Origin: a virus
Lineage: Duplodnaviria; Caudoviricetes
Length of the DNA: 64,000 nt
Strand: one strand, 5' to 3'
IMG/VR virus record: IMGVR_UViG_3300025867_000005
The position numbers and the translations under genes are program-made. Every line of letters starts with the position of its first letter. Positions within the stretch are counted from its first letter, which is position 1. Shown here one piece after another: positions 1 through 64,000 of the stretch. The notes beneath the pieces were generated by a model. It made no database searches and was not told where the DNA came from. It was given only the letters and a program-made list of their open reading frames with translations.

Positions 1-52
1 AGTTCAACAAGTCTATGATAAAGTATTGGTATTGAAAGAAAGGGTTTAAAAG

Positions 53-448
53 ATGAAAACTGTTTACGGACATGAATTGCGTGATATCGGTGGTATGTGG
101 CTTCAGGCAGCGCGTGAGTGGATTCAATGGCGTTGTTTCAACGGAAGCGATGTGATGTGGGGAAGTCGAGAAGCTTTAAAGCCCATGATGACAGCCTTCT
201 CCGTTGAAGAATTGGCATCTGACGTTGCTGCCGCTGTTATGACGGACAACGGGATTCTTACGAAAAATTCCACGCCGAAAGAACGCTGGGAAGCTCTTCG
301 CGACGGTATCTTGAAGAACATCAAAGAAATCGATAGGGACACTCCTTGGCAGGAAACCGAACCTAAGTGGTGGCTTGAAATGCGTGAAATCGAGCAGAAG
401 CTTATGAACCAATGCAATACTAATAAGGTAAAGCATGAAACTCTTTAA
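53..448 (+). CDS. hypothetical protein
   Basis: ORF with upstream AAAGGG RBS, co-oriented with block. Confidence 0.7.
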   Translation: MKTVYGHELRDIGGMWLQAAREWIQWRCFNGSDVMWGSREALKPMMTAFSVEELASDVAAAVMTDNGILTKNSTPKERWEALRDGILKNIKEIDRDTPWQETEPKWWLEMREIEQKLMNQCNTNKVKHETL

Positions 449-549
449 CAGAAACAAGCTTATTGATCCTAGCGCAGGATATTATTGGATGAAGTTTCCA
501 GAATGCCGCTGGGACGAAATAAAGTAACTCTGATTTTCTATACTAAGAC

Positions 550-882
550 ATGTATACTATCGAACAAGCGCCTAAAGATTTAATTCCTCCGTGGAAAGGA
601 CTACGACGGGTTGTTACAAAAATGTCCGTCTATATTCCTATAATCTATAGTGACAGAGAAGATTGTCCAAAATGTTTAGGATCAAGATTTATTTTCAAAC
701 CCGATAATCAAGATCGAGGATTGATTCCGTGTCCGGATTGCAATAAAGAAGGATCTGTTACTGTTATCAGTGTCCCAGTTTGGGCTTGGAAAGACCAGAA
801 GACCGGTGAAGTGTATTTAAACGGGGATACTACCGATTATCTAGACACAATTAAGAAAACTGAAATGGAAAAGTCGGGATAA
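550..882 (+). CDS. hypothetical protein with Zn-ribbon (CPKC..CPDC)
   Basis: two CxxC pairs; packed ORF. Confidence 0.65.
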   Translation: MYTIEQAPKDLIPPWKGLRRVVTKMSVYIPIIYSDREDCPKCLGSRFIFKPDNQDRGLIPCPDCNKEGSVTVISVPVWAWKDQKTGEVYLNGDTTDYLDTIKKTEMEKSG

Positions 883-884
883 AG

Positions 885-1433
885 ATGCCAATCAAAAAGA
901 AAGTCGGCGGATACAAATATACCAACCTTTGCAAATCCTGCGGCAAATCATTCAAGTCTAGGAATTCCGCCTATCACATTTATGATTCGATATCTGTTTG
1001 TCCTCATTGCGGTTCAAAAGACGTTTTGACGAGAGCTTCTAACGGTAAAATTATGGATTTTACTTCTCCTGCAAAAGAGATGAAGTTCAGCGAATTCAGA
1101 AATTCTTTAAAGTTTGATATTGAATTCCGAGAAATGCCGATTTCTGGGGTTCTGGAATATCAAGGCAAACATCTTTTCTTTAAGCTTAGCGATGATGAAA
1201 CCGAATATGAAGTCTGGGAAACTAAACCGGAAGATATGGAATACCTTCTTGACAGGAACGCTTGTTTTGTAGAAAACGTCGGGGAACATCTAAGCTACAA
1301 AAACGGACGCCAAAATTCTATTTGCTGTTTGAAACCGTCAAACCTATGGAACAACTACTATTCAAAATATCAGGGACCCTGGAAACTCCCAAAATTGTTA
1401 AGGAAACTTTACGTTGTTCCATTAAAGACTTAA
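885..1433 (+). CDS. hypothetical protein, N-terminal Zn-ribbon
   Basis: CKSC..CPHCGS; starts 2 nt after previous stop. Confidence 0.7.
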   Translation: MPIKKKVGGYKYTNLCKSCGKSFKSRNSAYHIYDSISVCPHCGSKDVLTRASNGKIMDFTSPAKEMKFSEFRNSLKFDIEFREMPISGVLEYQGKHLFFKLSDDETEYEVWETKPEDMEYLLDRNACFVENVGEHLSYKNGRQNSICCLKPSNLWNNYYSKYQGPWKLPKLLRKLYVVPLKT

Positions 1434-1582
1434 GGATAAAACATGGAAAAGACAAACGAACAGAAAAGACTTGAAGAATCTTTCAAACGGTTTTCAGACT
1501 TTCTGAAACCAGAAGAACAGCCTAAGAATCCTTTTGAAGACCTTTTTAAGGAAGCCTTCAAAGGCGAGAAGAAAACAGAGAA

Positions 1583-1747
1583 ATGAAGTTTTGGAACATT
1601 TGGGCTAAGGCGATTGGACAGAAGGCTTTTGAAAATGATGACAGGGCGTCAGACATAGCCGCTGTTATCCGAACCGTGATTCTATTTGCCTATCTCTTTA
1701 CAAATGCCGTCATTGTTGCCGGTGTCTTAAAACATTGGAATGACTAG
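1583..1747 (+). CDS. small phage membrane protein (54 aa)
   Basis: translated by hand: MKFWNIWAKAIGQKA...IRTVILFAYLFTNAVIVAGVLKHWND; one TM helix; below ORF-track cutoff. Confidence 0.7.
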   Translation: MKFWNIWAKAIGQKAFENDDRASDIAAVIRTVILFAYLFTNAVIVAGVLKHWND

Positions 1748-1748
1748 C

Positions 1749-2645
1749 ATGAAAACCTATATCGGCACAATCGAAAATCTGGAAGATAATCAAATCTTCT
1801 GTTTCGGCAGTAATGGACAAGGTAGGCACGGTAAGGGGGCGGCTCTTTTTGCTAGACAGAACTGTGGAGCGGTCTACGGTCAAGCCAGAGGTCCACAGGG
1901 GCGCGCATACGCAATCGTAACGAAGGACTTGACAAAAGATAAGCACCCTAGTATCGACGCACAGGAAATCATTAAACAGGTGCAGGAACTATACGCCTAC
2001 GCGAGACAAAATCAGGAATTGGAATTCGTCGTTGCATATTCCGGCACAAAGCCGAATCTTAACGGATATACGAATCTTGAAATGGCTGAAATGTTCAGGG
2101 ATAAAGAAATTCCATCTAACATCGTCTTCGAACAAGTCTTCGCAGATTTGGTTTTGGATTACGGACCTCTTACCGATGGCGTGACGCATATCAATATCTA
2201 CACCAAAGGCAAGACAAAACTCGGAAGGGATTTGACGAATCTTTCCAGACACGGTTTTGAAATGAAGTCCTACGGAAGTTTTGAATGTGTGGAAGGTTTC
2301 TGGTACTATTATCTTACGGGATGCAAGCATGAAGAATTCAGGAAGTACAATGGATTCACCGCCAAGACAGAAGGGCAGAAACTTAGAGAAGACCGTATAG
2401 ACAAAGACGGATTGGCCGAACCCGACAAAGAAGTAATTCGAGAAGCTATCAGATGTAAGCTGCGGCAAAATCTGGACATTCTTGAAGAACTGATTGAATC
2501 TGAATTACCTCTGACACATTATTACTACTATGGAGAAGAAAGTAATTGTAAAATCGTCAGGCTTCATCAGTATGATTGGATCGTACAGGAGATAGAACGT
2601 ATTAGGAAAGTCTGCAAACTTTACTACAAAGGAAATAAGAAATGA
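1749..2645 (+). CDS. fusion of A1S_2505-type (macro-like, FxFGSN) domain and NADAR-like domain
   Basis: IFCFGSNGQGRHGKGAA..YAIVTK N-domain; DGVTHINIYTKGKTKLGRDLTN..FECVEGFWY C-domain. Confidence 0.65.
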   Translation: MKTYIGTIENLEDNQIFCFGSNGQGRHGKGAALFARQNCGAVYGQARGPQGRAYAIVTKDLTKDKHPSIDAQEIIKQVQELYAYARQNQELEFVVAYSGTKPNLNGYTNLEMAEMFRDKEIPSNIVFEQVFADLVLDYGPLTDGVTHINIYTKGKTKLGRDLTNLSRHGFEMKSYGSFECVEGFWYYYLTGCKHEEFRKYNGFTAKTEGQKLREDRIDKDGLAEPDKEVIREAIRCKLRQNLDILEELIESELPLTHYYYYGEESNCKIVRLHQYDWIVQEIERIRKVCKLYYKGNKK

Positions 2646-3034
2646 ATTGGAAATTTTGGGAAAAGGAAGAAAACGAAGAGGCTGAAGAACTCCCTATGAT
2701 CGGAGAAAAATGGTGTCTTAAGTGCGACTTTGATGGTAGCCCCTGGCCGAAAAAAGATGTGGTTTGCGTTATCGTTCTTGATGTAAAGGACGGATGGGTA
2801 AGATATAGAATCGGAGAAGGCTTGTTATTCGGTGATGAAAGAATGAAAGTCAAGTATTTTACACGTGTGTATAAAAAGGTTACAACGGATAAGAAGGTTG
2901 TAGGAAACAAGTGTTCTTTTGAAGAATGGTTGTCACTATACTCCAAAGACAAAAACAACGATGATAGGGGCTTTGGATATCCCATTGTCAGGGCGGCTTT
3001 TGAAGCGGGTAAAAATAGCGTGGTGGTTAAATGA
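2642..3034 (+). CDS. hypothetical protein
   Basis: ATGA overlap with upstream gene. Confidence 0.7.
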   Translation: MNWKFWEKEENEEAEELPMIGEKWCLKCDFDGSPWPKKDVVCVIVLDVKDGWVRYRIGEGLLFGDERMKVKYFTRVYKKVTTDKKVVGNKCSFEEWLSLYSKDKNNDDRGFGYPIVRAAFEAGKNSVVVK

Positions 3035-3396
3035 AGATTTACACTTCCTATTTCGCCAATCTTAAAAGAGTCGTAAATCCCATTTCGATATGTGGGAAAG
3101 CACCGCTTTTCTACAAAGGTCCGCAATACAAAAGGCTAGCTCCTAAGTATGGTTTCTTTATGGATTGGAAACAAGGAAAGCTGGACAATGATGGATATGT
3201 CAAATGCTTCAACGAACAGGTGCTTTCCGGACTCGATCCTTTGGATGTTGTAAACGAACTTCAGGAATTTTATCCAGAAGCAGATCAGTTGACTTTGATT
3301 TGTTATGAGAAGCCAGGTGATTTTTGTCACAGGCATCTTGTCTCAGAATGGTTAAGGCAAGCCGGTATTGACGCGAAGGAATTCGAGAAGAATTGA
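3031..3396 (+). CDS. DUF488-family protein
   Basis: IYTSYF...LAP...LICYEKPGDFCHRHLV motif. Confidence 0.8.
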   Translation: MKIYTSYFANLKRVVNPISICGKAPLFYKGPQYKRLAPKYGFFMDWKQGKLDNDGYVKCFNEQVLSGLDPLDVVNELQEFYPEADQLTLICYEKPGDFCHRHLVSEWLRQAGIDAKEFEKN

Positions 3397-3671
3397 ATTT
3401 AAGGATGGTAGTTGAAGATGTGATTTCCTTGGCCGAAGGCATGGGTTGGAAATTAGAAGAAAGACACGAAGCGTCTACTCTGACAACCTATCTTGATTTC
3501 TCCAGGCAAGAAGACAAACAAAAGGAATGGATTGTTATTCGTGTAGGCGATCATAAGTCTTTCTATCCGTCTTGGGTAAGGATGTATTCTGTGGCACCCG
3601 GAGACCTATGGTTTGAAGAACTGCCTGAAATTCTACAGGGAAGCTTTGGAAATGTAGGGGATATTCTCTAA
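3393..3671 (+). CDS. hypothetical protein
   Basis: overlapping packed ORF. Confidence 0.6.
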   Translation: MNLRMVVEDVISLAEGMGWKLEERHEASTLTTYLDFSRQEDKQKEWIVIRVGDHKSFYPSWVRMYSVAPGDLWFEELPEILQGSFGNVGDIL

Positions 3672-3678
3672 TACCCTA

Positions 3679-3707
3679 TTGACAACTCCGTAAGCTTTTG
3701 CTATATT
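3679..3707 (+). promoter_or_regulatory. sigma70 promoter, extended -10
   Basis: TTGACA-N17-TATATT with TG at -15/-14; one of 25 similar sites. Confidence 0.8.
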
Positions 3708-3739
3708 GACGGCATTGAAACCAAGAAAGGGTTAACCCA

Positions 3740-4075
3740 ATGATTTTTGACACAGAAGACATGCTTTCTCGTTTGATTAGTAAAGGCTTTAGGGAATCCA
3801 GGTGGGCTTGGGAGCAAACTTGGGATGAAGAACCTGAACTACAGTTACCACATGGCAAAGAGTGTTGTTGTGAAGGCTGCCGAAAGATTCGCCTTTCTGA
3901 TAAAAAACATCAGGAATGGAGCCAGAAGAGGAGTCAGATTCTTCTTTTCCGTTCCAAGATTGAAGACGTTTCACACCTTTTCCATAGTACCCAACTGATC
4001 GATGACAATAACATTAGGGGGTTTTCGATGGGAAGACTTCTCGAAAGAATCAAAGAGATTAAGAAAGGATGGTAA
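3740..4075 (+). CDS. hypothetical protein
   Basis: RBS, downstream of promoter. Confidence 0.7.
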   Translation: MIFDTEDMLSRLISKGFRESRWAWEQTWDEEPELQLPHGKECCCEGCRKIRLSDKKHQEWSQKRSQILLFRSKIEDVSHLFHSTQLIDDNNIRGFSMGRLLERIKEIKKGW

Positions 4076-4341
4076 AAACGAGTATGCAACAGACCGAATT
4101 ACAGAGTCTCCTTACGGCATTCGCCCAGAAATTGGCAACGAAAGACTATTTCGAAAGCAAGAAAGAAAGGGAACCCGGTGACACCGGGGCAGGAAACACC
4201 ATTCATTTTTCTTTTGATGGCAAAAACTACAAGCTGGAATGGAATGGTTGGTGGAACCGATCAGATTTCTACGAATACACCATTGAAGAACTTGGGAATA
4301 CCACCGCCACTAAAATTTCTGGTGTAAAATATCTGGATTAG
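4069..4341 (+). CDS. hypothetical protein, paralogue of C-terminal part of 5819-6292
   Basis: shared FxFxGKxYxxxWNGxW..DxYEYxI..KISGxxYxD. Confidence 0.75.
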   Translation: MVKTSMQQTELQSLLTAFAQKLATKDYFESKKEREPGDTGAGNTIHFSFDGKNYKLEWNGWWNRSDFYEYTIEELGNTTATKISGVKYLD

Positions 4342-4586
4342 ACACCTTGACAATATCGGCCATTTGTGTTAACCTATCTTCATCAAATGGACGATAACTG
4401 GAAGGAAACGAAAATGAACGAAAACGATTTGCTTCAACTGGAAGTTCTTGGTCTTGAAAATGATATCGCTCATCTCAAATTCATCATCAAGGACATTCTC
4501 GGGGATCTCCCCAATAAGCGTGATTGGCTGAATCCGGAAACCGAACGTTTGGCGCGTGAAGCTGTTAAGGAGTAAGGGAATTAATT

Positions 4587-4928
4587 ATGAAAACGATCGA
4601 AGCAATTGTCTCTGATATCGGATTCTTTTTCTACAACAAGACGGCCGGAGACGGCAAGGGAAAGATTCTCACGGCGACGAAAGAGATTGAAAACTTTGGT
4701 ATTACCAATATCTCTTTGGAAGGTAGCACGGTTTCTGTAAGATTGATGCGTCCCGGTCTTTTCATCGGAAGGCTTGGGCTTAACATCAAAGATCTGAAAG
4801 AATACCTTAAAGAAAAGTCAGACGGTGAAATCACGGATATCTGCGTAGTCGAAGACCGTTCTCTGCATGGACTCTATGACTTCACGTATGATCAGATGGA
4901 GGATTTCGATTATGACGAAGGTCTTTGA
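4587..4928 (+). CDS. KH-domain protein resembling the ribosomal protein uS3 KH domain
   Basis: VRLMRPGLFIGRLGLNIKDLKEYL matches the uS3 RPGxxIGxxGxxI motif. Confidence 0.7.
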   Translation: MKTIEAIVSDIGFFFYNKTAGDGKGKILTATKEIENFGITNISLEGSTVSVRLMRPGLFIGRLGLNIKDLKEYLKEKSDGEITDICVVEDRSLHGLYDFTYDQMEDFDYDEGL

Positions 4929-5151
4929 TAAAGACGGAAGGCACATTGGAAACTGCATGGATGGGTTGACCGCTCCGAAGATCCGCCGCATGAAGAAAGC
5001 CCTATATCGGAAAATCGTCAGCAAGAATCTCAGCTTTCAGGATATAGATCAAATGTCTTACCATGCAGAAGAAAAGATTCTCTGTCGGAAGCTGAATATT
5101 TGCGATGAAGTCCGTTTCAATGACTTCAAGAAGTCTTTTCCCTTAAAATAA
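4912..5151 (+). CDS. hypothetical protein
   Basis: GGAGG RBS before ATG 4912. Confidence 0.55.
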   Translation: MTKVFDKDGRHIGNCMDGLTAPKIRRMKKALYRKIVSKNLSFQDIDQMSYHAEEKILCRKLNICDEVRFNDFKKSFPLK

Positions 5152-5161
5152 GGATAAAAAC

Positions 5162-5482
5162 ATGAGTAATAAAATCCATACTCTCGTTGTTCCTCCGCAT
5201 CTTGAAGATTTGAAGATGTCCGCTTCTTCGGCCGAAACATATAATTTTCGTATTCGAGAAGACGAATATTCGGAAATCGGGTTTCTACTTTTGGATGTTG
5301 CCAACGGAAATAAAGAAGCTTTGAAAAGGGTGAGTGATTTTATTCGGATGGAGCACAGAATGCTGAAAGATAGTTATGAAAACACAGGGCGTTTTATTGA
5401 CAAAGTAGAAACCTGGCTGGTTAATAACCGTAATTGGGTAGTAATGTCACCTAAGCGTATTGAGATTGAAGGGGAAAACTAG
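5162..5482 (+). CDS. hypothetical protein
   Basis: AAGGA RBS, packed. Confidence 0.7.
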   Translation: MSNKIHTLVVPPHLEDLKMSASSAETYNFRIREDEYSEIGFLLLDVANGNKEALKRVSDFIRMEHRMLKDSYENTGRFIDKVETWLVNNRNWVVMSPKRIEIEGEN

Positions 5483-5488
5483 GAATAA

Positions 5489-5818
5489 ATGAAAACTGTT
5501 ATATATTGTAAAGAAGGCGTTGCCGTAAGCGATTTTGATGCCGAAGACTGGGTTGAACTATTCAAACGGGCAAAAGACGGAACAATTTCAAAAGTGAGTA
5601 CCAGTCTTCCCTTTGATATCATCCGAAGGGAAATTGTCAGGGAGAATATCTCATTCGAAAGCGTTGAGTTCGAGTTCGAAGGTAAGAAGATTCCGATCAA
5701 CAAGTACGGAGCAATACTTAATTGGCCTCGTGGGTTCTGTGATAAGTCCGGAGATGTTGCTGTCGATGTCATTCGTGAAGCCATGAAGATTCGTAAAGCC
5801 GAACGTGGAGAAAAATAA
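5489..5818 (+). CDS. hypothetical protein
   Basis: AGGA RBS, packed. Confidence 0.7.
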   Translation: MKTVIYCKEGVAVSDFDAEDWVELFKRAKDGTISKVSTSLPFDIIRREIVRENISFESVEFEFEGKKIPINKYGAILNWPRGFCDKSGDVAVDVIREAMKIRKAERGEK

Positions 5819-6292
5819 ATGACAAAGAAGAAGCAGATTTTGGAAGACCTTAAGAATTGCAAGCCGGAACAGGTTGGCATATTTATCCGCATGTATGGGG
5901 AAATCGGAGAATCTATTGAATCCGTGGTATCGGAACTTCCTTCGTCTAAAGTTTCTTGGGCTTTGAAACAGGTATAAAACACGATCAAGAAGAATTCTTT
6001 GCCCCATCCGCCTCCGAAACCCGTGCCTGTTGTTGACGAAAAGGTCGAATTTAAAAAGAGTATCGAAAACTTTGCGTTTGATTTGTCAGATAAAGATTTC
6101 TTCTTTTCCAAAAGAGAATCAGTAAGAAAGATCATTGGTGGTTCCGGGTCTGTGGTATTTGATTTTGAAGGGAAGTCGTATAGGATCGATTGGAACGGAT
6201 ATTGGGAAAGTTCGGATTGGTATGAATACCAAATTTCTGATGTCCATGACCGTGGCGGATTGAAAATTTCAGGAACGAGATATATTGATTAG
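5819..6292 (+). pseudogene. gene interrupted by one in-frame TAA (5975-5977)
   Basis: ATG 5819 runs 52 codons to ...WALKQV-TAA-NTIKKN... and continues in the same frame to 6292. Confidence 0.65.
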
Positions 6293-6333
6293 ACTCTATT
6301 GACAGTCAGGAAGTCTTATGGTAATGTATCGAC

Positions 6334-6990
6334 ATGAAAATGAAATACCATAGGACTTTTCACCTTCCCTATAGCCTGACTGTTTCTGCGGATGATAAGA
6401 GGCTTCGTAATGATTCCCAGTTCTTTGGCATGGAAGTGGTTGTCACGGAGAAGATGGACGGAGAAAACACGACTGTCTATAAAGATGGACGCGCCCATGC
6501 CCGTAGCCTTGACGGGTTTGGGAAACCTTGGCAGACTTGGTTGATGAAAAATATTCAGGGATGGTCTTATGATATTCCTGAAGACTGGCGGGTTTGCGGT
6601 GAGGATCTTTATGCCCAGCATTCGATTCCCTATGTGTTCCCTTCACAAAAGTATTTTTTCCAGTGTTTCAGTATTTGGAACGAGAAGAATTCCTGCTTAT
6701 CTTGGGACGATACCGTTGAGTGGTGTAACCTTTTGGGCATCCTTCATGTTCCCGTCATTTTCCGTGGCATTTATGACAAAGACGCGATTATGGCTGCGTT
6801 TGAATGCTACAAAGAGAAAACTGGCAGAGAAACCGAAGGTTTTGTCGTTAGGAATACTGCGGGTTTCGGATATGATGATTTCGGTAAAAACGGAGCCAAG
6901 TTCGTCCGCGCCAATCATGTCCAGACCGACGAACACTGGACGGAAAACTGGGTTAAGAATGAAGTTAGCAACGATGCAAAGGGGTGGTAA
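6334..6990 (+). CDS. ATP-dependent RNA ligase (Rnl2-like nucleotidyltransferase)
   Basis: motif I TEKMDGENT, GEDLYAQHSI, motif IV EGFVVRN, motif V KFVR; own promoter at 6299. Confidence 0.88.
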   Translation: MKMKYHRTFHLPYSLTVSADDKRLRNDSQFFGMEVVVTEKMDGENTTVYKDGRAHARSLDGFGKPWQTWLMKNIQGWSYDIPEDWRVCGEDLYAQHSIPYVFPSQKYFFQCFSIWNEKNSCLSWDDTVEWCNLLGILHVPVIFRGIYDKDAIMAAFECYKEKTGRETEGFVVRNTAGFGYDDFGKNGAKFVRANHVQTDEHWTENWVKNEVSNDAKGW

Positions 6991-6991
6991 A

Positions 6992-7258
6992 ATGAATGAA
7001 GTGATTTACATGAGAAGCGGGGTTTTGGTGGTTTCGAAGGTTTTGAAAAAGACATCTTCTGAATTTTTCAGTACCTTAAAAGAAGGGTCTAAGATTGAAA
7101 TGTCAATTCCTGTTAAAGCTGTCGGCAGTAATAGGGGAAAGACCTATTCTCCATCCATCAAGATTCTAGATGTGGAAACCGGAAGCAAGACTTTTAAGAG
7201 CTTCAACGAGGTTGAAAAGCTTTTAGCGTGTTTTGAATTTACGCCGGTGGCAGGATGA
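6992..7258 (+). CDS. hypothetical protein
   Basis: ATG directly after ligase stop. Confidence 0.65.
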   Translation: MNEVIYMRSGVLVVSKVLKKTSSEFFSTLKEGSKIEMSIPVKAVGSNRGKTYSPSIKILDVETGSKTFKSFNEVEKLLACFEFTPVAG

Positions 7259-7357
7259 TTTCGCTAGATTGAAGAAACCTTTAGAAAGCCTATTGACAAA
7301 TCCAATAGGATTTAGTATTTTGTCTTTATCAAATGAACCAAGAAAGGAAGTTTTGTT

Positions 7358-7594
7358 ATGGCAACAAAGATTAAATCGGTTGAGTTTGATGGCGATGTTC
7401 TCACTGTGAAGGCTATTGTTGACAACGGTTTCGTTCAGGACGAAATCCAATTCTTTTACGACGTTGAAACCGATGAAATTTCTTCCGATTCCCCGATGAA
7501 CAACACGAATGGCTGGCTGTTGTTTCTCCTTCTTCAGGATGGTGGTCATGAAAAAATCTTGGAAGAGTTTCAAGATCATCTTATTAATACCTAG
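7358..7594 (+). CDS. hypothetical protein
   Basis: promoter 7293 plus RBS. Confidence 0.7.
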   Translation: MATKIKSVEFDGDVLTVKAIVDNGFVQDEIQFFYDVETDEISSDSPMNNTNGWLLFLLLQDGGHEKILEEFQDHLINT

Positions 7595-8092
7595 ATGAAA
7601 ATGAACAAAGAAGAAATATCCTCTATTCTTGACATGTTCAATATCGATCACGATTTCTACTTCGTGTCTGATAAAGTCTATCAAGAGATGGTTATTTCTG
7701 TCATGGCATATTTCGGCATGACGAGACTTCCACTGGTTCCAAGGGATAAGAATGAATTTGTAGAAATTGTTTATTCCTTTGTCAATGGAGTAGATTATAG
7801 GCGCTGTCTGAAATATATTCTGGAATACGGAGTGACGGAATATGTTGTTTGTGCGGCACTTAGACGTTGGGACGGGATGATGATTTGCAGTCCCAGACAC
7901 TTTGACCTGATTTGCATCCGTATGATTGAAGTTTCCGGTGGCAAACAGAATTGGCTAAAGTGTGAACAGGGTTTTGTAAACCAGTACGGGGATTTCTTGA
8001 CAAGGAAAAATGCATTGGTATTGGCTAGGAAGAACAATCAAATCCGTAGGGGAATAGCTGATAACAAGCTCTATAGTGAAAATCTTTACTGA
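7595..8092 (+). CDS. conserved phage hypothetical protein
   Basis: C-terminal VVCAA..RH..EQGFVNQYGDFLTR..LYSENLY pattern. Confidence 0.7.
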   Translation: MKMNKEEISSILDMFNIDHDFYFVSDKVYQEMVISVMAYFGMTRLPLVPRDKNEFVEIVYSFVNGVDYRRCLKYILEYGVTEYVVCAALRRWDGMMICSPRHFDLICIRMIEVSGGKQNWLKCEQGFVNQYGDFLTRKNALVLARKNNQIRRGIADNKLYSENLY

Positions 8093-8255
8093 TTTTTAAT
8101 CGGTCACTTGACGGCGGTAATTCTTTAAAGAATGGCGTTACTTTGAATTTTGGAAGGGAAAGGGACTTCAAGACGAAATTTTGAAGACTTCGATGGAAAT
8201 CACGGAAGAATTCGGAATGAAACTTGTAATTCAGTAACAAGGAAGTAGGTAAACA

Positions 8256-8675
8256 ATGAATACTTATGTACAGACCTTTATGAGTAATGCCAGAGAATCC
8301 TTTTCGTGGTCGGTGGCCGAGGATATTGACGGCAAACCTGTGGAGAGGACAAAAGAAGCGCATCCCTATTCCTATGATGTGTTTATCACGTATCGTAGAA
8401 AAAAAGGAAGTCATAAAGGAGCAGTGGCTGTCTATAGTGACAGGCTTTGGCAATGGGACAACAAGAAGTTCGACAGATCCATGAAAGATGCGGGTCTTCG
8501 CGGGCAGATTTATTATGACGCTTCTGAAGAACAGGTAGAAGATTTCTTGCGTCGGTATTATGATGACCAAGGATTGTTATTGGAAGCCATCGGGGAAGGC
8601 TGTAATTTCGGCATCGGTTATCCATATTGGGTTTTCTGGTTTACACCGTCTAAAAAGGAAAAAAGCGAAAAATAA
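8256..8675 (+). CDS. hypothetical protein
   Basis: RBS; HPYSYD, YSDRLWQWD, GYPYW. Confidence 0.7.
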   Translation: MNTYVQTFMSNARESFSWSVAEDIDGKPVERTKEAHPYSYDVFITYRRKKGSHKGAVAVYSDRLWQWDNKKFDRSMKDAGLRGQIYYDASEEQVEDFLRRYYDDQGLLLEAIGEGCNFGIGYPYWVFWFTPSKKEKSEK

Positions 8676-8691
8676 CTCGTATAGGTGAAAA

Positions 8692-9207
8692 ATGAACAAA
8701 AGAATCATTTGTCTTGAAATTTTGGATTGGAGTTCTTCCATAGGAGGGGAGCATTTCAGCGGTGTCCTTTGGAGCACGATGCCTTTTGACGGGGAAAACG
8801 TTCCAATAAAGAAGACGCTTGAATATCCTATGACTCCTTCTCTTGCCGCAAGATTTAATCTAAAGGCACAGAGAGACATGCCTTCTTTCCAACATCATTA
8901 TGGCACTGGAGACATAACCGACAGGTTTGAATCTGAAAAAGAATTGCGTGAATTTGCAGTAAGGGAATATAAAAAGTTTTCCCCCGATTCTGATATCCTT
9001 CTCGTAGGAGGATATTGCATCGCAGATCCACAGGAATGTCTTGACGGTCCTTTATGGTTTAAAAATGAATCCAACAGGCTTTGGAAGGCATTTCGGCAGG
9101 TCGGCGGGTATGAAGGAGATGAAAAGGCTTGTGACGGGATCTTCCTTGAATACCAGAAAGTTCTAAAAAAGTTGAACGATGGTATTGACAAACCAGAAGG
9201 ACTTTGA
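8692..9207 (+). CDS. hypothetical protein
   Basis: AGGTG RBS. Confidence 0.7.
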   Translation: MNKRIICLEILDWSSSIGGEHFSGVLWSTMPFDGENVPIKKTLEYPMTPSLAARFNLKAQRDMPSFQHHYGTGDITDRFESEKELREFAVREYKKFSPDSDILLVGGYCIADPQECLDGPLWFKNESNRLWKAFRQVGGYEGDEKACDGIFLEYQKVLKKLNDGIDKPEGL

Positions 9208-9251
9208 TAAGGTGTTGACATCAACAAGAAACTGAAAGGCTTGATAGAAAG

Positions 9252-9419
9252 ATGAACAACATTCAACAAGTTATTGTTTACCGTAGCCCATTCGAACAGG
9301 ATTTCTACGAATTCATGCAGGATTATCCCTACGCCATTCTGTGGTTTTTCGGGTTTGCCATTGTCTTAGCGGCAGGTCTGAAACTTTGGGATCATTACAA
9401 CCGCCGTGGTCATTTCTAA
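9252..9419 (+). CDS. small membrane protein (55 aa)
   Basis: hand-translated MNNIQQVIVYRSPFEQ...AILWFFGFAIVLAAGLKLW; follows promoter 9185. Confidence 0.6.
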   Translation: MNNIQQVIVYRSPFEQDFYEFMQDYPYAILWFFGFAIVLAAGLKLWDHYNRRGHF

Positions 9420-9433
9420 GAGAGGGAAAGATT

Positions 9434-9787
9434 ATGGCAACTTCTAAAGTTAATCACTATAAATGGCTGGACAAACATTTCTTCACATTCTTGAAAAACA
9501 TCGGTGGAAATGATTCATTTTGTGGCGGAATTGTGTCGGCACACGGAGATAAGTTCTACGGGTATAAAGGTGCTTGGGAAGATGCAGGTATCCAGTTTCC
9601 ACACGGAGTCGCGATTTGCTTACTGACTTATCTCAATCCTTGGTGTGATGAAGTCCAGGAAACACCAAATGGTTGGGTAGATGCTTACCAATGGGTGATT
9701 GACAACTACTCTCGTTTCAAAGACATGCTTCCGCCTGTTGACGAAAACGATCCAGATACTAAAAATCCGCTCTTTTTTGAGGATTAA
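9434..9787 (+). CDS. hypothetical protein
   Basis: GAGGG RBS before ATG 9434. Confidence 0.7.
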   Translation: MATSKVNHYKWLDKHFFTFLKNIGGNDSFCGGIVSAHGDKFYGYKGAWEDAGIQFPHGVAICLLTYLNPWCDEVQETPNGWVDAYQWVIDNYSRFKDMLPPVDENDPDTKNPLFFED

Positions 9788-9824
9788 AACAACAAAGTGA
9801 ACTGTGAAAATTAAGGAGAAAGTT

Positions 9825-10172
9825 ATGAATGGTATTTCAGAAGTGACGGCTTATAAGTGCGATTTTGACGGCAAGGTTTTTGACAAGCAAGAGGATGCGG
9901 CATTGCATTTTCTAAAACACACCCTAATGAATATCTTTTGTTCATGTCCAGAGGCAGAAGAAAAGGTGGATCGGGTGATGAAAACTCTTGCTTTTCAGGG
10001 ATTTATGTTCCAGAAAGATTTCAGTGGAAATGTGGATGTGGAAGTTGAAAATATGCTTCGAAACAACAATGGAATTGTCCCGGCAGTTAAGTTCTTTCGT
10101 GACGCTTCTGGCTTCGGATTGAAAGACAGCAAAGACTATGTTGATTCCATAAAGGCGAAATGCGGAATTTAA
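9825..10172 (+). CDS. protein with C-terminal ribosomal protein bL12 (L7/L12) CTD-like domain
   Basis: IVPAVKFFRDASGFGLKDSKDYVD resembles bL12 KIxxIKxVRxxTGLGLKEAKxxV. Confidence 0.65.
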   Translation: MNGISEVTAYKCDFDGKVFDKQEDAALHFLKHTLMNIFCSCPEAEEKVDRVMKTLAFQGFMFQKDFSGNVDVEVENMLRNNNGIVPAVKFFRDASGFGLKDSKDYVDSIKAKCGI

Positions 10173-10229
10173 CAGGTGAAGCCAAACAGGATACCTTGGC
10201 CGATTGGTTGTCGGTTAATGGAGGATGAA

Positions 10230-10451
10230 ATGACACTCTCAGAACAGGTAAAAAGACTTGAAGACAAACACGCATCAATGCAGGTTCTCACTGGCGAGAT
10301 AATCGCAACGTTGGAAGAGAACATGAAGAGAGGAACGCTTGTCGTTTGCGGGACTCCTGAACATTACTTGATGCTGGAATCGATGGTGAAGCAGTGGCGG
10401 GAGAACTTCGAGTTGTTCTCTATCGCCAACACAAATCGGGAAACGAAATAA
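10230..10451 (+). CDS. hypothetical protein
   Basis: GGAGG RBS. Confidence 0.6.
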   Translation: MTLSEQVKRLEDKHASMQVLTGEIIATLEENMKRGTLVVCGTPEHYLMLESMVKQWRENFELFSIANTNRETK

Positions 10452-10708
10452 TGAAAACGATTACAGTTGAAGTGACAAATACGGTTGAAGTGACTCTGGA
10501 TGAAACCAAATTCACACCAGAATTCATGAAGGCATTTTCTTCCTATATGTGGCCAGCAGAAGATATTGAGGAACATGCAACGCACCTTGCGGATATGCAT
10601 GTGCGTGGCCTTGCTGATTGGCCGAATACTTTTATCGAAGGTTATGGCCCGGCTGAAAAGATGGGAATTTCTTTCAAGATTACTGACCATCGGGAAGAAG
10701 TGATCTAA
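10451..10708 (+). CDS. hypothetical protein
   Basis: TAATG coupling. Confidence 0.7.
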   Translation: MKTITVEVTNTVEVTLDETKFTPEFMKAFSSYMWPAEDIEEHATHLADMHVRGLADWPNTFIEGYGPAEKMGISFKITDHREEVI

Positions 10709-10709
10709 T

Positions 10710-11021
10710 ATGAAAAAGCCGTTGGTGAAAGGGGATTATGTCCTCGCCACCAAATATTCTGATGGAGATCCGTGTGACCATTTCGTCGTCGGTTTCTTCC
10801 GTGAAATGCTGGATGATCGGTATCTTGTCGAAGATGAGAACGGGCAGCTTTTCAGAAGTAATGGTTTCCGAAGGTGTGAAAAGATTAGCAAGCGTGTCGG
10901 TCATGCGGTTTGTGCCGCCATGCCGATAATCGGAGATGTTCCTGGAAGAAGTGTTTGGTTTTGGAGGCGGAACATTAAGGCGTTAGAAAATTTATGTCAG
11001 TTTCCTTCTTCACGTACTTGA
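10710..11021 (+). CDS. hypothetical protein
   Basis: packed ORF; GDYVLATKYSDGDP. Confidence 0.7.
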   Translation: MKKPLVKGDYVLATKYSDGDPCDHFVVGFFREMLDDRYLVEDENGQLFRSNGFRRCEKISKRVGHAVCAAMPIIGDVPGRSVWFWRRNIKALENLCQFPSSRT

Positions 11022-11073
11022 CAAGTTAAGTCGGTTCTGATATCTTGTATTTCAAAACAAGGAGACATGAAAA

Positions 11074-11403
11074 ATGGCGACTCAGGGACTTGTAAGTGTT
11101 GTTGATTCAAAAGGAAATGTTCTTTTGAAGGCGGTTTGCGGTTGCAACGGATTTAAGGCCGGTGAACTTGCCTCATTGATAAAAGAAAACCATTCGAAAA
11201 CCGTTAAGGAAGTCTATGCTCTTGCTGAAAGTGTAAGTTTCGGATGTAAAGACTGTCTCGTTGTGTATGGAACTTGTGATGAATTCTTTTCTAGCGACGG
11301 AGAACTTCCTTCGGGATATTCTAAGTTCCTACAGGACCCCTATTTCAACCCACGTTGGGACAGAGGTACGGCTGATTATACGGAAATTGTGACATTGGAG
11401 TAG
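11074..11403 (+). CDS. hypothetical protein
   Basis: promoter 11018 plus AGGAG RBS. Confidence 0.7.
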   Translation: MATQGLVSVVDSKGNVLLKAVCGCNGFKAGELASLIKENHSKTVKEVYALAESVSFGCKDCLVVYGTCDEFFSSDGELPSGYSKFLQDPYFNPRWDRGTADYTEIVTLE

Positions 11404-11557
11404 GATTATGGTTATTCAAAAAACGAGTGGGAAGAAACAGTCTAGGGTTTCACACAAACAAACCTGGGAATCGGTGAAAAAAGATATCGATATCGCATAC
11501 CAGAATTGGCTAAAGAATCAGATCCTTCCAAAAGACTAAAAAGCTTCTATCACCCTG

Positions 11558-11586
11558 TTGACATTTCAAGGTCTTTGTGGTAATGT
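11558..11586 (+). promoter_or_regulatory. sigma70 promoter, extended -10
   Basis: TTGACA-N17-TAATGT (TGG-TAATGT). Confidence 0.8.
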
Positions 11587-11617
11587 ATTGTCATCGAAAG
11601 CAAGAAAGGCTGAAGAC

Positions 11618-11896
11618 ATGAAAATCACAGCAGAACACTTTGACCACATGAAGACCGAAATCAACAAGTATGTTGAGTCTGTCGGCGGATGGGATGTCTT
11701 GGTTAAAAAGTACGAGAGTGGCGACTTCGAACGTTCAGATTCAGTCAGAGACCTTCAGTGCCGTTTCTGTTGGGATGTAAGCTGTGCGGCAAAACTTCAT
11801 CGGTTCTATTGTGAAGAAGCATATAAGTATGCCGATGATTCACATATCCTTACTGCTCTTCGCAAGATTTGCCCTGTCGTCAATCGCAAGTACTAA
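11618..11896 (+). CDS. hypothetical protein
   Basis: RBS AAAGG after promoter. Confidence 0.7.
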   Translation: MKITAEHFDHMKTEINKYVESVGGWDVLVKKYESGDFERSDSVRDLQCRFCWDVSCAAKLHRFYCEEAYKYADDSHILTALRKICPVVNRKY

Positions 11897-11910
11897 GGAG
11901 GAACAAAGGT

Positions 11911-12243
11911 ATGAACGAACTTTCCGGATTGATTGTTGAGGTTTATCGTTGTAGTGGGAAAGACTGTTCTTTGAACGGCGTCACCGCCAATAATGATACT
12001 GTTCTTTTGATTCTTCCGCAAGGCGGACCTTTTAAGGCAAAGGATTTCGTCGGGGAGATGCCGTTGGTTGAGATAGATAAGCGGGCGGATATGAGCCGCC
12101 GCCACGGGGAGGATTGCAGTTGCGCCCGTCCTTATGGGGTTGACGGTAATGATTACAGCTTCGGCGGAAACTTCATTTATACAAGCGATAGCCGCTTCCC
12201 TAGCAACCGTCCGATCCCTGTCCATGACCGTAAAAACTTCTAA
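11911..12243 (+). CDS. conserved phage hypothetical protein
   Basis: DCSLNGVT..FGGNFIYTSDSRF..PIPVHDR; AGGAGG RBS. Confidence 0.7.
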   Translation: MNELSGLIVEVYRCSGKDCSLNGVTANNDTVLLILPQGGPFKAKDFVGEMPLVEIDKRADMSRRHGEDCSCARPYGVDGNDYSFGGNFIYTSDSRFPSNRPIPVHDRKNF

Positions 12244-12253
12244 GGGGAACAAC

Positions 12254-12685
12254 ATGAAATCCGTAAGATTTTCAGGAACTAGCGTTATTAGCATCGAAAT
12301 TCCAGATGGGTTTGACGTTGTCTCTCGTGGAGGGATCAAACCCGGAGATTTGATTTGGAATTGTGAAGAATTTATTCCAGCGAAGGAAGACCGTATCGGA
12401 AAGAATGTCAGAGACTTCATTTGTGTTATCCGCAAGGAAACCGAATTGACAAAATACCGGTATGTTTTGGATGTCCGTAACTGCATCGCCGCAGTTTGTG
12501 ATACGCAGCATCAAAGTTATGCTGAGAAAAATCCCAGACTTTCCGCTGATAATAAGTACATCGTTGCTGTGGAACGCGGCATTTCTAAATCAACGTTTCA
12601 CGGCCTTTCGTGGGTTCTCGAAGATTATCAAATCGACAGATTGACGAAACTCTGTGATTTGCTTAACAAGAAAGGTGGTCAATGA
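12254..12685 (+). CDS. hypothetical protein
   Basis: AGGGG RBS. Confidence 0.65.
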   Translation: MKSVRFSGTSVISIEIPDGFDVVSRGGIKPGDLIWNCEEFIPAKEDRIGKNVRDFICVIRKETELTKYRYVLDVRNCIAAVCDTQHQSYAEKNPRLSADNKYIVAVERGISKSTFHGLSWVLEDYQIDRLTKLCDLLNKKGGQ

Positions 12686-12686
12686 C

Positions 12687-12911
12687 ATGAAGTGTGTATG
12701 TGGATATCAACATGAAAAAGGAATTGATGAAAACGGCGAGTGGAAAGAATTCCTTGTCGGAGACGAGCGTTTTGAACGTCTGAATCTAGTAGATGAAAAT
12801 GATGGTTTTGCAACAAAACCGTTGAAGGTAGAGGCTTTCAACGTCAACTATTTCCTTTTCCGTTGTCCGAAGTGCGGAACGGTAAGGACAGAAACCTCTG
12901 ATTGGAACTAA
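12687..12911 (+). CDS. small Zn-ribbon protein
   Basis: MKCVCG..CPKCGT. Confidence 0.65.
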   Translation: MKCVCGYQHEKGIDENGEWKEFLVGDERFERLNLVDENDGFATKPLKVEAFNVNYFLFRCPKCGTVRTETSDWN

Positions 12912-12914
12912 ACG

Positions 12915-13496
12915 ATGTATATGGAAGATCCGCTGCTATATCTTGTTGGTAAAGCCAAAGAATTTCAGGAAACGAATGTTTGCGTGTATGAAACAGCAAA
13001 TGTTTTGTTGAAAGACAAACGTTTCCACTTCTGGTCGGGATCTTCACTTCCTCACCAACACCATTATGGGACTCGCGGTTTGGTACAGCACACCGCTGAA
13101 ACAGTAAACCTTTGCATGTCTATCGGTGAAAAATATGAATGGGAAGGCATTAGTTACCCCGTTTTGTTTCTTGCAGCCCTTTATCACGACAGTGGGAAGA
13201 TGTATGATTTTGAGTGTGTCAACGGTGTTTGGCAAGGGACTGATCATAAACGGATGATTCACCATATTTCAAGGAGCGGGATTTATTGGAATGATGCTGT
13301 GAAGACCGTGCCTGATGCCTATGGACTGTATTTTGAACCCGTGTTGCACTGTATCCTTAGCCACCACATGGATAGGATTCAGGGAAGTCCTGTCGCTCCG
13401 AAATCAAGGGAGGCTTGGATTCTTACTCTTTGCGACAATTTGAGTGCAAGGATGAATGACGCTGATACCAATGACCTGATCAAGAACCAACTTTGA
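12915..13496 (+). CDS. HD-domain protein, YhaM/Cbf1-like 3'-5' exoribonuclease catalytic domain
   Basis: HHYGTRGLVQHT, LYHDSGK, HISRS, HCILSHH..GSPVAP..EAWIL..CD. Confidence 0.8.
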   Translation: MYMEDPLLYLVGKAKEFQETNVCVYETANVLLKDKRFHFWSGSSLPHQHHYGTRGLVQHTAETVNLCMSIGEKYEWEGISYPVLFLAALYHDSGKMYDFECVNGVWQGTDHKRMIHHISRSGIYWNDAVKTVPDAYGLYFEPVLHCILSHHMDRIQGSPVAPKSREAWILTLCDNLSARMNDADTNDLIKNQL

Positions 13497-13517
13497 AAAA
13501 TTATTCATCTTGGTCTA

Positions 13518-13546
13518 TTGACAACCAAGCCACGATTTGATACCGT
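13518..13546 (+). promoter_or_regulatory. sigma70 promoter driving the structured RNA and TROVE/TerD gene
   Basis: TTGACA-N17-TACCGT with TG extension. Confidence 0.75.
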
Positions 13547-13592
13547 ATTCTCATTGAAAAAGTAAAAGTAAAAGAAGAGAAAAAGTAAAAAA

Positions 13593-13905
13593 GTTGCAAA
13601 CCAGAGGGTAAGGCTTTAGCCGTCAAGGTACGGGACCGGCTAAAATGAAAAGACCTCCATACAGGGTGAAAGACCTGTAGGGACCCGTATAGAAGCCGCT
13701 GGACTTCGTAATCCAGCTCAGCGAAGATAGAATTGGTACTTCTTGATTCGCTGAAACCAGAACGTGTATGTTGTTGGCATGTTCTCGTGTCTGAGGTTTA
13801 AGGGTTCTCCTATATACCCGAATTCTTAAGACACACCATTTTTGTCTGGCTATGGATAGGCTTCCTTCTATTTACTTTACCAAATAGCTTTCCGCTTCCC
13901 AGACA
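13593..13905 (+). ncRNA. putative highly structured non-coding RNA / leader
   Basis: ORF-free 430-bp gap tiled by consecutive stems: 13615-22/13637-44, 13660-65/13674-79, 13698-703/13712-17, 13718-25/13747-54, 13759-67/13777-85, 13787-92/13829-34, 13843-49/13899-905; possible pseudoknot 13629-34/13684-89. Confidence 0.65.
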
Positions 13906-13923
13906 CCTTTTTAGGAAAAAAAC

Positions 13924-16032
13924 ATGAAAAACAATGAATATTGCTTTTTGAAGAGAATAGACATCCAGCTTTTAAACACAATCCTTTTCCGTAGGTTCAA
14001 CAAGATTCTAGTCAAACCCGAAGAAGTTACTGAAAAGAAAGCTGATACTACTTTCGTGGCTACGGCTTCTAAGAATCTAGAAGCCTATGGTTATTACTTC
14101 TCCAAAGATCTTTTTGAAGCGCTTGTAGAAGGAGAAGAAAAGCATGTAGTCAGCGTTTACACCGATATCACGCATAGGATTGAAAAAGTGAAAGGATGTC
14201 TATACCGTCCTTTTTATATCAACTTCCCTCAACAAGTGATGGAAGCAAGTGACTTGGAGTTGTTCCTTAACGCGATGGTACATTATTGGGGAGCCTATCT
14301 TTTTGATGATCCTTTAGTTCCAGATGTAGATGAAATCAAGCGTCAATCGTTGATGGAAGAACACCCGATGACATCAATTGGATTGGCTTGTGTCGAAGAC
14401 GCGAAGGATTTGTATGTCAGGCTTCTATCTTCAAAGACGGCTTGGTCAAATCAAGATGAAAATGATGTCAGCGTACTTTGTAAGCTTTTCCGGTTTCCAA
14501 AGATTGAAGAAATCCCTTGTAAGGAAAACCTAGCGACACTTGCGTCATTTTTCTCTGACCAAGCCGGGAGTCTTGCATACCTGTATCCATATTTCAAGAC
14601 GGTTACGGATGTCCTGCGTTATGCGGTTAAGCTTAGCGACGGAGATGTAAGCCTTGCTGAAAATCCTGTTTTCAAGAAAATGCACCGTAAAGACAGGATG
14701 CTTATTAAGGAATTGCTTAATCGGATTTGTGCTAAGGATATCGGTGTGGCCGCAAATGACATGTATCGGTTTAAGGAGTATTGGAAACGCCTTGCTGAAA
14801 AAATCCATCCTAACGAAAACGGCGGTTTTGAAAATTTGAAAACCGCATATTCCCTTTTGTACAAGAAAAGCGGTTTCAAAACGACTGCTTCTTCTATCGA
14901 AGAAGGAATTAAGAATCGGGATTGGGAAAAAGTTTCATCTGTCCTTTCGATTAGGCCTGGGGATTTCGCACGTAGGCTCGATCAGTTGATTCGCAACTTT
15001 GACCCTTATACTGTGTTGAACTTGTTCTTAGAAGTCGTTGAACAGGTATCTACGAACGTCCTGTTGCAGGTTATGAACCATTTCAAGAACAGGGATGGTT
15101 TGAGAGTAGCTATGCCTAAAGGCAGCGTAACAACGGCGACGATTCTGCCCGTGCAGGAAAATGATGTCGAAATGGAATGTTGCTGTGATGCCATTATTGG
15201 AATCTGTAAACAGACTTTGATTAAGCGTTTCAAAAAGCTTCCGTCTTTGGGTAAAGTTTATATCGATCCTTGCCTGATGGAATACAATGTTCCTTTCGGA
15301 ATGCGTAGTGCTTCTTCTACCGGTATGAAGACTTTGGTAAGAGGAACAAAAACGGCTTTAGAAGGAAGAAAATACTTGCGGTTCTTTATCTGGTGGAAGG
15401 GTGGAAACATTGATATTGATTTGTCAGCTTCCGCCTTGGATGCCAACTTCAACAAGGTAGCCGATATTTGTTTTTACAATCTTAGGGAACATTGGGCCTG
15501 TCACAGCGGAGATATTGTGTCAGCCCCTAACGGTGCGGCAGAATACATTGATATTGATACCAAAGAAGCCTTGAATCGTGGTATCAGATATGTCCTGATG
15601 TCTGTAATCAGCTACAGAGGTATCCCTTACAAGGATATTGAAGAATGCTGTGGCGGCTATATGGAAAGAGATTCGCAAAGAACGGGTAAGATTCATGAAA
15701 TCAAGACCGTTAAACAATGCTTCCGTCTGACAGGAGACACGACAAGCAATTTGGTAATGGCTTTCGACTTGATTGAAAACAAGATGGTTTGGATGGATAT
15801 CAGCCTTAAAAATAGGTTTGCCTATTGCAACACTGTCGGCAAGTCCGGTGCTGGCATTGTAAACGGTATCAAGGCGCTTGTCTGCGGTAAGCGTCCTAAT
15901 CTCTATGACCTTCTGACCATTCATGCTAAGGCCAGGGGTGAAATCGTAGACAGGAAGGAACACGCCGATACCGTCTTTGATTGTGAAGGCATCGGAACAC
16001 AGCACGAAAAGGTGTCTTCGGAATATCTATAA
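13924..16032 (+). CDS. TROVE(Ro)-like helical repeat + C-terminal TerD-domain protein (Prok-RING_4/SCO0854-type family, no RING evident)
   Basis: YRPFYINFPQQV, IPCKENLA, TVTDVLR, RPGDFARRLD; TerD part LRFFIWW..DIDLSA..HSGDIVSAPNGAAEYIDID. Confidence 0.8.
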   Translation: MKNNEYCFLKRIDIQLLNTILFRRFNKILVKPEEVTEKKADTTFVATASKNLEAYGYYFSKDLFEALVEGEEKHVVSVYTDITHRIEKVKGCLYRPFYINFPQQVMEASDLELFLNAMVHYWGAYLFDDPLVPDVDEIKRQSLMEEHPMTSIGLACVEDAKDLYVRLLSSKTAWSNQDENDVSVLCKLFRFPKIEEIPCKENLATLASFFSDQAGSLAYLYPYFKTVTDVLRYAVKLSDGDVSLAENPVFKKMHRKDRMLIKELLNRICAKDIGVAANDMYRFKEYWKRLAEKIHPNENGGFENLKTAYSLLYKKSGFKTTASSIEEGIKNRDWEKVSSVLSIRPGDFARRLDQLIRNFDPYTVLNLFLEVVEQVSTNVLLQVMNHFKNRDGLRVAMPKGSVTTATILPVQENDVEMECCCDAIIGICKQTLIKRFKKLPSLGKVYIDPCLMEYNVPFGMRSASSTGMKTLVRGTKTALEGRKYLRFFIWWKGGNIDIDLSASALDANFNKVADICFYNLREHWACHSGDIVSAPNGAAEYIDIDTKEALNRGIRYVLMSVISYRGIPYKDIEECCGGYMERDSQRTGKIHEIKTVKQCFRLTGDTTSNLVMAFDLIENKMVWMDISLKNRFAYCNTVGKSGAGIVNGIKALVCGKRPNLYDLLTIHAKARGEIVDRKEHADTVFDCEGIGTQHEKVSSEYL

Positions 16033-16062
16033 GCATAGGTGCTTCTGATCATAGAATGGTTG

Positions 16063-16628
16063 TTAGACCGACAAGGTACAGCAAAACAAGTTTTGCCGAT
16101 ACCTTGCAAAATAAGGAGTAAAAGTGGCTAATTTTGACAGTAACAGGTTTGCAAGTAAAAACCAGACCTTTGAGACACCAGACCATTTATTTCAGTTGGT
16201 AGATGATATTTTTCATTTCACTACCGATGTTTGTGCATCTGCTGAGAATACCAAATGTGCTAACTATTTTTCAGAAGAAAACAGTTGTCTGGATAAAGAA
16301 TGGTCTGGTGTTTGTTGGATGAATCCACCATTTAAGGACATGAAAAAGTTTATCAAAAAAGCATTTGATGAAAAAGAAAGGGCTGTTACAGTTTGTCTTA
16401 TTCCAGCGAGAACAAATACAAAATGGTGGCATGAACTGTGTATGAAAGGTGAAGTCTGGTTTTTGGAAGGCAGACCAAAGTTTAAGGGATGTATTCATGG
16501 TTTGCCTCAACCATTAGCTTTAGTTGTTTTTGGAAAAGGTAGTGGGGTAATGAAGTCTTTCAATATAGAAAGAGGTCTAACAACTGCTTCAACTCGACTC
16601 GCGGGTACGCTCGCGAGTTAAGCAAATG
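16063..16628 (+). mobile_element. integron gene cassette carrying an adenine methyltransferase
   Basis: 5' core site G|TTAGAC (16062-68) exactly complementary to inverse core GTCTAAC (16575-81); one ORF; attC at 3' end; only 2 CpG in ~450 bp of ORF. Confidence 0.85.
16124..16621 (+). CDS. phage Dam-like DNA N6-adenine methyltransferase (cassette-borne)
   Basis: TFETP, DVCAS..N.KC, WMNPPF, LIPARTNTKWW; GTG start after AAGGAG. Confidence 0.88.
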   Translation: MANFDSNRFASKNQTFETPDHLFQLVDDIFHFTTDVCASAENTKCANYFSEENSCLDKEWSGVCWMNPPFKDMKKFIKKAFDEKERAVTVCLIPARTNTKWWHELCMKGEVWFLEGRPKFKGCIHGLPQPLALVVFGKGSGVMKSFNIERGLTTASTRLAGTLAS

Positions 16629-16634
16629 ATAGAT
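16575..16634 (+). other. attC recombination site (60 bp)
   Basis: R'' GTCTAAC, 5-nt spacer, L'' CTTCAACT (extra base), second extra base A, GCG/CGC terminal hairpin, L' AGTTAAG, 5-nt spacer, R' G|ATAGAT. Confidence 0.85.
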
Positions 16635-16647
16635 AAGGAAGAACTAT

Positions 16648-16890
16648 ATGGAAATTGAAATTTCAAAGAAGATCGGTATAGAAATTGGTGACATTGCTTC
16701 TGCTATGGATGTTAAGGAAATGCTTTTTCTTATTTGTCGCGTAGCTGATAGGCTTAGCCTAGAACCTTATGGAGTTCGCCGAAACTTCGCTTATGGAGCC
16801 GCCGATCATCTGAGTGAAAACGGGAAGGCGTTCCTTGCGGAAATCCTTGCTGCTGAATATTCGAAAAACGCCTTGGGTAAAGAGGATTGA
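16648..16890 (+). CDS. hypothetical protein
   Basis: AAGGA RBS. Confidence 0.7.
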   Translation: MEIEISKKIGIEIGDIASAMDVKEMLFLICRVADRLSLEPYGVRRNFAYGAADHLSENGKAFLAEILAAEYSKNALGKED

Positions 16891-16893
16891 TTT

Positions 16894-17382
16894 TTGAAAA
16901 ATCTGTTTCTTAAATACTTGCGTTTCCGTCTTAAGGGTGCGTGTTATCTTAAACCTCCTTTGGGTTGGCATCCCGGATTTGAAAAGGTAAGCATCTTCAG
17001 GATGGTGCGTTATTATTTCAAGTACTTCATTTGGAAAATTGAAACACGTCTACATGAAAGATATGGGAAAGAAATACGGGATGAATGGGAAGCAAAACAC
17101 CTGAAACAAAAGTGGGATTTTGATAGGCTACAGCTTCAAGAATACGGTTCCGAGGCGTCGATAGAAGGTCCGACAGGGATAGAAGGTATTAGGTGTTGTC
17201 CACCGGCTACAGAAAAATGGGCTAAAGGTTATAAACCTTGGGATTTCTCTAGGTATGTTTTAATCCCGACCCCCAAAAATCCTAGAGGCTATGACTTCTT
17301 TGCAGACACGGCGAATAAATCTTTGCAGCAGTTGAATTGGGAAGATGATCATGGAATTTATATCCTAGAAGGAGGCAGATAA
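16894..17382 (+). CDS. hypothetical protein
   Basis: TTG start after GAGGA. Confidence 0.6.
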   Translation: MKNLFLKYLRFRLKGACYLKPPLGWHPGFEKVSIFRMVRYYFKYFIWKIETRLHERYGKEIRDEWEAKHLKQKWDFDRLQLQEYGSEASIEGPTGIEGIRCCPPATEKWAKGYKPWDFSRYVLIPTPKNPRGYDFFADTANKSLQQLNWEDDHGIYILEGGR

Positions 17383-17900
17383 TGGGATGGAAGAACGTTA
17401 AAGAACACTATAAAATTGAACATATCGTTTGTGTTGAAAACGGCATTATCAATATCGGAAGCCCTTATGTAAAGGATTTGATTGTTATCAAACCGACCGG
17501 TGATGTTTCTTGGGGTCATTGGGACAGTGATGATCAGTATCTAAAAAGATACTACAGTGAACTTTGTTCCGACAAGCAAAAGCTTATTGACTTGATCAAT
17601 TCTCCCGATGTGTTTGAAAGATCAATTCGTGTATTCTATTTTGCAGACGGTGAAATCAAAACTGATTTCTGCGAAACTCTTGGATGGCCGAATGTTACGC
17701 ATTCCGGAAAACTGATGTATGAAGGTACTTTTTCAACCGATTATGATACCATTGTCGAGAAAGTAAAAGTTGACTTGGGAAACGAAATCAATTATTGGGA
17801 AGGAAGGATTATTGAGGCGAGAAAAGAAATCGCAGGTTTCCAATCCTATATGGATTCCTGCCTCAAGTACTTGGAGGCTTTAGATGCAGATGCCAGATGA
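17382..17900 (+). CDS. conserved phage hypothetical protein
   Basis: MGWKNVKEHYKIEHIV..GWPNVTHSG; TAATG coupling. Confidence 0.75.
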   Translation: MGWKNVKEHYKIEHIVCVENGIINIGSPYVKDLIVIKPTGDVSWGHWDSDDQYLKRYYSELCSDKQKLIDLINSPDVFERSIRVFYFADGEIKTDFCETLGWPNVTHSGKLMYEGTFSTDYDTIVEKVKVDLGNEINYWEGRIIEARKEIAGFQSYMDSCLKYLEALDADAR

Positions 17901-18258
17901 TATTGATTATAGCCTTCCCACTCCTGAAACCGATAGGTTTATGAATAAGATTGACGGAGAAGAAATCGATCTTGGAATGGTTGCGGCTGTCTTGCATGAC
18001 ATGGAGATCCAAAGGAATTATTGGAAGTCAAAGGTTCTTGACGTTGAAGGAATGTATGAAGCCGTTATTGAAAACCAGATCTGTGACTCGAATCTACAGA
18101 ACTATAATCGGCATGAGGCTGAGGCCTGTGTTTTGGCCTGGATGTTAAAGACTAAACTTTACATGATGGGCGAAACATCCCGAAAGTGGTCCAAGAAAGG
18201 GATGGCTGTTATCCGTCACGAGCTTGACGGGATAGATGATTTTCGTTTCCGACAGTAG
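17884..18258 (+). CDS. hypothetical protein
   Basis: GGAGG RBS. Confidence 0.65.
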   Translation: MQMPDDIDYSLPTPETDRFMNKIDGEEIDLGMVAAVLHDMEIQRNYWKSKVLDVEGMYEAVIENQICDSNLQNYNRHEAEACVLAWMLKTKLYMMGETSRKWSKKGMAVIRHELDGIDDFRFRQ

Positions 18259-27241: not shown

Positions 27242-27525
27242 TTGACTAAAAAGAAGTAGTTTGCTAAAGTCTTCCCGTTTTTAAGGATTCCCGCGAACCA
27301 CAGGCTTTCAGATTAAGGATTTGTGTTTTATCTCTGTAAGTCTTAGAAACAGAAGTCTTTACGTATCATGATTTGAAAAACGGTTCGCGCAAGTCATAAA
27401 ATGGTGTAAATCTATTGTTTATGAAGATTGTTCTTTGAAAAGTTATTGATAAATGTTCATCTCATCATGGGTTCGCGGAAACGTGAAAATAAACCCGTGA
27501 TTATCAAGGCCTTAAGTGGCCTACC
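27242..27525 (+). promoter_or_regulatory. CRISPR leader (type I-C-like) with upstream phage sigma70 promoter
   Basis: TTGACT-N17-TAAAGT at 27242-70; CGCGAACC 27292-99 and GGTTCGCG 27382-89, 27470-77; IHF consensus TATCAAGGCCTTA 27502-14. Confidence 0.8.
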
Positions 27526-27953
27526 GTTGCGCCCCGCAGGGGCGCATGAATTGAAACCTGTTTTGGGCGATGCTTGGGGCATTCAACCGGAGTTGCGCCC
27601 CGCAGGGGCGCATGAATTGAAACACAAACGCGCCGTATGTCGCATCTGCTTTCCACGTTGCGCCCCGCAGGGGCGCATGAATTGAAACACAGGCAATACA
27701 GACAAGCCGGTGAAGCACAAGAAGTTGCGCCCCGCAGGGGCGCATGAATTGAAACGAAAAACGCCGGATATACATCTCTAAAAAGACAGTTGCGCCCCGC
27801 AGGGGCGCATGAATTGAAACAGGTTCTCCGGGGTTGGGAACGTCAGATGTGCGAGTTGCGCCCCGCAGGAGCGCATGAATTGAAACTGTGTTACAAATTC
27901 CCAAATCCCTTTAAGATCCTGTTGCGCCCCGCAGGGGGCGCATGAATTGAAAC
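27526..27953 (+). CRISPR. type I-C-like CRISPR array, 7 repeats / 6 spacers
   Basis: 32-bp repeat GTTGCGCCCCGCAGGGGCGCATGAATTGAAAC at 27526, 27592, 27657, 27724, 27789, 27855 (G>A), 27921 (+G); spacers 34, 33, 35, 33, 34, 34 bp. Confidence 0.97.
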
Positions 27954-28064
27954 AGGCAAGCGCAATTCAATTGGCAGAAGCCTACTTGAAGGCAAAATGG
28001 AAATGGAAGGATTAAGATGAACAATGTTCAAATTTTGTGAACACCACCTGTTCAAGGAGGAAAC

Positions 28065-28301
28065 ATGAAAGCAGAAATTACACTCGGAATGATGGCTCCG
28101 AAACCCAGTCGGCAACTTAGAGGGCAAGGCATCGACAAAGAAGCTTTGCGGATTATCGACGGGATTGAAGAAGCCAGACAATGGTTGTACCTCAACCATT
28201 TCATTTCTACGGCGGAAAACGACAAGATCGTCAAGAAGATTTTCCGTATGATTCAGAAAGAAGTTGACAAAGTCTCGGTAAAAAAGAATGAAGCCTATTG
28301 A
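28065..28301 (+). CDS. hypothetical protein
   Basis: AGGAGG RBS. Confidence 0.7.
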   Translation: MKAEITLGMMAPKPSRQLRGQGIDKEALRIIDGIEEARQWLYLNHFISTAENDKIVKKIFRMIQKEVDKVSVKKNEAY

Positions 28302-28369
28302 CATAGGTGCCAGAATTTAGTATCTTAGATGCGTTCAGATGGAATCACTTTAAACGAAGGAGCAATGAA

Positions 28370-29110
28370 ATGATGACAAATGCAATGTTTAATAAGTGTC
28401 TCAATGCTGATAAAAGAGTGTTCATGTCTCTTGATCCAGATGTTCAAGAGGCATTAAGGAATCATGCTGATCATATAGAACTTTTATATGAGGAAACAGA
28501 TATTTGGAAATATATAAAAGGACCATCATTTTGTAGTGTTCTCATATACAGAATTGATCCACGTAAGGAAAACGAACTGACAGAAGATCAGATTTCTCGG
28601 AAGCTTGGGAAATGCAAGAATGCAGAGATGAAAATTTTTGGGAACATGGACCCGGAGATTCAGGAGCTTATGCAGGAAGTTTTTGATCTCTATGGAGATT
28701 CGGCGATTGAAGCCGTTGGTCTCTCTGACGGAATGTGGAGTCTTATTACTCAGCTAGGCATATATACCTCCAAATTGATGCTGCATAAAGGAAGAATTTT
28801 CAGGATTTCTGAAAAATATCTAGAGACCATCAAGAAGGATATGATTAAAAAGGTTGAAGATGATGCCAAAATCGAAGCAATCAACAACGGCCACATCCTT
28901 TCCCCTGTTATTCTTGATATCAACTGCCAGAATTTTTGCTGTGCAGTCCCGAGAGTTGAAAACAACGGGGTTCGGTGTCAATATGATACGATCAGATATC
29001 TTGGCGATGCCAAATTGAGCAAACACTTTGTTAAAATCTGGTATGATCGAATTACCGGAAATCCCACCTTTGTCGAATTCGATATCAAGAAGTATACAAA
29101 TCCAGCTTGA
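28370..29110 (+). CDS. hypothetical protein with duplicated N-terminal domain
   Basis: KCLNADKRVFMSLDPDVQEAL / KCKNAEMKIFGNMDPEIQELM. Confidence 0.7.
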   Translation: MMTNAMFNKCLNADKRVFMSLDPDVQEALRNHADHIELLYEETDIWKYIKGPSFCSVLIYRIDPRKENELTEDQISRKLGKCKNAEMKIFGNMDPEIQELMQEVFDLYGDSAIEAVGLSDGMWSLITQLGIYTSKLMLHKGRIFRISEKYLETIKKDMIKKVEDDAKIEAINNGHILSPVILDINCQNFCCAVPRVENNGVRCQYDTIRYLGDAKLSKHFVKIWYDRITGNPTFVEFDIKKYTNPA

Positions 29111-29131
29111 TGACAAAGAAAGGTAGACATT

Positions 29132-29320
29132 ATGAGTGTTGATTTGAGCAAATGCAAGATTGGCGACACTATGGTTCTGAGGAATGGCGCAAATGCCAAA
29201 ATTGCTCGGTGTTCTGACAACATTTGCCGACTTCTTGATGATAGTACTCCATTCGGGTTTAAAGAACAAGATATCATTGGTCCCAAAGATGCGGTTTTAA
29301 GTTTGAAGTCAAAGGCCTGA
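29132..29320 (+). CDS. hypothetical protein
   Basis: RBS; VDLSKCKIGD..LRNG. Confidence 0.6.
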   Translation: MSVDLSKCKIGDTMVLRNGANAKIARCSDNICRLLDDSTPFGFKEQDIIGPKDAVLSLKSKA

Positions 29321-29429
29321 ATGTTTTTAGCAACATCTATTCAAGGAAACAGGATGCCGCAAGGGGAGCTAAGCGGTTTTTTGAAAAAATCGGTAAAAGT
29401 TATCATATCTTGTCGGACTAGATTCTTAT

Positions 29430-29798
29430 ATGGAAACAGAAAAAACAACTACTGATACTTGGTATCGGGTCAAAGAACAATTATACGCTACCTGCGGGTG
29501 TGATGATGTTTGCCATCACAAGCCAGCTTTGCGTCTAGATGTCTTGGAATTTCGCGTTGTCAAGGCTACCCCTGAAGGCGTTTGGCTGACATCTGTTTAC
29601 AATTGTAAGACATCTGATTTGTCTAAAACCGATAAGTTTTGGGTCGGTACAAAAAACAAGAAAAAGTATGCCTGTCCTACTCTTTGGGAAGCCTATCGGT
29701 CATTTGTCGCAAGAAAGAAAAGACAGATTCAGCTTCTGGAAGGGAAACTTAGCATGGCAAAAGAAGCTTTAGACTTGGTAGAATCGAAGGGGAAATGA
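29430..29798 (+). CDS. hypothetical protein
   Basis: VVKATPEGVWL..YACPT..SFVARK. Confidence 0.7.
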   Translation: METEKTTTDTWYRVKEQLYATCGCDDVCHHKPALRLDVLEFRVVKATPEGVWLTSVYNCKTSDLSKTDKFWVGTKNKKKYACPTLWEAYRSFVARKKRQIQLLEGKLSMAKEALDLVESKGK

Positions 29799-29799
29799 T

Positions 29800-30207
29800 A
29801 TGAGATGCTTTTCGTGTGGAAAAGGGGAATACAAAGAAATCGTCTTCGAAAACTACTTCATCACAGACCCTTTCTACGGGAAATATGTCGTTAAAGACGT
29901 AAGACTTAACAGGTGTACGGCTTGCGGAGATACGCTTTGGGATTCAAAGCCTGCACAGAAAAAGGAAGAAGCACTGGAGCGGATTAAAAAGACATTGCTT
30001 CTAGAAATGCCGGTTTCTGCTTTTGTTCCTGCCAAAGAAGCGGCCAAGATATTAGGAATGTCAATTCCTGCTTTCACCAGGAATCCAAAAGTGTTGCATA
30101 AGGTATTCTGGATTAAAAGGTTCGGGATCAAACTCTATTTAGAACGTTCTCTTCTTCTATTCGCCAAAACAGGGGACGGAAGATTCTATATAGGGAAAGG
30201 GGAATAA
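29800..30207 (+). CDS. YgiT/MqsA-type Zn-finger + HTH protein (antitoxin-like)
   Basis: MRCFSCGKG..VVKDV..RCTACGD; AKEAAKILGMS HTH. Confidence 0.7.
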   Translation: MRCFSCGKGEYKEIVFENYFITDPFYGKYVVKDVRLNRCTACGDTLWDSKPAQKKEEALERIKKTLLLEMPVSAFVPAKEAAKILGMSIPAFTRNPKVLHKVFWIKRFGIKLYLERSLLLFAKTGDGRFYIGKGE

Positions 30208-30352
30208 AACACATGCCGGTAGATGAAGCTGGAATAAGAAAGCTAACTCGGAAAACTATGGATAAAAATATGCGCAAGTGGTGGTATAAGGAAAATGAAA
30301 ACAGAATCAGGCTTGGCAAGAAGCCGATGAAGAAACCTTAAGGAACAAGATT

Positions 30353-30739
30353 ATGGACAAGATTATGGACATGATTAACATCAATGACATGGTGTATGTG
30401 TATCTTACGGAAAGCGGAAAACGCATCATGGAGAGTGAATATGCATGGAGACTGAAGGAACCCTTCTATAACAATAAAACGGGTTTGTATCATGAACAAC
30501 TTTGGACATTGATGCAGGTATTCGGTCCCAAAATGTGGTTGGGATGTCCTGAATTTCCATTCAAAATGGGTCGGATATACTTCTCAAAGCCTGTTGAACA
30601 CAAAGACAATCCTAAATGCATTGGTTGTGAAAAGTTCATGAGCTATTCAGATGATTACCCAGAGGAAGAAAATACGATGCGGAATCCCGACAATTGTACA
30701 AATTATTTGGCAAATAACTGTTGCCCTAAAGGATTTTGA
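30353..30739 (+). CDS. hypothetical protein
   Basis: ININDMVYVYLTESG..QLWTLMQVFG. Confidence 0.7.
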   Translation: MDKIMDMININDMVYVYLTESGKRIMESEYAWRLKEPFYNNKTGLYHEQLWTLMQVFGPKMWLGCPEFPFKMGRIYFSKPVEHKDNPKCIGCEKFMSYSDDYPEEENTMRNPDNCTNYLANNCCPKGF

Positions 30740-30740
30740 T

Positions 30741-31049
30741 ATGAAAAACGAGAATGAAAACAGGGTTCTCTACGTAGAAAATGAAACAGTACAGAGAATC
30801 AAGTTCTATTGTTGTGATATTCTGAATGTCATATTTCTGTTTCTTATGATATGCGCTAGTCCTTTTTTGACAGGATATGCGATCATCCTTACAGCGGCGA
30901 AGGAACTGAACCGGTCATTCCCTCCTGAATTCTTTAATCAAGAAGACTTACCAAAAGTCAATTGGAAAATCACAGCCGTATGTTCGGCCGCCACGATCTT
31001 GTATTATCTGTTTTGGGTGGCTATGATCTTGCTTGTAAAGAAGGCATAA
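30741..31049 (+). CDS. membrane protein
   Basis: two hydrophobic segments. Confidence 0.6.
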   Translation: MKNENENRVLYVENETVQRIKFYCCDILNVIFLFLMICASPFLTGYAIILTAAKELNRSFPPEFFNQEDLPKVNWKITAVCSAATILYYLFWVAMILLVKKA

Positions 31050-31050
31050 T

Positions 31051-31704
31051 ATGGGAATAAGAATCCACAAAAAACTAGGCTGGACGATTCCTGACATAAA
31101 GAAGGATGATTCTAGAATAAACTGGGAATCTATCCGAAAGATAAACGGATGTTCTTCTCCGAAAGAGCTTGTAAGGTTTTCTGAGTGGATACGCGAAAAA
31201 GACAGGAACGAAAAAGAAAGACACAGCATGAACCATCTCGTCTTTAAAATGCCTCCCGGTTTTATTGTCGGACGGGACTTGGTTTATTGCGATGATGAAT
31301 TTGAAGAACTTTTCTTTCTTATCGGAGACGGATGGGAATATAACGGAAGAACTGATGACGGAATTGATTATGTCGAAAATTATCTGAAAAGGGAAAATGG
31401 GAAGAAGGAAATCAGTAATACGTTTGACTTCCTTCCCGATGGTTATTATCCTTATCAGAATTTCTGGATGCTTGCAGAAACCGGAGAACATCTTTATCCC
31501 TTACAAAGATGCGATGGCATTTTTCACTTCGAAAGTGAAGTTTTAGACAATAGATTCGGAAACTTCCCGCAAGAAAAATTAGACAAAATGATCGTCCCTG
31601 AAATTCCTCTTGTCGTTTCTGACATCTGTGAATTCTTCGAAGTGTTTAAAGACAGGAAAACAAAATTACAGCTAAGACCAGTCTTGGCAACTTATTGGAA
31701 TTAA
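31051..31704 (+). CDS. hypothetical protein
   Basis: long packed ORF. Confidence 0.75.
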   Translation: MGIRIHKKLGWTIPDIKKDDSRINWESIRKINGCSSPKELVRFSEWIREKDRNEKERHSMNHLVFKMPPGFIVGRDLVYCDDEFEELFFLIGDGWEYNGRTDDGIDYVENYLKRENGKKEISNTFDFLPDGYYPYQNFWMLAETGEHLYPLQRCDGIFHFESEVLDNRFGNFPQEKLDKMIVPEIPLVVSDICEFFEVFKDRKTKLQLRPVLATYWN

Positions 31705-31705
31705 C

Positions 31706-32068
31706 ATGAAAAGACCGATACAGCCTATTTACAAAGACAAAGATGGAAGACCAAGGTTTGTTAGCAATAAAATTGTGGAACATCTTTTGATGCTTTGCCA
31801 AACCAATGGACTTTGTGACTTATATAAGCTTTCAACGATGGATTTCAGCAATGAAGACAGGGAACAGTTTGCACAACTAATCGGATACTCTCTCAATGGA
31901 TTCAGTGAACTCGGTTTCGTCAGTGATGAAACCTATTATGCGGCACACGATATGTTTGAAAAAGGTCAGACAGAAGAACAGGCAAGACTTGAATATCTTA
32001 GAGAAACGTTGGAAAATGTTAAGATCAATGTCAAACAGCTAAATGAAATCTTAGGGAAACAGGAGTAG
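31706..32068 (+). CDS. conserved phage hypothetical protein
   Basis: QP..RFVSNKIV..DREQFAQLIGYSL. Confidence 0.75.
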   Translation: MKRPIQPIYKDKDGRPRFVSNKIVEHLLMLCQTNGLCDLYKLSTMDFSNEDREQFAQLIGYSLNGFSELGFVSDETYYAAHDMFEKGQTEEQARLEYLRETLENVKINVKQLNEILGKQE

Positions 32069-32073
32069 AAATT

Positions 32074-32499
32074 ATGGAATCTGAAAGTATATTGAAAAGC
32101 ATGGTGTGTTGCGATGTCTTTAAAGTATTGAAGCTTTGCGAAACTGCCATTGAAGAAATCCGAGAAGAAAGGACAAGACTAGAAGAAGTTTTGATCCAGA
32201 ACTTTAAGAACTGTCACAACGCGAAAGCCGACGCAAGGAATAATTCTTTTCTCGGAAGGTTTTACCCGATAGAGAAACTAGAAACAAGAGAAGATGCTGT
32301 TTCTGAAATGGATAGACTCTATGAAAAAACCTATAACCATCAATGGCATTACGGAAACCCTAGATATTGCCATACAAGTTCCTACCGTTGGGAAGAATAT
32401 GCAGAAATCATGAAAATCTTAACTTCTTGCAAAGTGAGCTGTGATGATAAAATTTACCTGTCGCAAGAAGGTGTTGATTTAATCAGTCGGAATTATTAA
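32074..32499 (+). CDS. hypothetical protein
   Basis: AGGAG RBS. Confidence 0.7.
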   Translation: MESESILKSMVCCDVFKVLKLCETAIEEIREERTRLEEVLIQNFKNCHNAKADARNNSFLGRFYPIEKLETREDAVSEMDRLYEKTYNHQWHYGNPRYCHTSSYRWEEYAEIMKILTSCKVSCDDKIYLSQEGVDLISRNY

Positions 32500-32501
32500 C
32501 C

Positions 32502-32750
32502 ATGAAAACGAATTCTGTTTTGAAGAATTACAGGCTTGAATGGCAAGACCGGAATGGTGAATGGAAAACGCAGATTCAAAATGAAGATATCCTATTTTTC
32601 AATTCTGCTGTCCGGAGTCTGGTCTTAACGTCAAAACGGGAAGGTGACTGGATGCAATGGTCGAAATGGAGAATTGCGGAATACGAACTCCGCGAAGTTT
32701 CAACAACCGAATTCATCTATGGACAGACGCCAGTTATTGATTTTCTTTAA
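32502..32750 (+). CDS. hypothetical protein
   Basis: packed ORF. Confidence 0.6.
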   Translation: MKTNSVLKNYRLEWQDRNGEWKTQIQNEDILFFNSAVRSLVLTSKREGDWMQWSKWRIAEYELREVSTTEFIYGQTPVIDFL

Positions 32751-33223
32751 TTCATAACAGTGATGACATCGGCTTCGACATCACCAGGACGCCTACCATC
32801 GATGTCTACAACAGCCTTGCCGAACGGCTTTACAAGTTTAAGCTTGTCATGATTCCTCATCGTAGGATGGGCTTCTACAAGATCTAGGATCGCATCTGTG
32901 ACCTTATCAGGGTTTACGTCACGTAGATCTTTTCTATACTGAGAATGACTAGTCCAGTCGATATCCACTTCCCTATTTCCTACTTGGTATTCGTCTCCCA
33001 ATTCATCTTGAGGATACAGGATTGCGCTATCTTTCAGGTCGATATCATCCCTCGGGTCTTTCGTCTTGTCGTAGGTTCTTACTTTTTCAATCATTTCCTG
33101 TCTTTTTACAGGATTGGAAACCTTTCTTTCTATTCTTCTGATAACATCTTCAACCCTGGCATTGATGATGTCAGATGCCATTCTGCTGATTTTAGATTCT
33201 TCTAAAGTTTTGTTCCTGCGCAT
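32747..33223 (-). CDS. hypothetical protein, lone antisense gene (possibly late/virion)
   Basis: GGAG RBS; fills a gap with no good + strand ORF. Confidence 0.75.
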   Translation of the reverse strand: MRRNKTLEESKISRMASDIINARVEDVIRRIERKVSNPVKRQEMIEKVRTYDKTKDPRDDIDLKDSAILYPQDELGDEYQVGNREVDIDWTSHSQYRKDLRDVNPDKVTDAILDLVEAHPTMRNHDKLKLVKPFGKAVVDIDGRRPGDVEADVITVMN

Positions 33224-33289
33224 TTCTGTAAATCTCCAATAGGTGTCCTGAATATCTTGACGGTATCGAAAAAATTACAGAGGACTTGC

Positions 33290-33318
33290 TTGACAAAATC
33301 GCACGTATTTGGTAATGT
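33290..33318 (+). promoter_or_regulatory. sigma70 promoter, extended -10
   Basis: TTGACA-N17-TAATGT. Confidence 0.8.
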
Positions 33319-33348
33319 ATTGATATCAAAAGAAAGGGAAGGTGGAAT

Positions 33349-33591
33349 ATGGTACTTCATCAGCATCTGAGCGAAGACAAGAAATCAGTGGAATTCGGCA
33401 GGTGGAGCGGAAGCTGTGGAAATGAATACTGGGAAGTTTACTTTCGGGTTCCAGTCATTATCGCTTCCAGCCATCCTGCGTCCGAACCTTCCAGCGTCTT
33501 TGTTGATAACGGTCAACTCGGCGGCGGTAATTGCATCGGGGAAGTCCGGAAGAATGTTTTTTATCCCCTGTGTGACATTCTTAAGGATTAA
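33349..33591 (+). CDS. hypothetical protein
   Basis: promoter plus RBS. Confidence 0.65.
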   Translation: MVLHQHLSEDKKSVEFGRWSGSCGNEYWEVYFRVPVIIASSHPASEPSSVFVDNGQLGGGNCIGEVRKNVFYPLCDILKD

Positions 33592-33596
33592 GAACC

Positions 33597-33791
33597 ATGA
33601 AAAATACTGAATTCCCTTTTCGTCACGGTGAATTTTGGATTGATATCACCTCTAGCGGACATGATCGGGTGAACTGCAATTGCGGTGCCTGTTTGGTTCG
33701 CCAACCCTATATGAACGGTTTGACATGGAATAAAGCCGTTATTGAATTTGAACTGCAACATCTCGAAATGGTAAAGGATGAAATCAAATGA
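33597..33791 (+). CDS. hypothetical protein
   Basis: packed ORF. Confidence 0.6.
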   Translation: MKNTEFPFRHGEFWIDITSSGHDRVNCNCGACLVRQPYMNGLTWNKAVIEFELQHLEMVKDEIK

Positions 33792-34507
33792 ATTTTCTTT
33801 TTTCTGAAGAGAATGATGTCTGGGTAGGAAAGTTTAAAAAGGGTCTTGATTCCGGCTGGTGTGCTATCCCTCTTCATTTGGAAGTCAAAGCACCGAAAAC
33901 CGCATTTGTCTACGGTGTAGGAAATGTCCATATCAAGAACGTGGAAATCCTTCGCTTTAAGGAGTTCAACTATTCTTTCCTTCGTGAAGTCTATGAAAAA
34001 TACGGTTTCGGGGTATTGGCGGTGATGCTTGGAGTCCGGTTTGAAGACATGGCAAGCCGTCAGGCATGGTATTTCCTTCGAGACATTATTTTTGAAGGGA
34101 CTCCCAAGATATTTGACAGATTTCAGCGGGTATTTGATGCAACGATGGCTTTCCAGAAGACACTCAAAGACAAATACGGGTTTGATCAGGCAATTAAGCC
34201 GTATGACAATCGTTGCTATTGTTACGGAGAAATCCCGTTCTTCTACAGTATCCTTCCGATCCATTACATGGGGCACATGGTTGACAGTTTCCCTATCAAG
34301 GCATTTCCTATTTTGGATGTTATCAAATATGAACGTGTTCTCAAATCCTTCATCTGTGCCGCTGTGCTTTCAAAAGTGATTGGACTTCCTGAAGGGGCAG
34401 AAATCAAACCAGACATGTCTGTCAGTCTTCCCGATATGTCTTGCAAGGATATGATTGACCTTATTTTCGGTGCAGGCAATGGTGAGATGATCGAAAAAAC
34501 GTTTTGA
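33788..34507 (+). CDS. hypothetical protein
   Basis: ATGA overlap, long ORF. Confidence 0.7.
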   Translation: MNFLFSEENDVWVGKFKKGLDSGWCAIPLHLEVKAPKTAFVYGVGNVHIKNVEILRFKEFNYSFLREVYEKYGFGVLAVMLGVRFEDMASRQAWYFLRDIIFEGTPKIFDRFQRVFDATMAFQKTLKDKYGFDQAIKPYDNRCYCYGEIPFFYSILPIHYMGHMVDSFPIKAFPILDVIKYERVLKSFICAAVLSKVIGLPEGAEIKPDMSVSLPDMSCKDMIDLIFGAGNGEMIEKTF

Positions 34508-34575
34508 CAGACTTGACATCATAACATTGTTTTGCTATTGTATCGGACATCGGAACCAAAAGAAAGGCTGATGTT

Positions 34576-35187
34576 ATGGAATACAGAATTTGCGATTGGG
34601 AAGACAACGGATATAACGACAGTTATTTCTATGTCGGAATTTGGGATACAGAGAAGCACGAAATCCGTAGCGTGATGTATGGTTCAACGGCTTTCGGAGG
34701 AGGAACCCCTCTTAACACTTGGCCGATGTTGAAGGACGCAGATCCGGCAATCAAACAAGAATTCAAGGAATGGTATGTAAAGACCGTCTCCAAACAGTGT
34801 TTTGATGCCAATGACGCCAATCGTAATGAACCAAAATCTATCGGGCTTAGAGAAGATGTTATCATTATCCGTGACGTTAAGAAGATGAAGCCCGATAAGA
34901 AGACGATTCCTTCCGGAACCCGCGGTCGTGTGTTTTGGATTGCTAGTTACGGAAAGTTTTATGCCAAGGGATACAACAAACCTAACAGGAACAATACGAG
35001 CATCGGTATCGAGACCAATGACGGAGAACGTCTTTTCATCCCTCTTAATAGCGTAAGTCTTGACAAAGAAATTGAACCTATTGAAGAGATTGAAAACAGA
35101 ATCAAAATGACGGTTGAACAGAAAATTGCGACTGTCGGACCTCTGACGGGATGCCGGTCTTGGTTGTCTGGCGAATATTGGAACTAA
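34576..35187 (+). CDS. hypothetical protein
   Basis: promoter 34513; NGYNDSYFY..GTRGRVFW. Confidence 0.75.
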   Translation: MEYRICDWEDNGYNDSYFYVGIWDTEKHEIRSVMYGSTAFGGGTPLNTWPMLKDADPAIKQEFKEWYVKTVSKQCFDANDANRNEPKSIGLREDVIIIRDVKKMKPDKKTIPSGTRGRVFWIASYGKFYAKGYNKPNRNNTSIGIETNDGERLFIPLNSVSLDKEIEPIEEIENRIKMTVEQKIATVGPLTGCRSWLSGEYWN

Positions 35188-35601
35188 GGAGAAAAATGAA
35201 TAAAGAAGAAATCTTGTTTAAGACAGTTAAGGCGCTTACGATTTACGGATGGCAGGTTAAAGAAACTGAAGAAGGGTGGCTTTGGACTTCCGCGACAGAC
35301 GAAAAGATTCTCTGTCAAGACTGTATCGAAGACATCCCTGTTTTCCCTGAAGGATTTGAACCTTAAGGAGACAAGAATGAACGAATTTTCTATCAGGTGT
35401 GTAAAAGAAGGAAAAGAATTCCTAATCTATTCGGATACAGAGACCGGAACTAAAATAGGTTTGGAATATCTTAAGGACATTTGCAAATCTGATGATTTTA
35501 CGCACGGCAATGCGGAACTTTTCCCGTGTAACGGCAGCAGTGAACGGTGGGGTATCCGTTGCATTCCAAAACGTTAGGATGATCTAGACTGGACACGAAT
35601 A

Positions 35602-35886
35602 ATGACAATGCTTTCACGCGGTTTAAAACCATACGGAAATATCAAAGACGGAAAACAAATCCGTATTATTAGCCATATCCGTAAAGATAAGATTGAAATT
35701 TCAGAAGAGGAATACGACGAATATGTCTGTGATGTTTACGTAGACCTCTTCGGTGATTTTTATATGCCTAGTTTTTGTTTGGATAGAGGGATTGAATGCC
35801 GCCTATCCTGTCTTTCAGAAGATGGATATCGGCGCTCCTACGATTATCGACGAATTGTAAATTATGAACGGATTTGGAAAGAATGA
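35602..35886 (+). CDS. hypothetical protein
   Basis: packed ORF. Confidence 0.55.
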   Translation: MTMLSRGLKPYGNIKDGKQIRIISHIRKDKIEISEEEYDEYVCDVYVDLFGDFYMPSFCLDRGIECRLSCLSEDGYRRSYDYRRIVNYERIWKE

Positions 35887-36161
35887 AAGATCGAAACGTT
35901 AGACGGAAACAGAAACGCAAGTTCTTCAAGAAGGCTTTGAAGATTATCAGGGATTCTTGGGTAGGTGATTATGCCACTTCCGAAGAAATGGAACAATTTG
36001 CACACAGGATTGAGAAGAACCGGAAATCGTGCAGTTGTCAAAAGTGCAGGAATCCTAGATACAGCAACGGCTATAAGGGTGACGGAAAATTGACAAAGCA
36101 GGAACTTCTCGAAAACCTGAGGGAGAAAGAAGAAGATGGAAAACACGGAAACCTGGATTAG
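35883..36161 (+). CDS. basic Cys-cluster protein
   Basis: CSCQKCRNPR..TKQE. Confidence 0.65.
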   Translation: MKDRNVRRKQKRKFFKKALKIIRDSWVGDYATSEEMEQFAHRIEKNRKSCSCQKCRNPRYSNGYKGDGKLTKQELLENLREKEEDGKHGNLD

Positions 36162-36549
36162 CATTGAAGACTGTCAACATGGCGGCGTTTATGAAGTCGA
36201 TGCCAGGAATTTTAGCCTTGCCGCCTATAACTCAGAAATCAAGTCGTTTATCGGTATTAGATATAAATTCGGTTCTACTTTTCTAGACGAAGAAGAACAT
36301 TGGGATATGGGGGCTCCGCACGGAACCGTAAAGCCTATCCGATTCATTCAGATGCTTCCTGAAGGTATTCCCCCTGTTGAAATCATTAAGAAAGTAGATT
36401 CTAGAACCGGTGAAGGAATCCACTATATTGAAGGAGAAGAAACAATCGGCCTGTATGTTGATAAGAATGGGGAAATTGTTGATTTCAAATATGTTCGACA
36501 CGTTACCAATACCGCACTTTTTGAATTCTTGAAAAACTTTAAGCCCTGA
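36136..36549 (+). CDS. hypothetical protein
   Basis: FIGIRYKFG..EHWD..GTVKP. Confidence 0.7.
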   Translation: MENTETWISIEDCQHGGVYEVDARNFSLAAYNSEIKSFIGIRYKFGSTFLDEEEHWDMGAPHGTVKPIRFIQMLPEGIPPVEIIKKVDSRTGEGIHYIEGEETIGLYVDKNGEIVDFKYVRHVTNTALFEFLKNFKP

Positions 36550-36602
36550 CTTGACAGGCTAGTTTTGTTATGGTAATGTATTGTCATTGAAAGGAACAAA
36601 CC

Positions 36603-36923
36603 ATGCACCATTCTTGTAATACGCTTGCCGCTGTCTATCATCTGAATAAGAAGGAATTCAAGGATTTCGCTTTGAAGAATATCAACAAGTATCATCTTGA
36701 CGTTGTTGACATGGATGCCGATGTTAAAGACATTTTCGTTTCTACATGGTTTGTCGATGACATTATCGAAGACTTTAAGAAGGTCTGTGAAGAATATCTG
36801 TTCGTCTTTGAAACTTCTAGCGGTAGGCATGAAGCCCATTTTTACGCTAGCAATAATGCTTCTGCAAAAGTTTCGGCAGAAATTTTCGCAAATGAAAACG
36901 GTTATACCTTTGTTGGACAATAA
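36603..36923 (+). CDS. hypothetical protein
   Basis: promoter 36551 plus RBS. Confidence 0.7.
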   Translation: MHHSCNTLAAVYHLNKKEFKDFALKNINKYHLDVVDMDADVKDIFVSTWFVDDIIEDFKKVCEEYLFVFETSSGRHEAHFYASNNASAKVSAEIFANENGYTFVGQ

Positions 36924-36938
36924 CCATTTAGGAGAAAC

Positions 36939-37349
36939 ATGGAGAACAAGCCATTAAGTGTTGAAACTGCAAACCGTATCTTTGACATTCTTGTGTCGGA
37001 ATGTGGTGCATCTGAAACTATGCGGGATGATTTTATCTCCACAGAGACAACGGAAATCTGTAGTGAGTTCAGGTTCTGTGGAAATCTTGGTTTCGGAGGA
37101 AAGTTCTGGAACACCAATGGCAAACTGTATGTCAATTGCTACCCTGAGGACGAGACCCCTGAACGGGCTTGTATTATCGGCATTGCTAACGCAAAGCTTG
37201 CCCGGTTGCTGAAAGGGACAAAAATCACGTTGCAGATGCCTGTAGAAGCGGCAGAAAAGATTTTGAAGGGATGGCGGGAACGAGATCCAGTCCTTTTGGA
37301 TATGTTGAAGGAATTCGGAGTAAAGGAGATTACAGGGCATGAAGGTTGA
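36939..37349 (+). CDS. conserved phage hypothetical protein
   Basis: EFRFCGNLGFGGKFW..CYPEDETPER. Confidence 0.75.
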   Translation: MENKPLSVETANRIFDILVSECGASETMRDDFISTETTEICSEFRFCGNLGFGGKFWNTNGKLYVNCYPEDETPERACIIGIANAKLARLLKGTKITLQMPVEAAEKILKGWRERDPVLLDMLKEFGVKEITGHEG

Positions 37350-37552
37350 TTATGTCGCATTTTTGGGAATTTCTTGGTAGAAGCATGTCTTTCGGAATGT
37401 CGGAAGGAACTGTTACAGGATTCCGAGAATATGGCGCGATTTGTGTAACAGGAATATAGTCAATGTGTTATATTTTTAACCTTGGACTATTGACAAATCG
37501 AATCTGATATGTTATCTTTGTCTTGTTCTTAAACCGAATAAGGAAAACAGAC

Positions 37553-37834
37553 ATGGACTTAAAAACCGCTTTCAATCACTTCAGACAGATCCTCGAAAAG
37601 ACAGCCGATATCAGCATTCCCAAAGGAATCGGAGGAATGTGGACCCCGGATGCTAAAGAAACTAACGGGGACTTGATTCGGTTTACTTATGCCGGAGGTT
37701 ATGAACAACATATCTTTTCCAACAAGTTCAATTTTGCGATTATAAACACAGAAGGCATGGACGGTGAAGTCATTACCCTTCATGGCAAAGAAGAAGATGT
37801 TGAAGCCTGCTTAGAATTCTATGGAGTGGAATGA
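37553..37834 (+). CDS. hypothetical protein
   Basis: promoter 37490 plus RBS. Confidence 0.65.
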   Translation: MDLKTAFNHFRQILEKTADISIPKGIGGMWTPDAKETNGDLIRFTYAGGYEQHIFSNKFNFAIINTEGMDGEVITLHGKEEDVEACLEFYGVE

Positions 37835-38304
37835 AGATACTTTTTCTAGACATTGATGACGTGCTTAACCATTACGGGTGTGAAGACAAAATCAAACATG
37901 CGGACGGAAGTCCCTACTATGCCCCCGGAACGGACAAAGCCTATCGCGGGATAGATGATAACCGTTTGGAATTTCTCAAAGAAATCCTTTACAAAACAGG
38001 GTGCAAAATCGTCGTCTGTTCCTCTTGGCGGGATGATCCTGTTTGTATGGATTATCTAAAGAAACGTCTTGGTAAAGACGCAGATCGTATTATAGGAAGT
38101 ACAGTCATTTCACAAGGCAAACTTTCTAGAGCTGATGAAATTAGAGATTGGCTTTCTAAAAATACTGATGTCGAAAAATTTGTTGTTCTTGATGACAGCG
38201 AGTGGAATGATTTGGAAGGTTTCGGAGACCGTTGGGTTAAACCTGAGACCTTTAAAGGTATGGATGAAACGCATATGGATGCGGTAATAAAGAAACTCTC
38301 TTAA
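37831..38304 (+). CDS. HAD phosphatase, Swiss-Army-Knife RNA-repair-like (HAD_SAK_2)
   Basis: ILFLDIDDVLN, IVVCSSWR, RADEIRDWL, FVVLDD. Confidence 0.82.
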   Translation: MKILFLDIDDVLNHYGCEDKIKHADGSPYYAPGTDKAYRGIDDNRLEFLKEILYKTGCKIVVCSSWRDDPVCMDYLKKRLGKDADRIIGSTVISQGKLSRADEIRDWLSKNTDVEKFVVLDDSEWNDLEGFGDRWVKPETFKGMDETHMDAVIKKLS

Positions 38305-38375
38305 ACCCCATTGACAGTAGAACATTTTTTAGTATCTTATTGTCATGGAAACAAAAACGGTGAAAGGAACAAATT

Positions 38376-39185
38376 GTGAAAAATGATGCTTTTGGGGATA
38401 GGATGAAGGCTTATGAAGCCGCGACAGAAATCAATCTGATGCCGGGCCTTCCGGTTGTGGCAAGAATTGACGGAAGAAGCTTCCACACCTTCACACGGGG
38501 TATGAAAAGACCTTATGATGAAGGCATGTCAAACATGATGATAGATACCGCAAGGCGTCTTGCGATTGAAACGAATCCCGTCATTGCCTATACACAGAGT
38601 GATGAAATTACACTGATTTGGTACGCAGAGGGGAAATCACAGATTTGGTTTAACGGCAGGCACAGTAAGATGGTTTCTAACCTTGCCAGTCTCGCGACTC
38701 TGTATTTCTATCAGAGTTGTATGTGGCATAAACCCGACTATTGCACGAAGAACCCAAGCTTCGATTGTCGTGTATTCGGTGTCCCTACTAAGCAGGAAGC
38801 TTGCAACTGCCTGATCTGGAGAGAACAGGATGCGACGAAGAATGCCGTATCGATGTCGGCAAGGGCGTATTACAGCGACAAGGAATGTCACGGCAAAAAC
38901 GGAAGAGAAAAGCAGGAAATGCTTTTTCAGAAGGGTGTCAATTTCAACGATTATCCCCGTTTCTTCCGTAGAGGAACAATCCTTGTACCGGTTACAAAGA
39001 CGCACGGACGGGATGAATTGGATCTTTCTAAGCTGGGTCCGAAGCATCCTGCAAAGAACAATCCTAATTTCACCTTCGAACGGACGGAATGGGAATCTGT
39101 CGATTGGCCGGTTTTGACAAAGATCAGTAATCTCGTAGATATCATTTTTGACGGAGCGGTTCCGTGTACGAAAGCAAGCAAGTAA
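38376..39185 (+). CDS. tRNA(His) guanylyltransferase Thg1-like protein (3'-5' polymerase)
   Basis: GDRMKAYE, RIDGRSFHTFT, YTQSDEITL, FDCRVF, WREQDATKN. Confidence 0.92.
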   Translation: MKNDAFGDRMKAYEAATEINLMPGLPVVARIDGRSFHTFTRGMKRPYDEGMSNMMIDTARRLAIETNPVIAYTQSDEITLIWYAEGKSQIWFNGRHSKMVSNLASLATLYFYQSCMWHKPDYCTKNPSFDCRVFGVPTKQEACNCLIWREQDATKNAVSMSARAYYSDKECHGKNGREKQEMLFQKGVNFNDYPRFFRRGTILVPVTKTHGRDELDLSKLGPKHPAKNNPNFTFERTEWESVDWPVLTKISNLVDIIFDGAVPCTKASK

Positions 39186-39189
39186 GGGA

Positions 39190-40047
39190 ATGAATATGGA
39201 CAGATTTCAGCTTATGCAGACAGCGGACAATTTTTTGGCTAAATGTTTTCCAACTGTAGAAAAAACGGTTAGAAAACTCTGGTATAACCGTTTTCATTTT
39301 CAGGAACCACAAATGACGAAATGGGGTTTCAAAATGGCAGGAGAGAAGGAGATGATTGAGGCGAGGTATGAACCGCCCATTGAATCCTTCTTTGTCAAGT
39401 TGCTTCCACGCTTTGATATCTTTGTGAATATCGGGGCCAACATCGGATATTATTCTCTTTTGGCACGTCAACATGGAAAGAAAGTCATGGCTTTTGAACC
39501 CATGCCGGATAATCTAAAAATTTTCCTGCGGAATATCATGTCAAACACTGGCTTTGAAGACATCGAAGTCTTCCCGATTGCTTTGGCTGACAGGATCGGT
39601 GTGGTTGAAATTTTCGGCGGTGGAACCGGGGCCAGTCTTACTTCAGGATGGGCAGGTGTTAAGGATTACATGCGATCTTATGTCCCTGTTTCTACACTTG
39701 ATGGGACCATTGGGAACCGTCTAGGTGGGAAGAAGGCATTGATCATGGCAGATATGGAGGGGGCGGAATACAAGATGCTGTTAAAGGCAGAGAAGGCTTT
39801 AATCGCTAAGCCATACTGGATTATTGAAATCTCTGAATTGACGAAGCAAAACAGTGGAGAAAGGAACCCTAACACGAATAACATATTGCGTCTGTTTTGG
39901 GAAAAGGGATATCGAAGCTATGACATTGAAAAGGCTGTTGAAATTACACCTGACAATTTGGGCAAGCCATTCCCTCAGATGAATTCTTATCTCGGTAGCG
40001 GCAGCAACTTTTTCTTTTTCGACAAAGATGAGGAAATTCCTTCATGA
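39190..40047 (+). CDS. FkbM-family SAM-dependent methyltransferase
   Basis: VNIGANIGYYSL, AFEP, TLD, DMEGAE. Confidence 0.85.
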   Translation: MNMDRFQLMQTADNFLAKCFPTVEKTVRKLWYNRFHFQEPQMTKWGFKMAGEKEMIEARYEPPIESFFVKLLPRFDIFVNIGANIGYYSLLARQHGKKVMAFEPMPDNLKIFLRNIMSNTGFEDIEVFPIALADRIGVVEIFGGGTGASLTSGWAGVKDYMRSYVPVSTLDGTIGNRLGGKKALIMADMEGAEYKMLLKAEKALIAKPYWIIEISELTKQNSGERNPNTNNILRLFWEKGYRSYDIEKAVEITPDNLGKPFPQMNSYLGSGSNFFFFDKDEEIPS

Positions 40048-40397
40048 AAACTGATTATGATTACCTTCGTCCGACAGACAGACGGAAGAAGATGGATTTA
40101 GAACTTGTTTTTGCTGTGTTGCGGGAAACACAAGGATCATTTTACAATGTAATGTTCAATCCTTTTGAAGCCGGAACTCTAAGGCATGAACGCTTTGAAC
40201 GTCATTATAAAAGGGAACAGACGAAATGGGTTGACATGGAAGCCCGCTTTGCAGATCTTGCGGAAGTCTACGGAGAATTCCGTCCAGATAGGCTTGGAAT
40301 GATTCCTAAAAGATATCCATTCAATCTTCTTCCAGAAAACAAACAGAAGGAAGCTATCAGCCGGCTCATTGCAGAATCAGGAGTTTTAGAAGAATGA
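40044..40397 (+). CDS. hypothetical protein
   Basis: ATGA overlap. Confidence 0.7.
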   Translation: MKTDYDYLRPTDRRKKMDLELVFAVLRETQGSFYNVMFNPFEAGTLRHERFERHYKREQTKWVDMEARFADLAEVYGEFRPDRLGMIPKRYPFNLLPENKQKEAISRLIAESGVLEE

Positions 40398-40951
40398 AAA
40401 CAAGCGACACACCAAGATATTACTTCGGTTACGAAAATTCTCTTTTTATCGGACAGGACGGTGAAAATGATATATACCTGTGGTTTCAGTGGCACGACGG
40501 AAGGGGAGGAGATCTAGAGGGATATTATTCCAATCTCTTCCTCTTTGTGGACCGAGAAGTTTTTCGCGGTAGTCATTGTGAACAGCAGTTGTTGACTTAT
40601 GAATTTTTTCAAAACCCACAATCAGAAAAATTCATTGAAGTAATTGAATCTAGGGGTTGTGAAAGATACAAGAATGTGTTTTTCCTATCTCCGAAAAGGA
40701 TTAAAGAATTACTTTCGAAAAGCGGATACAAGAAGCTTCTAATCAAAGAAACACGTCAAAGGATTTGGGAAGACAGTGAAGTAATGATTGTTAAATCTGA
40801 GGACGAAGCAAAAGAAGAAGCTTCAAAAACAAGCTGTGTGGTAAGCATAGATTCGGTAGAAGAAATGGACTGGAATCTCTCCGATGTCTTTAAAATGCCC
40901 CATTTCACAAGTAAAAAGAGATTATCTGAATATTCAATTTATGGCTATTGA
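40394..40951 (+). CDS. hypothetical protein
   Basis: ATGA overlap. Confidence 0.7.
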   Translation: MKTSDTPRYYFGYENSLFIGQDGENDIYLWFQWHDGRGGDLEGYYSNLFLFVDREVFRGSHCEQQLLTYEFFQNPQSEKFIEVIESRGCERYKNVFFLSPKRIKELLSKSGYKKLLIKETRQRIWEDSEVMIVKSEDEAKEEASKTSCVVSIDSVEEMDWNLSDVFKMPHFTSKKRLSEYSIYGY

Positions 40952-41027
40952 CAATACGGAAATCTTTTGGTAATGTATCGGTATTGAAAGCAACCAAAGG
41001 GATTAACATCCTTGAAAGGAAACCGAT

Positions 41028-41459
41028 ATGAAAAAGATTCAGCCACGCATCATCGTCAGTCAAGAGTGGATCAGCTTGGTTTTGAACAAACGCCGTCTTA
41101 CCTGTAGCTATGGCGGTGTGAAGGCTGGTAGCGGTATCCCCAAGCACGTTTTTGACAAGTGGCACAAGGCCGTCATGTTATTTGACGAGGATACCATTAA
41201 GGAACTCGGAGTCGAGCCTGAAGGCGCAACAGTCCTTCCTATCGTGGAGGCTTTTGCCAAGAACATCGATACGATTTGGCCGGAGTGGAATCAAGAAATT
41301 ATTCTTCCCAAACCTGATGAAATTGTCAAGGTCTTCATGGGCAAGCGCCGTGGCAATGTTGATGCCAAGGTTATTTCTTCCAAGGGCAATTATGTCACTT
41401 GCATCTTCCTTGATGACCATGAAACGCACCATGTCCATTTCGACATGATTGTGAAGTAA
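41028..41459 (+). CDS. hypothetical protein
   Basis: promoter 40948 plus RBS. Confidence 0.7.
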   Translation: MKKIQPRIIVSQEWISLVLNKRRLTCSYGGVKAGSGIPKHVFDKWHKAVMLFDEDTIKELGVEPEGATVLPIVEAFAKNIDTIWPEWNQEIILPKPDEIVKVFMGKRRGNVDAKVISSKGNYVTCIFLDDHETHHVHFDMIVK

Positions 41460-41529
41460 ATTCCTTCACGGTATTGACAAGTCCCATTAAAAGTGATAAT
41501 CTGTCTTCATTCGAAGAAAGGAATTTCTT

Positions 41530-41772
41530 ATGTACAAAGGTAAGATTGGTAATCAGAACAAGGTTCTTCGTGGCGATTCAGATGTCAATGCCGGAGATAC
41601 CTTTTATGTCGAAGGGGATAGCACCGGTCGATTCATGGCTCTCCGATACACGCCACTCCCGGAATCCAGCAAGGAGCCGGCTTATAAGAACTTCGTGGTT
41701 CTTCATGTTGGAATGGTTGCGAAGTGTATTCATGCCGCCGAAACCAATACCGTTATTCCTTGGGTGAAGTAA
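41530..41772 (+). CDS. hypothetical protein
   Basis: promoter 41474 plus RBS. Confidence 0.65.
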   Translation: MYKGKIGNQNKVLRGDSDVNAGDTFYVEGDSTGRFMALRYTPLPESSKEPAYKNFVVLHVGMVAKCIHAAETNTVIPWVK

Positions 41773-41773
41773 A

Positions 41774-42085
41774 ATGAAACTTAGACTTAAAATTTCATCC
41801 ACTGACGCAAGAATGGCAGATTCAACGATTTCAGACATCTTGGATTACCTTGCTGGTATCGGTCTAAAGGATTCCGTAATCGGACCGATTCCTTTACCTG
41901 TCAGACTTTCAGGGAATGGTAAGCGTGGGATTGTAGCCGGATTCATGCCTGTCTATTCCCGTATTCTTGATGTTGAAATGGGGTCTGTAACAGATTTTGA
42001 AAAGCGGTCTGAACTACTTTTGGCTTTTCAGAAACTGTGTATTTCTAACCAAGTCGGAATCATGATGGAGGAAATCAAACGATGA
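41774..42085 (+). CDS. divergent ribosomal protein uS10/NusE homologue with shortened loop
   Basis: KLRLKISSTD..GPIPLPVR..SRILDV..LLAFQKL..VGI aligns with RIRIRLKAFD..GPIPLPTR..LRLVDI..VDALMRL..VDV. Confidence 0.75.
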   Translation: MKLRLKISSTDARMADSTISDILDYLAGIGLKDSVIGPIPLPVRLSGNGKRGIVAGFMPVYSRILDVEMGSVTDFEKRSELLLAFQKLCISNQVGIMMEEIKR

Positions 42086-42279
42086 AGTATAAATCTTGTG
42101 CGCAATGGAATAGTGCCGAAACCGGAATTGAATACAGTGAAGATTTTCATGCTTCTCCGGAAGCCGCAGAATCTGTTTGTCGAATGTTAAAAAGACAGGG
42201 TTTTGGTGGTCAAGGCAAGTTCTTCCCCGTCAGGACTTGGACAGAACCGTTTGCGGAATTCGATTACGAAAAGTCTTGA
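42082..42279 (+). CDS. hypothetical protein
   Basis: ATGA overlap, GGAGG RBS. Confidence 0.65.
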   Translation: MKYKSCAQWNSAETGIEYSEDFHASPEAAESVCRMLKRQGFGGQGKFFPVRTWTEPFAEFDYEKS

Positions 42280-42377
42280 AATTAAAGGATTCGATTTAGA
42301 AGTTTTTGAGAGGACATTCGAAAAGAACTGGGAATTTGTTTGTAAATACGTTGTATCATAATTGAAAGGAACAAAAA

Positions 42378-42611
42378 ATGGGACAGCATAAACGAGGGAC
42401 ATTCGAAGAGCGCAAACAGAAGGCTATTGAAAACAAAGCCAAACTTGAAAAAGAGACACTGGCTTTGGAAGAAGAGGCGAAGCGCAAGGCTCAGGAATGG
42501 TGGGCCGGACTTTCTGAAGAAGATCGTGAAAAGGAAATTCTGAAAGAAAAGAAATATCTTGAATTCCGACGGATGATGAATATGATTCTGCATCCGGCAA
42601 TGAGGCTTTAA
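42378..42611 (+). CDS. hypothetical coiled-coil protein
   Basis: MGQHKRGTFEERK; RBS. Confidence 0.65.
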   Translation: MGQHKRGTFEERKQKAIENKAKLEKETLALEEEAKRKAQEWWAGLSEEDREKEILKEKKYLEFRRMMNMILHPAMRL

Positions 42612-42614
42612 ACC

Positions 42615-42815
42615 ATGCCTACACAAGACCTGATACTCGGCGTGAAATACAGACATGATAAGTCTGATACCGTGATGAAAATCGAATCTGCAAGTGTGGA
42701 AGATCTTGATGACTGGATAACTCTAGTCAAACCAGAAGATTTCGCAAAAAGAGGATTTATACAAACGTGGAGAGGTACTTGTCAGGAATTCAGAGAAAAC
42801 TGGACGGAGGTTTAA
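42615..42815 (+). CDS. hypothetical protein
   Basis: packed ORF. Confidence 0.6.
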   Translation: MPTQDLILGVKYRHDKSDTVMKIESASVEDLDDWITLVKPEDFAKRGFIQTWRGTCQEFRENWTEV

Positions 42816-42816
42816 T

Positions 42817-43335
42817 ATGAATATTGATCTTACGGCGGTTTTACCGCCTTGGACAACTGGATATGCGGAAGGAGATTACACTAAAATCGGTGCTGTTCTT
42901 CCGACTAGGGATGGCAATCTTTTCGGGAATGCCGTTTTGATGTTCGAAGGCCAAAGCGGCATGTATGTAGACGGTGATTCAACAAGACCCGTGTCCGTTT
43001 ATACCATCATTACGGACGCAGGCAATTTGTCGGAACTGACACTTAGTGAATTGAAGGACGCCTTTCACCCTCCTATTTACATTACTGATATCAGGGATTG
43101 CCCGGCGTCAAGAGCTTACGAATACAAGAAGGGGATAATTGGCCAGCCACCCCGCGAAAAGGACATCAACAATGAACTCCTTGCGTCTTTGGAAGAGACA
43201 AGAAGGTTGCTTGGTCTTGTTACTTTTCTGTCAAGGAACTGTCATAATCATCCAGACAAAGAATCGGTTGACGGTATCAATGCCGTGCTCCGAAGAGCAA
43301 GAGAAGCTTGCGAATTAGCCCAAAAATCTCTTTAA
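42817..43335 (+). CDS. conserved phage hypothetical protein
   Basis: GAVLPTRDG..GNA..TDAGN. Confidence 0.7.
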   Translation: MNIDLTAVLPPWTTGYAEGDYTKIGAVLPTRDGNLFGNAVLMFEGQSGMYVDGDSTRPVSVYTIITDAGNLSELTLSELKDAFHPPIYITDIRDCPASRAYEYKKGIIGQPPREKDINNELLASLEETRRLLGLVTFLSRNCHNHPDKESVDGINAVLRRAREACELAQKSL

Positions 43336-43381
43336 TCCTAGTTGACAAACGGAATCGGTTTTGCTAATATCTTCAACATGA

Positions 43382-45334
<1,953 letters not shown>

Positions 45335-45349
45335 AGGATAGGTGAAATT

Positions 45350-45850
45350 ATGGATTGGAAATGGTTTATTGAACGTGCGGAAGAAATAAACGACCCTAAC
45401 GTAAAAGTCAGGATCTCTGTCGAAACAGAAAACGGATTTAGTAAATCTATGGATTTGACTGACTTTGTAGATTTCGTTTCTCAGTGTCAGAAAATCACAG
45501 ATTTTTCTAATCAAAACGGTCTCGATCCAAATACTTCTTTCGCAGATGCCGTAGGCTTGGGTATGGGGCTTATAAGGGAAAAGGCCTTTATTTCAAATAT
45601 CAAGAAGGGGTTGTCTTTAAAATACCCCGATCTCTATATTCGAATTGAATGGCATGAAGCCAATGAATACTTTATTGGTTTCTACGGATTTGAAGGAGAT
45701 GAAAAGGAAGTAGTGATCTTTTTGGACAATCTTCAGGAGACATTTGACAAAGACGAGAACTTTTATCTCTTGCCGTTTTTTCACACCTGCGAAGCTACCA
45801 AACGATATTATCCAAAATACGTCGGGAAAAAAGGCGTGGAAACTTTTTAG
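45350..45850 (+). CDS. hypothetical protein
   Basis: AGGTG RBS. Confidence 0.7.
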   Translation: MDWKWFIERAEEINDPNVKVRISVETENGFSKSMDLTDFVDFVSQCQKITDFSNQNGLDPNTSFADAVGLGMGLIREKAFISNIKKGLSLKYPDLYIRIEWHEANEYFIGFYGFEGDEKEVVIFLDNLQETFDKDENFYLLPFFHTCEATKRYYPKYVGKKGVETF

Positions 45851-45899
45851 TCAAGCGAGTAAACAACAGAAACAGTCAACGTTAACGAAAGGAATTAAA

Positions 45900-46142
45900 A
45901 TGAAAATTGTAGCCGGAAGGTACGGAGAAGAGGAAAAGGAAATTGGGTTTAATCGTGTTAGGTTCGTTACTCCTGACGGGCATGGGATGTTTGAAGTCAA
46001 AATCGGCGATGATGGTGTCTCTATTGAGATTAGAGGGATTGAAAGCAGTTTCGTAAACGGGACAGTGTATACAGACGCACTTAACATCGAGCCAAATTGT
46101 TCAAATGTCGTGACAATTCGCACAAAAAAGTATGAGGGATAA
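45900..46142 (+). CDS. hypothetical protein
   Basis: AAGGA RBS. Confidence 0.65.
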   Translation: MKIVAGRYGEEEKEIGFNRVRFVTPDGHGMFEVKIGDDGVSIEIRGIESSFVNGTVYTDALNIEPNCSNVVTIRTKKYEG

Positions 46143-46144
46143 AT

Positions 46145-46744
46145 ATGTATTTCAAGAATCTCGCAAGCAAAACCTATAACCCTGCTACCGATGATGTAAT
46201 TCGTGAAGAATTGGCATTCGCCGGTATCCCTCCTTATGACGGGTATGAAGAAGATTTCATACTCAATTTGACAGAGAAGTCAGAAGTTCAAACGAAAGTC
46301 ATTGCATTTTGGAACCTTTGGGAATTCCGCAGGGCTTGGAGATACTGGGTTTGTACTAGTAAATATGGTCTTCCTCTTGAATACGCCCTTCCTCTTCATC
46401 TTAATTTCGGAAGGGAAGTCAGGGTTGACGGAGATTGCGGTTGCCATAGTCCAGAAACCCGTATGGGATTTGGCATCACCTGTTATCACATTGACACTGC
46501 TGAAGGGTTGAAAGCCTTTGCAGATACCCTTAAGAAAATTGTAGAGGGTTCTAAATTTCCTAAAGTAATATGCGACGGCGAAGGAAAGAGGTATAACAGG
46601 ATTCATGTCAATGAAACCAACGGAAGCGCATCGTATGACAGTGATGGAACCGTTTTGGTGGTGAGTTACAGAAATACTGTTAGCGGAATCCGATATCTTG
46701 AAAAACATGGAGGCAGCGATACGCTTTTTGCTGTCGAACTTTAA
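46145..46744 (+). CDS. hypothetical protein
   Basis: WEFRRAWRYW..RVDGDCGC..YHIDTAEGL. Confidence 0.75.
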   Translation: MYFKNLASKTYNPATDDVIREELAFAGIPPYDGYEEDFILNLTEKSEVQTKVIAFWNLWEFRRAWRYWVCTSKYGLPLEYALPLHLNFGREVRVDGDCGCHSPETRMGFGITCYHIDTAEGLKAFADTLKKIVEGSKFPKVICDGEGKRYNRIHVNETNGSASYDSDGTVLVVSYRNTVSGIRYLEKHGGSDTLFAVEL

Positions 46745-46933
46745 ATGAATGAAACGATAAAGAACGAAGGATTCATATTCCGCATAGTTCAGAAATTCTA
46801 TGTCATGCCGCCAAAATGGAAGCCTGGGAAGCATGTATTCAATAGGGATTTATGTTTCCATCCTCATATAAGCGACTACCTTGACATTTAAAAGAGATTC
46901 TGGTAAGATAGGCGGCATTGAAAGGATTTTACT

Positions 46934-47410
46934 ATGCAGTATAGCGCAGGAGTTTTGGTTTACCGTTTGAATCAGGAATTTAAGCCCGAATTTCTTCTTG
47001 CACATCCGGGTGGCCCGTATTACGCAGGCACTGATGAAAATTCTTGGAGTATCCCCAAGGGTGGAATTAACGAAGGTGAAGATGTAGAAGTTTGCGCAAG
47101 GCGTGAATTCAATGAGGAAACCAGCTTCACGGCTCCAGACAGTCTTCAGTTTTTGGGCGCTTTTAAGGTTCATCACACAAAGATCGTCAATGTTTTCATG
47201 GGAAGCGGAGATTTTGAACTCAGCGGTTTCAAAAGCAATACGTTTGAAATGGACTATTGCGGAAGAGTTGTCAATATTCCTGAAATCGAAAAGGTTGAAT
47301 GGCTTTGCTATGAAGATGCCTTGAAGAAGGCCAATCACGGACAGAAGCAAATCATCAAAGCCGCCATGCAAGTTATCAAAGAAAGCATCGGGTATCTCTG
47401 GGGAGACTAA
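46934..47410 (+). CDS. NUDIX hydrolase
   Basis: SAGVL, LAHPGGPY, WSIPKG..ARREFNEET Nudix box; promoter 46881. Confidence 0.88.
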   Translation: MQYSAGVLVYRLNQEFKPEFLLAHPGGPYYAGTDENSWSIPKGGINEGEDVEVCARREFNEETSFTAPDSLQFLGAFKVHHTKIVNVFMGSGDFELSGFKSNTFEMDYCGRVVNIPEIEKVEWLCYEDALKKANHGQKQIIKAAMQVIKESIGYLWGD

Positions 47411-47607
47411 TGCAACCTTTAGGAAGACGGAAACAAAAACACTTCGTTGGAAAGATTAACCGCAGATTCGGAAAGAAGCTTCTGAATTGGTGGGAAAACA
47501 GCATCCTTCCTTTTAAGGTTAGGGACAAAAAAGAAGCGGATAAACGGATTTCAGAAGAACTTTCTGAAAATACTTTTGTTGACACTATTGACAATTCTGA
47601 CAAGTAG
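47410..47607 (+). CDS. hypothetical basic protein
   Basis: TAATG coupling. Confidence 0.55.
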   Translation: MQPLGRRKQKHFVGKINRRFGKKLLNWWENSILPFKVRDKKEADKRISEELSENTFVDTIDNSDK

Positions 47608-47659
47608 TGGTATAGTACCTGTATTGATGAACGGAAAACCGTTAACGAAGGAATTTGAA

Positions 47660-48031
47660 ATGAAAAAAATCAATACGGGTCTCGTCGGACAAGCAGCTTT
47701 CGTCGTGATGAACGATGTGATGGGTCAGTTGAGCGATGGTCTCTGGGAAAATTCCAGCTGTATGGAAAAGTATTGGAAGAATTCCAAGATCGAGATTGAC
47801 GATGGCGAAATCTTTATCAATGTCGGTGATTCTTTTAATTGCCCGTTTAATGACATGGCGGACAAAGAAGTCAAAGCTTGGTTTGCCAAGAAGATCAAGC
47901 AGGTTGTTAAGTATTTCGAACAGCCTTGGAAGCGGGATTGCAGGAATCAGGTGGACGGATTCTCTGATTCTCTTACCGTAGCGGACATCTACCGCGTTTA
48001 TGACACCCTTCTTGAGCGTAAGGCCCGGTAA
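47660..48031 (+). CDS. hypothetical protein
   Basis: promoter 47588; GQLSDGLWENS. Confidence 0.7.
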   Translation: MKKINTGLVGQAAFVVMNDVMGQLSDGLWENSSCMEKYWKNSKIEIDDGEIFINVGDSFNCPFNDMADKEVKAWFAKKIKQVVKYFEQPWKRDCRNQVDGFSDSLTVADIYRVYDTLLERKAR

Positions 48032-48035
48032 CAGA

Positions 48036-48572
48036 TTATCCCGATACCTTATACGCGGCTGTTCTTAAAACCTGTTCCTGTTTCAGAAATTCCAGCATTT
48101 GGAGAAAGCGATTGTAGTCTCCGGTGCTGGAATATTTCCCTTTGTGCCTTTTAAAGAACACGAAGCTTTTGTCACTTCTTTCCAAACTTTGAATTCGGTT
48201 TTGATCTTCAGAAAGGCTGACATAGAAAAGCTTGGCATTGGGGCAATATGTTTGAATCCGATGGAAATCAGAATTTACTTTCGTTCTGGAATCGGCTATC
48301 AAACCCGACTTCTTTACTTCAAAACAAGCGATGACTTCTTCTGGCCTATAAATTAGATCCAGATAGGGGTCTGGGGTGTATGATACAATCAGAAGGTCTA
48401 CTTCAATCGGAACGTCTACGATGAAGGAATTTGGCTTGCTGGTCGTTAAACCGGCTTCCTGACAAACATTTCTTAAAAGCTCGGTAACAACGGCACCTGA
48501 AAATTTCTTGGAAGAATATCCCAATTTCTTTTCTGCTTCTGAAACCGTCTTCAAGAATTCCAAATCAGTCAT
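48036..48572 (-). CDS. PD-(D/E)XK restriction-endonuclease-like nuclease
   Basis: EVDLLIV...ACFEVKKSG. Confidence 0.65.
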   Translation of the reverse strand: MTDLEFLKTVSEAEKKLGYSSKKFSGAVVTELLRNVCQEAGLTTSKPNSFIVDVPIEVDLLIVSYTPDPYLDLIYRPEEVIACFEVKKSGLIADSRTKVNSDFHRIQTYCPNAKLFYVSLSEDQNRIQSLERSDKSFVFFKRHKGKYSSTGDYNRFLQMLEFLKQEQVLRTAAYKVSG

Positions 48573-48796
48573 TATTGCTTAGATTCTCTGTTGATTTCTT
48601 TAATCGTCAATTCGATTTCATCACAACTGTACTTCATTTGACGAATCCTGGCATTAGGAATCCAAATTCCCTCTACACCGTCCCTGGTCATACTGACGGC
48701 TTTAAGATTACCGTCATTGTAGCGATAAACGGTTCTTACACAACCGCTGCTGAACAAAGACAAGATAACGGCGGCTAAAACAATCAACTTTTTCAT
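48572..48796 (-). CDS. small lipoprotein
   Basis: MKK + hydrophobic core + SSGC lipobox. Confidence 0.7.
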   Translation of the reverse strand: MKKLIVLAAVILSLFSSGCVRTVYRYNDGNLKAVSMTRDGVEGIWIPNARIRQMKYSCDEIELTIKEINRESKQ

Positions 48797-48798
48797 AA

Positions 48799-49248
48799 TT
48801 AGTATTCTCCTTGGACAAGCATTCTTAGGTATTCCATAGATTCTTCATGTTCGGTATAAATGACACTCGCAGCCTCCAAAACAAAAGCATGCCTATGTAC
48901 ATTTATTTCCGGAAGGGTTAAAACGATGTGCTTGTGAAGGTGCTTTCCCCAAGCAAGTTCCATCATACTTCCGATGCTTACCATATTCGCCAAACTAAGA
49001 TTCGCATACAGGACATCAGCTTGTTCAACCATCCAATGATCTCGGTCAAAGATCGCATGATTAGTCGTGCATGGATTTTTATAATCAGAGGATCTGAATT
49101 CTTTTTCACAACGCAAGAAGCTTTTTCCGTACATCGGTGTCAAAACCTGATATCCGAATGCTTCTAGACGCTTCTGATTTTTCTTGTAGTAATTGAATAC
49201 GGTTTCTGCGCTGAGTCCGGAAATAGGGTGTACCATGTAGATTTTCAT
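48799..49248 (-). CDS. nucleoside 2-deoxyribosyltransferase-like protein
   Basis: KIYMVHPISG, RDHWMVEQADV, SIGSMMELAW. Confidence 0.75.
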   Translation of the reverse strand: MKIYMVHPISGLSAETVFNYYKKNQKRLEAFGYQVLTPMYGKSFLRCEKEFRSSDYKNPCTTNHAIFDRDHWMVEQADVLYANLSLANMVSIGSMMELAWGKHLHKHIVLTLPEINVHRHAFVLEAASVIYTEHEESMEYLRMLVQGEY

Positions 49249-49258
49249 TATTCTCCTT

Positions 49259-49549
49259 TTACCGATAAGGGTTTTTATCCCTGCCGGTTTTCCTGTCGGT
49301 CTTGAACACCTTTTCAACCGGATGTTTCAAAAGCCATTTGACAAAGCGTTGATATTCTTCTGTTGACCTGATGCTTTCAACAGAATTATAGAAATCCCTT
49401 AGCCGATTATTCTCCCAAGTCTTATGAATGAAATTATGGCAACTTCCACAAGCCGGGATAGTATCCTTCCCGTCCTTCGATTTCGGAACAAGATGATGGT
49501 ATTGAATCAGTTCTTCCGGGATATCCCGTTTACAAAAACTACATTTCAT
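49259..49549 (-). CDS. HNH endonuclease-like protein
   Basis: CSFC..HHLVPKS..CGSCHNFIH. Confidence 0.8.
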   Translation of the reverse strand: MKCSFCKRDIPEELIQYHHLVPKSKDGKDTIPACGSCHNFIHKTWENNRLRDFYNSVESIRSTEEYQRFVKWLLKHPVEKVFKTDRKTGRDKNPYR

Positions 49550-49875
49550 TTCTGTTTCCAATACCTGCATCCGAAGCTTTGCATAACATAAAGACCCTTG
49601 TTGTCTGCTGGAATACATGAATTATCCATTTCCAAAGCCAATTGGATAATTTTACAGAGACCTCCAAGCTGCCAGCCGCCTTCTTTTACGATATCCGTGT
49701 GCCATTTGAGTCTCTTAAAGTGCTTGCAACTTCCACAACACTGAGGATCTTCTTGAATCAGAGATTCCCTAATCTCTTTTTCAGATTTCCCGTTTAGGAT
49801 ATCAGAACTACAGGAACGTTTTGTATTTAAAGAAAATCGGTCAAATTCTGCCTGAATGTCATCTTCCGTGATCAT
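49546..49875 (-). CDS. hypothetical protein
   Basis: ATGA overlap with pncB; CGSCKHF. Confidence 0.6.
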   Translation of the reverse strand: MITEDDIQAEFDRFSLNTKRSCSSDILNGKSEKEIRESLIQEDPQCCGSCKHFKRLKWHTDIVKEGGWQLGGLCKIIQLALEMDNSCIPADNKGLYVMQSFGCRYWKQK

Positions 49876-51014
49876 AGATGAATCCCGTTTTTTGCTTTCA
49901 ACCAATTGACATATGCCTGATTTTCGCACATTCCCTTACCGGCATCATCGCTGATTTTGGCAACAGCTTGGCCGTCGAATTCCAGCATCTTCATAACGAT
50001 GTTCAATCCCTTGACACACAGATCATAGGTAAAGTCAGTTCCGATTCCGAAATAGATGTTACGGAACTTGCCGTAAAACACATCCACAAGCTTGAAGACC
50101 ATTTCCGGATTGAGGCTGTCGCTGAAACAGACATCCTTCGTACGGGGATCGATGCCCATGTTTTCGTAATGACCTAACACCTTGCTTCCCCAAGAGAAGG
50201 GACAACCGCTGTCATGCCGGACACCCGTATATAGGTTGGAAAGTTCCTCGTCGAATTCGCGAAGAAAGCAATCAATACCGAGGCAATCCGTCAAGGCAAT
50301 GCCGTACTTACCCTTGTATTCGTTTGCCCAAGCCCGAAGGATGAATGCCTGAGTCTTGGTAATGTCGGGGCTTAGAACCTGTCCTGCTTCTTCGATTTCA
50401 TGCGCCATAGTCCCGATACAAGGATAACCGCGTTCAATGGCCAAACCGATATTGCTGGTCCCGACGAAAGCATTCAAGTTCTTTGCAAGGTAATCCGTTA
50501 CCTCTGTATGCCAAGCCTTGCTGAAAGCCCTTCTGGTTCCCATTTCAATAAACCCGATTCCCTTTATAGGAAGCCCGTTGTAAAGCCTGACTTTCTTTTC
50601 AAGGCGCTTCCTGCCGTCAACAAGGATATCCTTGTTATTCGTCCAGCCGTTACGATCCGACCAAGCTTCCTGAATCTTGGAAAGGCTGTCGATTTCAAAC
50701 CAAGTCGCGTCTTCTACGTAACCACTGACACGATAGTCAAGATCCCCGTTCTTGTCTCTGCAAACAACATCACATGGCGAAAGGTTCATAAAGGAATCAG
50801 CATCGGCGATTCCCTTCCCTTTTAGGTATTCTGCCTGTCCCTTTGCACAGATCATAGGAGGAAGCTGCGGACCTGTGGGAAACAGATCGGCAAGACAGCC
50901 CAGCTTCTGGTCGCCGCGACTTTTGAAACCGAAAGTACAGGTATGCTTCCTGACTCCGAATTGCCGACGATAGACATTTGCCATCGTCGCCTTGTAAAAA
51001 TCCTGTCTGTTCAT
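49872..51014 (-). CDS. pncB: nicotinate phosphoribosyltransferase
   Basis: DFYKATM, EMGTRRAFS, GTSN, GTMAHE, ALTD, GVRHDSG, FSDSL, FGIGT, NIVMKM, KISDDAGK. Confidence 0.93.
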   Translation of the reverse strand: MNRQDFYKATMANVYRRQFGVRKHTCTFGFKSRGDQKLGCLADLFPTGPQLPPMICAKGQAEYLKGKGIADADSFMNLSPCDVVCRDKNGDLDYRVSGYVEDATWFEIDSLSKIQEAWSDRNGWTNNKDILVDGRKRLEKKVRLYNGLPIKGIGFIEMGTRRAFSKAWHTEVTDYLAKNLNAFVGTSNIGLAIERGYPCIGTMAHEIEEAGQVLSPDITKTQAFILRAWANEYKGKYGIALTDCLGIDCFLREFDEELSNLYTGVRHDSGCPFSWGSKVLGHYENMGIDPRTKDVCFSDSLNPEMVFKLVDVFYGKFRNIYFGIGTDFTYDLCVKGLNIVMKMLEFDGQAVAKISDDAGKGMCENQAYVNWLKAKNGIHL

Positions 51015-51019
51015 TATTT

Positions 51020-51751
51020 TCAGCCTTTCCAGTTATAGCTTTCGGTGAAAACAACACCTTTTTCCTTCATCTGTTTCGTCCATTCAGTCATGTCGAATCC
51101 GGGAATCGGGCTTGTGCAATCATTAAACACGATAATCTGAGTTTTGTCAAGTACATCGAAGTACTTCACCATATCGTCTACGGTTTGCTTGACACAGTGG
51201 CTAAGAGCTTCCCCGCAAACAAGAACCCTGTCATATCCGGAAATGTCTTTCAGAACATCCAGATTCTTACCCCTGCTAAAGGCGCTGTGCATTTCGAACC
51301 GGATATCCTGACCCTTTTCAACGAACCGGATGGGTTTGCCACATTTGACTTGCCAGTCATTGAGAACCGTCATCAAAGGAGTATAAACGCAATATCCGTG
51401 ATCTCCTTTAATGCAGTGTTCCGGCCAAATCATAACTGGTCCGTTCTTCTTAATGTCTGCCTTGACATAGACTTCACAGAAGCGAGGGGTAATCTTCTTA
51501 AGCATCACCTTGTCAACAAAGGTAAACGGTTTGACCTCACTTCCATCCTTCATTTGCCAGAAGCTTGGATGTCCGACGTGGATAACGCTATGGGCATCGA
51601 GACTGATCAAAACATCATCAATCTCTTTGCCATAAACCCCGATGAAGGAAATAAGCCTTGCCATATCCTGCTTGGCATTAGGAACCGGCAACATTCCGTT
51701 TTCTAAAACGAAATCATTCTGCGGATCAACAATAAACAGCAAATTCTTCAT
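51020..51751 (-). CDS. pncA: nicotinamidase (isochorismatase-family cysteine hydrolase)
   Basis: IVDPQNDF, DAH..H, WPEHC, KG, GEALSHCV. Confidence 0.88.
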   Translation of the reverse strand: MKNLLFIVDPQNDFVLENGMLPVPNAKQDMARLISFIGVYGKEIDDVLISLDAHSVIHVGHPSFWQMKDGSEVKPFTFVDKVMLKKITPRFCEVYVKADIKKNGPVMIWPEHCIKGDHGYCVYTPLMTVLNDWQVKCGKPIRFVEKGQDIRFEMHSAFSRGKNLDVLKDISGYDRVLVCGEALSHCVKQTVDDMVKYFDVLDKTQIIVFNDCTSPIPGFDMTEWTKQMKEKGVVFTESYNWKG

Positions 51752-52178
51752 TTTTCTCCTTATTCGTTTTCAGATTCACTGAAAGGATATTATCAAAACC
51801 TGACGTTGTTGTCAATGGTTTCCAGCACTTAATAGGGATGATGCCTTCCGGTATCTGATACATTGAGGAAAGCCAGAAGATAGAATCTTCTACAGGCTTA
51901 TCCTTACGCCTTTGGGAATTAGAAAGACACTGGCAGGGATCGTTTTCAAAGAAGATGTATTCGGTTTCAAAATCCCCATACCGTTCTCTAAGAACTTCTT
52001 CACCCTCTTCCCTTGTTTTCAATACACAGAGCATCGGATCTGAAACGACTAGCAAATCCACCCTTTCCAGAGGGAAGTCATCTAATCCTTTCGGATCATC
52101 GACAAGAACGCCACCAATGGTTTTGGCATAGCTAGTTTTCCCGCTTCCCGGCAGCCCCACGACAAATATAATCTTCAT
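51726..52178 (-). CDS. P-loop kinase (AAA_33/polynucleotide-kinase-like)
   Basis: IIFVVGLPGSGKTS Walker A; CLSNSQRR. Confidence 0.75.
   Translation of the reverse strand: MKIIFVVGLPGSGKTSYAKTIGGVLVDDPKGLDDFPLERVDLLVVSDPMLCVLKTREEGEEVLRERYGDFETEYIFFENDPCQCLSNSQRRKDKPVEDSIFWLSSMYQIPEGIIPIKCWKPLTTTSGFDNILSVNLKTNKEKNEEFAVYC
51787..51815 (-). promoter_or_regulatory. sigma70 promoter for the pncA-pncB operon
   Basis: reverse strand TTGACA-N17-TAATAT with TG extension. Confidence 0.8.
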
Positions 52179-52181
52179 ATC

Positions 52182-52367
52182 TTACCAAATAGGGTCGCCA
52201 CAGTCAGAATTTTTCACAAAGATATCTTCACCTCTGAAGCGAATCCGATATCCTGCGTCTTGAATCCCGTATACGTGATAATGGTCAGACGGGACAAGAA
52301 CGGTTCTGTCATCTCCCACATATTTGATAACCCGACAAAGAGTGTCTTCTCCTAAGAAAATCGTCAT
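52182..52367 (-). CDS. hypothetical protein
   Basis: ATG right after TPM stop. Confidence 0.55.
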   Translation of the reverse strand: MTIFLGEDTLCRVIKYVGDDRTVLVPSDHYHVYGIQDAGYRIRFRGEDIFVKNSDCGDPIW

Positions 52368-52368
52368 T

Positions 52369-53070
52369 TTAACGCCCAGCGCCTCCACCCCCGCAGCTTC
52401 CTCCGCCAAACCCACCTCCACCAAACCCGCCGCTACTACCAAACCCACCACCTAAACTGCCACCTCCACCAAACCCGCTACCGGAATAAGTGTCGTCATC
52501 GATAAAAATAACATAGATTACAATCAGGATGAAGATACAGATAAGGACGGCACCTATGATCGACAAAGCTTTACTATACGTATCTTCTGTCTTTTCCGGA
52601 ACAGGGTTGCCCCCAAGTTTCAAAAACTCCTGTTCTACAAGGTTGACGATTTCAATGATCTTCGCATCAACCACTTGTTTCTCTAGTCCCTTATCAAGAA
52701 TCTGTCCGCATTTCGAATCCGTGAACAACCCTTCAAGACCATAGCCGACAAGCAATCTTACCTTGTTCGGTTTGTTCGCCCTGAAGTTCTTGGCATTGAT
52801 AAAGAGAAGCAATCCGTTGTTCTTTTCCTTGTCTCCGATACCCGTCGTATTGAAAAATTCCCTACCGTCAACAAGGGTGTCTTGACAGTCTTCTACTGTT
52901 TTGACAGTGAATTCAACCTTGCCGCCGTCATACAGCTTCTGACCGACGTTTTGAATATAAGCAACTGTTTCCGGTTTCAACAGATTAGCATCGTCGAAAC
53001 ATCCGCTGTACGGGATTCCAAACACAACGCTTACTACAGACAGCCAAACAAGAATTAGGATTTTCTTCAT
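52369..53070 (-). CDS. TPM-domain (YgcG-like) membrane protein
   Basis: signal peptide, DDANLL, GIGDKEKNNGLLLFI, VGYGLEG..TD, TM helix, Gly-rich tail. Confidence 0.9.
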   Translation of the reverse strand: MKKILILVWLSVVSVVFGIPYSGCFDDANLLKPETVAYIQNVGQKLYDGGKVEFTVKTVEDCQDTLVDGREFFNTTGIGDKEKNNGLLLFINAKNFRANKPNKVRLLVGYGLEGLFTDSKCGQILDKGLEKQVVDAKIIEIVNLVEQEFLKLGGNPVPEKTEDTYSKALSIIGAVLICIFILIVIYVIFIDDDTYSGSGFGGGGSLGGGFGSSGGFGGGGFGGGSCGGGGAGR

Positions 53071-53095
53071 TTTCTTTATTCCTTTCGTTAACGCT

Positions 53096-53677
53096 TTACT
53101 CAAAACTTACAGTCACGCCATTCTGACGAGCCTTGTCACTGGCTTCAAAATACTGACGTTTTTCAACTTTGGCAATCCCTACAATCAGACTTGTGGGGAA
53201 GGTTCGGATTTTTGTATTCAGTTCCTTCGCCGTCTTGTTGTAATCCATACGGGCGACAGTAATTCGGTTTTCACAACCCTCTAGCTGATCTTGCAATTGA
53301 ATGAATTGCTTGTCTGCCTTAAGATTCGGGTAGTTCTCCGTCAACATCATCAGTCGTCCCAAAGCCTTGCTTAGTCCATCATTGGCTTCATACTTCTCTC
53401 CCGCCGTCTTCGCATTCAGAAGCTGAGACCTTGCCTTCGCAATGTCTTCCATCACACGGCTTTCGTGCTTGGCATATCCCTTGACTGTCGCCACAAGGTT
53501 AGGAATCAGTTTGTCCTTACGTTCCAACTGGTTATCAACCTCTGCCCATGCCGAATTGCATTTCTCGTCCATAACCTGCAATCCGTTATACGTCGCCAAA
53601 ATCGGCATAATAAACAGAAATGCAATCGCAAACAAGATTCCGAATACCGTCAAACAACCAACCATAGCACTTTTCAT
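53096..53677 (-). CDS. lemA: LemA family protein
   Basis: YNGL..AWAEVDNQLERK..LIPNLVATVKGYAKHE, ENYPNLKA, ENRITVAR, FP. Confidence 0.95.
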   Translation of the reverse strand: MKSAMVGCLTVFGILFAIAFLFIMPILATYNGLQVMDEKCNSAWAEVDNQLERKDKLIPNLVATVKGYAKHESRVMEDIAKARSQLLNAKTAGEKYEANDGLSKALGRLMMLTENYPNLKADKQFIQLQDQLEGCENRITVARMDYNKTAKELNTKIRTFPTSLIVGIAKVEKRQYFEASDKARQNGVTVSFE

Positions 53678-53699
53678 TTTACCTTCTTTCTTTTTACCT

Positions 53700-54014
53700 T
53701 TACTTCCACATCTTTCCCATATCTGATGGAGAAAGTTCTTTTGTATCTGGAAGATTTGGAACATCCATTTTCTTCCATACGCCTACGTATCCTTCTTCCT
53801 GTTTTTCCTTATCGAAAGGCCGAAGAATAACAAACTGACCTTGACAAATCCCGATTAGTTTTTTGCCATGACCAATCGTTATGATTTCCACAGGATGCAA
53901 TCGGAATTCCGGAGGGATGCTTCCTGTAAAGTGGCCTCCCATCGTTCCGAAACTCCATTCACCGTACAGCCACCAAAACCCTTCGGAATCAGGGGGTGTT
54001 TTCTTCCAATTCAT
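53700..54014 (-). CDS. hypothetical protein
   Basis: ATGA overlap. Confidence 0.65.
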   Translation of the reverse strand: MNWKKTPPDSEGFWWLYGEWSFGTMGGHFTGSIPPEFRLHPVEIITIGHGKKLIGICQGQFVILRPFDKEKQEEGYVGVWKKMDVPNLPDTKELSPSDMGKMWK

Positions 54015-54415
54015 ACCTCGTCCTCCTTAAATCCTTTCGCGAAATCAGGAAGTTCTTTCCGAATCTTTCGAAGGATGATTTTAGGCTCGAATCCCTTGCC
54101 GTTGTTCAGGATGGCATCGTCGATTTCAGCTTCTGTTACAAATCCCAACTGAAGACCACGCAGACACGCCCAAAACAGGCGGATATCCTGATAGCAACAA
54201 TCCTTGTAAAGGACCCAGATGTTTGACCCGTAGATACCAAATGTGTCAAGCAATAGAGCCGGTCCTAACGCTCCCAGCGCGCAATCGGGGTCTACGTCTT
54301 TTACTGCCGTCAGACTTTGAAGCAGAACGTTCAAAGCTCCTGGATTTCCTTCTGAAATCTTGTAAATGATGTCATTGAAGCTGTCCATCAAATCGATACG
54401 GTTTTTCGTTTTCAT
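54011..54415 (-). CDS. conserved phage hypothetical protein
   Basis: SEGNPGAL..LDTFGIYGSNIWVLYKD; promoter 54451-79. Confidence 0.75.
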   Translation of the reverse strand: MKTKNRIDLMDSFNDIIYKISEGNPGALNVLLQSLTAVKDVDPDCALGALGPALLLDTFGIYGSNIWVLYKDCCYQDIRLFWACLRGLQLGFVTEAEIDDAILNNGKGFEPKIILRKIRKELPDFAKGFKEDEV

Positions 54416-54467
54416 GTTTCAATAAGCCTTTCTTGCTTTTGATAAACAAGACTATATCAAAGGTTCC

Positions 54468-55163
54468 CTAATCTGTCAAGTGGGTCAGAAGATTATTCCA
54501 ACCTCTGATAAGGAATTCGGCATATGCCTTTGAATCTTCTCCGTACCATCCGATGCTGTATGGATGATGGAATTCTACAAGTTCAAGCCTTCCGTTTTCC
54601 AATCTCCCAACGTCTAATGCCCCGTATACATCTTTGGGCATTTCCAATTCCAAGACGGGTGCCGGTTCGTCTTCATCACAACCTTGATACCAGCCTGTTT
54701 CAAGAATCTTGCCGCCACAGACGTAATATCTCCATTCCTGTTCGAACTTAACCACATCGGAAACCCAATATCCATCCGCCAGATATTCTTCTGAAAGCCG
54801 TCCCTTCTCCTTTACAAACCCCGTGAAGGCTTTGTATTCTCCTGCTGGCTTGATAAAACATTTGCGGACAGGTGCGGTTACAACAAGCTTAATCTTCCTA
54901 GAAATCAGGGATGACGCCCAAGACGGATAATAATCGGGTTCGAAACAGTGTTCTAAGACGGATTCTATGAAGTCTGTGCTTCCCACAAAAAGACTCTTGT
55001 TAATGTCAAAGTCTTTCACTGTCTTAGAAACACGAAACGGCGTGCCGGTTAAGGCACACCATTTATGCATCGCAAGGAATTCCCTTCCACTGATTCCTTG
55101 TTCAAAAACAACGATTTCCGGATTAAACACTTCTGGATTTTTCCTTGAAGTCTGGACATTCAA
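54468..55163 (-). CDS. ATP-grasp protein (R2K/DUF4343-like)
   Basis: VGST, DYYP, FIKP..KAFTG, SDVV.F..EWR, ALDVG..LVE. Confidence 0.8.
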   Translation of the reverse strand: MNVQTSRKNPEVFNPEIVVFEQGISGREFLAMHKWCALTGTPFRVSKTVKDFDINKSLFVGSTDFIESVLEHCFEPDYYPSWASSLISRKIKLVVTAPVRKCFIKPAGEYKAFTGFVKEKGRLSEEYLADGYWVSDVVKFEQEWRYYVCGGKILETGWYQGCDEDEPAPVLELEMPKDVYGALDVGRLENGRLELVEFHHPYSIGWYGEDSKAYAEFLIRGWNNLLTHLTD

Positions 55164-55353
55164 AGACAGGAGTAGTCATGTTGTTTAGAACGCAAAGTTC
55201 ATAAAGTTCATTGGCCATCTTACAGTTGTCTTCTGTCCCTGGTTTGAATTTTCCACAACTGAAACAAAGACAATGTTCCCTGTGTTTGCCTTTAAGCAGA
55301 GTCCTTGTCCAAACCATTCTGCCGTGATGCATATACTGTTCGAATTCGTTCAT
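55123..55353 (-). CDS. small Cys-rich protein
   Basis: AGGAG RBS; HCLCFSC. Confidence 0.65.
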   Translation of the reverse strand: MNEFEQYMHHGRMVWTRTLLKGKHREHCLCFSCGKFKPGTEDNCKMANELYELCVLNNMTTPVFECPDFKEKSRSV

Positions 55354-55363
55354 TTTCACTCCT

Positions 55364-55570
55364 TTAAAAAGGTGCTTGAGGCAAATGAGGGTTTTGGATT
55401 TCTTTTTGTGCCCAATCCCGTAAACATTCCAAAGAGCAAAACTGTGAATCAATATGGTCTATGTCCCGACAATTGCTTAGAAAGAAATATGAAGGGTCTC
55501 CCATAACACCTTTCACTTCGATTACCTTTCCGCAGTTTTCACAAGTTACTCTCGTAACGTTTTCAATCAT
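55364..55570 (-). CDS. small Zn-finger protein
   Basis: CENCGK..FCSLECL. Confidence 0.65.
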   Translation of the reverse strand: MIENVTRVTCENCGKVIEVKGVMGDPSYFFLSNCRDIDHIDSQFCSLECLRDWAQKEIQNPHLPQAPF

Positions 55571-55835
55571 TTATTTTCTCCTCTAGTTGCTTTTCAAGCT
55601 TTTTAATGTATTGTGTACGGATATTGTAGGGGTCGCAATATTCACAAGGCTGATATTCCTTACCGGTCTTCATATCATAAATTCCACCGTGCCAGTTTCC
55701 ACAGAAACTATGCATCCCGCAGAAACAAAGACGATCCCAGAACCAATGATAGTTGCCTTCCCTGCATTTGTTAAACAGAAAAGGCAAGGTCTTAATCATC
55801 ATCCTTTTCCATAATGGGCAATATCCACTAGACAT
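55563..55835 (-). CDS. hypothetical protein
   Basis: overlapping packed ORF. Confidence 0.55.
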   Translation of the reverse strand: MSSGYCPLWKRMMIKTLPFLFNKCREGNYHWFWDRLCFCGMHSFCGNWHGGIYDMKTGKEYQPCEYCDPYNIRTQYIKKLEKQLEEKIND

Positions 55836-56298
55836 GTATGACCTCCGCGAAATCTTCTGTCAGCCCTATCAGCTTAACGCCAGCTTCTTTCAACATTATT
55901 TCAGCGATTCTGCAATTCTCTTCCCAGTCGCCTTTTCCTTCGAATTTGCCTTCCATCGTAAGAACCTTACAGATTCCTGACTGGATTATTGCTCTTGCGC
56001 AATCAGAACATGGCCAACCTTTCCCTGAAATATAAATCTTGGCTTGATCCAAACTTATACCATAACGTGCGGCACTGTAGATTGCGTTGCGTTCTGCGTG
56101 TTCACAATAGAAATATTTCTGAGGTCTCTGGTGTCTGTCTTCAGCGTCGTCATTAACAAGTCTTGGGAAACCGTTATATCCTGTCGAAATGATCGTGTTG
56201 AATTTGTTTACAATAACACAGCCAACTTTAGTAGACCTGTCTTTTGACTTGGTGGCAGTCAAATTGGCGATTTCCATGAAATACTTATTCCAGTACAT
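55828..56298 (-). CDS. dCMP deaminase (ComEB-like)
   Basis: SKDRSTKVG, GYNGFP, HAERNAI, PCSDC. Confidence 0.92.
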   Translation of the reverse strand: MYWNKYFMEIANLTATKSKDRSTKVGCVIVNKFNTIISTGYNGFPRLVNDDAEDRHQRPQKYFYCEHAERNAIYSAARYGISLDQAKIYISGKGWPCSDCARAIIQSGICKVLTMEGKFEGKGDWEENCRIAEIMLKEAGVKLIGLTEDFAEVIHV

Positions 56299-56301
56299 GT
56301 T

Positions 56302-56796
56302 TCATTTCCTTGAAATTATTACTGCCAGATTCTTCCCGTCAAATTCTGTCTTCTGCTCAATTTTTGAGACATCACTGAGATCAGACACGATTTTATCAAA
56401 GACTGCCTTCCCCAAATCAGTATGCTGAAGGTCCCTTCCCTTGAAACGCATAGTGATTCTTACCTTATGCCCTTCACCGAGGAATTCCCTGATTTGACGG
56501 GTTTTGGTATTGACATCATTGCTTTCTACATTCGGACTGAACTGAACTTCCTTGACAGCCGCCTGTTTGTTCAGTTTTTTCTGTTCCTTTTCCCGTTTTT
56601 GCTGTTCATAGCAGAATTTTCCGTAATCCATGATCTTACAGATTGGGGGTCTTTGGTTTTCGTTTATCTCTACCAAGTCCTTACCGGCTTGTAGTGCCAT
56701 TTCCTGAGCTACCTTATTATCAACGACACCTATCATTTCACCGTTTTCTCCGATCAGACGGACCTGAGGAAGACGGATTTGCATATTGAGTCTCAT
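56302..56796 (-). CDS. infC: translation initiation factor IF-3
   Basis: IR..VRLIG, DLVEI..PPICKIMDYGK, KEVQF, FL..GHKV..MRFKGR. Confidence 0.95.
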   Translation of the reverse strand: MRLNMQIRLPQVRLIGENGEMIGVVDNKVAQEMALQAGKDLVEINENQRPPICKIMDYGKFCYEQQKREKEQKKLNKQAAVKEVQFSPNVESNDVNTKTRQIREFLGEGHKVRITMRFKGRDLQHTDLGKAVFDKIVSDLSDVSKIEQKTEFDGKNLAVIISRK

Positions 56797-56883
56797 TACT
56801 TTTTAGTTATTCCCTTCATGTTTCTTGTTTGAAAAGTGGAAAGCCACGTCAAGAAATAGATTCAAGAAGTGGCTTTTTTAAAA

Positions 56884-57516
56884 TTACGGAAGGATGGAAT
56901 CGAATCCGCAAGCCGCGACTCTAGCCGTCAGCTTCTTATTGAAACGAAGCCGCAGGTTTCCGTTACACGGGTCAATGACATACTTAATGTCTTCACATCC
57001 ATAGTAACAGTTAAATTGATAAGCTCTAGACTGACAACCGGCATTGGCTGAAACGTCCTGACAAGTTCCTACGGCATCACATGTAAGACTTTCGACCCTT
57101 ACCGTTGACTGATTTCCACAACCCGTAACCACACCGTCACCGCAGGTTCCGCTTCCGGAACAATCCAAGTTGAGGTTCCCAGCGCAGATCTTCGCGGAGC
57201 AACAAACCTTCTTCCCGTTCCTTCCGATTCTGTTAAGAATTCCGACATCCAGAGTCCCTTGAACCTGTTCCTTACATCCGTCCTGATTGAAATCGCCAGT
57301 CAAGACGATTTGCGCAGGGTTCGTTGAAAGGAATCCATTGTTGTCATATTCAAGACAGGCGAACCCGCTGAAAGTCTTTGTTTTGTATTCCCTTGACTGT
57401 CCTGAAATTACAGGAACCTTGCAAGAAAGCTTGACATCATAGACATCCTGCTTCCCTGCAAACACAGACACCGCCGTAAGACCGGCCACCAACATAGAAA
57501 CGATCATCTTCTTCAT
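56884..57516 (-). CDS. secreted Cys-rich protein
   Basis: signal peptide MKKMIVSMLVAGLTAVSVFA; AGGAG RBS; many Cys. Confidence 0.75.
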   Translation of the reverse strand: MKKMIVSMLVAGLTAVSVFAGKQDVYDVKLSCKVPVISGQSREYKTKTFSGFACLEYDNNGFLSTNPAQIVLTGDFNQDGCKEQVQGTLDVGILNRIGRNGKKVCCSAKICAGNLNLDCSGSGTCGDGVVTGCGNQSTVRVESLTCDAVGTCQDVSANAGCQSRAYQFNCYYGCEDIKYVIDPCNGNLRLRFNKKLTARVAACGFDSILP

Positions 57517-57535
57517 ACTCTTTTCTCCTTTTCTT

Positions 57536-58693
57536 TTATTTCGCGGAAAACGTAATCCGGTTTCCGTGATGTACAATAGTTTGTCTCCCTGCTTTTTTTG
57601 TCAGATACGAAGCGATTTTCTTCATTGTCTCATAACTGTAATCTTCTTCTTCCGGATCGAAGTCCCGAAAAAGGCTGACAGTTTTGACATATTTCCTAAG
57701 AATGAATTCGTGTTCAGAAGGTTTCATTCTCATGTGGTTGAATTTTGTCATTATTTTGATCAAGTAATCATCATAGACTTCTTTGCTAACATATTCTTCG
57801 AATCGGTTTAGGATGTCGAAATAGACTTCTTTCATCTTTTTCCACTGCTTGGTTTCTGTTTGAAGATAGATACATAATTCCTTACCTACTTCAACGGAAT
57901 ACCCTAGCCAATAACAAAGACCATGTTTCTCACGGATGTTTTCAATAAGCGGACTGAAGAACCCGTCAGACATCAGATTCGCGAAGAATCTAAGGCTCAA
58001 TTCAGTGAAACCGCAGTTCTTCCTGTTGATTTTAGACAGCAGTATTTGGAAATCAGACTGTCTCTTTACTTCTGAAGTTACGGTTTTGTTTACGAATTTA
58101 GCAGAAAGGACCCTCTCTTTCACATCGGGTTCACAGACTTCAATCTCCCAATGAAGGGATGAAAACAAATGCTTCACGCTCTTTCCGCCTACAAAAACTA
58201 CACACGTAGGTTTAGAAAAATGTTCCACGTAGAACATTTTGAACTTCTTATATGTTATTGCTTCGATATCTTCTCGGCTACCGATAGGGCCGTCATACCC
58301 GAAAATCTCTCGATTTGCCCTTATCTGTATATTATAGTCATTGATAAATGAATCATACTCTTGCAGAATGATAGACTTTTCTTCTTCAAACTCTTTTTCA
58401 GTAGGGACGTAAGACAGACATTCTTTAACATAGTCCCGTGCGAACCTTGCGATTTCAAGATCCCCGCTTCTGCAATAGAAACAAACGCAATCATCATCTG
58501 TAAAGGCATTGGTTTCGATATTGTAGATGTTGATTACCTTCCTGAATTCCTTTTCCTTCTTGCACTTCAGATGTTCCGCAAGATGGCTGATACCACGGAA
58601 TCCTTTCTTTTCAAAAAGGCCTCCCGCTTTGTAAATGGCATAAATGGCGGCGAAACCGCTTGATTCTTCTTCAAAAAACACTCCTGATTCCAT
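57536..58693 (-). CDS. M16-family (insulinase) Zn peptidase
   Basis: GISHLAEHL (HxxEH), NAFT, EKSIILQE, IREKHGLCY. Confidence 0.9.
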   Translation of the reverse strand: MESGVFFEEESSGFAAIYAIYKAGGLFEKKGFRGISHLAEHLKCKKEKEFRKVINIYNIETNAFTDDDCVCFYCRSGDLEIARFARDYVKECLSYVPTEKEFEEEKSIILQEYDSFINDYNIQIRANREIFGYDGPIGSREDIEAITYKKFKMFYVEHFSKPTCVVFVGGKSVKHLFSSLHWEIEVCEPDVKERVLSAKFVNKTVTSEVKRQSDFQILLSKINRKNCGFTELSLRFFANLMSDGFFSPLIENIREKHGLCYWLGYSVEVGKELCIYLQTETKQWKKMKEVYFDILNRFEEYVSKEVYDDYLIKIMTKFNHMRMKPSEHEFILRKYVKTVSLFRDFDPEEEDYSYETMKKIASYLTKKAGRQTIVHHGNRITFSAK

Positions 58694-58744
58694 TACTTTA
58701 TTCCTTTTTTTGATATTTGACGCAAAGATACAGAGGGAAAACAC

Positions 58745-61700
58745 ATGATCGATACCGTCAAAACAATTATTCTTTGCCTGTCAATCCAGGCAATTTGCTT
58801 GTTCGCCAACTCCGCACAACAAACCGTCTTCGTTACAAAACAAGATAGGGAAGCGATTAGAAATATCCAAAGCCGCACGAATTTTTACGAAAGGGCCGTC
58901 GTCACCAACGGAACAGAAAACTTCAGGCTTGATGACAACGGAATTTCGATTTCCAACGTCTCTTTGAAGAACCTTACATTTCCAAATGGTTCTGTAAGCA
59001 ATTATTTCTGGGGTAAGGAAATCATTGTAGATTCAGAAGGGAAAGGTAATTTCTCCACAATACAAGGGGCGGTTGACTATATCGACGGGATTCATGATAC
59101 AAATGACAGTATTGAAATCAGTGTAAGGGTTGTAGCTGGTAGCTATTATGAAAATGTAGTGGTAAGAAAAAAGAATATCATTATAAGAGGTGATGATAGG
59201 AGAAGTAAACTTTGGGGAAGTTTAACTATTATGGATTCTCCGACATTTGTTTCTGGTTTGTATATTCGTAGCGTGGACGGAAAAACTCCAGTAACCTATA
59301 CAAATGTAAACTCCTCTGTGCTTGGAAGCCTGCATAACTGTTATATCCTTAATGCTATAAATGTGGATACGAACACTTATTGCTTTGCTGTTGCTAATTG
59401 CAACGTTAAGGTGAACCTAAATAATACGGAACTTTATACCGCTAACAGACATTCAGGAGAAAATGCAAAATCTGTTCTGTTCTATATGAGCGGACCCGGT
59501 GGCGGAAACTTGGAAGTACATGGATGCAGGCTTAAAACATCTTCTTTAGGACCTGAAAAGAACAATGATGAAATTCTTGCTATTCTTGACGGTACTTCCA
59601 ACATGCAGATCGAAAATTCCACATGGACACCGGTTCACGACGAATATCCATCAGTCATTATTAATGACAATTCTTGGGTCGGCTGGTTCGAAAGTGCCTG
59701 CGAAACTGATCAGAATCTTGACAGACATATTGAAGTAAAAGGAACAAGTCCGAACAAGATATGGTATTACCCTAAAGAAGTCGGAAGTCTTAAAGTCACC
59801 GGAAATCTTAGATTGGGAACTGGAGATTCACATATTCGGCTTTTCAGCGACGGAACCAATACTTTCCAAGAAGATGTCAATTCTGTAACAAGCATGTTGC
59901 TTACGGCAAACAACGGCGGTCTTACCAACGAAAATGACAGCATTGCCCTTAACGCTCTTTCGATATTCGCGGATACCAACAGGGTTGAAACTTTGTGGTC
60001 GAGAGACAGGACGGAATTTCGAGACGCGACAGGCGGTGTTTGGAGAATCTACACCATTGTTTCTAATGAACTTCCGGTTGTCGTTACCCAACATTATGAT
60101 ACCATTGCTCTTGATTCAACTCTTACCAATTACCTCAAACAGACGGATTTGTCAGGGACTATAACGAATATCATCTTCGGTTTGGGATACGTTTCAAACT
60201 ATCAGGAGAATGTGACGTTAGGAGGTGTCGGTCTCGGAACTTATGAAAAAGATTCCATTGCTGCAAGCAATTTGTTTCTAGGAGGAACCGCTATTGTTTC
60301 CAATGATTTGGATGTGTCTGGGGCGACAAGAACTACAGATTTATATGCGGAAAGGATCGGGGTGAAGACAAACACTCCGCAGGAAGCCCTTCATATCAAT
60401 GGGAACGCCTTAATAGAATCAAACCTTACCGCTTCTTCTGTTCATTCCACTTCCGGAGATCTGTATCTACAAGGCACAAATTTCGGCCCCAGGATTGTCA
60501 ACAGCATTACAAACGGACAGGATAATGTAACGCTTGCGGGAACCGTATTCTCATCAACCGGGAATAGGGTTGTTTTCCCAAACAACGCAACCTATATACG
60601 AAGCGATGGAACTCTTTACGGGCACGTTCTTGGAACTTATGATGCCGTTACCGCGCAACTGGTAGATTCTCCTGTTTATGGCAACGCTCCGTTTGGACTC
60701 CAGTTTGGTTCTTCCGCAATGATAAGCTGGTCAGCGGCTCAAATGTGGGCAGAAAAGGACACCTTTATTTATAGAGATTCTTTTGGAACGGTTGGAATTT
60801 CAAGCAATCTCGTTGTTATTGGAACGAATACGGCTTACTCTTTCAGCACGACAAACTTTTATGGACTTGGCCCGACTATTGCCAATGCTCAGCTTAATCT
60901 TTTCAGCGACGGAACCAACACCTTTAGTAAAGACGTTAACGGAAGCAATTCAATGTTTTTAACGACATCTAATGGAGGCATTACAAACGGGCAAGACAAC
61001 GTTAGTTTCGGGACAATTTCCTCATCGAACCTGACGAGTATCGGGACTGTCGTTATGACGAATGGTTCTGTTTTTATTCAAGGTGCTGAAAACCGTGAAG
61101 GTCATGCTCCACTTGTTGTTCAAAATACTACACCCTATTCTGATCCTTGGTCACAATATGCTCAGATCTGGCTAAATTCTGCTGGAGTAACTTTCGCACG
61201 TATGCGTGTTGATGGAACGTTTATGATGAACGGCAGGATTGACGGAACACATTTCAACGCAGATGGTAGCCAAGGCGCTGGTTTCAATTATTTTGGGAAT
61301 GCTGGGGCGTCCATATATGGCGGTGTTTTGACAACTCCTACTTGGGGTATTGATTATCCGGCACTAGGAATTATAGATTTTAACACCTACGGAACCAACA
61401 GAATGAGAATCGGTGCCGATGGGGATATCACAATCAGCAATAATCTAACCGTTGCAAGGACCAACACAGCTTATGAAATCTTCGCAAGCAATACCGCACA
61501 TGCCAAAGACTTTTTATTGTCAGATGAATTGGGAATGACAGATACAATTAATGTCGTAAGCGGAATTTATCGGAATTATACCGATACCAATCCCATTGTT
61601 GTCGTAGATCCTAATGTCAGTATTTACAAGATAAACGTTTCAGAACCTTCTGCCTTTTCAAATGATTTGTCAAGACTGAATTTAAACAACAGAATCGCGG

Positions 61701-62344
61701 AATGGGAATTGTGGATAAACTTTACTTCTACAAATGCCCTTTCATCTACATTTCAAGGATTCGAATTCCAACATGAAACTGATTTTAGCGTCACGGGTTG
61801 CTATAAATTCGTTTGCAGCACAACCGATGGAATTACGGTACAAGCCAGACAGACGTATCCGACTATTTATGAAGTTAATGCTGTTCCGTATTGCCGAGGG
61901 GATAATAATTTCGCGTATAGTGCATATCTGAATGTCCTTGATGACGGCACAACAAATGGCGCTGTTATCGCTTTTCTCAAGCCTGACAAACACACCTATT
62001 ACATGGTAAAGATGAATGTAGGTTTCGGAAATCCGGATTGTGCGACAAACACGGTCAGTATAAGAGTCGGCACTTCAGTATATGGCGGTGGTGACAGATT
62101 GCTTCCTGAAGTCGCAGTTTCACTTCAAAATCCGAGTGAATGGTGGGCTGGCGCAACGACAGGATTCATAATGTTCCCGCCAATAGCCACTAATGGATGG
62201 TGGGATTACGAACAAATTACGCATTGGGGATTTTTTGAAGCCACAAGATTAGCAAATAACGGAAATGTTAGCTGTCAAAGGTTGTTTCTACGTCAAGCCA
62301 ATGAACTTGAAATTAAGGCTTGGGAACAGAAGAATCTGCCATAA
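58745..62344 (+). CDS. large fibre/tailspike-like protein with signal peptide and pectinesterase-like beta-helix N-domain
   Basis: VDSEGKGNFSTIQGAVD..AGSYYENVVV; IGVKTNTPQEALHING fibre motif; internal repeat LFSDGTNTF; N/T/S/G-rich. Confidence 0.7.
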   Translation: MIDTVKTIILCLSIQAICLFANSAQQTVFVTKQDREAIRNIQSRTNFYERAVVTNGTENFRLDDNGISISNVSLKNLTFPNGSVSNYFWGKEIIVDSEGKGNFSTIQGAVDYIDGIHDTNDSIEISVRVVAGSYYENVVVRKKNIIIRGDDRRSKLWGSLTIMDSPTFVSGLYIRSVDGKTPVTYTNVNSSVLGSLHNCYILNAINVDTNTYCFAVANCNVKVNLNNTELYTANRHSGENAKSVLFYMSGPGGGNLEVHGCRLKTSSLGPEKNNDEILAILDGTSNMQIENSTWTPVHDEYPSVIINDNSWVGWFESACETDQNLDRHIEVKGTSPNKIWYYPKEVGSLKVTGNLRLGTGDSHIRLFSDGTNTFQEDVNSVTSMLLTANNGGLTNENDSIALNALSIFADTNRVETLWSRDRTEFRDATGGVWRIYTIVSNELPVVVTQHYDTIALDSTLTNYLKQTDLSGTITNIIFGLGYVSNYQENVTLGGVGLGTYEKDSIAASNLFLGGTAIVSNDLDVSGATRTTDLYAERIGVKTNTPQEALHINGNALIESNLTASSVHSTSGDLYLQGTNFGPRIVNSITNGQDNVTLAGTVFSSTGNRVVFPNNATYIRSDGTLYGHVLGTYDAVTAQLVDSPVYGNAPFGLQFGSSAMISWSAAQMWAEKDTFIYRDSFGTVGISSNLVVIGTNTAYSFSTTNFYGLGPTIANAQLNLFSDGTNTFSKDVNGSNSMFLTTSNGGITNGQDNVSFGTISSSNLTSIGTVVMTNGSVFIQGAENREGHAPLVVQNTTPYSDPWSQYAQIWLNSAGVTFARMRVDGTFMMNGRIDGTHFNADGSQGAGFNYFGNAGASIYGGVLTTPTWGIDYPALGIIDFNTYGTNRMRIGADGDITISNNLTVARTNTAYEIFASNTAHAKDFLLSDELGMTDTINVVSGIYRNYTDTNPIVVVDPNVSIYKINVSEPSAFSNDLSRLNLNNRIAEWELWINFTSTNALSSTFQGFEFQHETDFSVTGCYKFVCSTTDGITVQARQTYPTIYEVNAVPYCRGDNNFAYSAYLNVLDDGTTNGAVIAFLKPDKHTYYMVKMNVGFGNPDCATNTVSIRVGTSVYGGGDRLLPEVAVSLQNPSEWWAGATTGFIMFPPIATNGWWDYEQITHWGFFEATRLANNGNVSCQRLFLRQANELEIKAWEQKNLP

Positions 62345-62384
62345 AATTTGATATCCACTCTCTTTGAAAGAGGGGAGATTAGAC

Positions 62385-64000
62385 ATGATAAAGAAACTGA
62401 TTCTTGCCGCTTTTATGGCATTCGCGTTAGACGCATATTCAGAAACTAGCATTAAAGATTGGCTTTTGACCTTAAAGGCTAGTTCTGAACAGGCTGCTGC
62501 CCATATCGGGACGGCTTGGAAACACCTTACATCTGAAGAAAAGATTCGGGTTGGCAATGCCGTAACCAATCATCAAGATACCGTTGATTTCGGAGATATA
62601 AATATCTCTGGCACTACTATCAAGAGAAGCGCTCCAGAAGATTACTGGAAATCAATCACAATCCCAAGTTTGTCAGTCTTGGATACCGCATGGATCGGAA
62701 CCGTTTCCGTCAATAATTCGATCAGTGATCAATCATGGGGAAACACAAAAATAGCTTGGGATTATCAGCGCGGTCTTGTGTTTTCAACCTCCCCGTATTT
62801 GGGTGTTCAAACAGAAAGAGCGATTATCGGACTGGATGGTAACGTCGGGATATCTAACAACCTTCTTGTCAGTGGTTACGGACAGGCGGGAGGAATCCTT
62901 CTGTCGAACGGGACGGTAGTTCTTCCGGTAAACGGTGCCACGATGACAGAACCTGGGCAAATCGGATGGGATTCCGTATGGCAGACGCCTTCCATTAGAC
63001 TTAACGACCATGTAACCGGACAGATTTTCATGGAAGATTTCGTTTTCGTCACCAACATTACAGATATCGCTATTCCTGACGGTGCGGCGGTCTATGCGAT
63101 CGGGGTCGCAGGAAATTATCAATGTGTCTATCTTGCTACTTCTACAAATATCCTTTGCAGAACCGCGACGAAGGGTTTGACAACCGAACCGATTCCCCCA
63201 CACGGAAGCGGACATGTAACTGTTCGAGGAGGTGTCAACTTCAGTGACACCTCTATGTTTGAAGTCAAAGATGTCGTTTATCTCTCAACGACTCCGGGCG
63301 TCCTTACTTCTGTTTTGCCTCAATTTCCAGAAGACCAAATTTCTATGGGTAGTGTAGATATCGTATCTTCGACAACCGGGCGTATCAGTGTCAATATCCG
63401 TGCGATTGACAGAAAAGAAGAAAACCTTGTCGGAACCCTTTATGCCTACAATTCTAAACTTTCAGATATCAATGGTTATCATCTTCTTTCCAACGAATTT
63501 GAAAGTGTTGAAGGATATACGACATACACGACTAACGGAGTGACTAACGGACAAACGGTAATTTCTTATCTTTCTCCTGTTTCCAGAGTTACTACTTTGG
63601 CAGGAGGTGTATCGGCGACAATACGGATTTATTCAACAATAAACAAAGACGGTAATAATCCCGGAGGATTGACCGCTAAGTTGTCCGTTTATACAACGAA
63701 CATGACGGTTTTGGCATCCTATACTTCAGGATATCTTGGTTTGGATCAGAACGAAATAAAACGAGATGTGCAAATTTCAATCCTTAGCAACCAGACTTTT
63801 ACCGTTCCCGTAAGGTTCTCTTTAGACCTTATTGCACAGCATACATCAGCGACTAGAAATTATTCTGTATTTGCGGAAGACGGAAGGCCGTTAAGTGTAG
63901 AAGTTCCTCTTCCTTCCGGACAGTTTGCTTTCCGAAGCGATTTGGAAAACTATGTCCTTAAAACGACATATAACGCCGGTATGTCAAATAAACTTGATGT
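62385..64000 (+). CDS. large virion/fibre-like protein with signal peptide, runs off window end
   Basis: hand-translated MIKKLILAAFMAFALDAYS; no stop in the ~350 codons translated and absent from the ORF track; GHVTVRGGV..TSMFEVKDVVYLSTTPGVLT motif. Confidence 0.75.
   Translation, partial: MIKKLILAAFMAFALDAYSETSIKDWLLTLKASSEQAAAHIGTAWKHLTSEEKIRVGNAVTNHQDTVDFGDINISGTTIKRSAPEDYWKSITIPSLSVLDTAWIGTVSVNNSISDQSWGNTKIAWDYQRGLVFSTSPYLGVQTERAIIGLDGNVGISNNLLVSGYGQAGGILLSNGTVVLPVNGATMTEPGQIGWDSVWQTPSIRLNDHVTGQIFMEDFVFVTNITDIAIPDGAAVYAIGVAGNYQCVYLATSTNILCRTATKGLTTEPIPPHGSGHVTVRGGVNFSDTSMFEVKDVVYLSTTPGVLTSVLPQFPEDQISMGSVDIVSSTTGRISVNIRAIDRKEENLVGTLYAYNSKLSDINGYHLLSNEFESVEGYTTYTTNGVTNGQTVISYLSPVSRVTTLAGGVSATIRIYSTINKDGNNPGGLTAKLSVYTTNMTVLASYTSGYLGLDQNEIKRDVQISILSNQTFTVPVRFSLDLIAQHTSATRNYSVFAEDGRPLSVEVPLPSGQFAFRSDLENYVLKTTYNAGMSNKLD

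Follow-up and report, generated by a model that had tools for sequence, protein, structure and literature searches.

How does a single gene that carries the recombination boundaries of an integron cassette come to lie between two genes of a large phage? The stretch of DNA analysed here, referred to as the window, is 64,000 nucleotides long and corresponds to bases 228511-292510 of a 304,025-base virus genome that is rated as complete by CheckV; the replicon hosting the cassette is a jumbo phage. The cassette forms a single unit in the intergenic region between the genes for a 702-aa and an 80-aa protein, and its open reading frame (ORF) is oriented in the same direction as the flanking phage genes, all of which are located on the plus strand. 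The initial annotation had described a G|TTAGAC junction, a single ORF and a 60-bp attC site with bulged bases, whose R'' box pairs with the start of the cassette, and each of these anatomical elements is present where it had placed them (Table 1).

Table 1. Features of the cassette locus and its surroundings (positions refer to the window).
Feature	Position	Strand	Description
HD-domain gene		+	Precedes the 702-aa gene
702-aa gene	13924-16032	+	RING_SCO0854/TerD-like
5' flank	16033-16062	+	30 nt of phage intergenic DNA; last base is the junction G16062
Gene cassette	16063-16628	+	566 nt; from TTAGAC to the attC G; same limits in the L225 relative
Cassette leader	16063-16123	+	TTAGAC, CGAC, two-tier hairpin (~16073-16105), second GAY motif, RBS AAGGAG (16113-16118)
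Dam-type methyltransferase ORF (predicted)	16124-16621	+	165 aa, GTG start
attC	16575-16628 (16575-16634, 60 nt, with target-derived bases)	+	R'', L'', central stem, L', spacer, crossover G16628
R''	16575-81		GTCTAAC, followed by spacer AACTG
L''	16587-94		CTTCAACT; C16590 bulged; second bulged base A16597
L'	16616-22		AGTTAAG, followed by spacer CAAAT, G16628 and ATAGAT
3' junction half	16629-16634	+	ATAGAT; target-derived; forms the degenerate R' box GATAGAT with G16628
80-aa ORF	16648-16890	+	3' of the cassette; further small genes beyond
Second Dam-family gene	18345-18923	+	192 aa

A lone cassette with exact boundaries

At its 5' end, the cassette starts at G16062|TTAGAC, with TTAGAC occupying positions 16063-16068, and the upstream GTTAGAC is the exact reverse complement of the R'' box of the attC site. 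The proposed limits at 16062/16063 and 16628/16629 are borne out by a nine-cassette array in contig L039, in which the homology to the methyltransferase cassette of the window starts exactly at G|TTAGAC and stops at the attC G (..CAAATG). The unit comprises a TTRRRY start, one ORF and a terminal attC G, and it recurs in L039/L040 and L225. Given the score of its attC site in a covariance-model search (78.9 bits; see below), the complementarity between R'' and the cassette start, and the presence of the same unit in L039 and L225, the region from 16063 to 16628 is a bona fide integron-type gene cassette with a canonical attC site, as the initial annotation had proposed.

The cassette stands alone in its genome. 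A covariance-model scan retrieved no second attC site in the window or in the 304-kb genome, and neither a tyrosine recombinase (PF00589) nor a docking site of the kind found at array starts (model R2; see below) was detected in the 304-kb genome, so that the locus lacks the hallmarks of a complete integron, in which intI, attI and Pc lie beside the cassettes. The lack of an integrase, a docking site and a second attC, previously noted for the window, thus holds across the entire genome. With one attC in total, the phage also falls below the two or more attC sites without intI that characterize a CALIN, an arrangement that is present in the related G001, G002, TJE1 and L040. The 5' flank of the cassette did not match the attC covariance model (R1), and its score of 8.8 bits (E 0.5) with the docking-site model R2 derives mostly from the cassette's own TTAGAC; on these grounds, a degenerate array-start docking site was rejected as a candidate for the left flank. 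The flank sequence was found at no other locus and is missing from the relatives L022 and L169. Since the flank qualifies neither as an attC nor as a docking site, both junctions lie exactly at the crossover point.

The ORF contains 2 CpG dinucleotides in 451 bp, equivalent to an observed/expected ratio of 0.14 as compared to 0.98 for the window, and represents the unique minimum across the 64 kb, in exact agreement with the earlier reading of its composition. The cassette gene is compositionally foreign and, being the CpG minimum of the window, has not been ameliorated.

The ORF is preceded by a structured leader. When all 38 aligned leaders (alignment A7; cassettes from L001-L116) were analysed with RNAalifold, the consensus contained 11 predicted pairs, 11/11 of which showed compensatory changes, and the leader of the window proved to be 88% identical to that of an unrelated cassette in L039. 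The leaders associated with this attC family follow the consensus GTTRRRY, NGAY, outer stem, 8-bp inner stem, second GAY and RBS, and a second leader class, which features a short GC hairpin after NGAC, accompanies long attC sites. To our knowledge, classical integron cassettes have no comparable conserved structured leader after R', and a search of Rfam returned no family match for either the attC or the leader. Candidate roles of the leader include mRNA processing or stability, or a function as part of the recombination site. Scans for sigma-70 promoters and intrinsic terminators yielded nothing above background on the plus strand and no terminator-like T-run. As no promoter or terminator consensus stands out, and given that the ORF runs in the direction of its neighbours and is supplied with an RBS of its own (AAGGAG), it is presumably expressed by read-through.

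The attC site and its family

The bottom strand of the attC site folds with a free energy of -12.2 kcal/mol (z = -3.9), and its L'' box, CTT(C)AACT, pairs with L' (AGTTAAG), leaving an extrahelical C as well as the second bulged base, an A. Covariance modelling, which had been suggested as a check on the site, supports its assignment. Model R1, which was built here from 18 related sites of the family and is not the IntegronFinder/HattCI model, assigns it 78.9 bits (E 1.6e-16). In an 18-site alignment (A2), nine pairs show compensatory changes, a value that was reached in 0/500 shuffles, and slid controls collapse. Every column of the site can be aligned with attCaadA7 and with the two attC sites of Tetrasphaera phage TJE1 that have been tested with IntI1; model R1 also matches both of these TJE1 sites. 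The two bulged bases are kept in 6/6 aligned sites (top strand, C16590 and A16597; bottom strand, G and T). It shares with attCaadA7 the R'' box GTCTAAC, the 5-nt spacers, the bulged C of L'', the following CGAC with its bulged A, the L'/R' arrangement and the length of 60 nt. It differs from attCaadA7 in that its R' box reads GATAGAT in situ, a single deviation that we attribute to the target, in that R' is followed by a structured leader and in that the ORF continues through the attC.

IntI1 recombines TJE1_attC1 and attC2 with attI1 at an efficiency equal to that of attCaadA7 (Qi et al., 2023; PMC9892861). The closest relative of the window's attC in a blastn comparison with phage records is the site after orf3 of TJE1, the third attC of this phage, which is 93% identical over the 55-nt site alone and lies outside the tested set.

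A pattern scan for this type of attC identified 12 contigs in IMG/VR and 5 MAG contigs, and a slightly broader pattern retrieved 64 contigs from IMG/VR and over 120 from metagenomes, the latter figure being a lower bound, with the source samples being mostly anaerobic digesters and activated sludge. Behind ORFs that are unrelated to one another, this site (~55 nt, ~90% identity) recurs in upwards of 180 contigs of viral and metagenomic origin, which again is a lower bound. Its constant part is near-invariant, and variation is seen in the four free R'' bases and the 4-6 bases that follow G|TT. For each of the 14 sites that have sufficient sequence ahead of them, the R'' 7-mer has one exact complement, which lies 200-1060 bp upstream and reads G|TTRRRY, and in arrays of up to nine cassettes, each R'' complements the previous junction at most positions. 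This complementarity between R'' and the previous junction is the defining bookkeeping of integron cassettes. The number of sites per array ranges from many singletons in long contigs to four in G001, six to seven in a complete 47-kb phage and nine in L040, and the other attC sites retrieved without a junction constraint all read G|TT.

In a separate contig (L070, 6924-7500), a 174-aa ORF ends in an attC that is 93% identical to that of the window, and further upstream there is no cassette start to match it. This attC is possibly an orphan, or its cassette may have lost the 5' boundary. In other phages, we observed, ahead of the first cassette of arrays and of many singletons, a conserved inverted repeat of ~30 nt (GTTRRRY, 6 nt, RYYYAAY, 4-5 nt, G|TT), which is positioned after several different phage genes (alignment A5; L003, L004, L005, L007, L008, L012, L013, L040, L064, L071, L079, L083, L091, L098, L114, L121, L122 and L125). 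This docking site looks like an equivalent of attI. A docking-like site has been noted previously in the single instance of TJE1, where it was named a terminator (Qi et al., 2023; PMC9892861).

A predicted Dam methyltransferase with an attC-encoded tail

The cassette ORF encodes a predicted phage-type Dam N6-adenine DNA methyltransferase. Its product matches the Pfam Dam family PF05869 with 85.3 bits (E 5e-24; cut-off 28.1) and the equivalog model TIGR01712 with 76 bits, which is under the 97-bit cut-off of that model, and it contains all residues that are invariant in the family, including D35 and the NPPF motif. A sequence search of the PDB found no solved relative of the cassette methylase. 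Homologues have a length of ~148 aa, share 65-85% identity with the cassette enzyme and end before the attC. The ORF of the window stops within L' (TAA; TGA in L225), and that of the homologue in L039 stops in R''. Compared with the L039 cassette, the window shows a 7-nt indel before R'' (16554-16621 region), also common to L225, which places the usual R'' stop out of frame, so that the last ~15 residues of the protein are encoded by the attC.

The closest homologues (85% aa identity, equally CpG-poor; L034-L036 and L037-L038) are ordinary phage operon genes that overlap with their neighbours and are associated with neither a leader nor an attC. The comparison with integron arrays that had been recommended for the cassette identified a 76%-identical Dam homologue as the last of the nine cassettes in L039/L040. 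The operon context of the closest homologues hints that the cassette was built from a phage gene or, conversely, that the gene escaped from a cassette. The second Dam-family gene of the window, located downstream of the cassette, is 30% identical to the cassette enzyme, has a normal CpG content and is conserved in the relative L022. With this native paralogue, the phage would already methylate adenine and has gained a divergent second enzyme. Because the two proteins are only 30% identical, the cassette probably adds a second specificity against host restriction, with both the anti-restriction benefit and the methylation specificity being predicted from membership in the family. Like orphan phage Dam enzymes (PF05869, TIGR01712), the cassette product combines a family match with the NPPF motif and the core size and likely serves in restriction protection. 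Unlike these enzymes, however, it is encoded on a mobile cassette, as a second copy beside a 30%-identical paralogue, by a gene that is depleted in CpG and ends in an attC-encoded tail.

Search for an integrase

Searches for a recombinase that could have mobilized the cassette were extended to related phages and to bacterial carriers. G000-G003, TJE1 and G009-G012 gave no match to PF00589, and an integron integrase is missing from nine of the ten phage records searched as a whole; the tenth is a provirus, which possesses only a terminal integrase, 20 kb away from its attC. Similarly, five attC-carrying MAGs contained no match to TIGR02249 over the cut-off, the flanks of ~150 loci contained no Xer- or IntI-like ORF, and phmmer searches with Xer queries against 658 and 463 ORFs returned nothing genuine. 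One apparent integrase match turned out to be an ABC ATPase and was discarded. Since the phage has no recombinase, the recombinase would have acted in trans.

Relatives without the cassette

The nearest relatives of the 702-aa protein are found in L022-25 and L169 (70-71% aa and ~73% nt identity), which share the gene order of the window. In these contigs, the stop codon of the corresponding 692-aa gene is followed, after 7 nt, by a homologue of the 80-aa gene (56% aa identity), without a methylase gene or an attC. As the cassette is missing from L022-25 and L169, it represents an insertion or a lineage-specific feature. Compared to L022 and L169, the window contains a further 30 nt to the left and ~8 nt to the right of the cassette, and because the relatives are only ~73% identical at the nucleotide level, its breakpoints are not readable to the base and the empty site is approximated. 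For the window itself, these flank differences are what chiefly weakens the secondary-site reading. Moreover, the octamer ATAGATAA at 16629-36 resembles the end of the upstream gene, ATCTATAA at 16025-32, a likeness that could reflect a larger insert or a microhomology event. The comparison with related phages that had been proposed as a check thus confirms that the locus exists without the cassette and leaves the exact empty site approximate, with the additional 30 nt and ~8 nt on its sides. In IMG/VR, there was no match to the exact 32-mer expected for the empty site of the window or to the corresponding 25-mer for L225 (see below), and patterns derived from the 702-aa peptide revealed no close relatives. 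Among ten contigs with an identical 702-aa protein, the cassette is present in all three of the place groups listed (at least three samples), so that no polymorphism was seen; counts of contigs with and without the cassette obtained by exact-protein look-up were unreliable (5 versus 9-10 contigs).

A sister insertion with an exact empty site

A scan of IMG/VR for family attC sites with a non-T junction listed a single contig, L225, whose junction reads G|ATAATG (the window's own record was not listed). The Dam cassette of L225 matches that of the window with identities of 92% in the protein, 88% in the ORF DNA, 65% in the leader and 76% in the centre of the attC. The unequal divergence of leader, ORF and attC points to modular recombination. 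The cassette is bounded by the junctions ..TTATG|TTAGGC and ..CAAATG|ATAATG, and removal of bases 5552-6115 (564 nt) joins an ORF of 55 codons in frame to another 47 codons. When 1.8 billion representatives were searched with the piece downstream of the cassette, a 101-aa protein (P0242) was found that spans both halves. Its gene, a signal-peptide gene, is intact and 100% identical in the window's own genome (G000 203071-203373; L230 1501-1803), ~25 kb before the window, and L225 is syntenic with this region on both sides of the insertion (78-88% nt identity). The unoccupied target TTATG|ATAG at G000 203236/203237 is the exact empty site of the L225 insertion, and the L225 cassette lies exactly between the G and the AT of the 101-aa gene, with no duplication and no deletion. 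L225 thus shows everything expected of a secondary-site insertion, including a GATAA target whose exact empty site is known.

The secondary-site consensus of IntI1 is GWTMW or GNT (PMC4618277). The target in L225, GATAA, conforms to it in full. The target of the window, GATAG, agrees with four of the five positions of GWTMW and fits GNT, and both insertions read TG|ATA. Hence, related jumbo phages hold sister cassettes at two loci, both of them TG|ATA. For the G|AT secondary site postulated in the initial annotation, the precise TG|ATA insertion in L225 provides strong, if indirect, support, whereas the window's own empty site is only approximated.

Origin of the cassette at this locus

Taking these results together, we consider it probable that the cassette was inserted into the phage genome by conservative site-specific recombination at a G|AT secondary site, through an integrase provided in trans, and that the phage thereby gained a predicted methylase. 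In this process, a circular cassette would meet replicating phage DNA inside an infected cell, and a trans-acting integron-type integrase would exchange strands between the attC G (G|TT) and the TG|ATA target. As far as its identity and source can be inferred, this enzyme would most likely be the integrase of a host integron; since phage contigs account for most occurrences of the attC family, the cassette itself may have been donated by an array in another phage and not by a host integron. Lacking an attC or attI upstream with which to recombine, the cassette would stay at its landing site, effectively trapped. It would then be expressed by read-through, and the second, divergent methylase would protect the phage DNA from host restriction.

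An alternative that we regard as unlikely is that homologous or illegitimate recombination with the array of a second phage infecting the same cell brought in the cassette together with a little flanking DNA, and that a GTTRRRY-type GTTAGAT subsequently mutated to GATAGAT. Such an event would explain why the window exceeds L022/L169 by 30 nt to the left and by ~8 nt to the right of the cassette as well as the similar octamers at the two edges (16025-32 and 16629-36), and it is consistent with the overwhelmingly phage-borne nature of the attC family and with the modular recombination indicated by the unequal divergence between the window and L225 (65%, 88% and 76%). Furthermore, ATAGAT fits the pattern N-T-RRRY and is one base away from the common R' variant TTAGAT, a frequent start of the next cassette in this family that also follows the last attC of TJE1, and the 3' half of the window junction may accordingly be a mutated canonical R'. 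However, the left flank shows no significant similarity to an attC or a docking site and was found at no other locus, the left junction coincides precisely with the crossover point, and the sister insertion in L225 occurred scarlessly and with single-base precision at G|AT. Illegitimate recombination rarely achieves such precision. Still less likely, in our view, is that the locus is the remnant of an ancestral jumbo-phage array or docking site that was deleted in the relatives, with nothing having been inserted recently. In its favour, setting the polarity of the difference to L022/L169 requires an outgroup, the left flank, at 30 nt, has the length of a docking site and carries its few invariant columns, and the divergence of the Dam ORF between the window and L225 (88% nt identity) is similar to that of the backbone (78-88%). 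Against this scenario, the flank reaches only 8.8 bits (E 0.5) with the docking-site model, which has no match in the 304-kb genome, the ORF is a CpG minimum that has not been ameliorated, and a related lineage has the cassette at a different locus, while L022-25 and L169 lack it here. For the locus in the window, import and decay of an ancestral site jointly retain a minor but appreciable share of the probability.

That the locus contains no mobile element at all, and is instead composed of a native phage methylase gene and a hairpin of the terminator type whose likeness to an attC is coincidental, we consider to be extremely improbable. It is true that attC sites look like weak terminators, that Dam genes are common in phages and that the closest relatives of the Dam ORF (85% aa identity) are ordinary operon genes. 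Nevertheless, the same ~55-nt site follows unrelated ORFs in more than 180 contigs, R'' covaries with the cassette start, a terminator-like T-run is lacking, and relatives exist that are devoid of the whole unit. The insertion of a cassette at a G|AT secondary site by a trans-acting integrase remains the reading that we prefer.

Relation to known systems and wider implications

Integron cassettes in phages and secondary-site insertion are both phenomena that are already known. Integrase-less attC clusters (CALINs) have been described in virulent phages, including Tetrasphaera phage TJE1, with methyltransferases as a recurrent cargo of their cassettes (Qi, Rajabal, Ghaly, Tetu and Gillings, 2023; PMC9892861). 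Integron-to-phage gene flow, which the initial annotation had called rarely documented, is thus already on record, including for methylase cargo. The cassette of the window resembles these phage CALINs in its canonical attC, its co-oriented single ORF, the lack of a phage integrase and its methyltransferase cargo. In contrast to them, it has one attC, which is below the threshold of at least two applied in that study, it resides in a 304-kb jumbo phage, at a G|AT target outside any attC or docking site, and for its sister insertion the empty site is known exactly. A second point of comparison is the insertion of cassettes by IntI at secondary sites (PMC4618277) and at non-classical attG sites in bacterial genomes, the latter as described in the passage of PMC12901181 that cites Loot et al. 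(2024). As in these cases, a lone cassette lies outside an integron, with both junctions at G| and no target duplication; unlike in these cases, the target lies in a phage genome and not in a plasmid or chromosome, and the integrase is a postulated one.

The locus thus documents, at sequence resolution, a cassette that has naturally entered phage DNA at a place that is neither attI nor attC; as a natural example with two loci, it is unusually clean. It extends the published picture, which is drawn from a few phage isolates with arrays of two or more attC sites, to a singleton in a jumbo phage, a situation that is missed by array-based screens. It also suggests that phages can acquire anti-restriction methylases from the cassette pool gene by gene, and it sharpens the question of which integrase acts during infection, given that none was found to be encoded by the carrier phages.

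On a more tentative note, it is possible, although we would not presently favour it, that the window represents one node of a phage-centred cassette exchange network in digester and sludge communities. Such a network would link hundreds of cassettes through a common attC family and a conserved two-tier hairpin leader, with a conserved ~30-nt docking site at the start of phage arrays and a trans-acting integrase that is encoded by none of the carriers and moves cassettes between phages, including jumbo phages, and its cassettes would also land at TG|ATA in phage genes. If this were true, both leader and docking site would represent adaptations of the integron system that are specific to phages.

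The attC family also occurs outside phage genomes and, as L115 shows, circulates in bacterial chromosomes too. In L115 (466-1398), a bacterial contig that encodes a molybdate ABC transporter, a family attC follows an ORF resembling subclass B1 metallo-beta-lactamases, which scores 182.6 bits, below the 200-bit cut-off, and the next ORF encodes a GNAT acetyltransferase. Moreover, the arrays in L017 and L063, which combine long attC sites with short GC-hairpin leaders, may be chromosomal. In view of the bacterial context of L115 and these possibly chromosomal arrays, a bacterial reservoir of this attC family exists.

Follow-up and report, generated by a model that had tools for sequence, protein, structure and literature searches.

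A type I-C-like CRISPR array without cas genes in a jumbo phage, and related phage loci with and without a cas operon

CRISPR repeats have been described in viral genomes in several forms. Huge phages carry type I-C variants that encode Cas5 but not Cas6, Cas1 or Cas2, and some phage arrays occur without any cas genes; the compact arrays of these phages have a median of six repeats (Al-Shayeb et al., 2020; Nature 578:425; PMC7162821). Virus mini-arrays, as summarized in a review, contain one or two spacers that mostly match related viruses, and their repeats and the host's are identical (Medvedeva et al., 2019, reviewed in PMC11656645). RacrIC1 is a solitary type I-C repeat unit that has been validated as an RNA anti-CRISPR (Camara-Wilpert et al., 2023; PMC10651486), in a study whose main text nowhere mentions tRNA. 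Cracr arrays, for which I-C examples have been reported, have pseudo-spacers of just 21-24 nt (10.1101/2024.10.29.618823). The cleavage site and the 11-nt tag length that we assume below for a type I-C repeat go back to earlier work (Nam 2012 and Garside 2012, as cited in PMC10651486).

Here, we describe a CRISPR array in a 64,000-nt window, the term we use for the whole stretch of DNA that was analysed, which corresponds to bases 228511-292510 of a 304,025-bp IMG/VR phage record. Like the huge-phage loci of Al-Shayeb et al., it combines a jumbo phage (>200 kb) with a compact array, and its cas-bearing relatives likewise have Cas5-dependent systems in which Cas6, Cas1, Cas2 and Cas4 were not seen. 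In contrast to those loci, cas-less and cas-bearing states are found here at one syntenic locus, the search for hosts with similar repeats gave none, and the helicase of the relatives, which still has a weak HD match, looks like Cas3 rather than a replacement helicase. With virus mini-arrays it has in common that it is a viral array without cas genes, and that one spacer of its wider repeat family matches the DnaE gene of a related phage beside a TTC PAM; it differs in having six spacers, with neither a host array nor a target found for them. RacrIC1 and this phage both present mimics of type I-C repeats, and the solitary units of this genome share a tail while their stems vary; here, however, we see a regular array with leader and spacers, and the solitary units lie inside a tRNA operon. 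Finally, the locus shares with canonical type I-C systems (Desulfovibrio vulgaris and Neisseria lactamica Cascade; PDB 7KHA, 8G9S) the repeat length of 32 nt, the GC hairpin and the ATTGAAAC end of the tail; in addition, the Cas7 of its relatives is closest to I-C Cas7 and no cas6 was seen in them. By contrast, the canonical order cas3-cas5-cas8-cas7-cas4-cas1-cas2-array is replaced in the relatives by array-cas7-cas5-cas8-cas3 with no adaptation module seen, their large subunit is unrecognisable by sequence, and the phage itself is without any cas gene.

The array and its surroundings are listed in Table 1. The original prediction, which had been made from the window alone, was exact in its coordinates (27526-27953) and in its description of seven repeats and six unique spacers with mutations only in the two leader-distal repeats. 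The consensus repeat, GTTGCGCCCCGCAGGGGCGCATGAATTGAAAC, is 32 nt long and occurs in seven copies on the + strand, of which the first five do not differ at any position. As identical 32-mers are spaced at 65-67 nt, a chance origin is impossible. The locus thus displays what characterizes CRISPR arrays in general, namely at least three near-identical repeats, 23-55 nt long, with unique spacers of comparable length between them; an AT-rich leader flanks it on one side, and the repeats at the opposite end are degenerate. Tandem Repeats Finder did not report the region, because its units have only the repeat halves in common, and an Rfam search of positions 27000-28400 yielded neither CRISPR-DR nor any other credible family. 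The type I-C-like CRISPR array of this phage is genuine and looks intact.

Table 1. Features of the array locus, in positions of the window
Feature	Position	Strand	Remark
Leader, 298 nt	27228..27525	+	conserved in relatives
Promoter-like TTGACT-N17-TAAAGT at leader start, TGC before second hexamer	27242..27270	+	promoter scan
Leader box CGCGAACC	27292-27299		
Leader box GGTTCGCG	27382-27389		
Leader box GGTTCGCG, further copy	27470-27477		
IHF-like TATCAAGGCCTTA	27502-27514		11 nt upstream of repeat 1
CRISPR array, 7 repeats and 6 spacers	27526..27953	+	repeat and spacer analysis of the window
Repeat 1, consensus, 32 nt	27526..27557	+	
Spacer S1, 34 nt	27558..27591	+	no IMG/VR seed match
Repeat 2, consensus	27592..27623	+	
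Spacer S2, 33 nt	27624..27656	+	no IMG/VR seed match
Repeat 3, consensus	27657..27688	+	
Spacer S3, 35 nt	27689..27723	+	no IMG/VR seed match
Repeat 4, consensus	27724..27755	+	
Spacer S4, 33 nt	27756..27788	+	no IMG/VR seed match
Repeat 5, consensus	27789..27820	+	
Spacer S5, 34 nt	27821..27854	+	no IMG/VR seed match
Repeat 6, single G>A in 3' stem arm	27855..27886	+	fold down to -9.8 kcal/mol
Spacer S6, 34 nt	27887..27920	+	
Repeat 7, terminal, 33 nt, one additional G	27921..27953	+	
First gene 3' of the array, 78 aa, no family	28065..28301	+	homologue after cas3-leader-array block in L193

In its length of about 32 nt, its internal stem-loop and its 3' tail, the repeat has the form expected of type I-C. 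It is predicted to fold into a GC hairpin of about -16 kcal/mol, with a stem of 7-8 bp and a 3-nt loop, followed by the unpaired tail. Among 66 distinct units of the repeat family, stem pairs 3-5 alternate between G-C, A-U and C-G with a fixed tail, a pattern of compensatory changes. We searched for this tail in bacteria with the pattern GTTGC..GCATGAATTGAAAC, in a set of 185,579 species represented by a single genome each (GTDB representatives), and found true multi-repeat arrays ending in GCATGAATTGAAAC only in metagenome-assembled genomes (MAGs) of Oscillospirales, namely Provencibacterium, Anaerotruncus, Caproicibacter and unnamed Clostridia, where the stems (GCCCCC/GGGGGC) are unlike that of the phage. 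In Provencibacterium, the array directly follows cas4-cas1-cas2 and a Cas7 gene lies upstream, which is the canonical I-C layout. Since the tail is used at such a locus, it is a genuine I-C handle, and hairpin, tail and this usage agree with the type I-C character that had been proposed for the repeat.

The expectation that the repeat should also identify the host was not borne out. Comparison with bacterial arrays gave no array with the phage's stem in the 185,579 species genomes, in a search by exact-match patterns that variants at the fixed positions would escape, and 301 Paludibacteraceae genomes contained only singleton chance matches to the handle; accordingly, an array with identical repeats, as a virus mini-array would have in its host, was not found in these genomes. 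Instead, the stem was found only in phage-like DNA. In IMG/VR, a loose repeat pattern gave, among the matches listed, mostly one chance coding match, and a stricter pattern recovered L148 only. Other routes to the host were no more informative. A Cas7 in the Paludibacteraceae bin G001 was considered as a host counterpart and rejected: it lies on a contig of 31% GC, is not matched by the phage-type Cas7 in tblastn and has none of these repeats in its vicinity. Binning was likewise discarded as host evidence; related contigs were placed in a Paludibacteraceae MAG, but the proteins of a cas-bearing relative are labelled Candidatus Omnitrophica. The NAD-ligase of the phage is at most 33% identical to that of any cultured phage, so that its relatives give no hint of the host either.

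The leader contains phased boxes and, at its start, a promoter-like site. It is about 78% identical over 177 nt to the leader of the related contig L192, which there precedes an array and cas7, and 74% identical to that of L177. L192 and L191 retain both the boxes and the repeat-proximal motif; specifically, the L192 leader shares the promoter, three GGTTCGCG/CGCGAACC boxes and a repeat-proximal TATCAAGG.CTTAAGTG.CCTACC block, and the promoter-like site at 27242 aligns with the equivalent motif there. This site belongs to a class that is strongly enriched in the genome: exact TTGACA-N17-TAAAGT occurs nine times (seven on the + strand, two on the - strand), compared with 0.05 occurrences expected from shuffles. 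When one mismatch is permitted in the first hexamer, the number of sites rises to 11, most of them with the extended form TTGACA-N14-TGnTAAAGT, and two of the 11 are located in the tRNA cluster. The neighbours of the array are small ORFs with no family matches. The 78-aa gene directly downstream, for example, has nothing significant in Pfam; its homologue in L193 (L193:4930-5163, against genome positions 256575-256790 in tblastn) is 71% identical over 72 aa.

In line with the original prediction, no cas ORF was found in the window, and the rest of the genome gave the same picture. All six frames of the entire record were searched with HMMs for Cas5d, Cas7, Csd1, Cas1 and Cas3-HD, without a match at E<=1, and the relatives' Cas7, Cas5, Cas8-like and Cas3 proteins, used as tblastn queries, returned only noise; neither method therefore revealed a cas operon outside the window, which would have spoken against an array without its own cas genes. 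CheckV rates the record as 100% complete. Given this rating, and because both record ends fall inside one tandem-repeat gene, the assembly appears to have broken in this repeat, and little can be missing. We thus found no cas genes in the window or in the essentially complete genome of 304,025 bp.

The phage sequence is present in two activated-sludge runs, for which two independently assembled Logan contigs are available (97 kb and 302,860 bp). In both, the array lies between the same phage flanks and at the contig's own depth, which answers the concern that it might be a chimeric host insert. A host array misjoined into a phage contig is scarcely credible: beyond the fact that the record is a metagenomic assembly, nothing positive speaks for such an artefact, and both the Logan assemblies and the syntenic relatives with arrays at the same place contradict it. 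Both contigs omit positions 27526-27788, corresponding to four repeat-spacer units, and thus show a 3-repeat form. Since five identical 32-mers exceed the k-mer length, this shortening is most likely a collapse of the identical 32-nt repeats at k=31, although a shorter natural variant with three repeats is possible. The 3-repeat form could also indicate instability of the array.

To which system does the array belong? A metagenome scan for the combination of stem and tail returned 26 loci, several of which bear cas genes. In L189 (identical to L194), the genes that come after the array, on its strand, encode Cas7 (PF05107, E 4e-36), Cas5 (PF09704) and a 615-625-aa protein with no family; the L189 repeat is almost that of this phage, with a loop of ACGC versus GCA. 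L193 has exactly the large protein of L189 and, after it, a 760-aa Cas3, another leader, an array of three repeats and small genes, and L190, L191 and L192 carry the same four-gene operon beside leader and array. Together, these contigs give the layout leader-array-cas7-cas5-Cas8c-like-cas3(HD-helicase)-leader-array; cas1, cas2 and cas4 were not seen in these loci, all of which are on short contigs.

Two of the relatives can be tied to the lineage of this phage by synteny. In L193, the five genes after the array are 35-78% identical at the protein level to those at genome positions 256575-260575, in conserved order and beginning with the homologue of the 78-aa gene directly 3' of the array in this phage. 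L177, which has at least nine copies of the same repeat and encodes a crAss001_48-like protein, has a flank that matches genome positions 254000-254647 and the leader at 74-88% nucleotide identity. As the cas-bearing contigs measure only 4-8 kb, synteny links L193 and L177 alone to this phage lineage. A second cas-less lineage, represented by L032 (identical to G001:C20), L164, L165 and L184, is 72-89% identical in the flanks and the tRNA cluster and has just a 3-unit array at the locus. Both states co-occur in the sample series Ga0172381, from which the cas-less L165 and the cas-bearing L177 and L189 were recovered. The Cas7 clade of the relatives was not found in IMG/VR in a search with two peptide patterns, a result that is no proof of its absence.

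The operon of these relatives appears to be of type I-C character and fits the 'type I-C variant' of huge phages. Its Cas7 profile matches the Cas7 structures of I-C Cascades (7kha_B, 9jhb_C, 8g9s_B) with an E-value of 1.5e-22, compared with only 2.6e-6 for the I-B protein Csh2; in NCBIfam, Csd2 ranks first with 87.8 bits, which is under the curated cut-off of 182. Cas5 is recognised only generically, with the I-B model outscoring the I-C model, Cas3 shows a weak HD match and a helicase core, and no cas6 was seen. The large protein has no HMM match and no sequence match in the PDB. Its AlphaFold model is poor (shallow alignment, mean pLDDT 57), and in a Foldseek search with this poor model the top eight matches were all chains of type I-C Cascades, with a best E-value of 1e-3. 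The long ones among these chains we take to be the Cas8c large subunit, and a Cas11c-sized chain matches the C-terminal helical bundle of the model. This is a weak but consistent hint that the large protein may be a Cas8c-like large subunit.

Repeat units are also found far from the array. Four clear solitary units and one divergent unit lie between tRNA genes, at genome positions 192559, 194186, 194324, 198984 and 202005. They have the same tail, and each has a different yet still pairing stem. In L162, a homologous unit occupies the entire gap between tRNA-Gly(UCC) and tRNA-Ile(GAU). Both cas-less phages have retained solitary units in their tRNA clusters, and in this genome the array and the tRNA cluster share the promoter class TTGACA-N17-TAAAGT. 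In view of the intact leader and repeats, the compensatory stems and the kept solitary units, we argue that recognition by a machinery of the Cas5/Cas7 type is still under selection. The array itself was also considered as a Racr, that is, as a single unit with no neighbouring repeat or spacer, and rejected on account of its seven repeats.

What the array might target is less clear. In agreement with the absence of a spacer match in the window noted in the original prediction, none of the six spacers matches the phage's own genome. No match was found in INPHARED phages (blastn of the whole array, including all six spacers), in IMG/VR (20-nt seeds of S1-S5) or in the fetched relatives, so that the matches to related or competing viruses that are typical of virus mini-arrays were not seen in these collections. 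This array and those of the relatives have no spacers in common, nor do spacers from the relatives match this genome significantly. For the wider repeat family, the situation is different. One spacer of L187/L188, gut-type members of the family, matches L174 in 27 of 28 nt and L178 in 25 of 27 nt, in both cases directly after TTC and at the 3' terminus of a split DnaE gene beside an HNH homing endonuclease. As TTC is the expected I-C PAM and the target an essential phage gene, inter-phage targeting happens in this wider family. The TTC motif suggested as a check was seen for the L187 spacer in L174 and L178, but the array's own six spacers yielded no protospacer at which to look for it; their proposed targeting of competing phages would have to be argued by analogy with L187/L188. 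With no target found in these collections, a guide function is hypothetical, and we count this against the explanation that we prefer.

This explanation, in which we place slightly better than even confidence, is that we are looking at an orphan array of a type I-C-variant system of the jumbo-phage lineage, the cas operon of which has most likely been lost and the crRNAs of which are loaded in trans. It builds on the presence of a cas operon at this locus in relatives, on the homologous leader and on the near-identical repeats, which together assign the array to a phage-lineage system. The present locus consists of an upstream-type leader, one array and a downstream-type flank, and the operon may have been lost, for example, when the two direct arrays that flank it recombined. 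Such a recombination would leave exactly the present structure; less probably, cas genes may have been gained in the other lineages.

In mechanistic terms, leader and array would be transcribed from the site at 27242, a phage promoter of the TTGACA-N17-TAAAGT class. Each repeat would then be cut after the hairpin by a Cas5 endonuclease that is provided in trans, either by a compatible I-C system of the host or by a co-infecting cas-bearing relative, and the predicted crRNAs would consist of the 11-nt tag UGAAUUGAAAC, a guide of 33-35 nt and a 3' hairpin. Loaded into Cascade, they may steer Cas3 to DNA with a 5'-TTC PAM, the likeliest targets being unsampled competitor phages. At no extra cost, the processed repeats could also tie up Cas5 and Cas7 and thereby exert a partial decoy effect.

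The original prediction had implied the host as the origin of the array and the supplier of Cascade. In its fuller form, this idea states that the phage has captured or mimics a host I-C array, and that host Cascade and Cas3 load its crRNAs to attack competing phages or genes of the host. Such a concept can be found in the literature (PMC7162821, PMC11656645), and it draws support from the tail ATGAATTGAAAC in canonical I-C loci of Oscillospirales MAGs and from the leader, which retains an IHF-like site and phased boxes. Furthermore, the relatives show no cas1, cas2 or cas4 and their spacer sets are entirely different, so that new spacers probably need the adaptation module of a host; for this reason, the involvement of host Cas proteins stays alive as a partial truth. 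Against a host origin, no bacterial array with this stem is known from our searches and all near-identical repeats are in phage-like DNA; leader and flanks are homologous to a phage-borne cas locus and to no cellular locus that we have seen; and no protospacer was found. Given that syntenic phage contigs have their own cas7-cas5-cas8-like-cas3 operon with a homologous leader and near-identical repeats, we consider a captured host array unlikely, while use of host Cas proteins by the phage is possible.

Alternatively, the array could be a decaying remnant without function, left behind by a recent deletion of the cas operon. The missing cas genes and targets would fit such a state, as would the two mutated distal repeats and the Logan form that is short of four units. 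We nevertheless regard it as distinctly unlikely, given five identical repeats and a leader, boxes and promoter that are intact despite flanking genes that diverge by 20-30% from those of the relatives. In addition, the second cas-less lineage (L032, L164, L165 and L184) retains an array at the locus, and both cas-less phages still have solitary units with compensatory stems in their tRNA clusters.

It is also conceivable, if very unlikely in our estimate, that the array acts as an RNA decoy or regulator rather than in DNA cleavage, titrating Cas5/Cas7 or repressing the cas promoters of the host or of cas-bearing rival phages in the manner of a Racr or Cracr. Several points favour such a role: four to five solitary units lie between tRNA genes of this genome under the same promoter class, the unit of L162 fills the gap between tRNA-Gly and tRNA-Ile and leaves no space for a guide, and there are precedents in the validated type I-C Racr (PMC10651486) and in Cracr arrays including I-C (10.1101/2024.10.29.618823). 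The array, however, has canonical spacers of 33-35 nt, compared with pseudo-spacers of 21-24 nt in Cracr arrays, and pure titration needs no regular array with unique spacers. Moreover, a PAM-anchored search for partial matches, such as those of Cracr spacers to cas or CreT promoters, remained at chance level (<=18/30 positions) in the cas loci and promoters of the relatives and in one canonical I-C locus, that of Oscillospirales.

Returning to the orphan array of a phage-lineage system, cas-less arrays and adaptation-less I-C variants are already published for huge phages, and this array is one more example. What is added here is the occurrence of cas-bearing and cas-less states at one syntenic locus, a repeat that points to a phage system and not to a host, and a promoter class common to the array and the tRNA operon that carries the solitary units. 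A phage-borne repeat alone is therefore poor ground for host prediction, and caution is advised. Cas-less arrays of huge phages are usually interpreted as a means of hijacking host Cas proteins. As the nearest relatives of this array, in both repeat and leader, are phage-borne cas loci and not loci of a host, the supplier of the Cas proteins, and with it the logic of the conflict, could be another phage. The cas-bearing and cas-less loci form a natural pair with the same leader and repeat, which is suited to tests of function in trans, of spacer uptake via host Cas1-Cas2 and of decoys in the tRNA operon. A more far-reaching possibility, which we consider rather unlikely, is an inter-phage CRISPR conflict without a host system, in which the cas-less phage free-rides on, or jams, the Cas7-Cas5-Cas8-Cas3 machinery of its sympatric relatives by means of its array and the decoy repeats in its tRNA operon. 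If this were true, producers and cheaters of phage-borne CRISPR-Cas would coexist in one habitat.

Solitary type I-C-like repeat units sit between the genes of a 29-tRNA cluster that lies outside the window in the phage genome (Table). All of them share one form, in which GTT is followed by a variable pairing stem and by ATGAATTGAAA(C/T). The arrangement is also found beyond this genome: the order tRNA-Gly(UCC)-unit-tRNA-Ile(GAU) is present in the relative L162/L163 as well, where 2 nt lie between the end of the repeat unit and the following tRNA.

The tRNA cluster and the leader of the array also have a promoter-like motif in common, which is spread throughout the genome. TTGACA-N17-TAAAGT occurs there in nine exact copies, compared with 0.05 expected, and in 11 when one mismatch is allowed in the first hexamer; most of the sites have the extended form TTGACA-N14-TGnTAAAGT. 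In related contigs, the motif is likewise found in the leaders and in cas7 promoters.

The contigs L170 and L172 (GC 56%) carry 15 repeat-like units at irregular spacing, with gaps of 27-354 nt, variable loops and tails of the form GTG(G/A)ATTGAAAC. A Cas7 homolog is encoded on the same contig. Rather than a regular array, these units resemble clustered solitary or mini-units.

Coordinates of repeat units, promoter-like sites, related contigs and auxiliary genes
Feature	Coordinates	Remark
Solitary repeat unit	genome 192559-192590	between tRNA genes
Solitary repeat unit, divergent	genome 194186-194216	between tRNA genes
Solitary repeat unit	genome 194324-194353	between tRNA genes
Solitary repeat unit	genome 198984-199015	between tRNA genes
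Solitary repeat unit	genome 202005-202036	between tRNA genes
Promoter-like motif sites	window 27242-27270 and ten others, e.g. genome 192098, 193404, 228506, 249160	
Low-GC family members	L148:5540-6008; L166-L169, L171, L173-L176, L178-L180, L182-L188	
135-aa protein	window 29800-30207	1.8 kb past the array; weak, sub-threshold MqsA-type antitoxin match
Thg1-like tRNA-His guanylyltransferase	window 38376-39185	
NAD-dependent DNA ligase with BRCT	window 43397-45334	
Nicotinate phosphoribosyltransferase family protein	window 49872-51014	
M16 peptidase	window 57536-58744	

In the cas-bearing relative L193, a protein of the RNA_ligase family (PF09414) is located among the syntenic genes (L193:6137-6751); a tblastn search found no match to it in the phage genome. 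Logan contigs from two activated-sludge runs join window position 27525 to 27789 and lack four repeat-spacer units (27526-27788); either the k-mers collapsed, or a shorter allele exists in nature. Both record ends (genome 1-400 and 303,600-304,025) fall within one tandem-repeat coding region (period ~90 nt, identity 83-92%), which probably explains why the genome, though complete, is classed as 'linear' in IMG/VR.

Related repeats also occur in a family of low-GC contigs (GC 33-37%, up to 234 kb), one of which bears a human gut label. Their arrays mix at least three repeat variants, whose stems (GCGCCC, GCATCC, GCACTC) differ in a compensatory manner and whose tail is common to all; in several of these contigs, Cas7 and Cas3 genes adjoin or separate the arrays. 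Within this wider family, a spacer of L187/L188 matches L174:424-451 and L178:2526-2552, in each case directly preceded by a TTC PAM. Both matches fall at the 3' end of DnaE (PHP and Pol III alpha), a split gene that adjoins a NUMOD4/HNH homing endonuclease.
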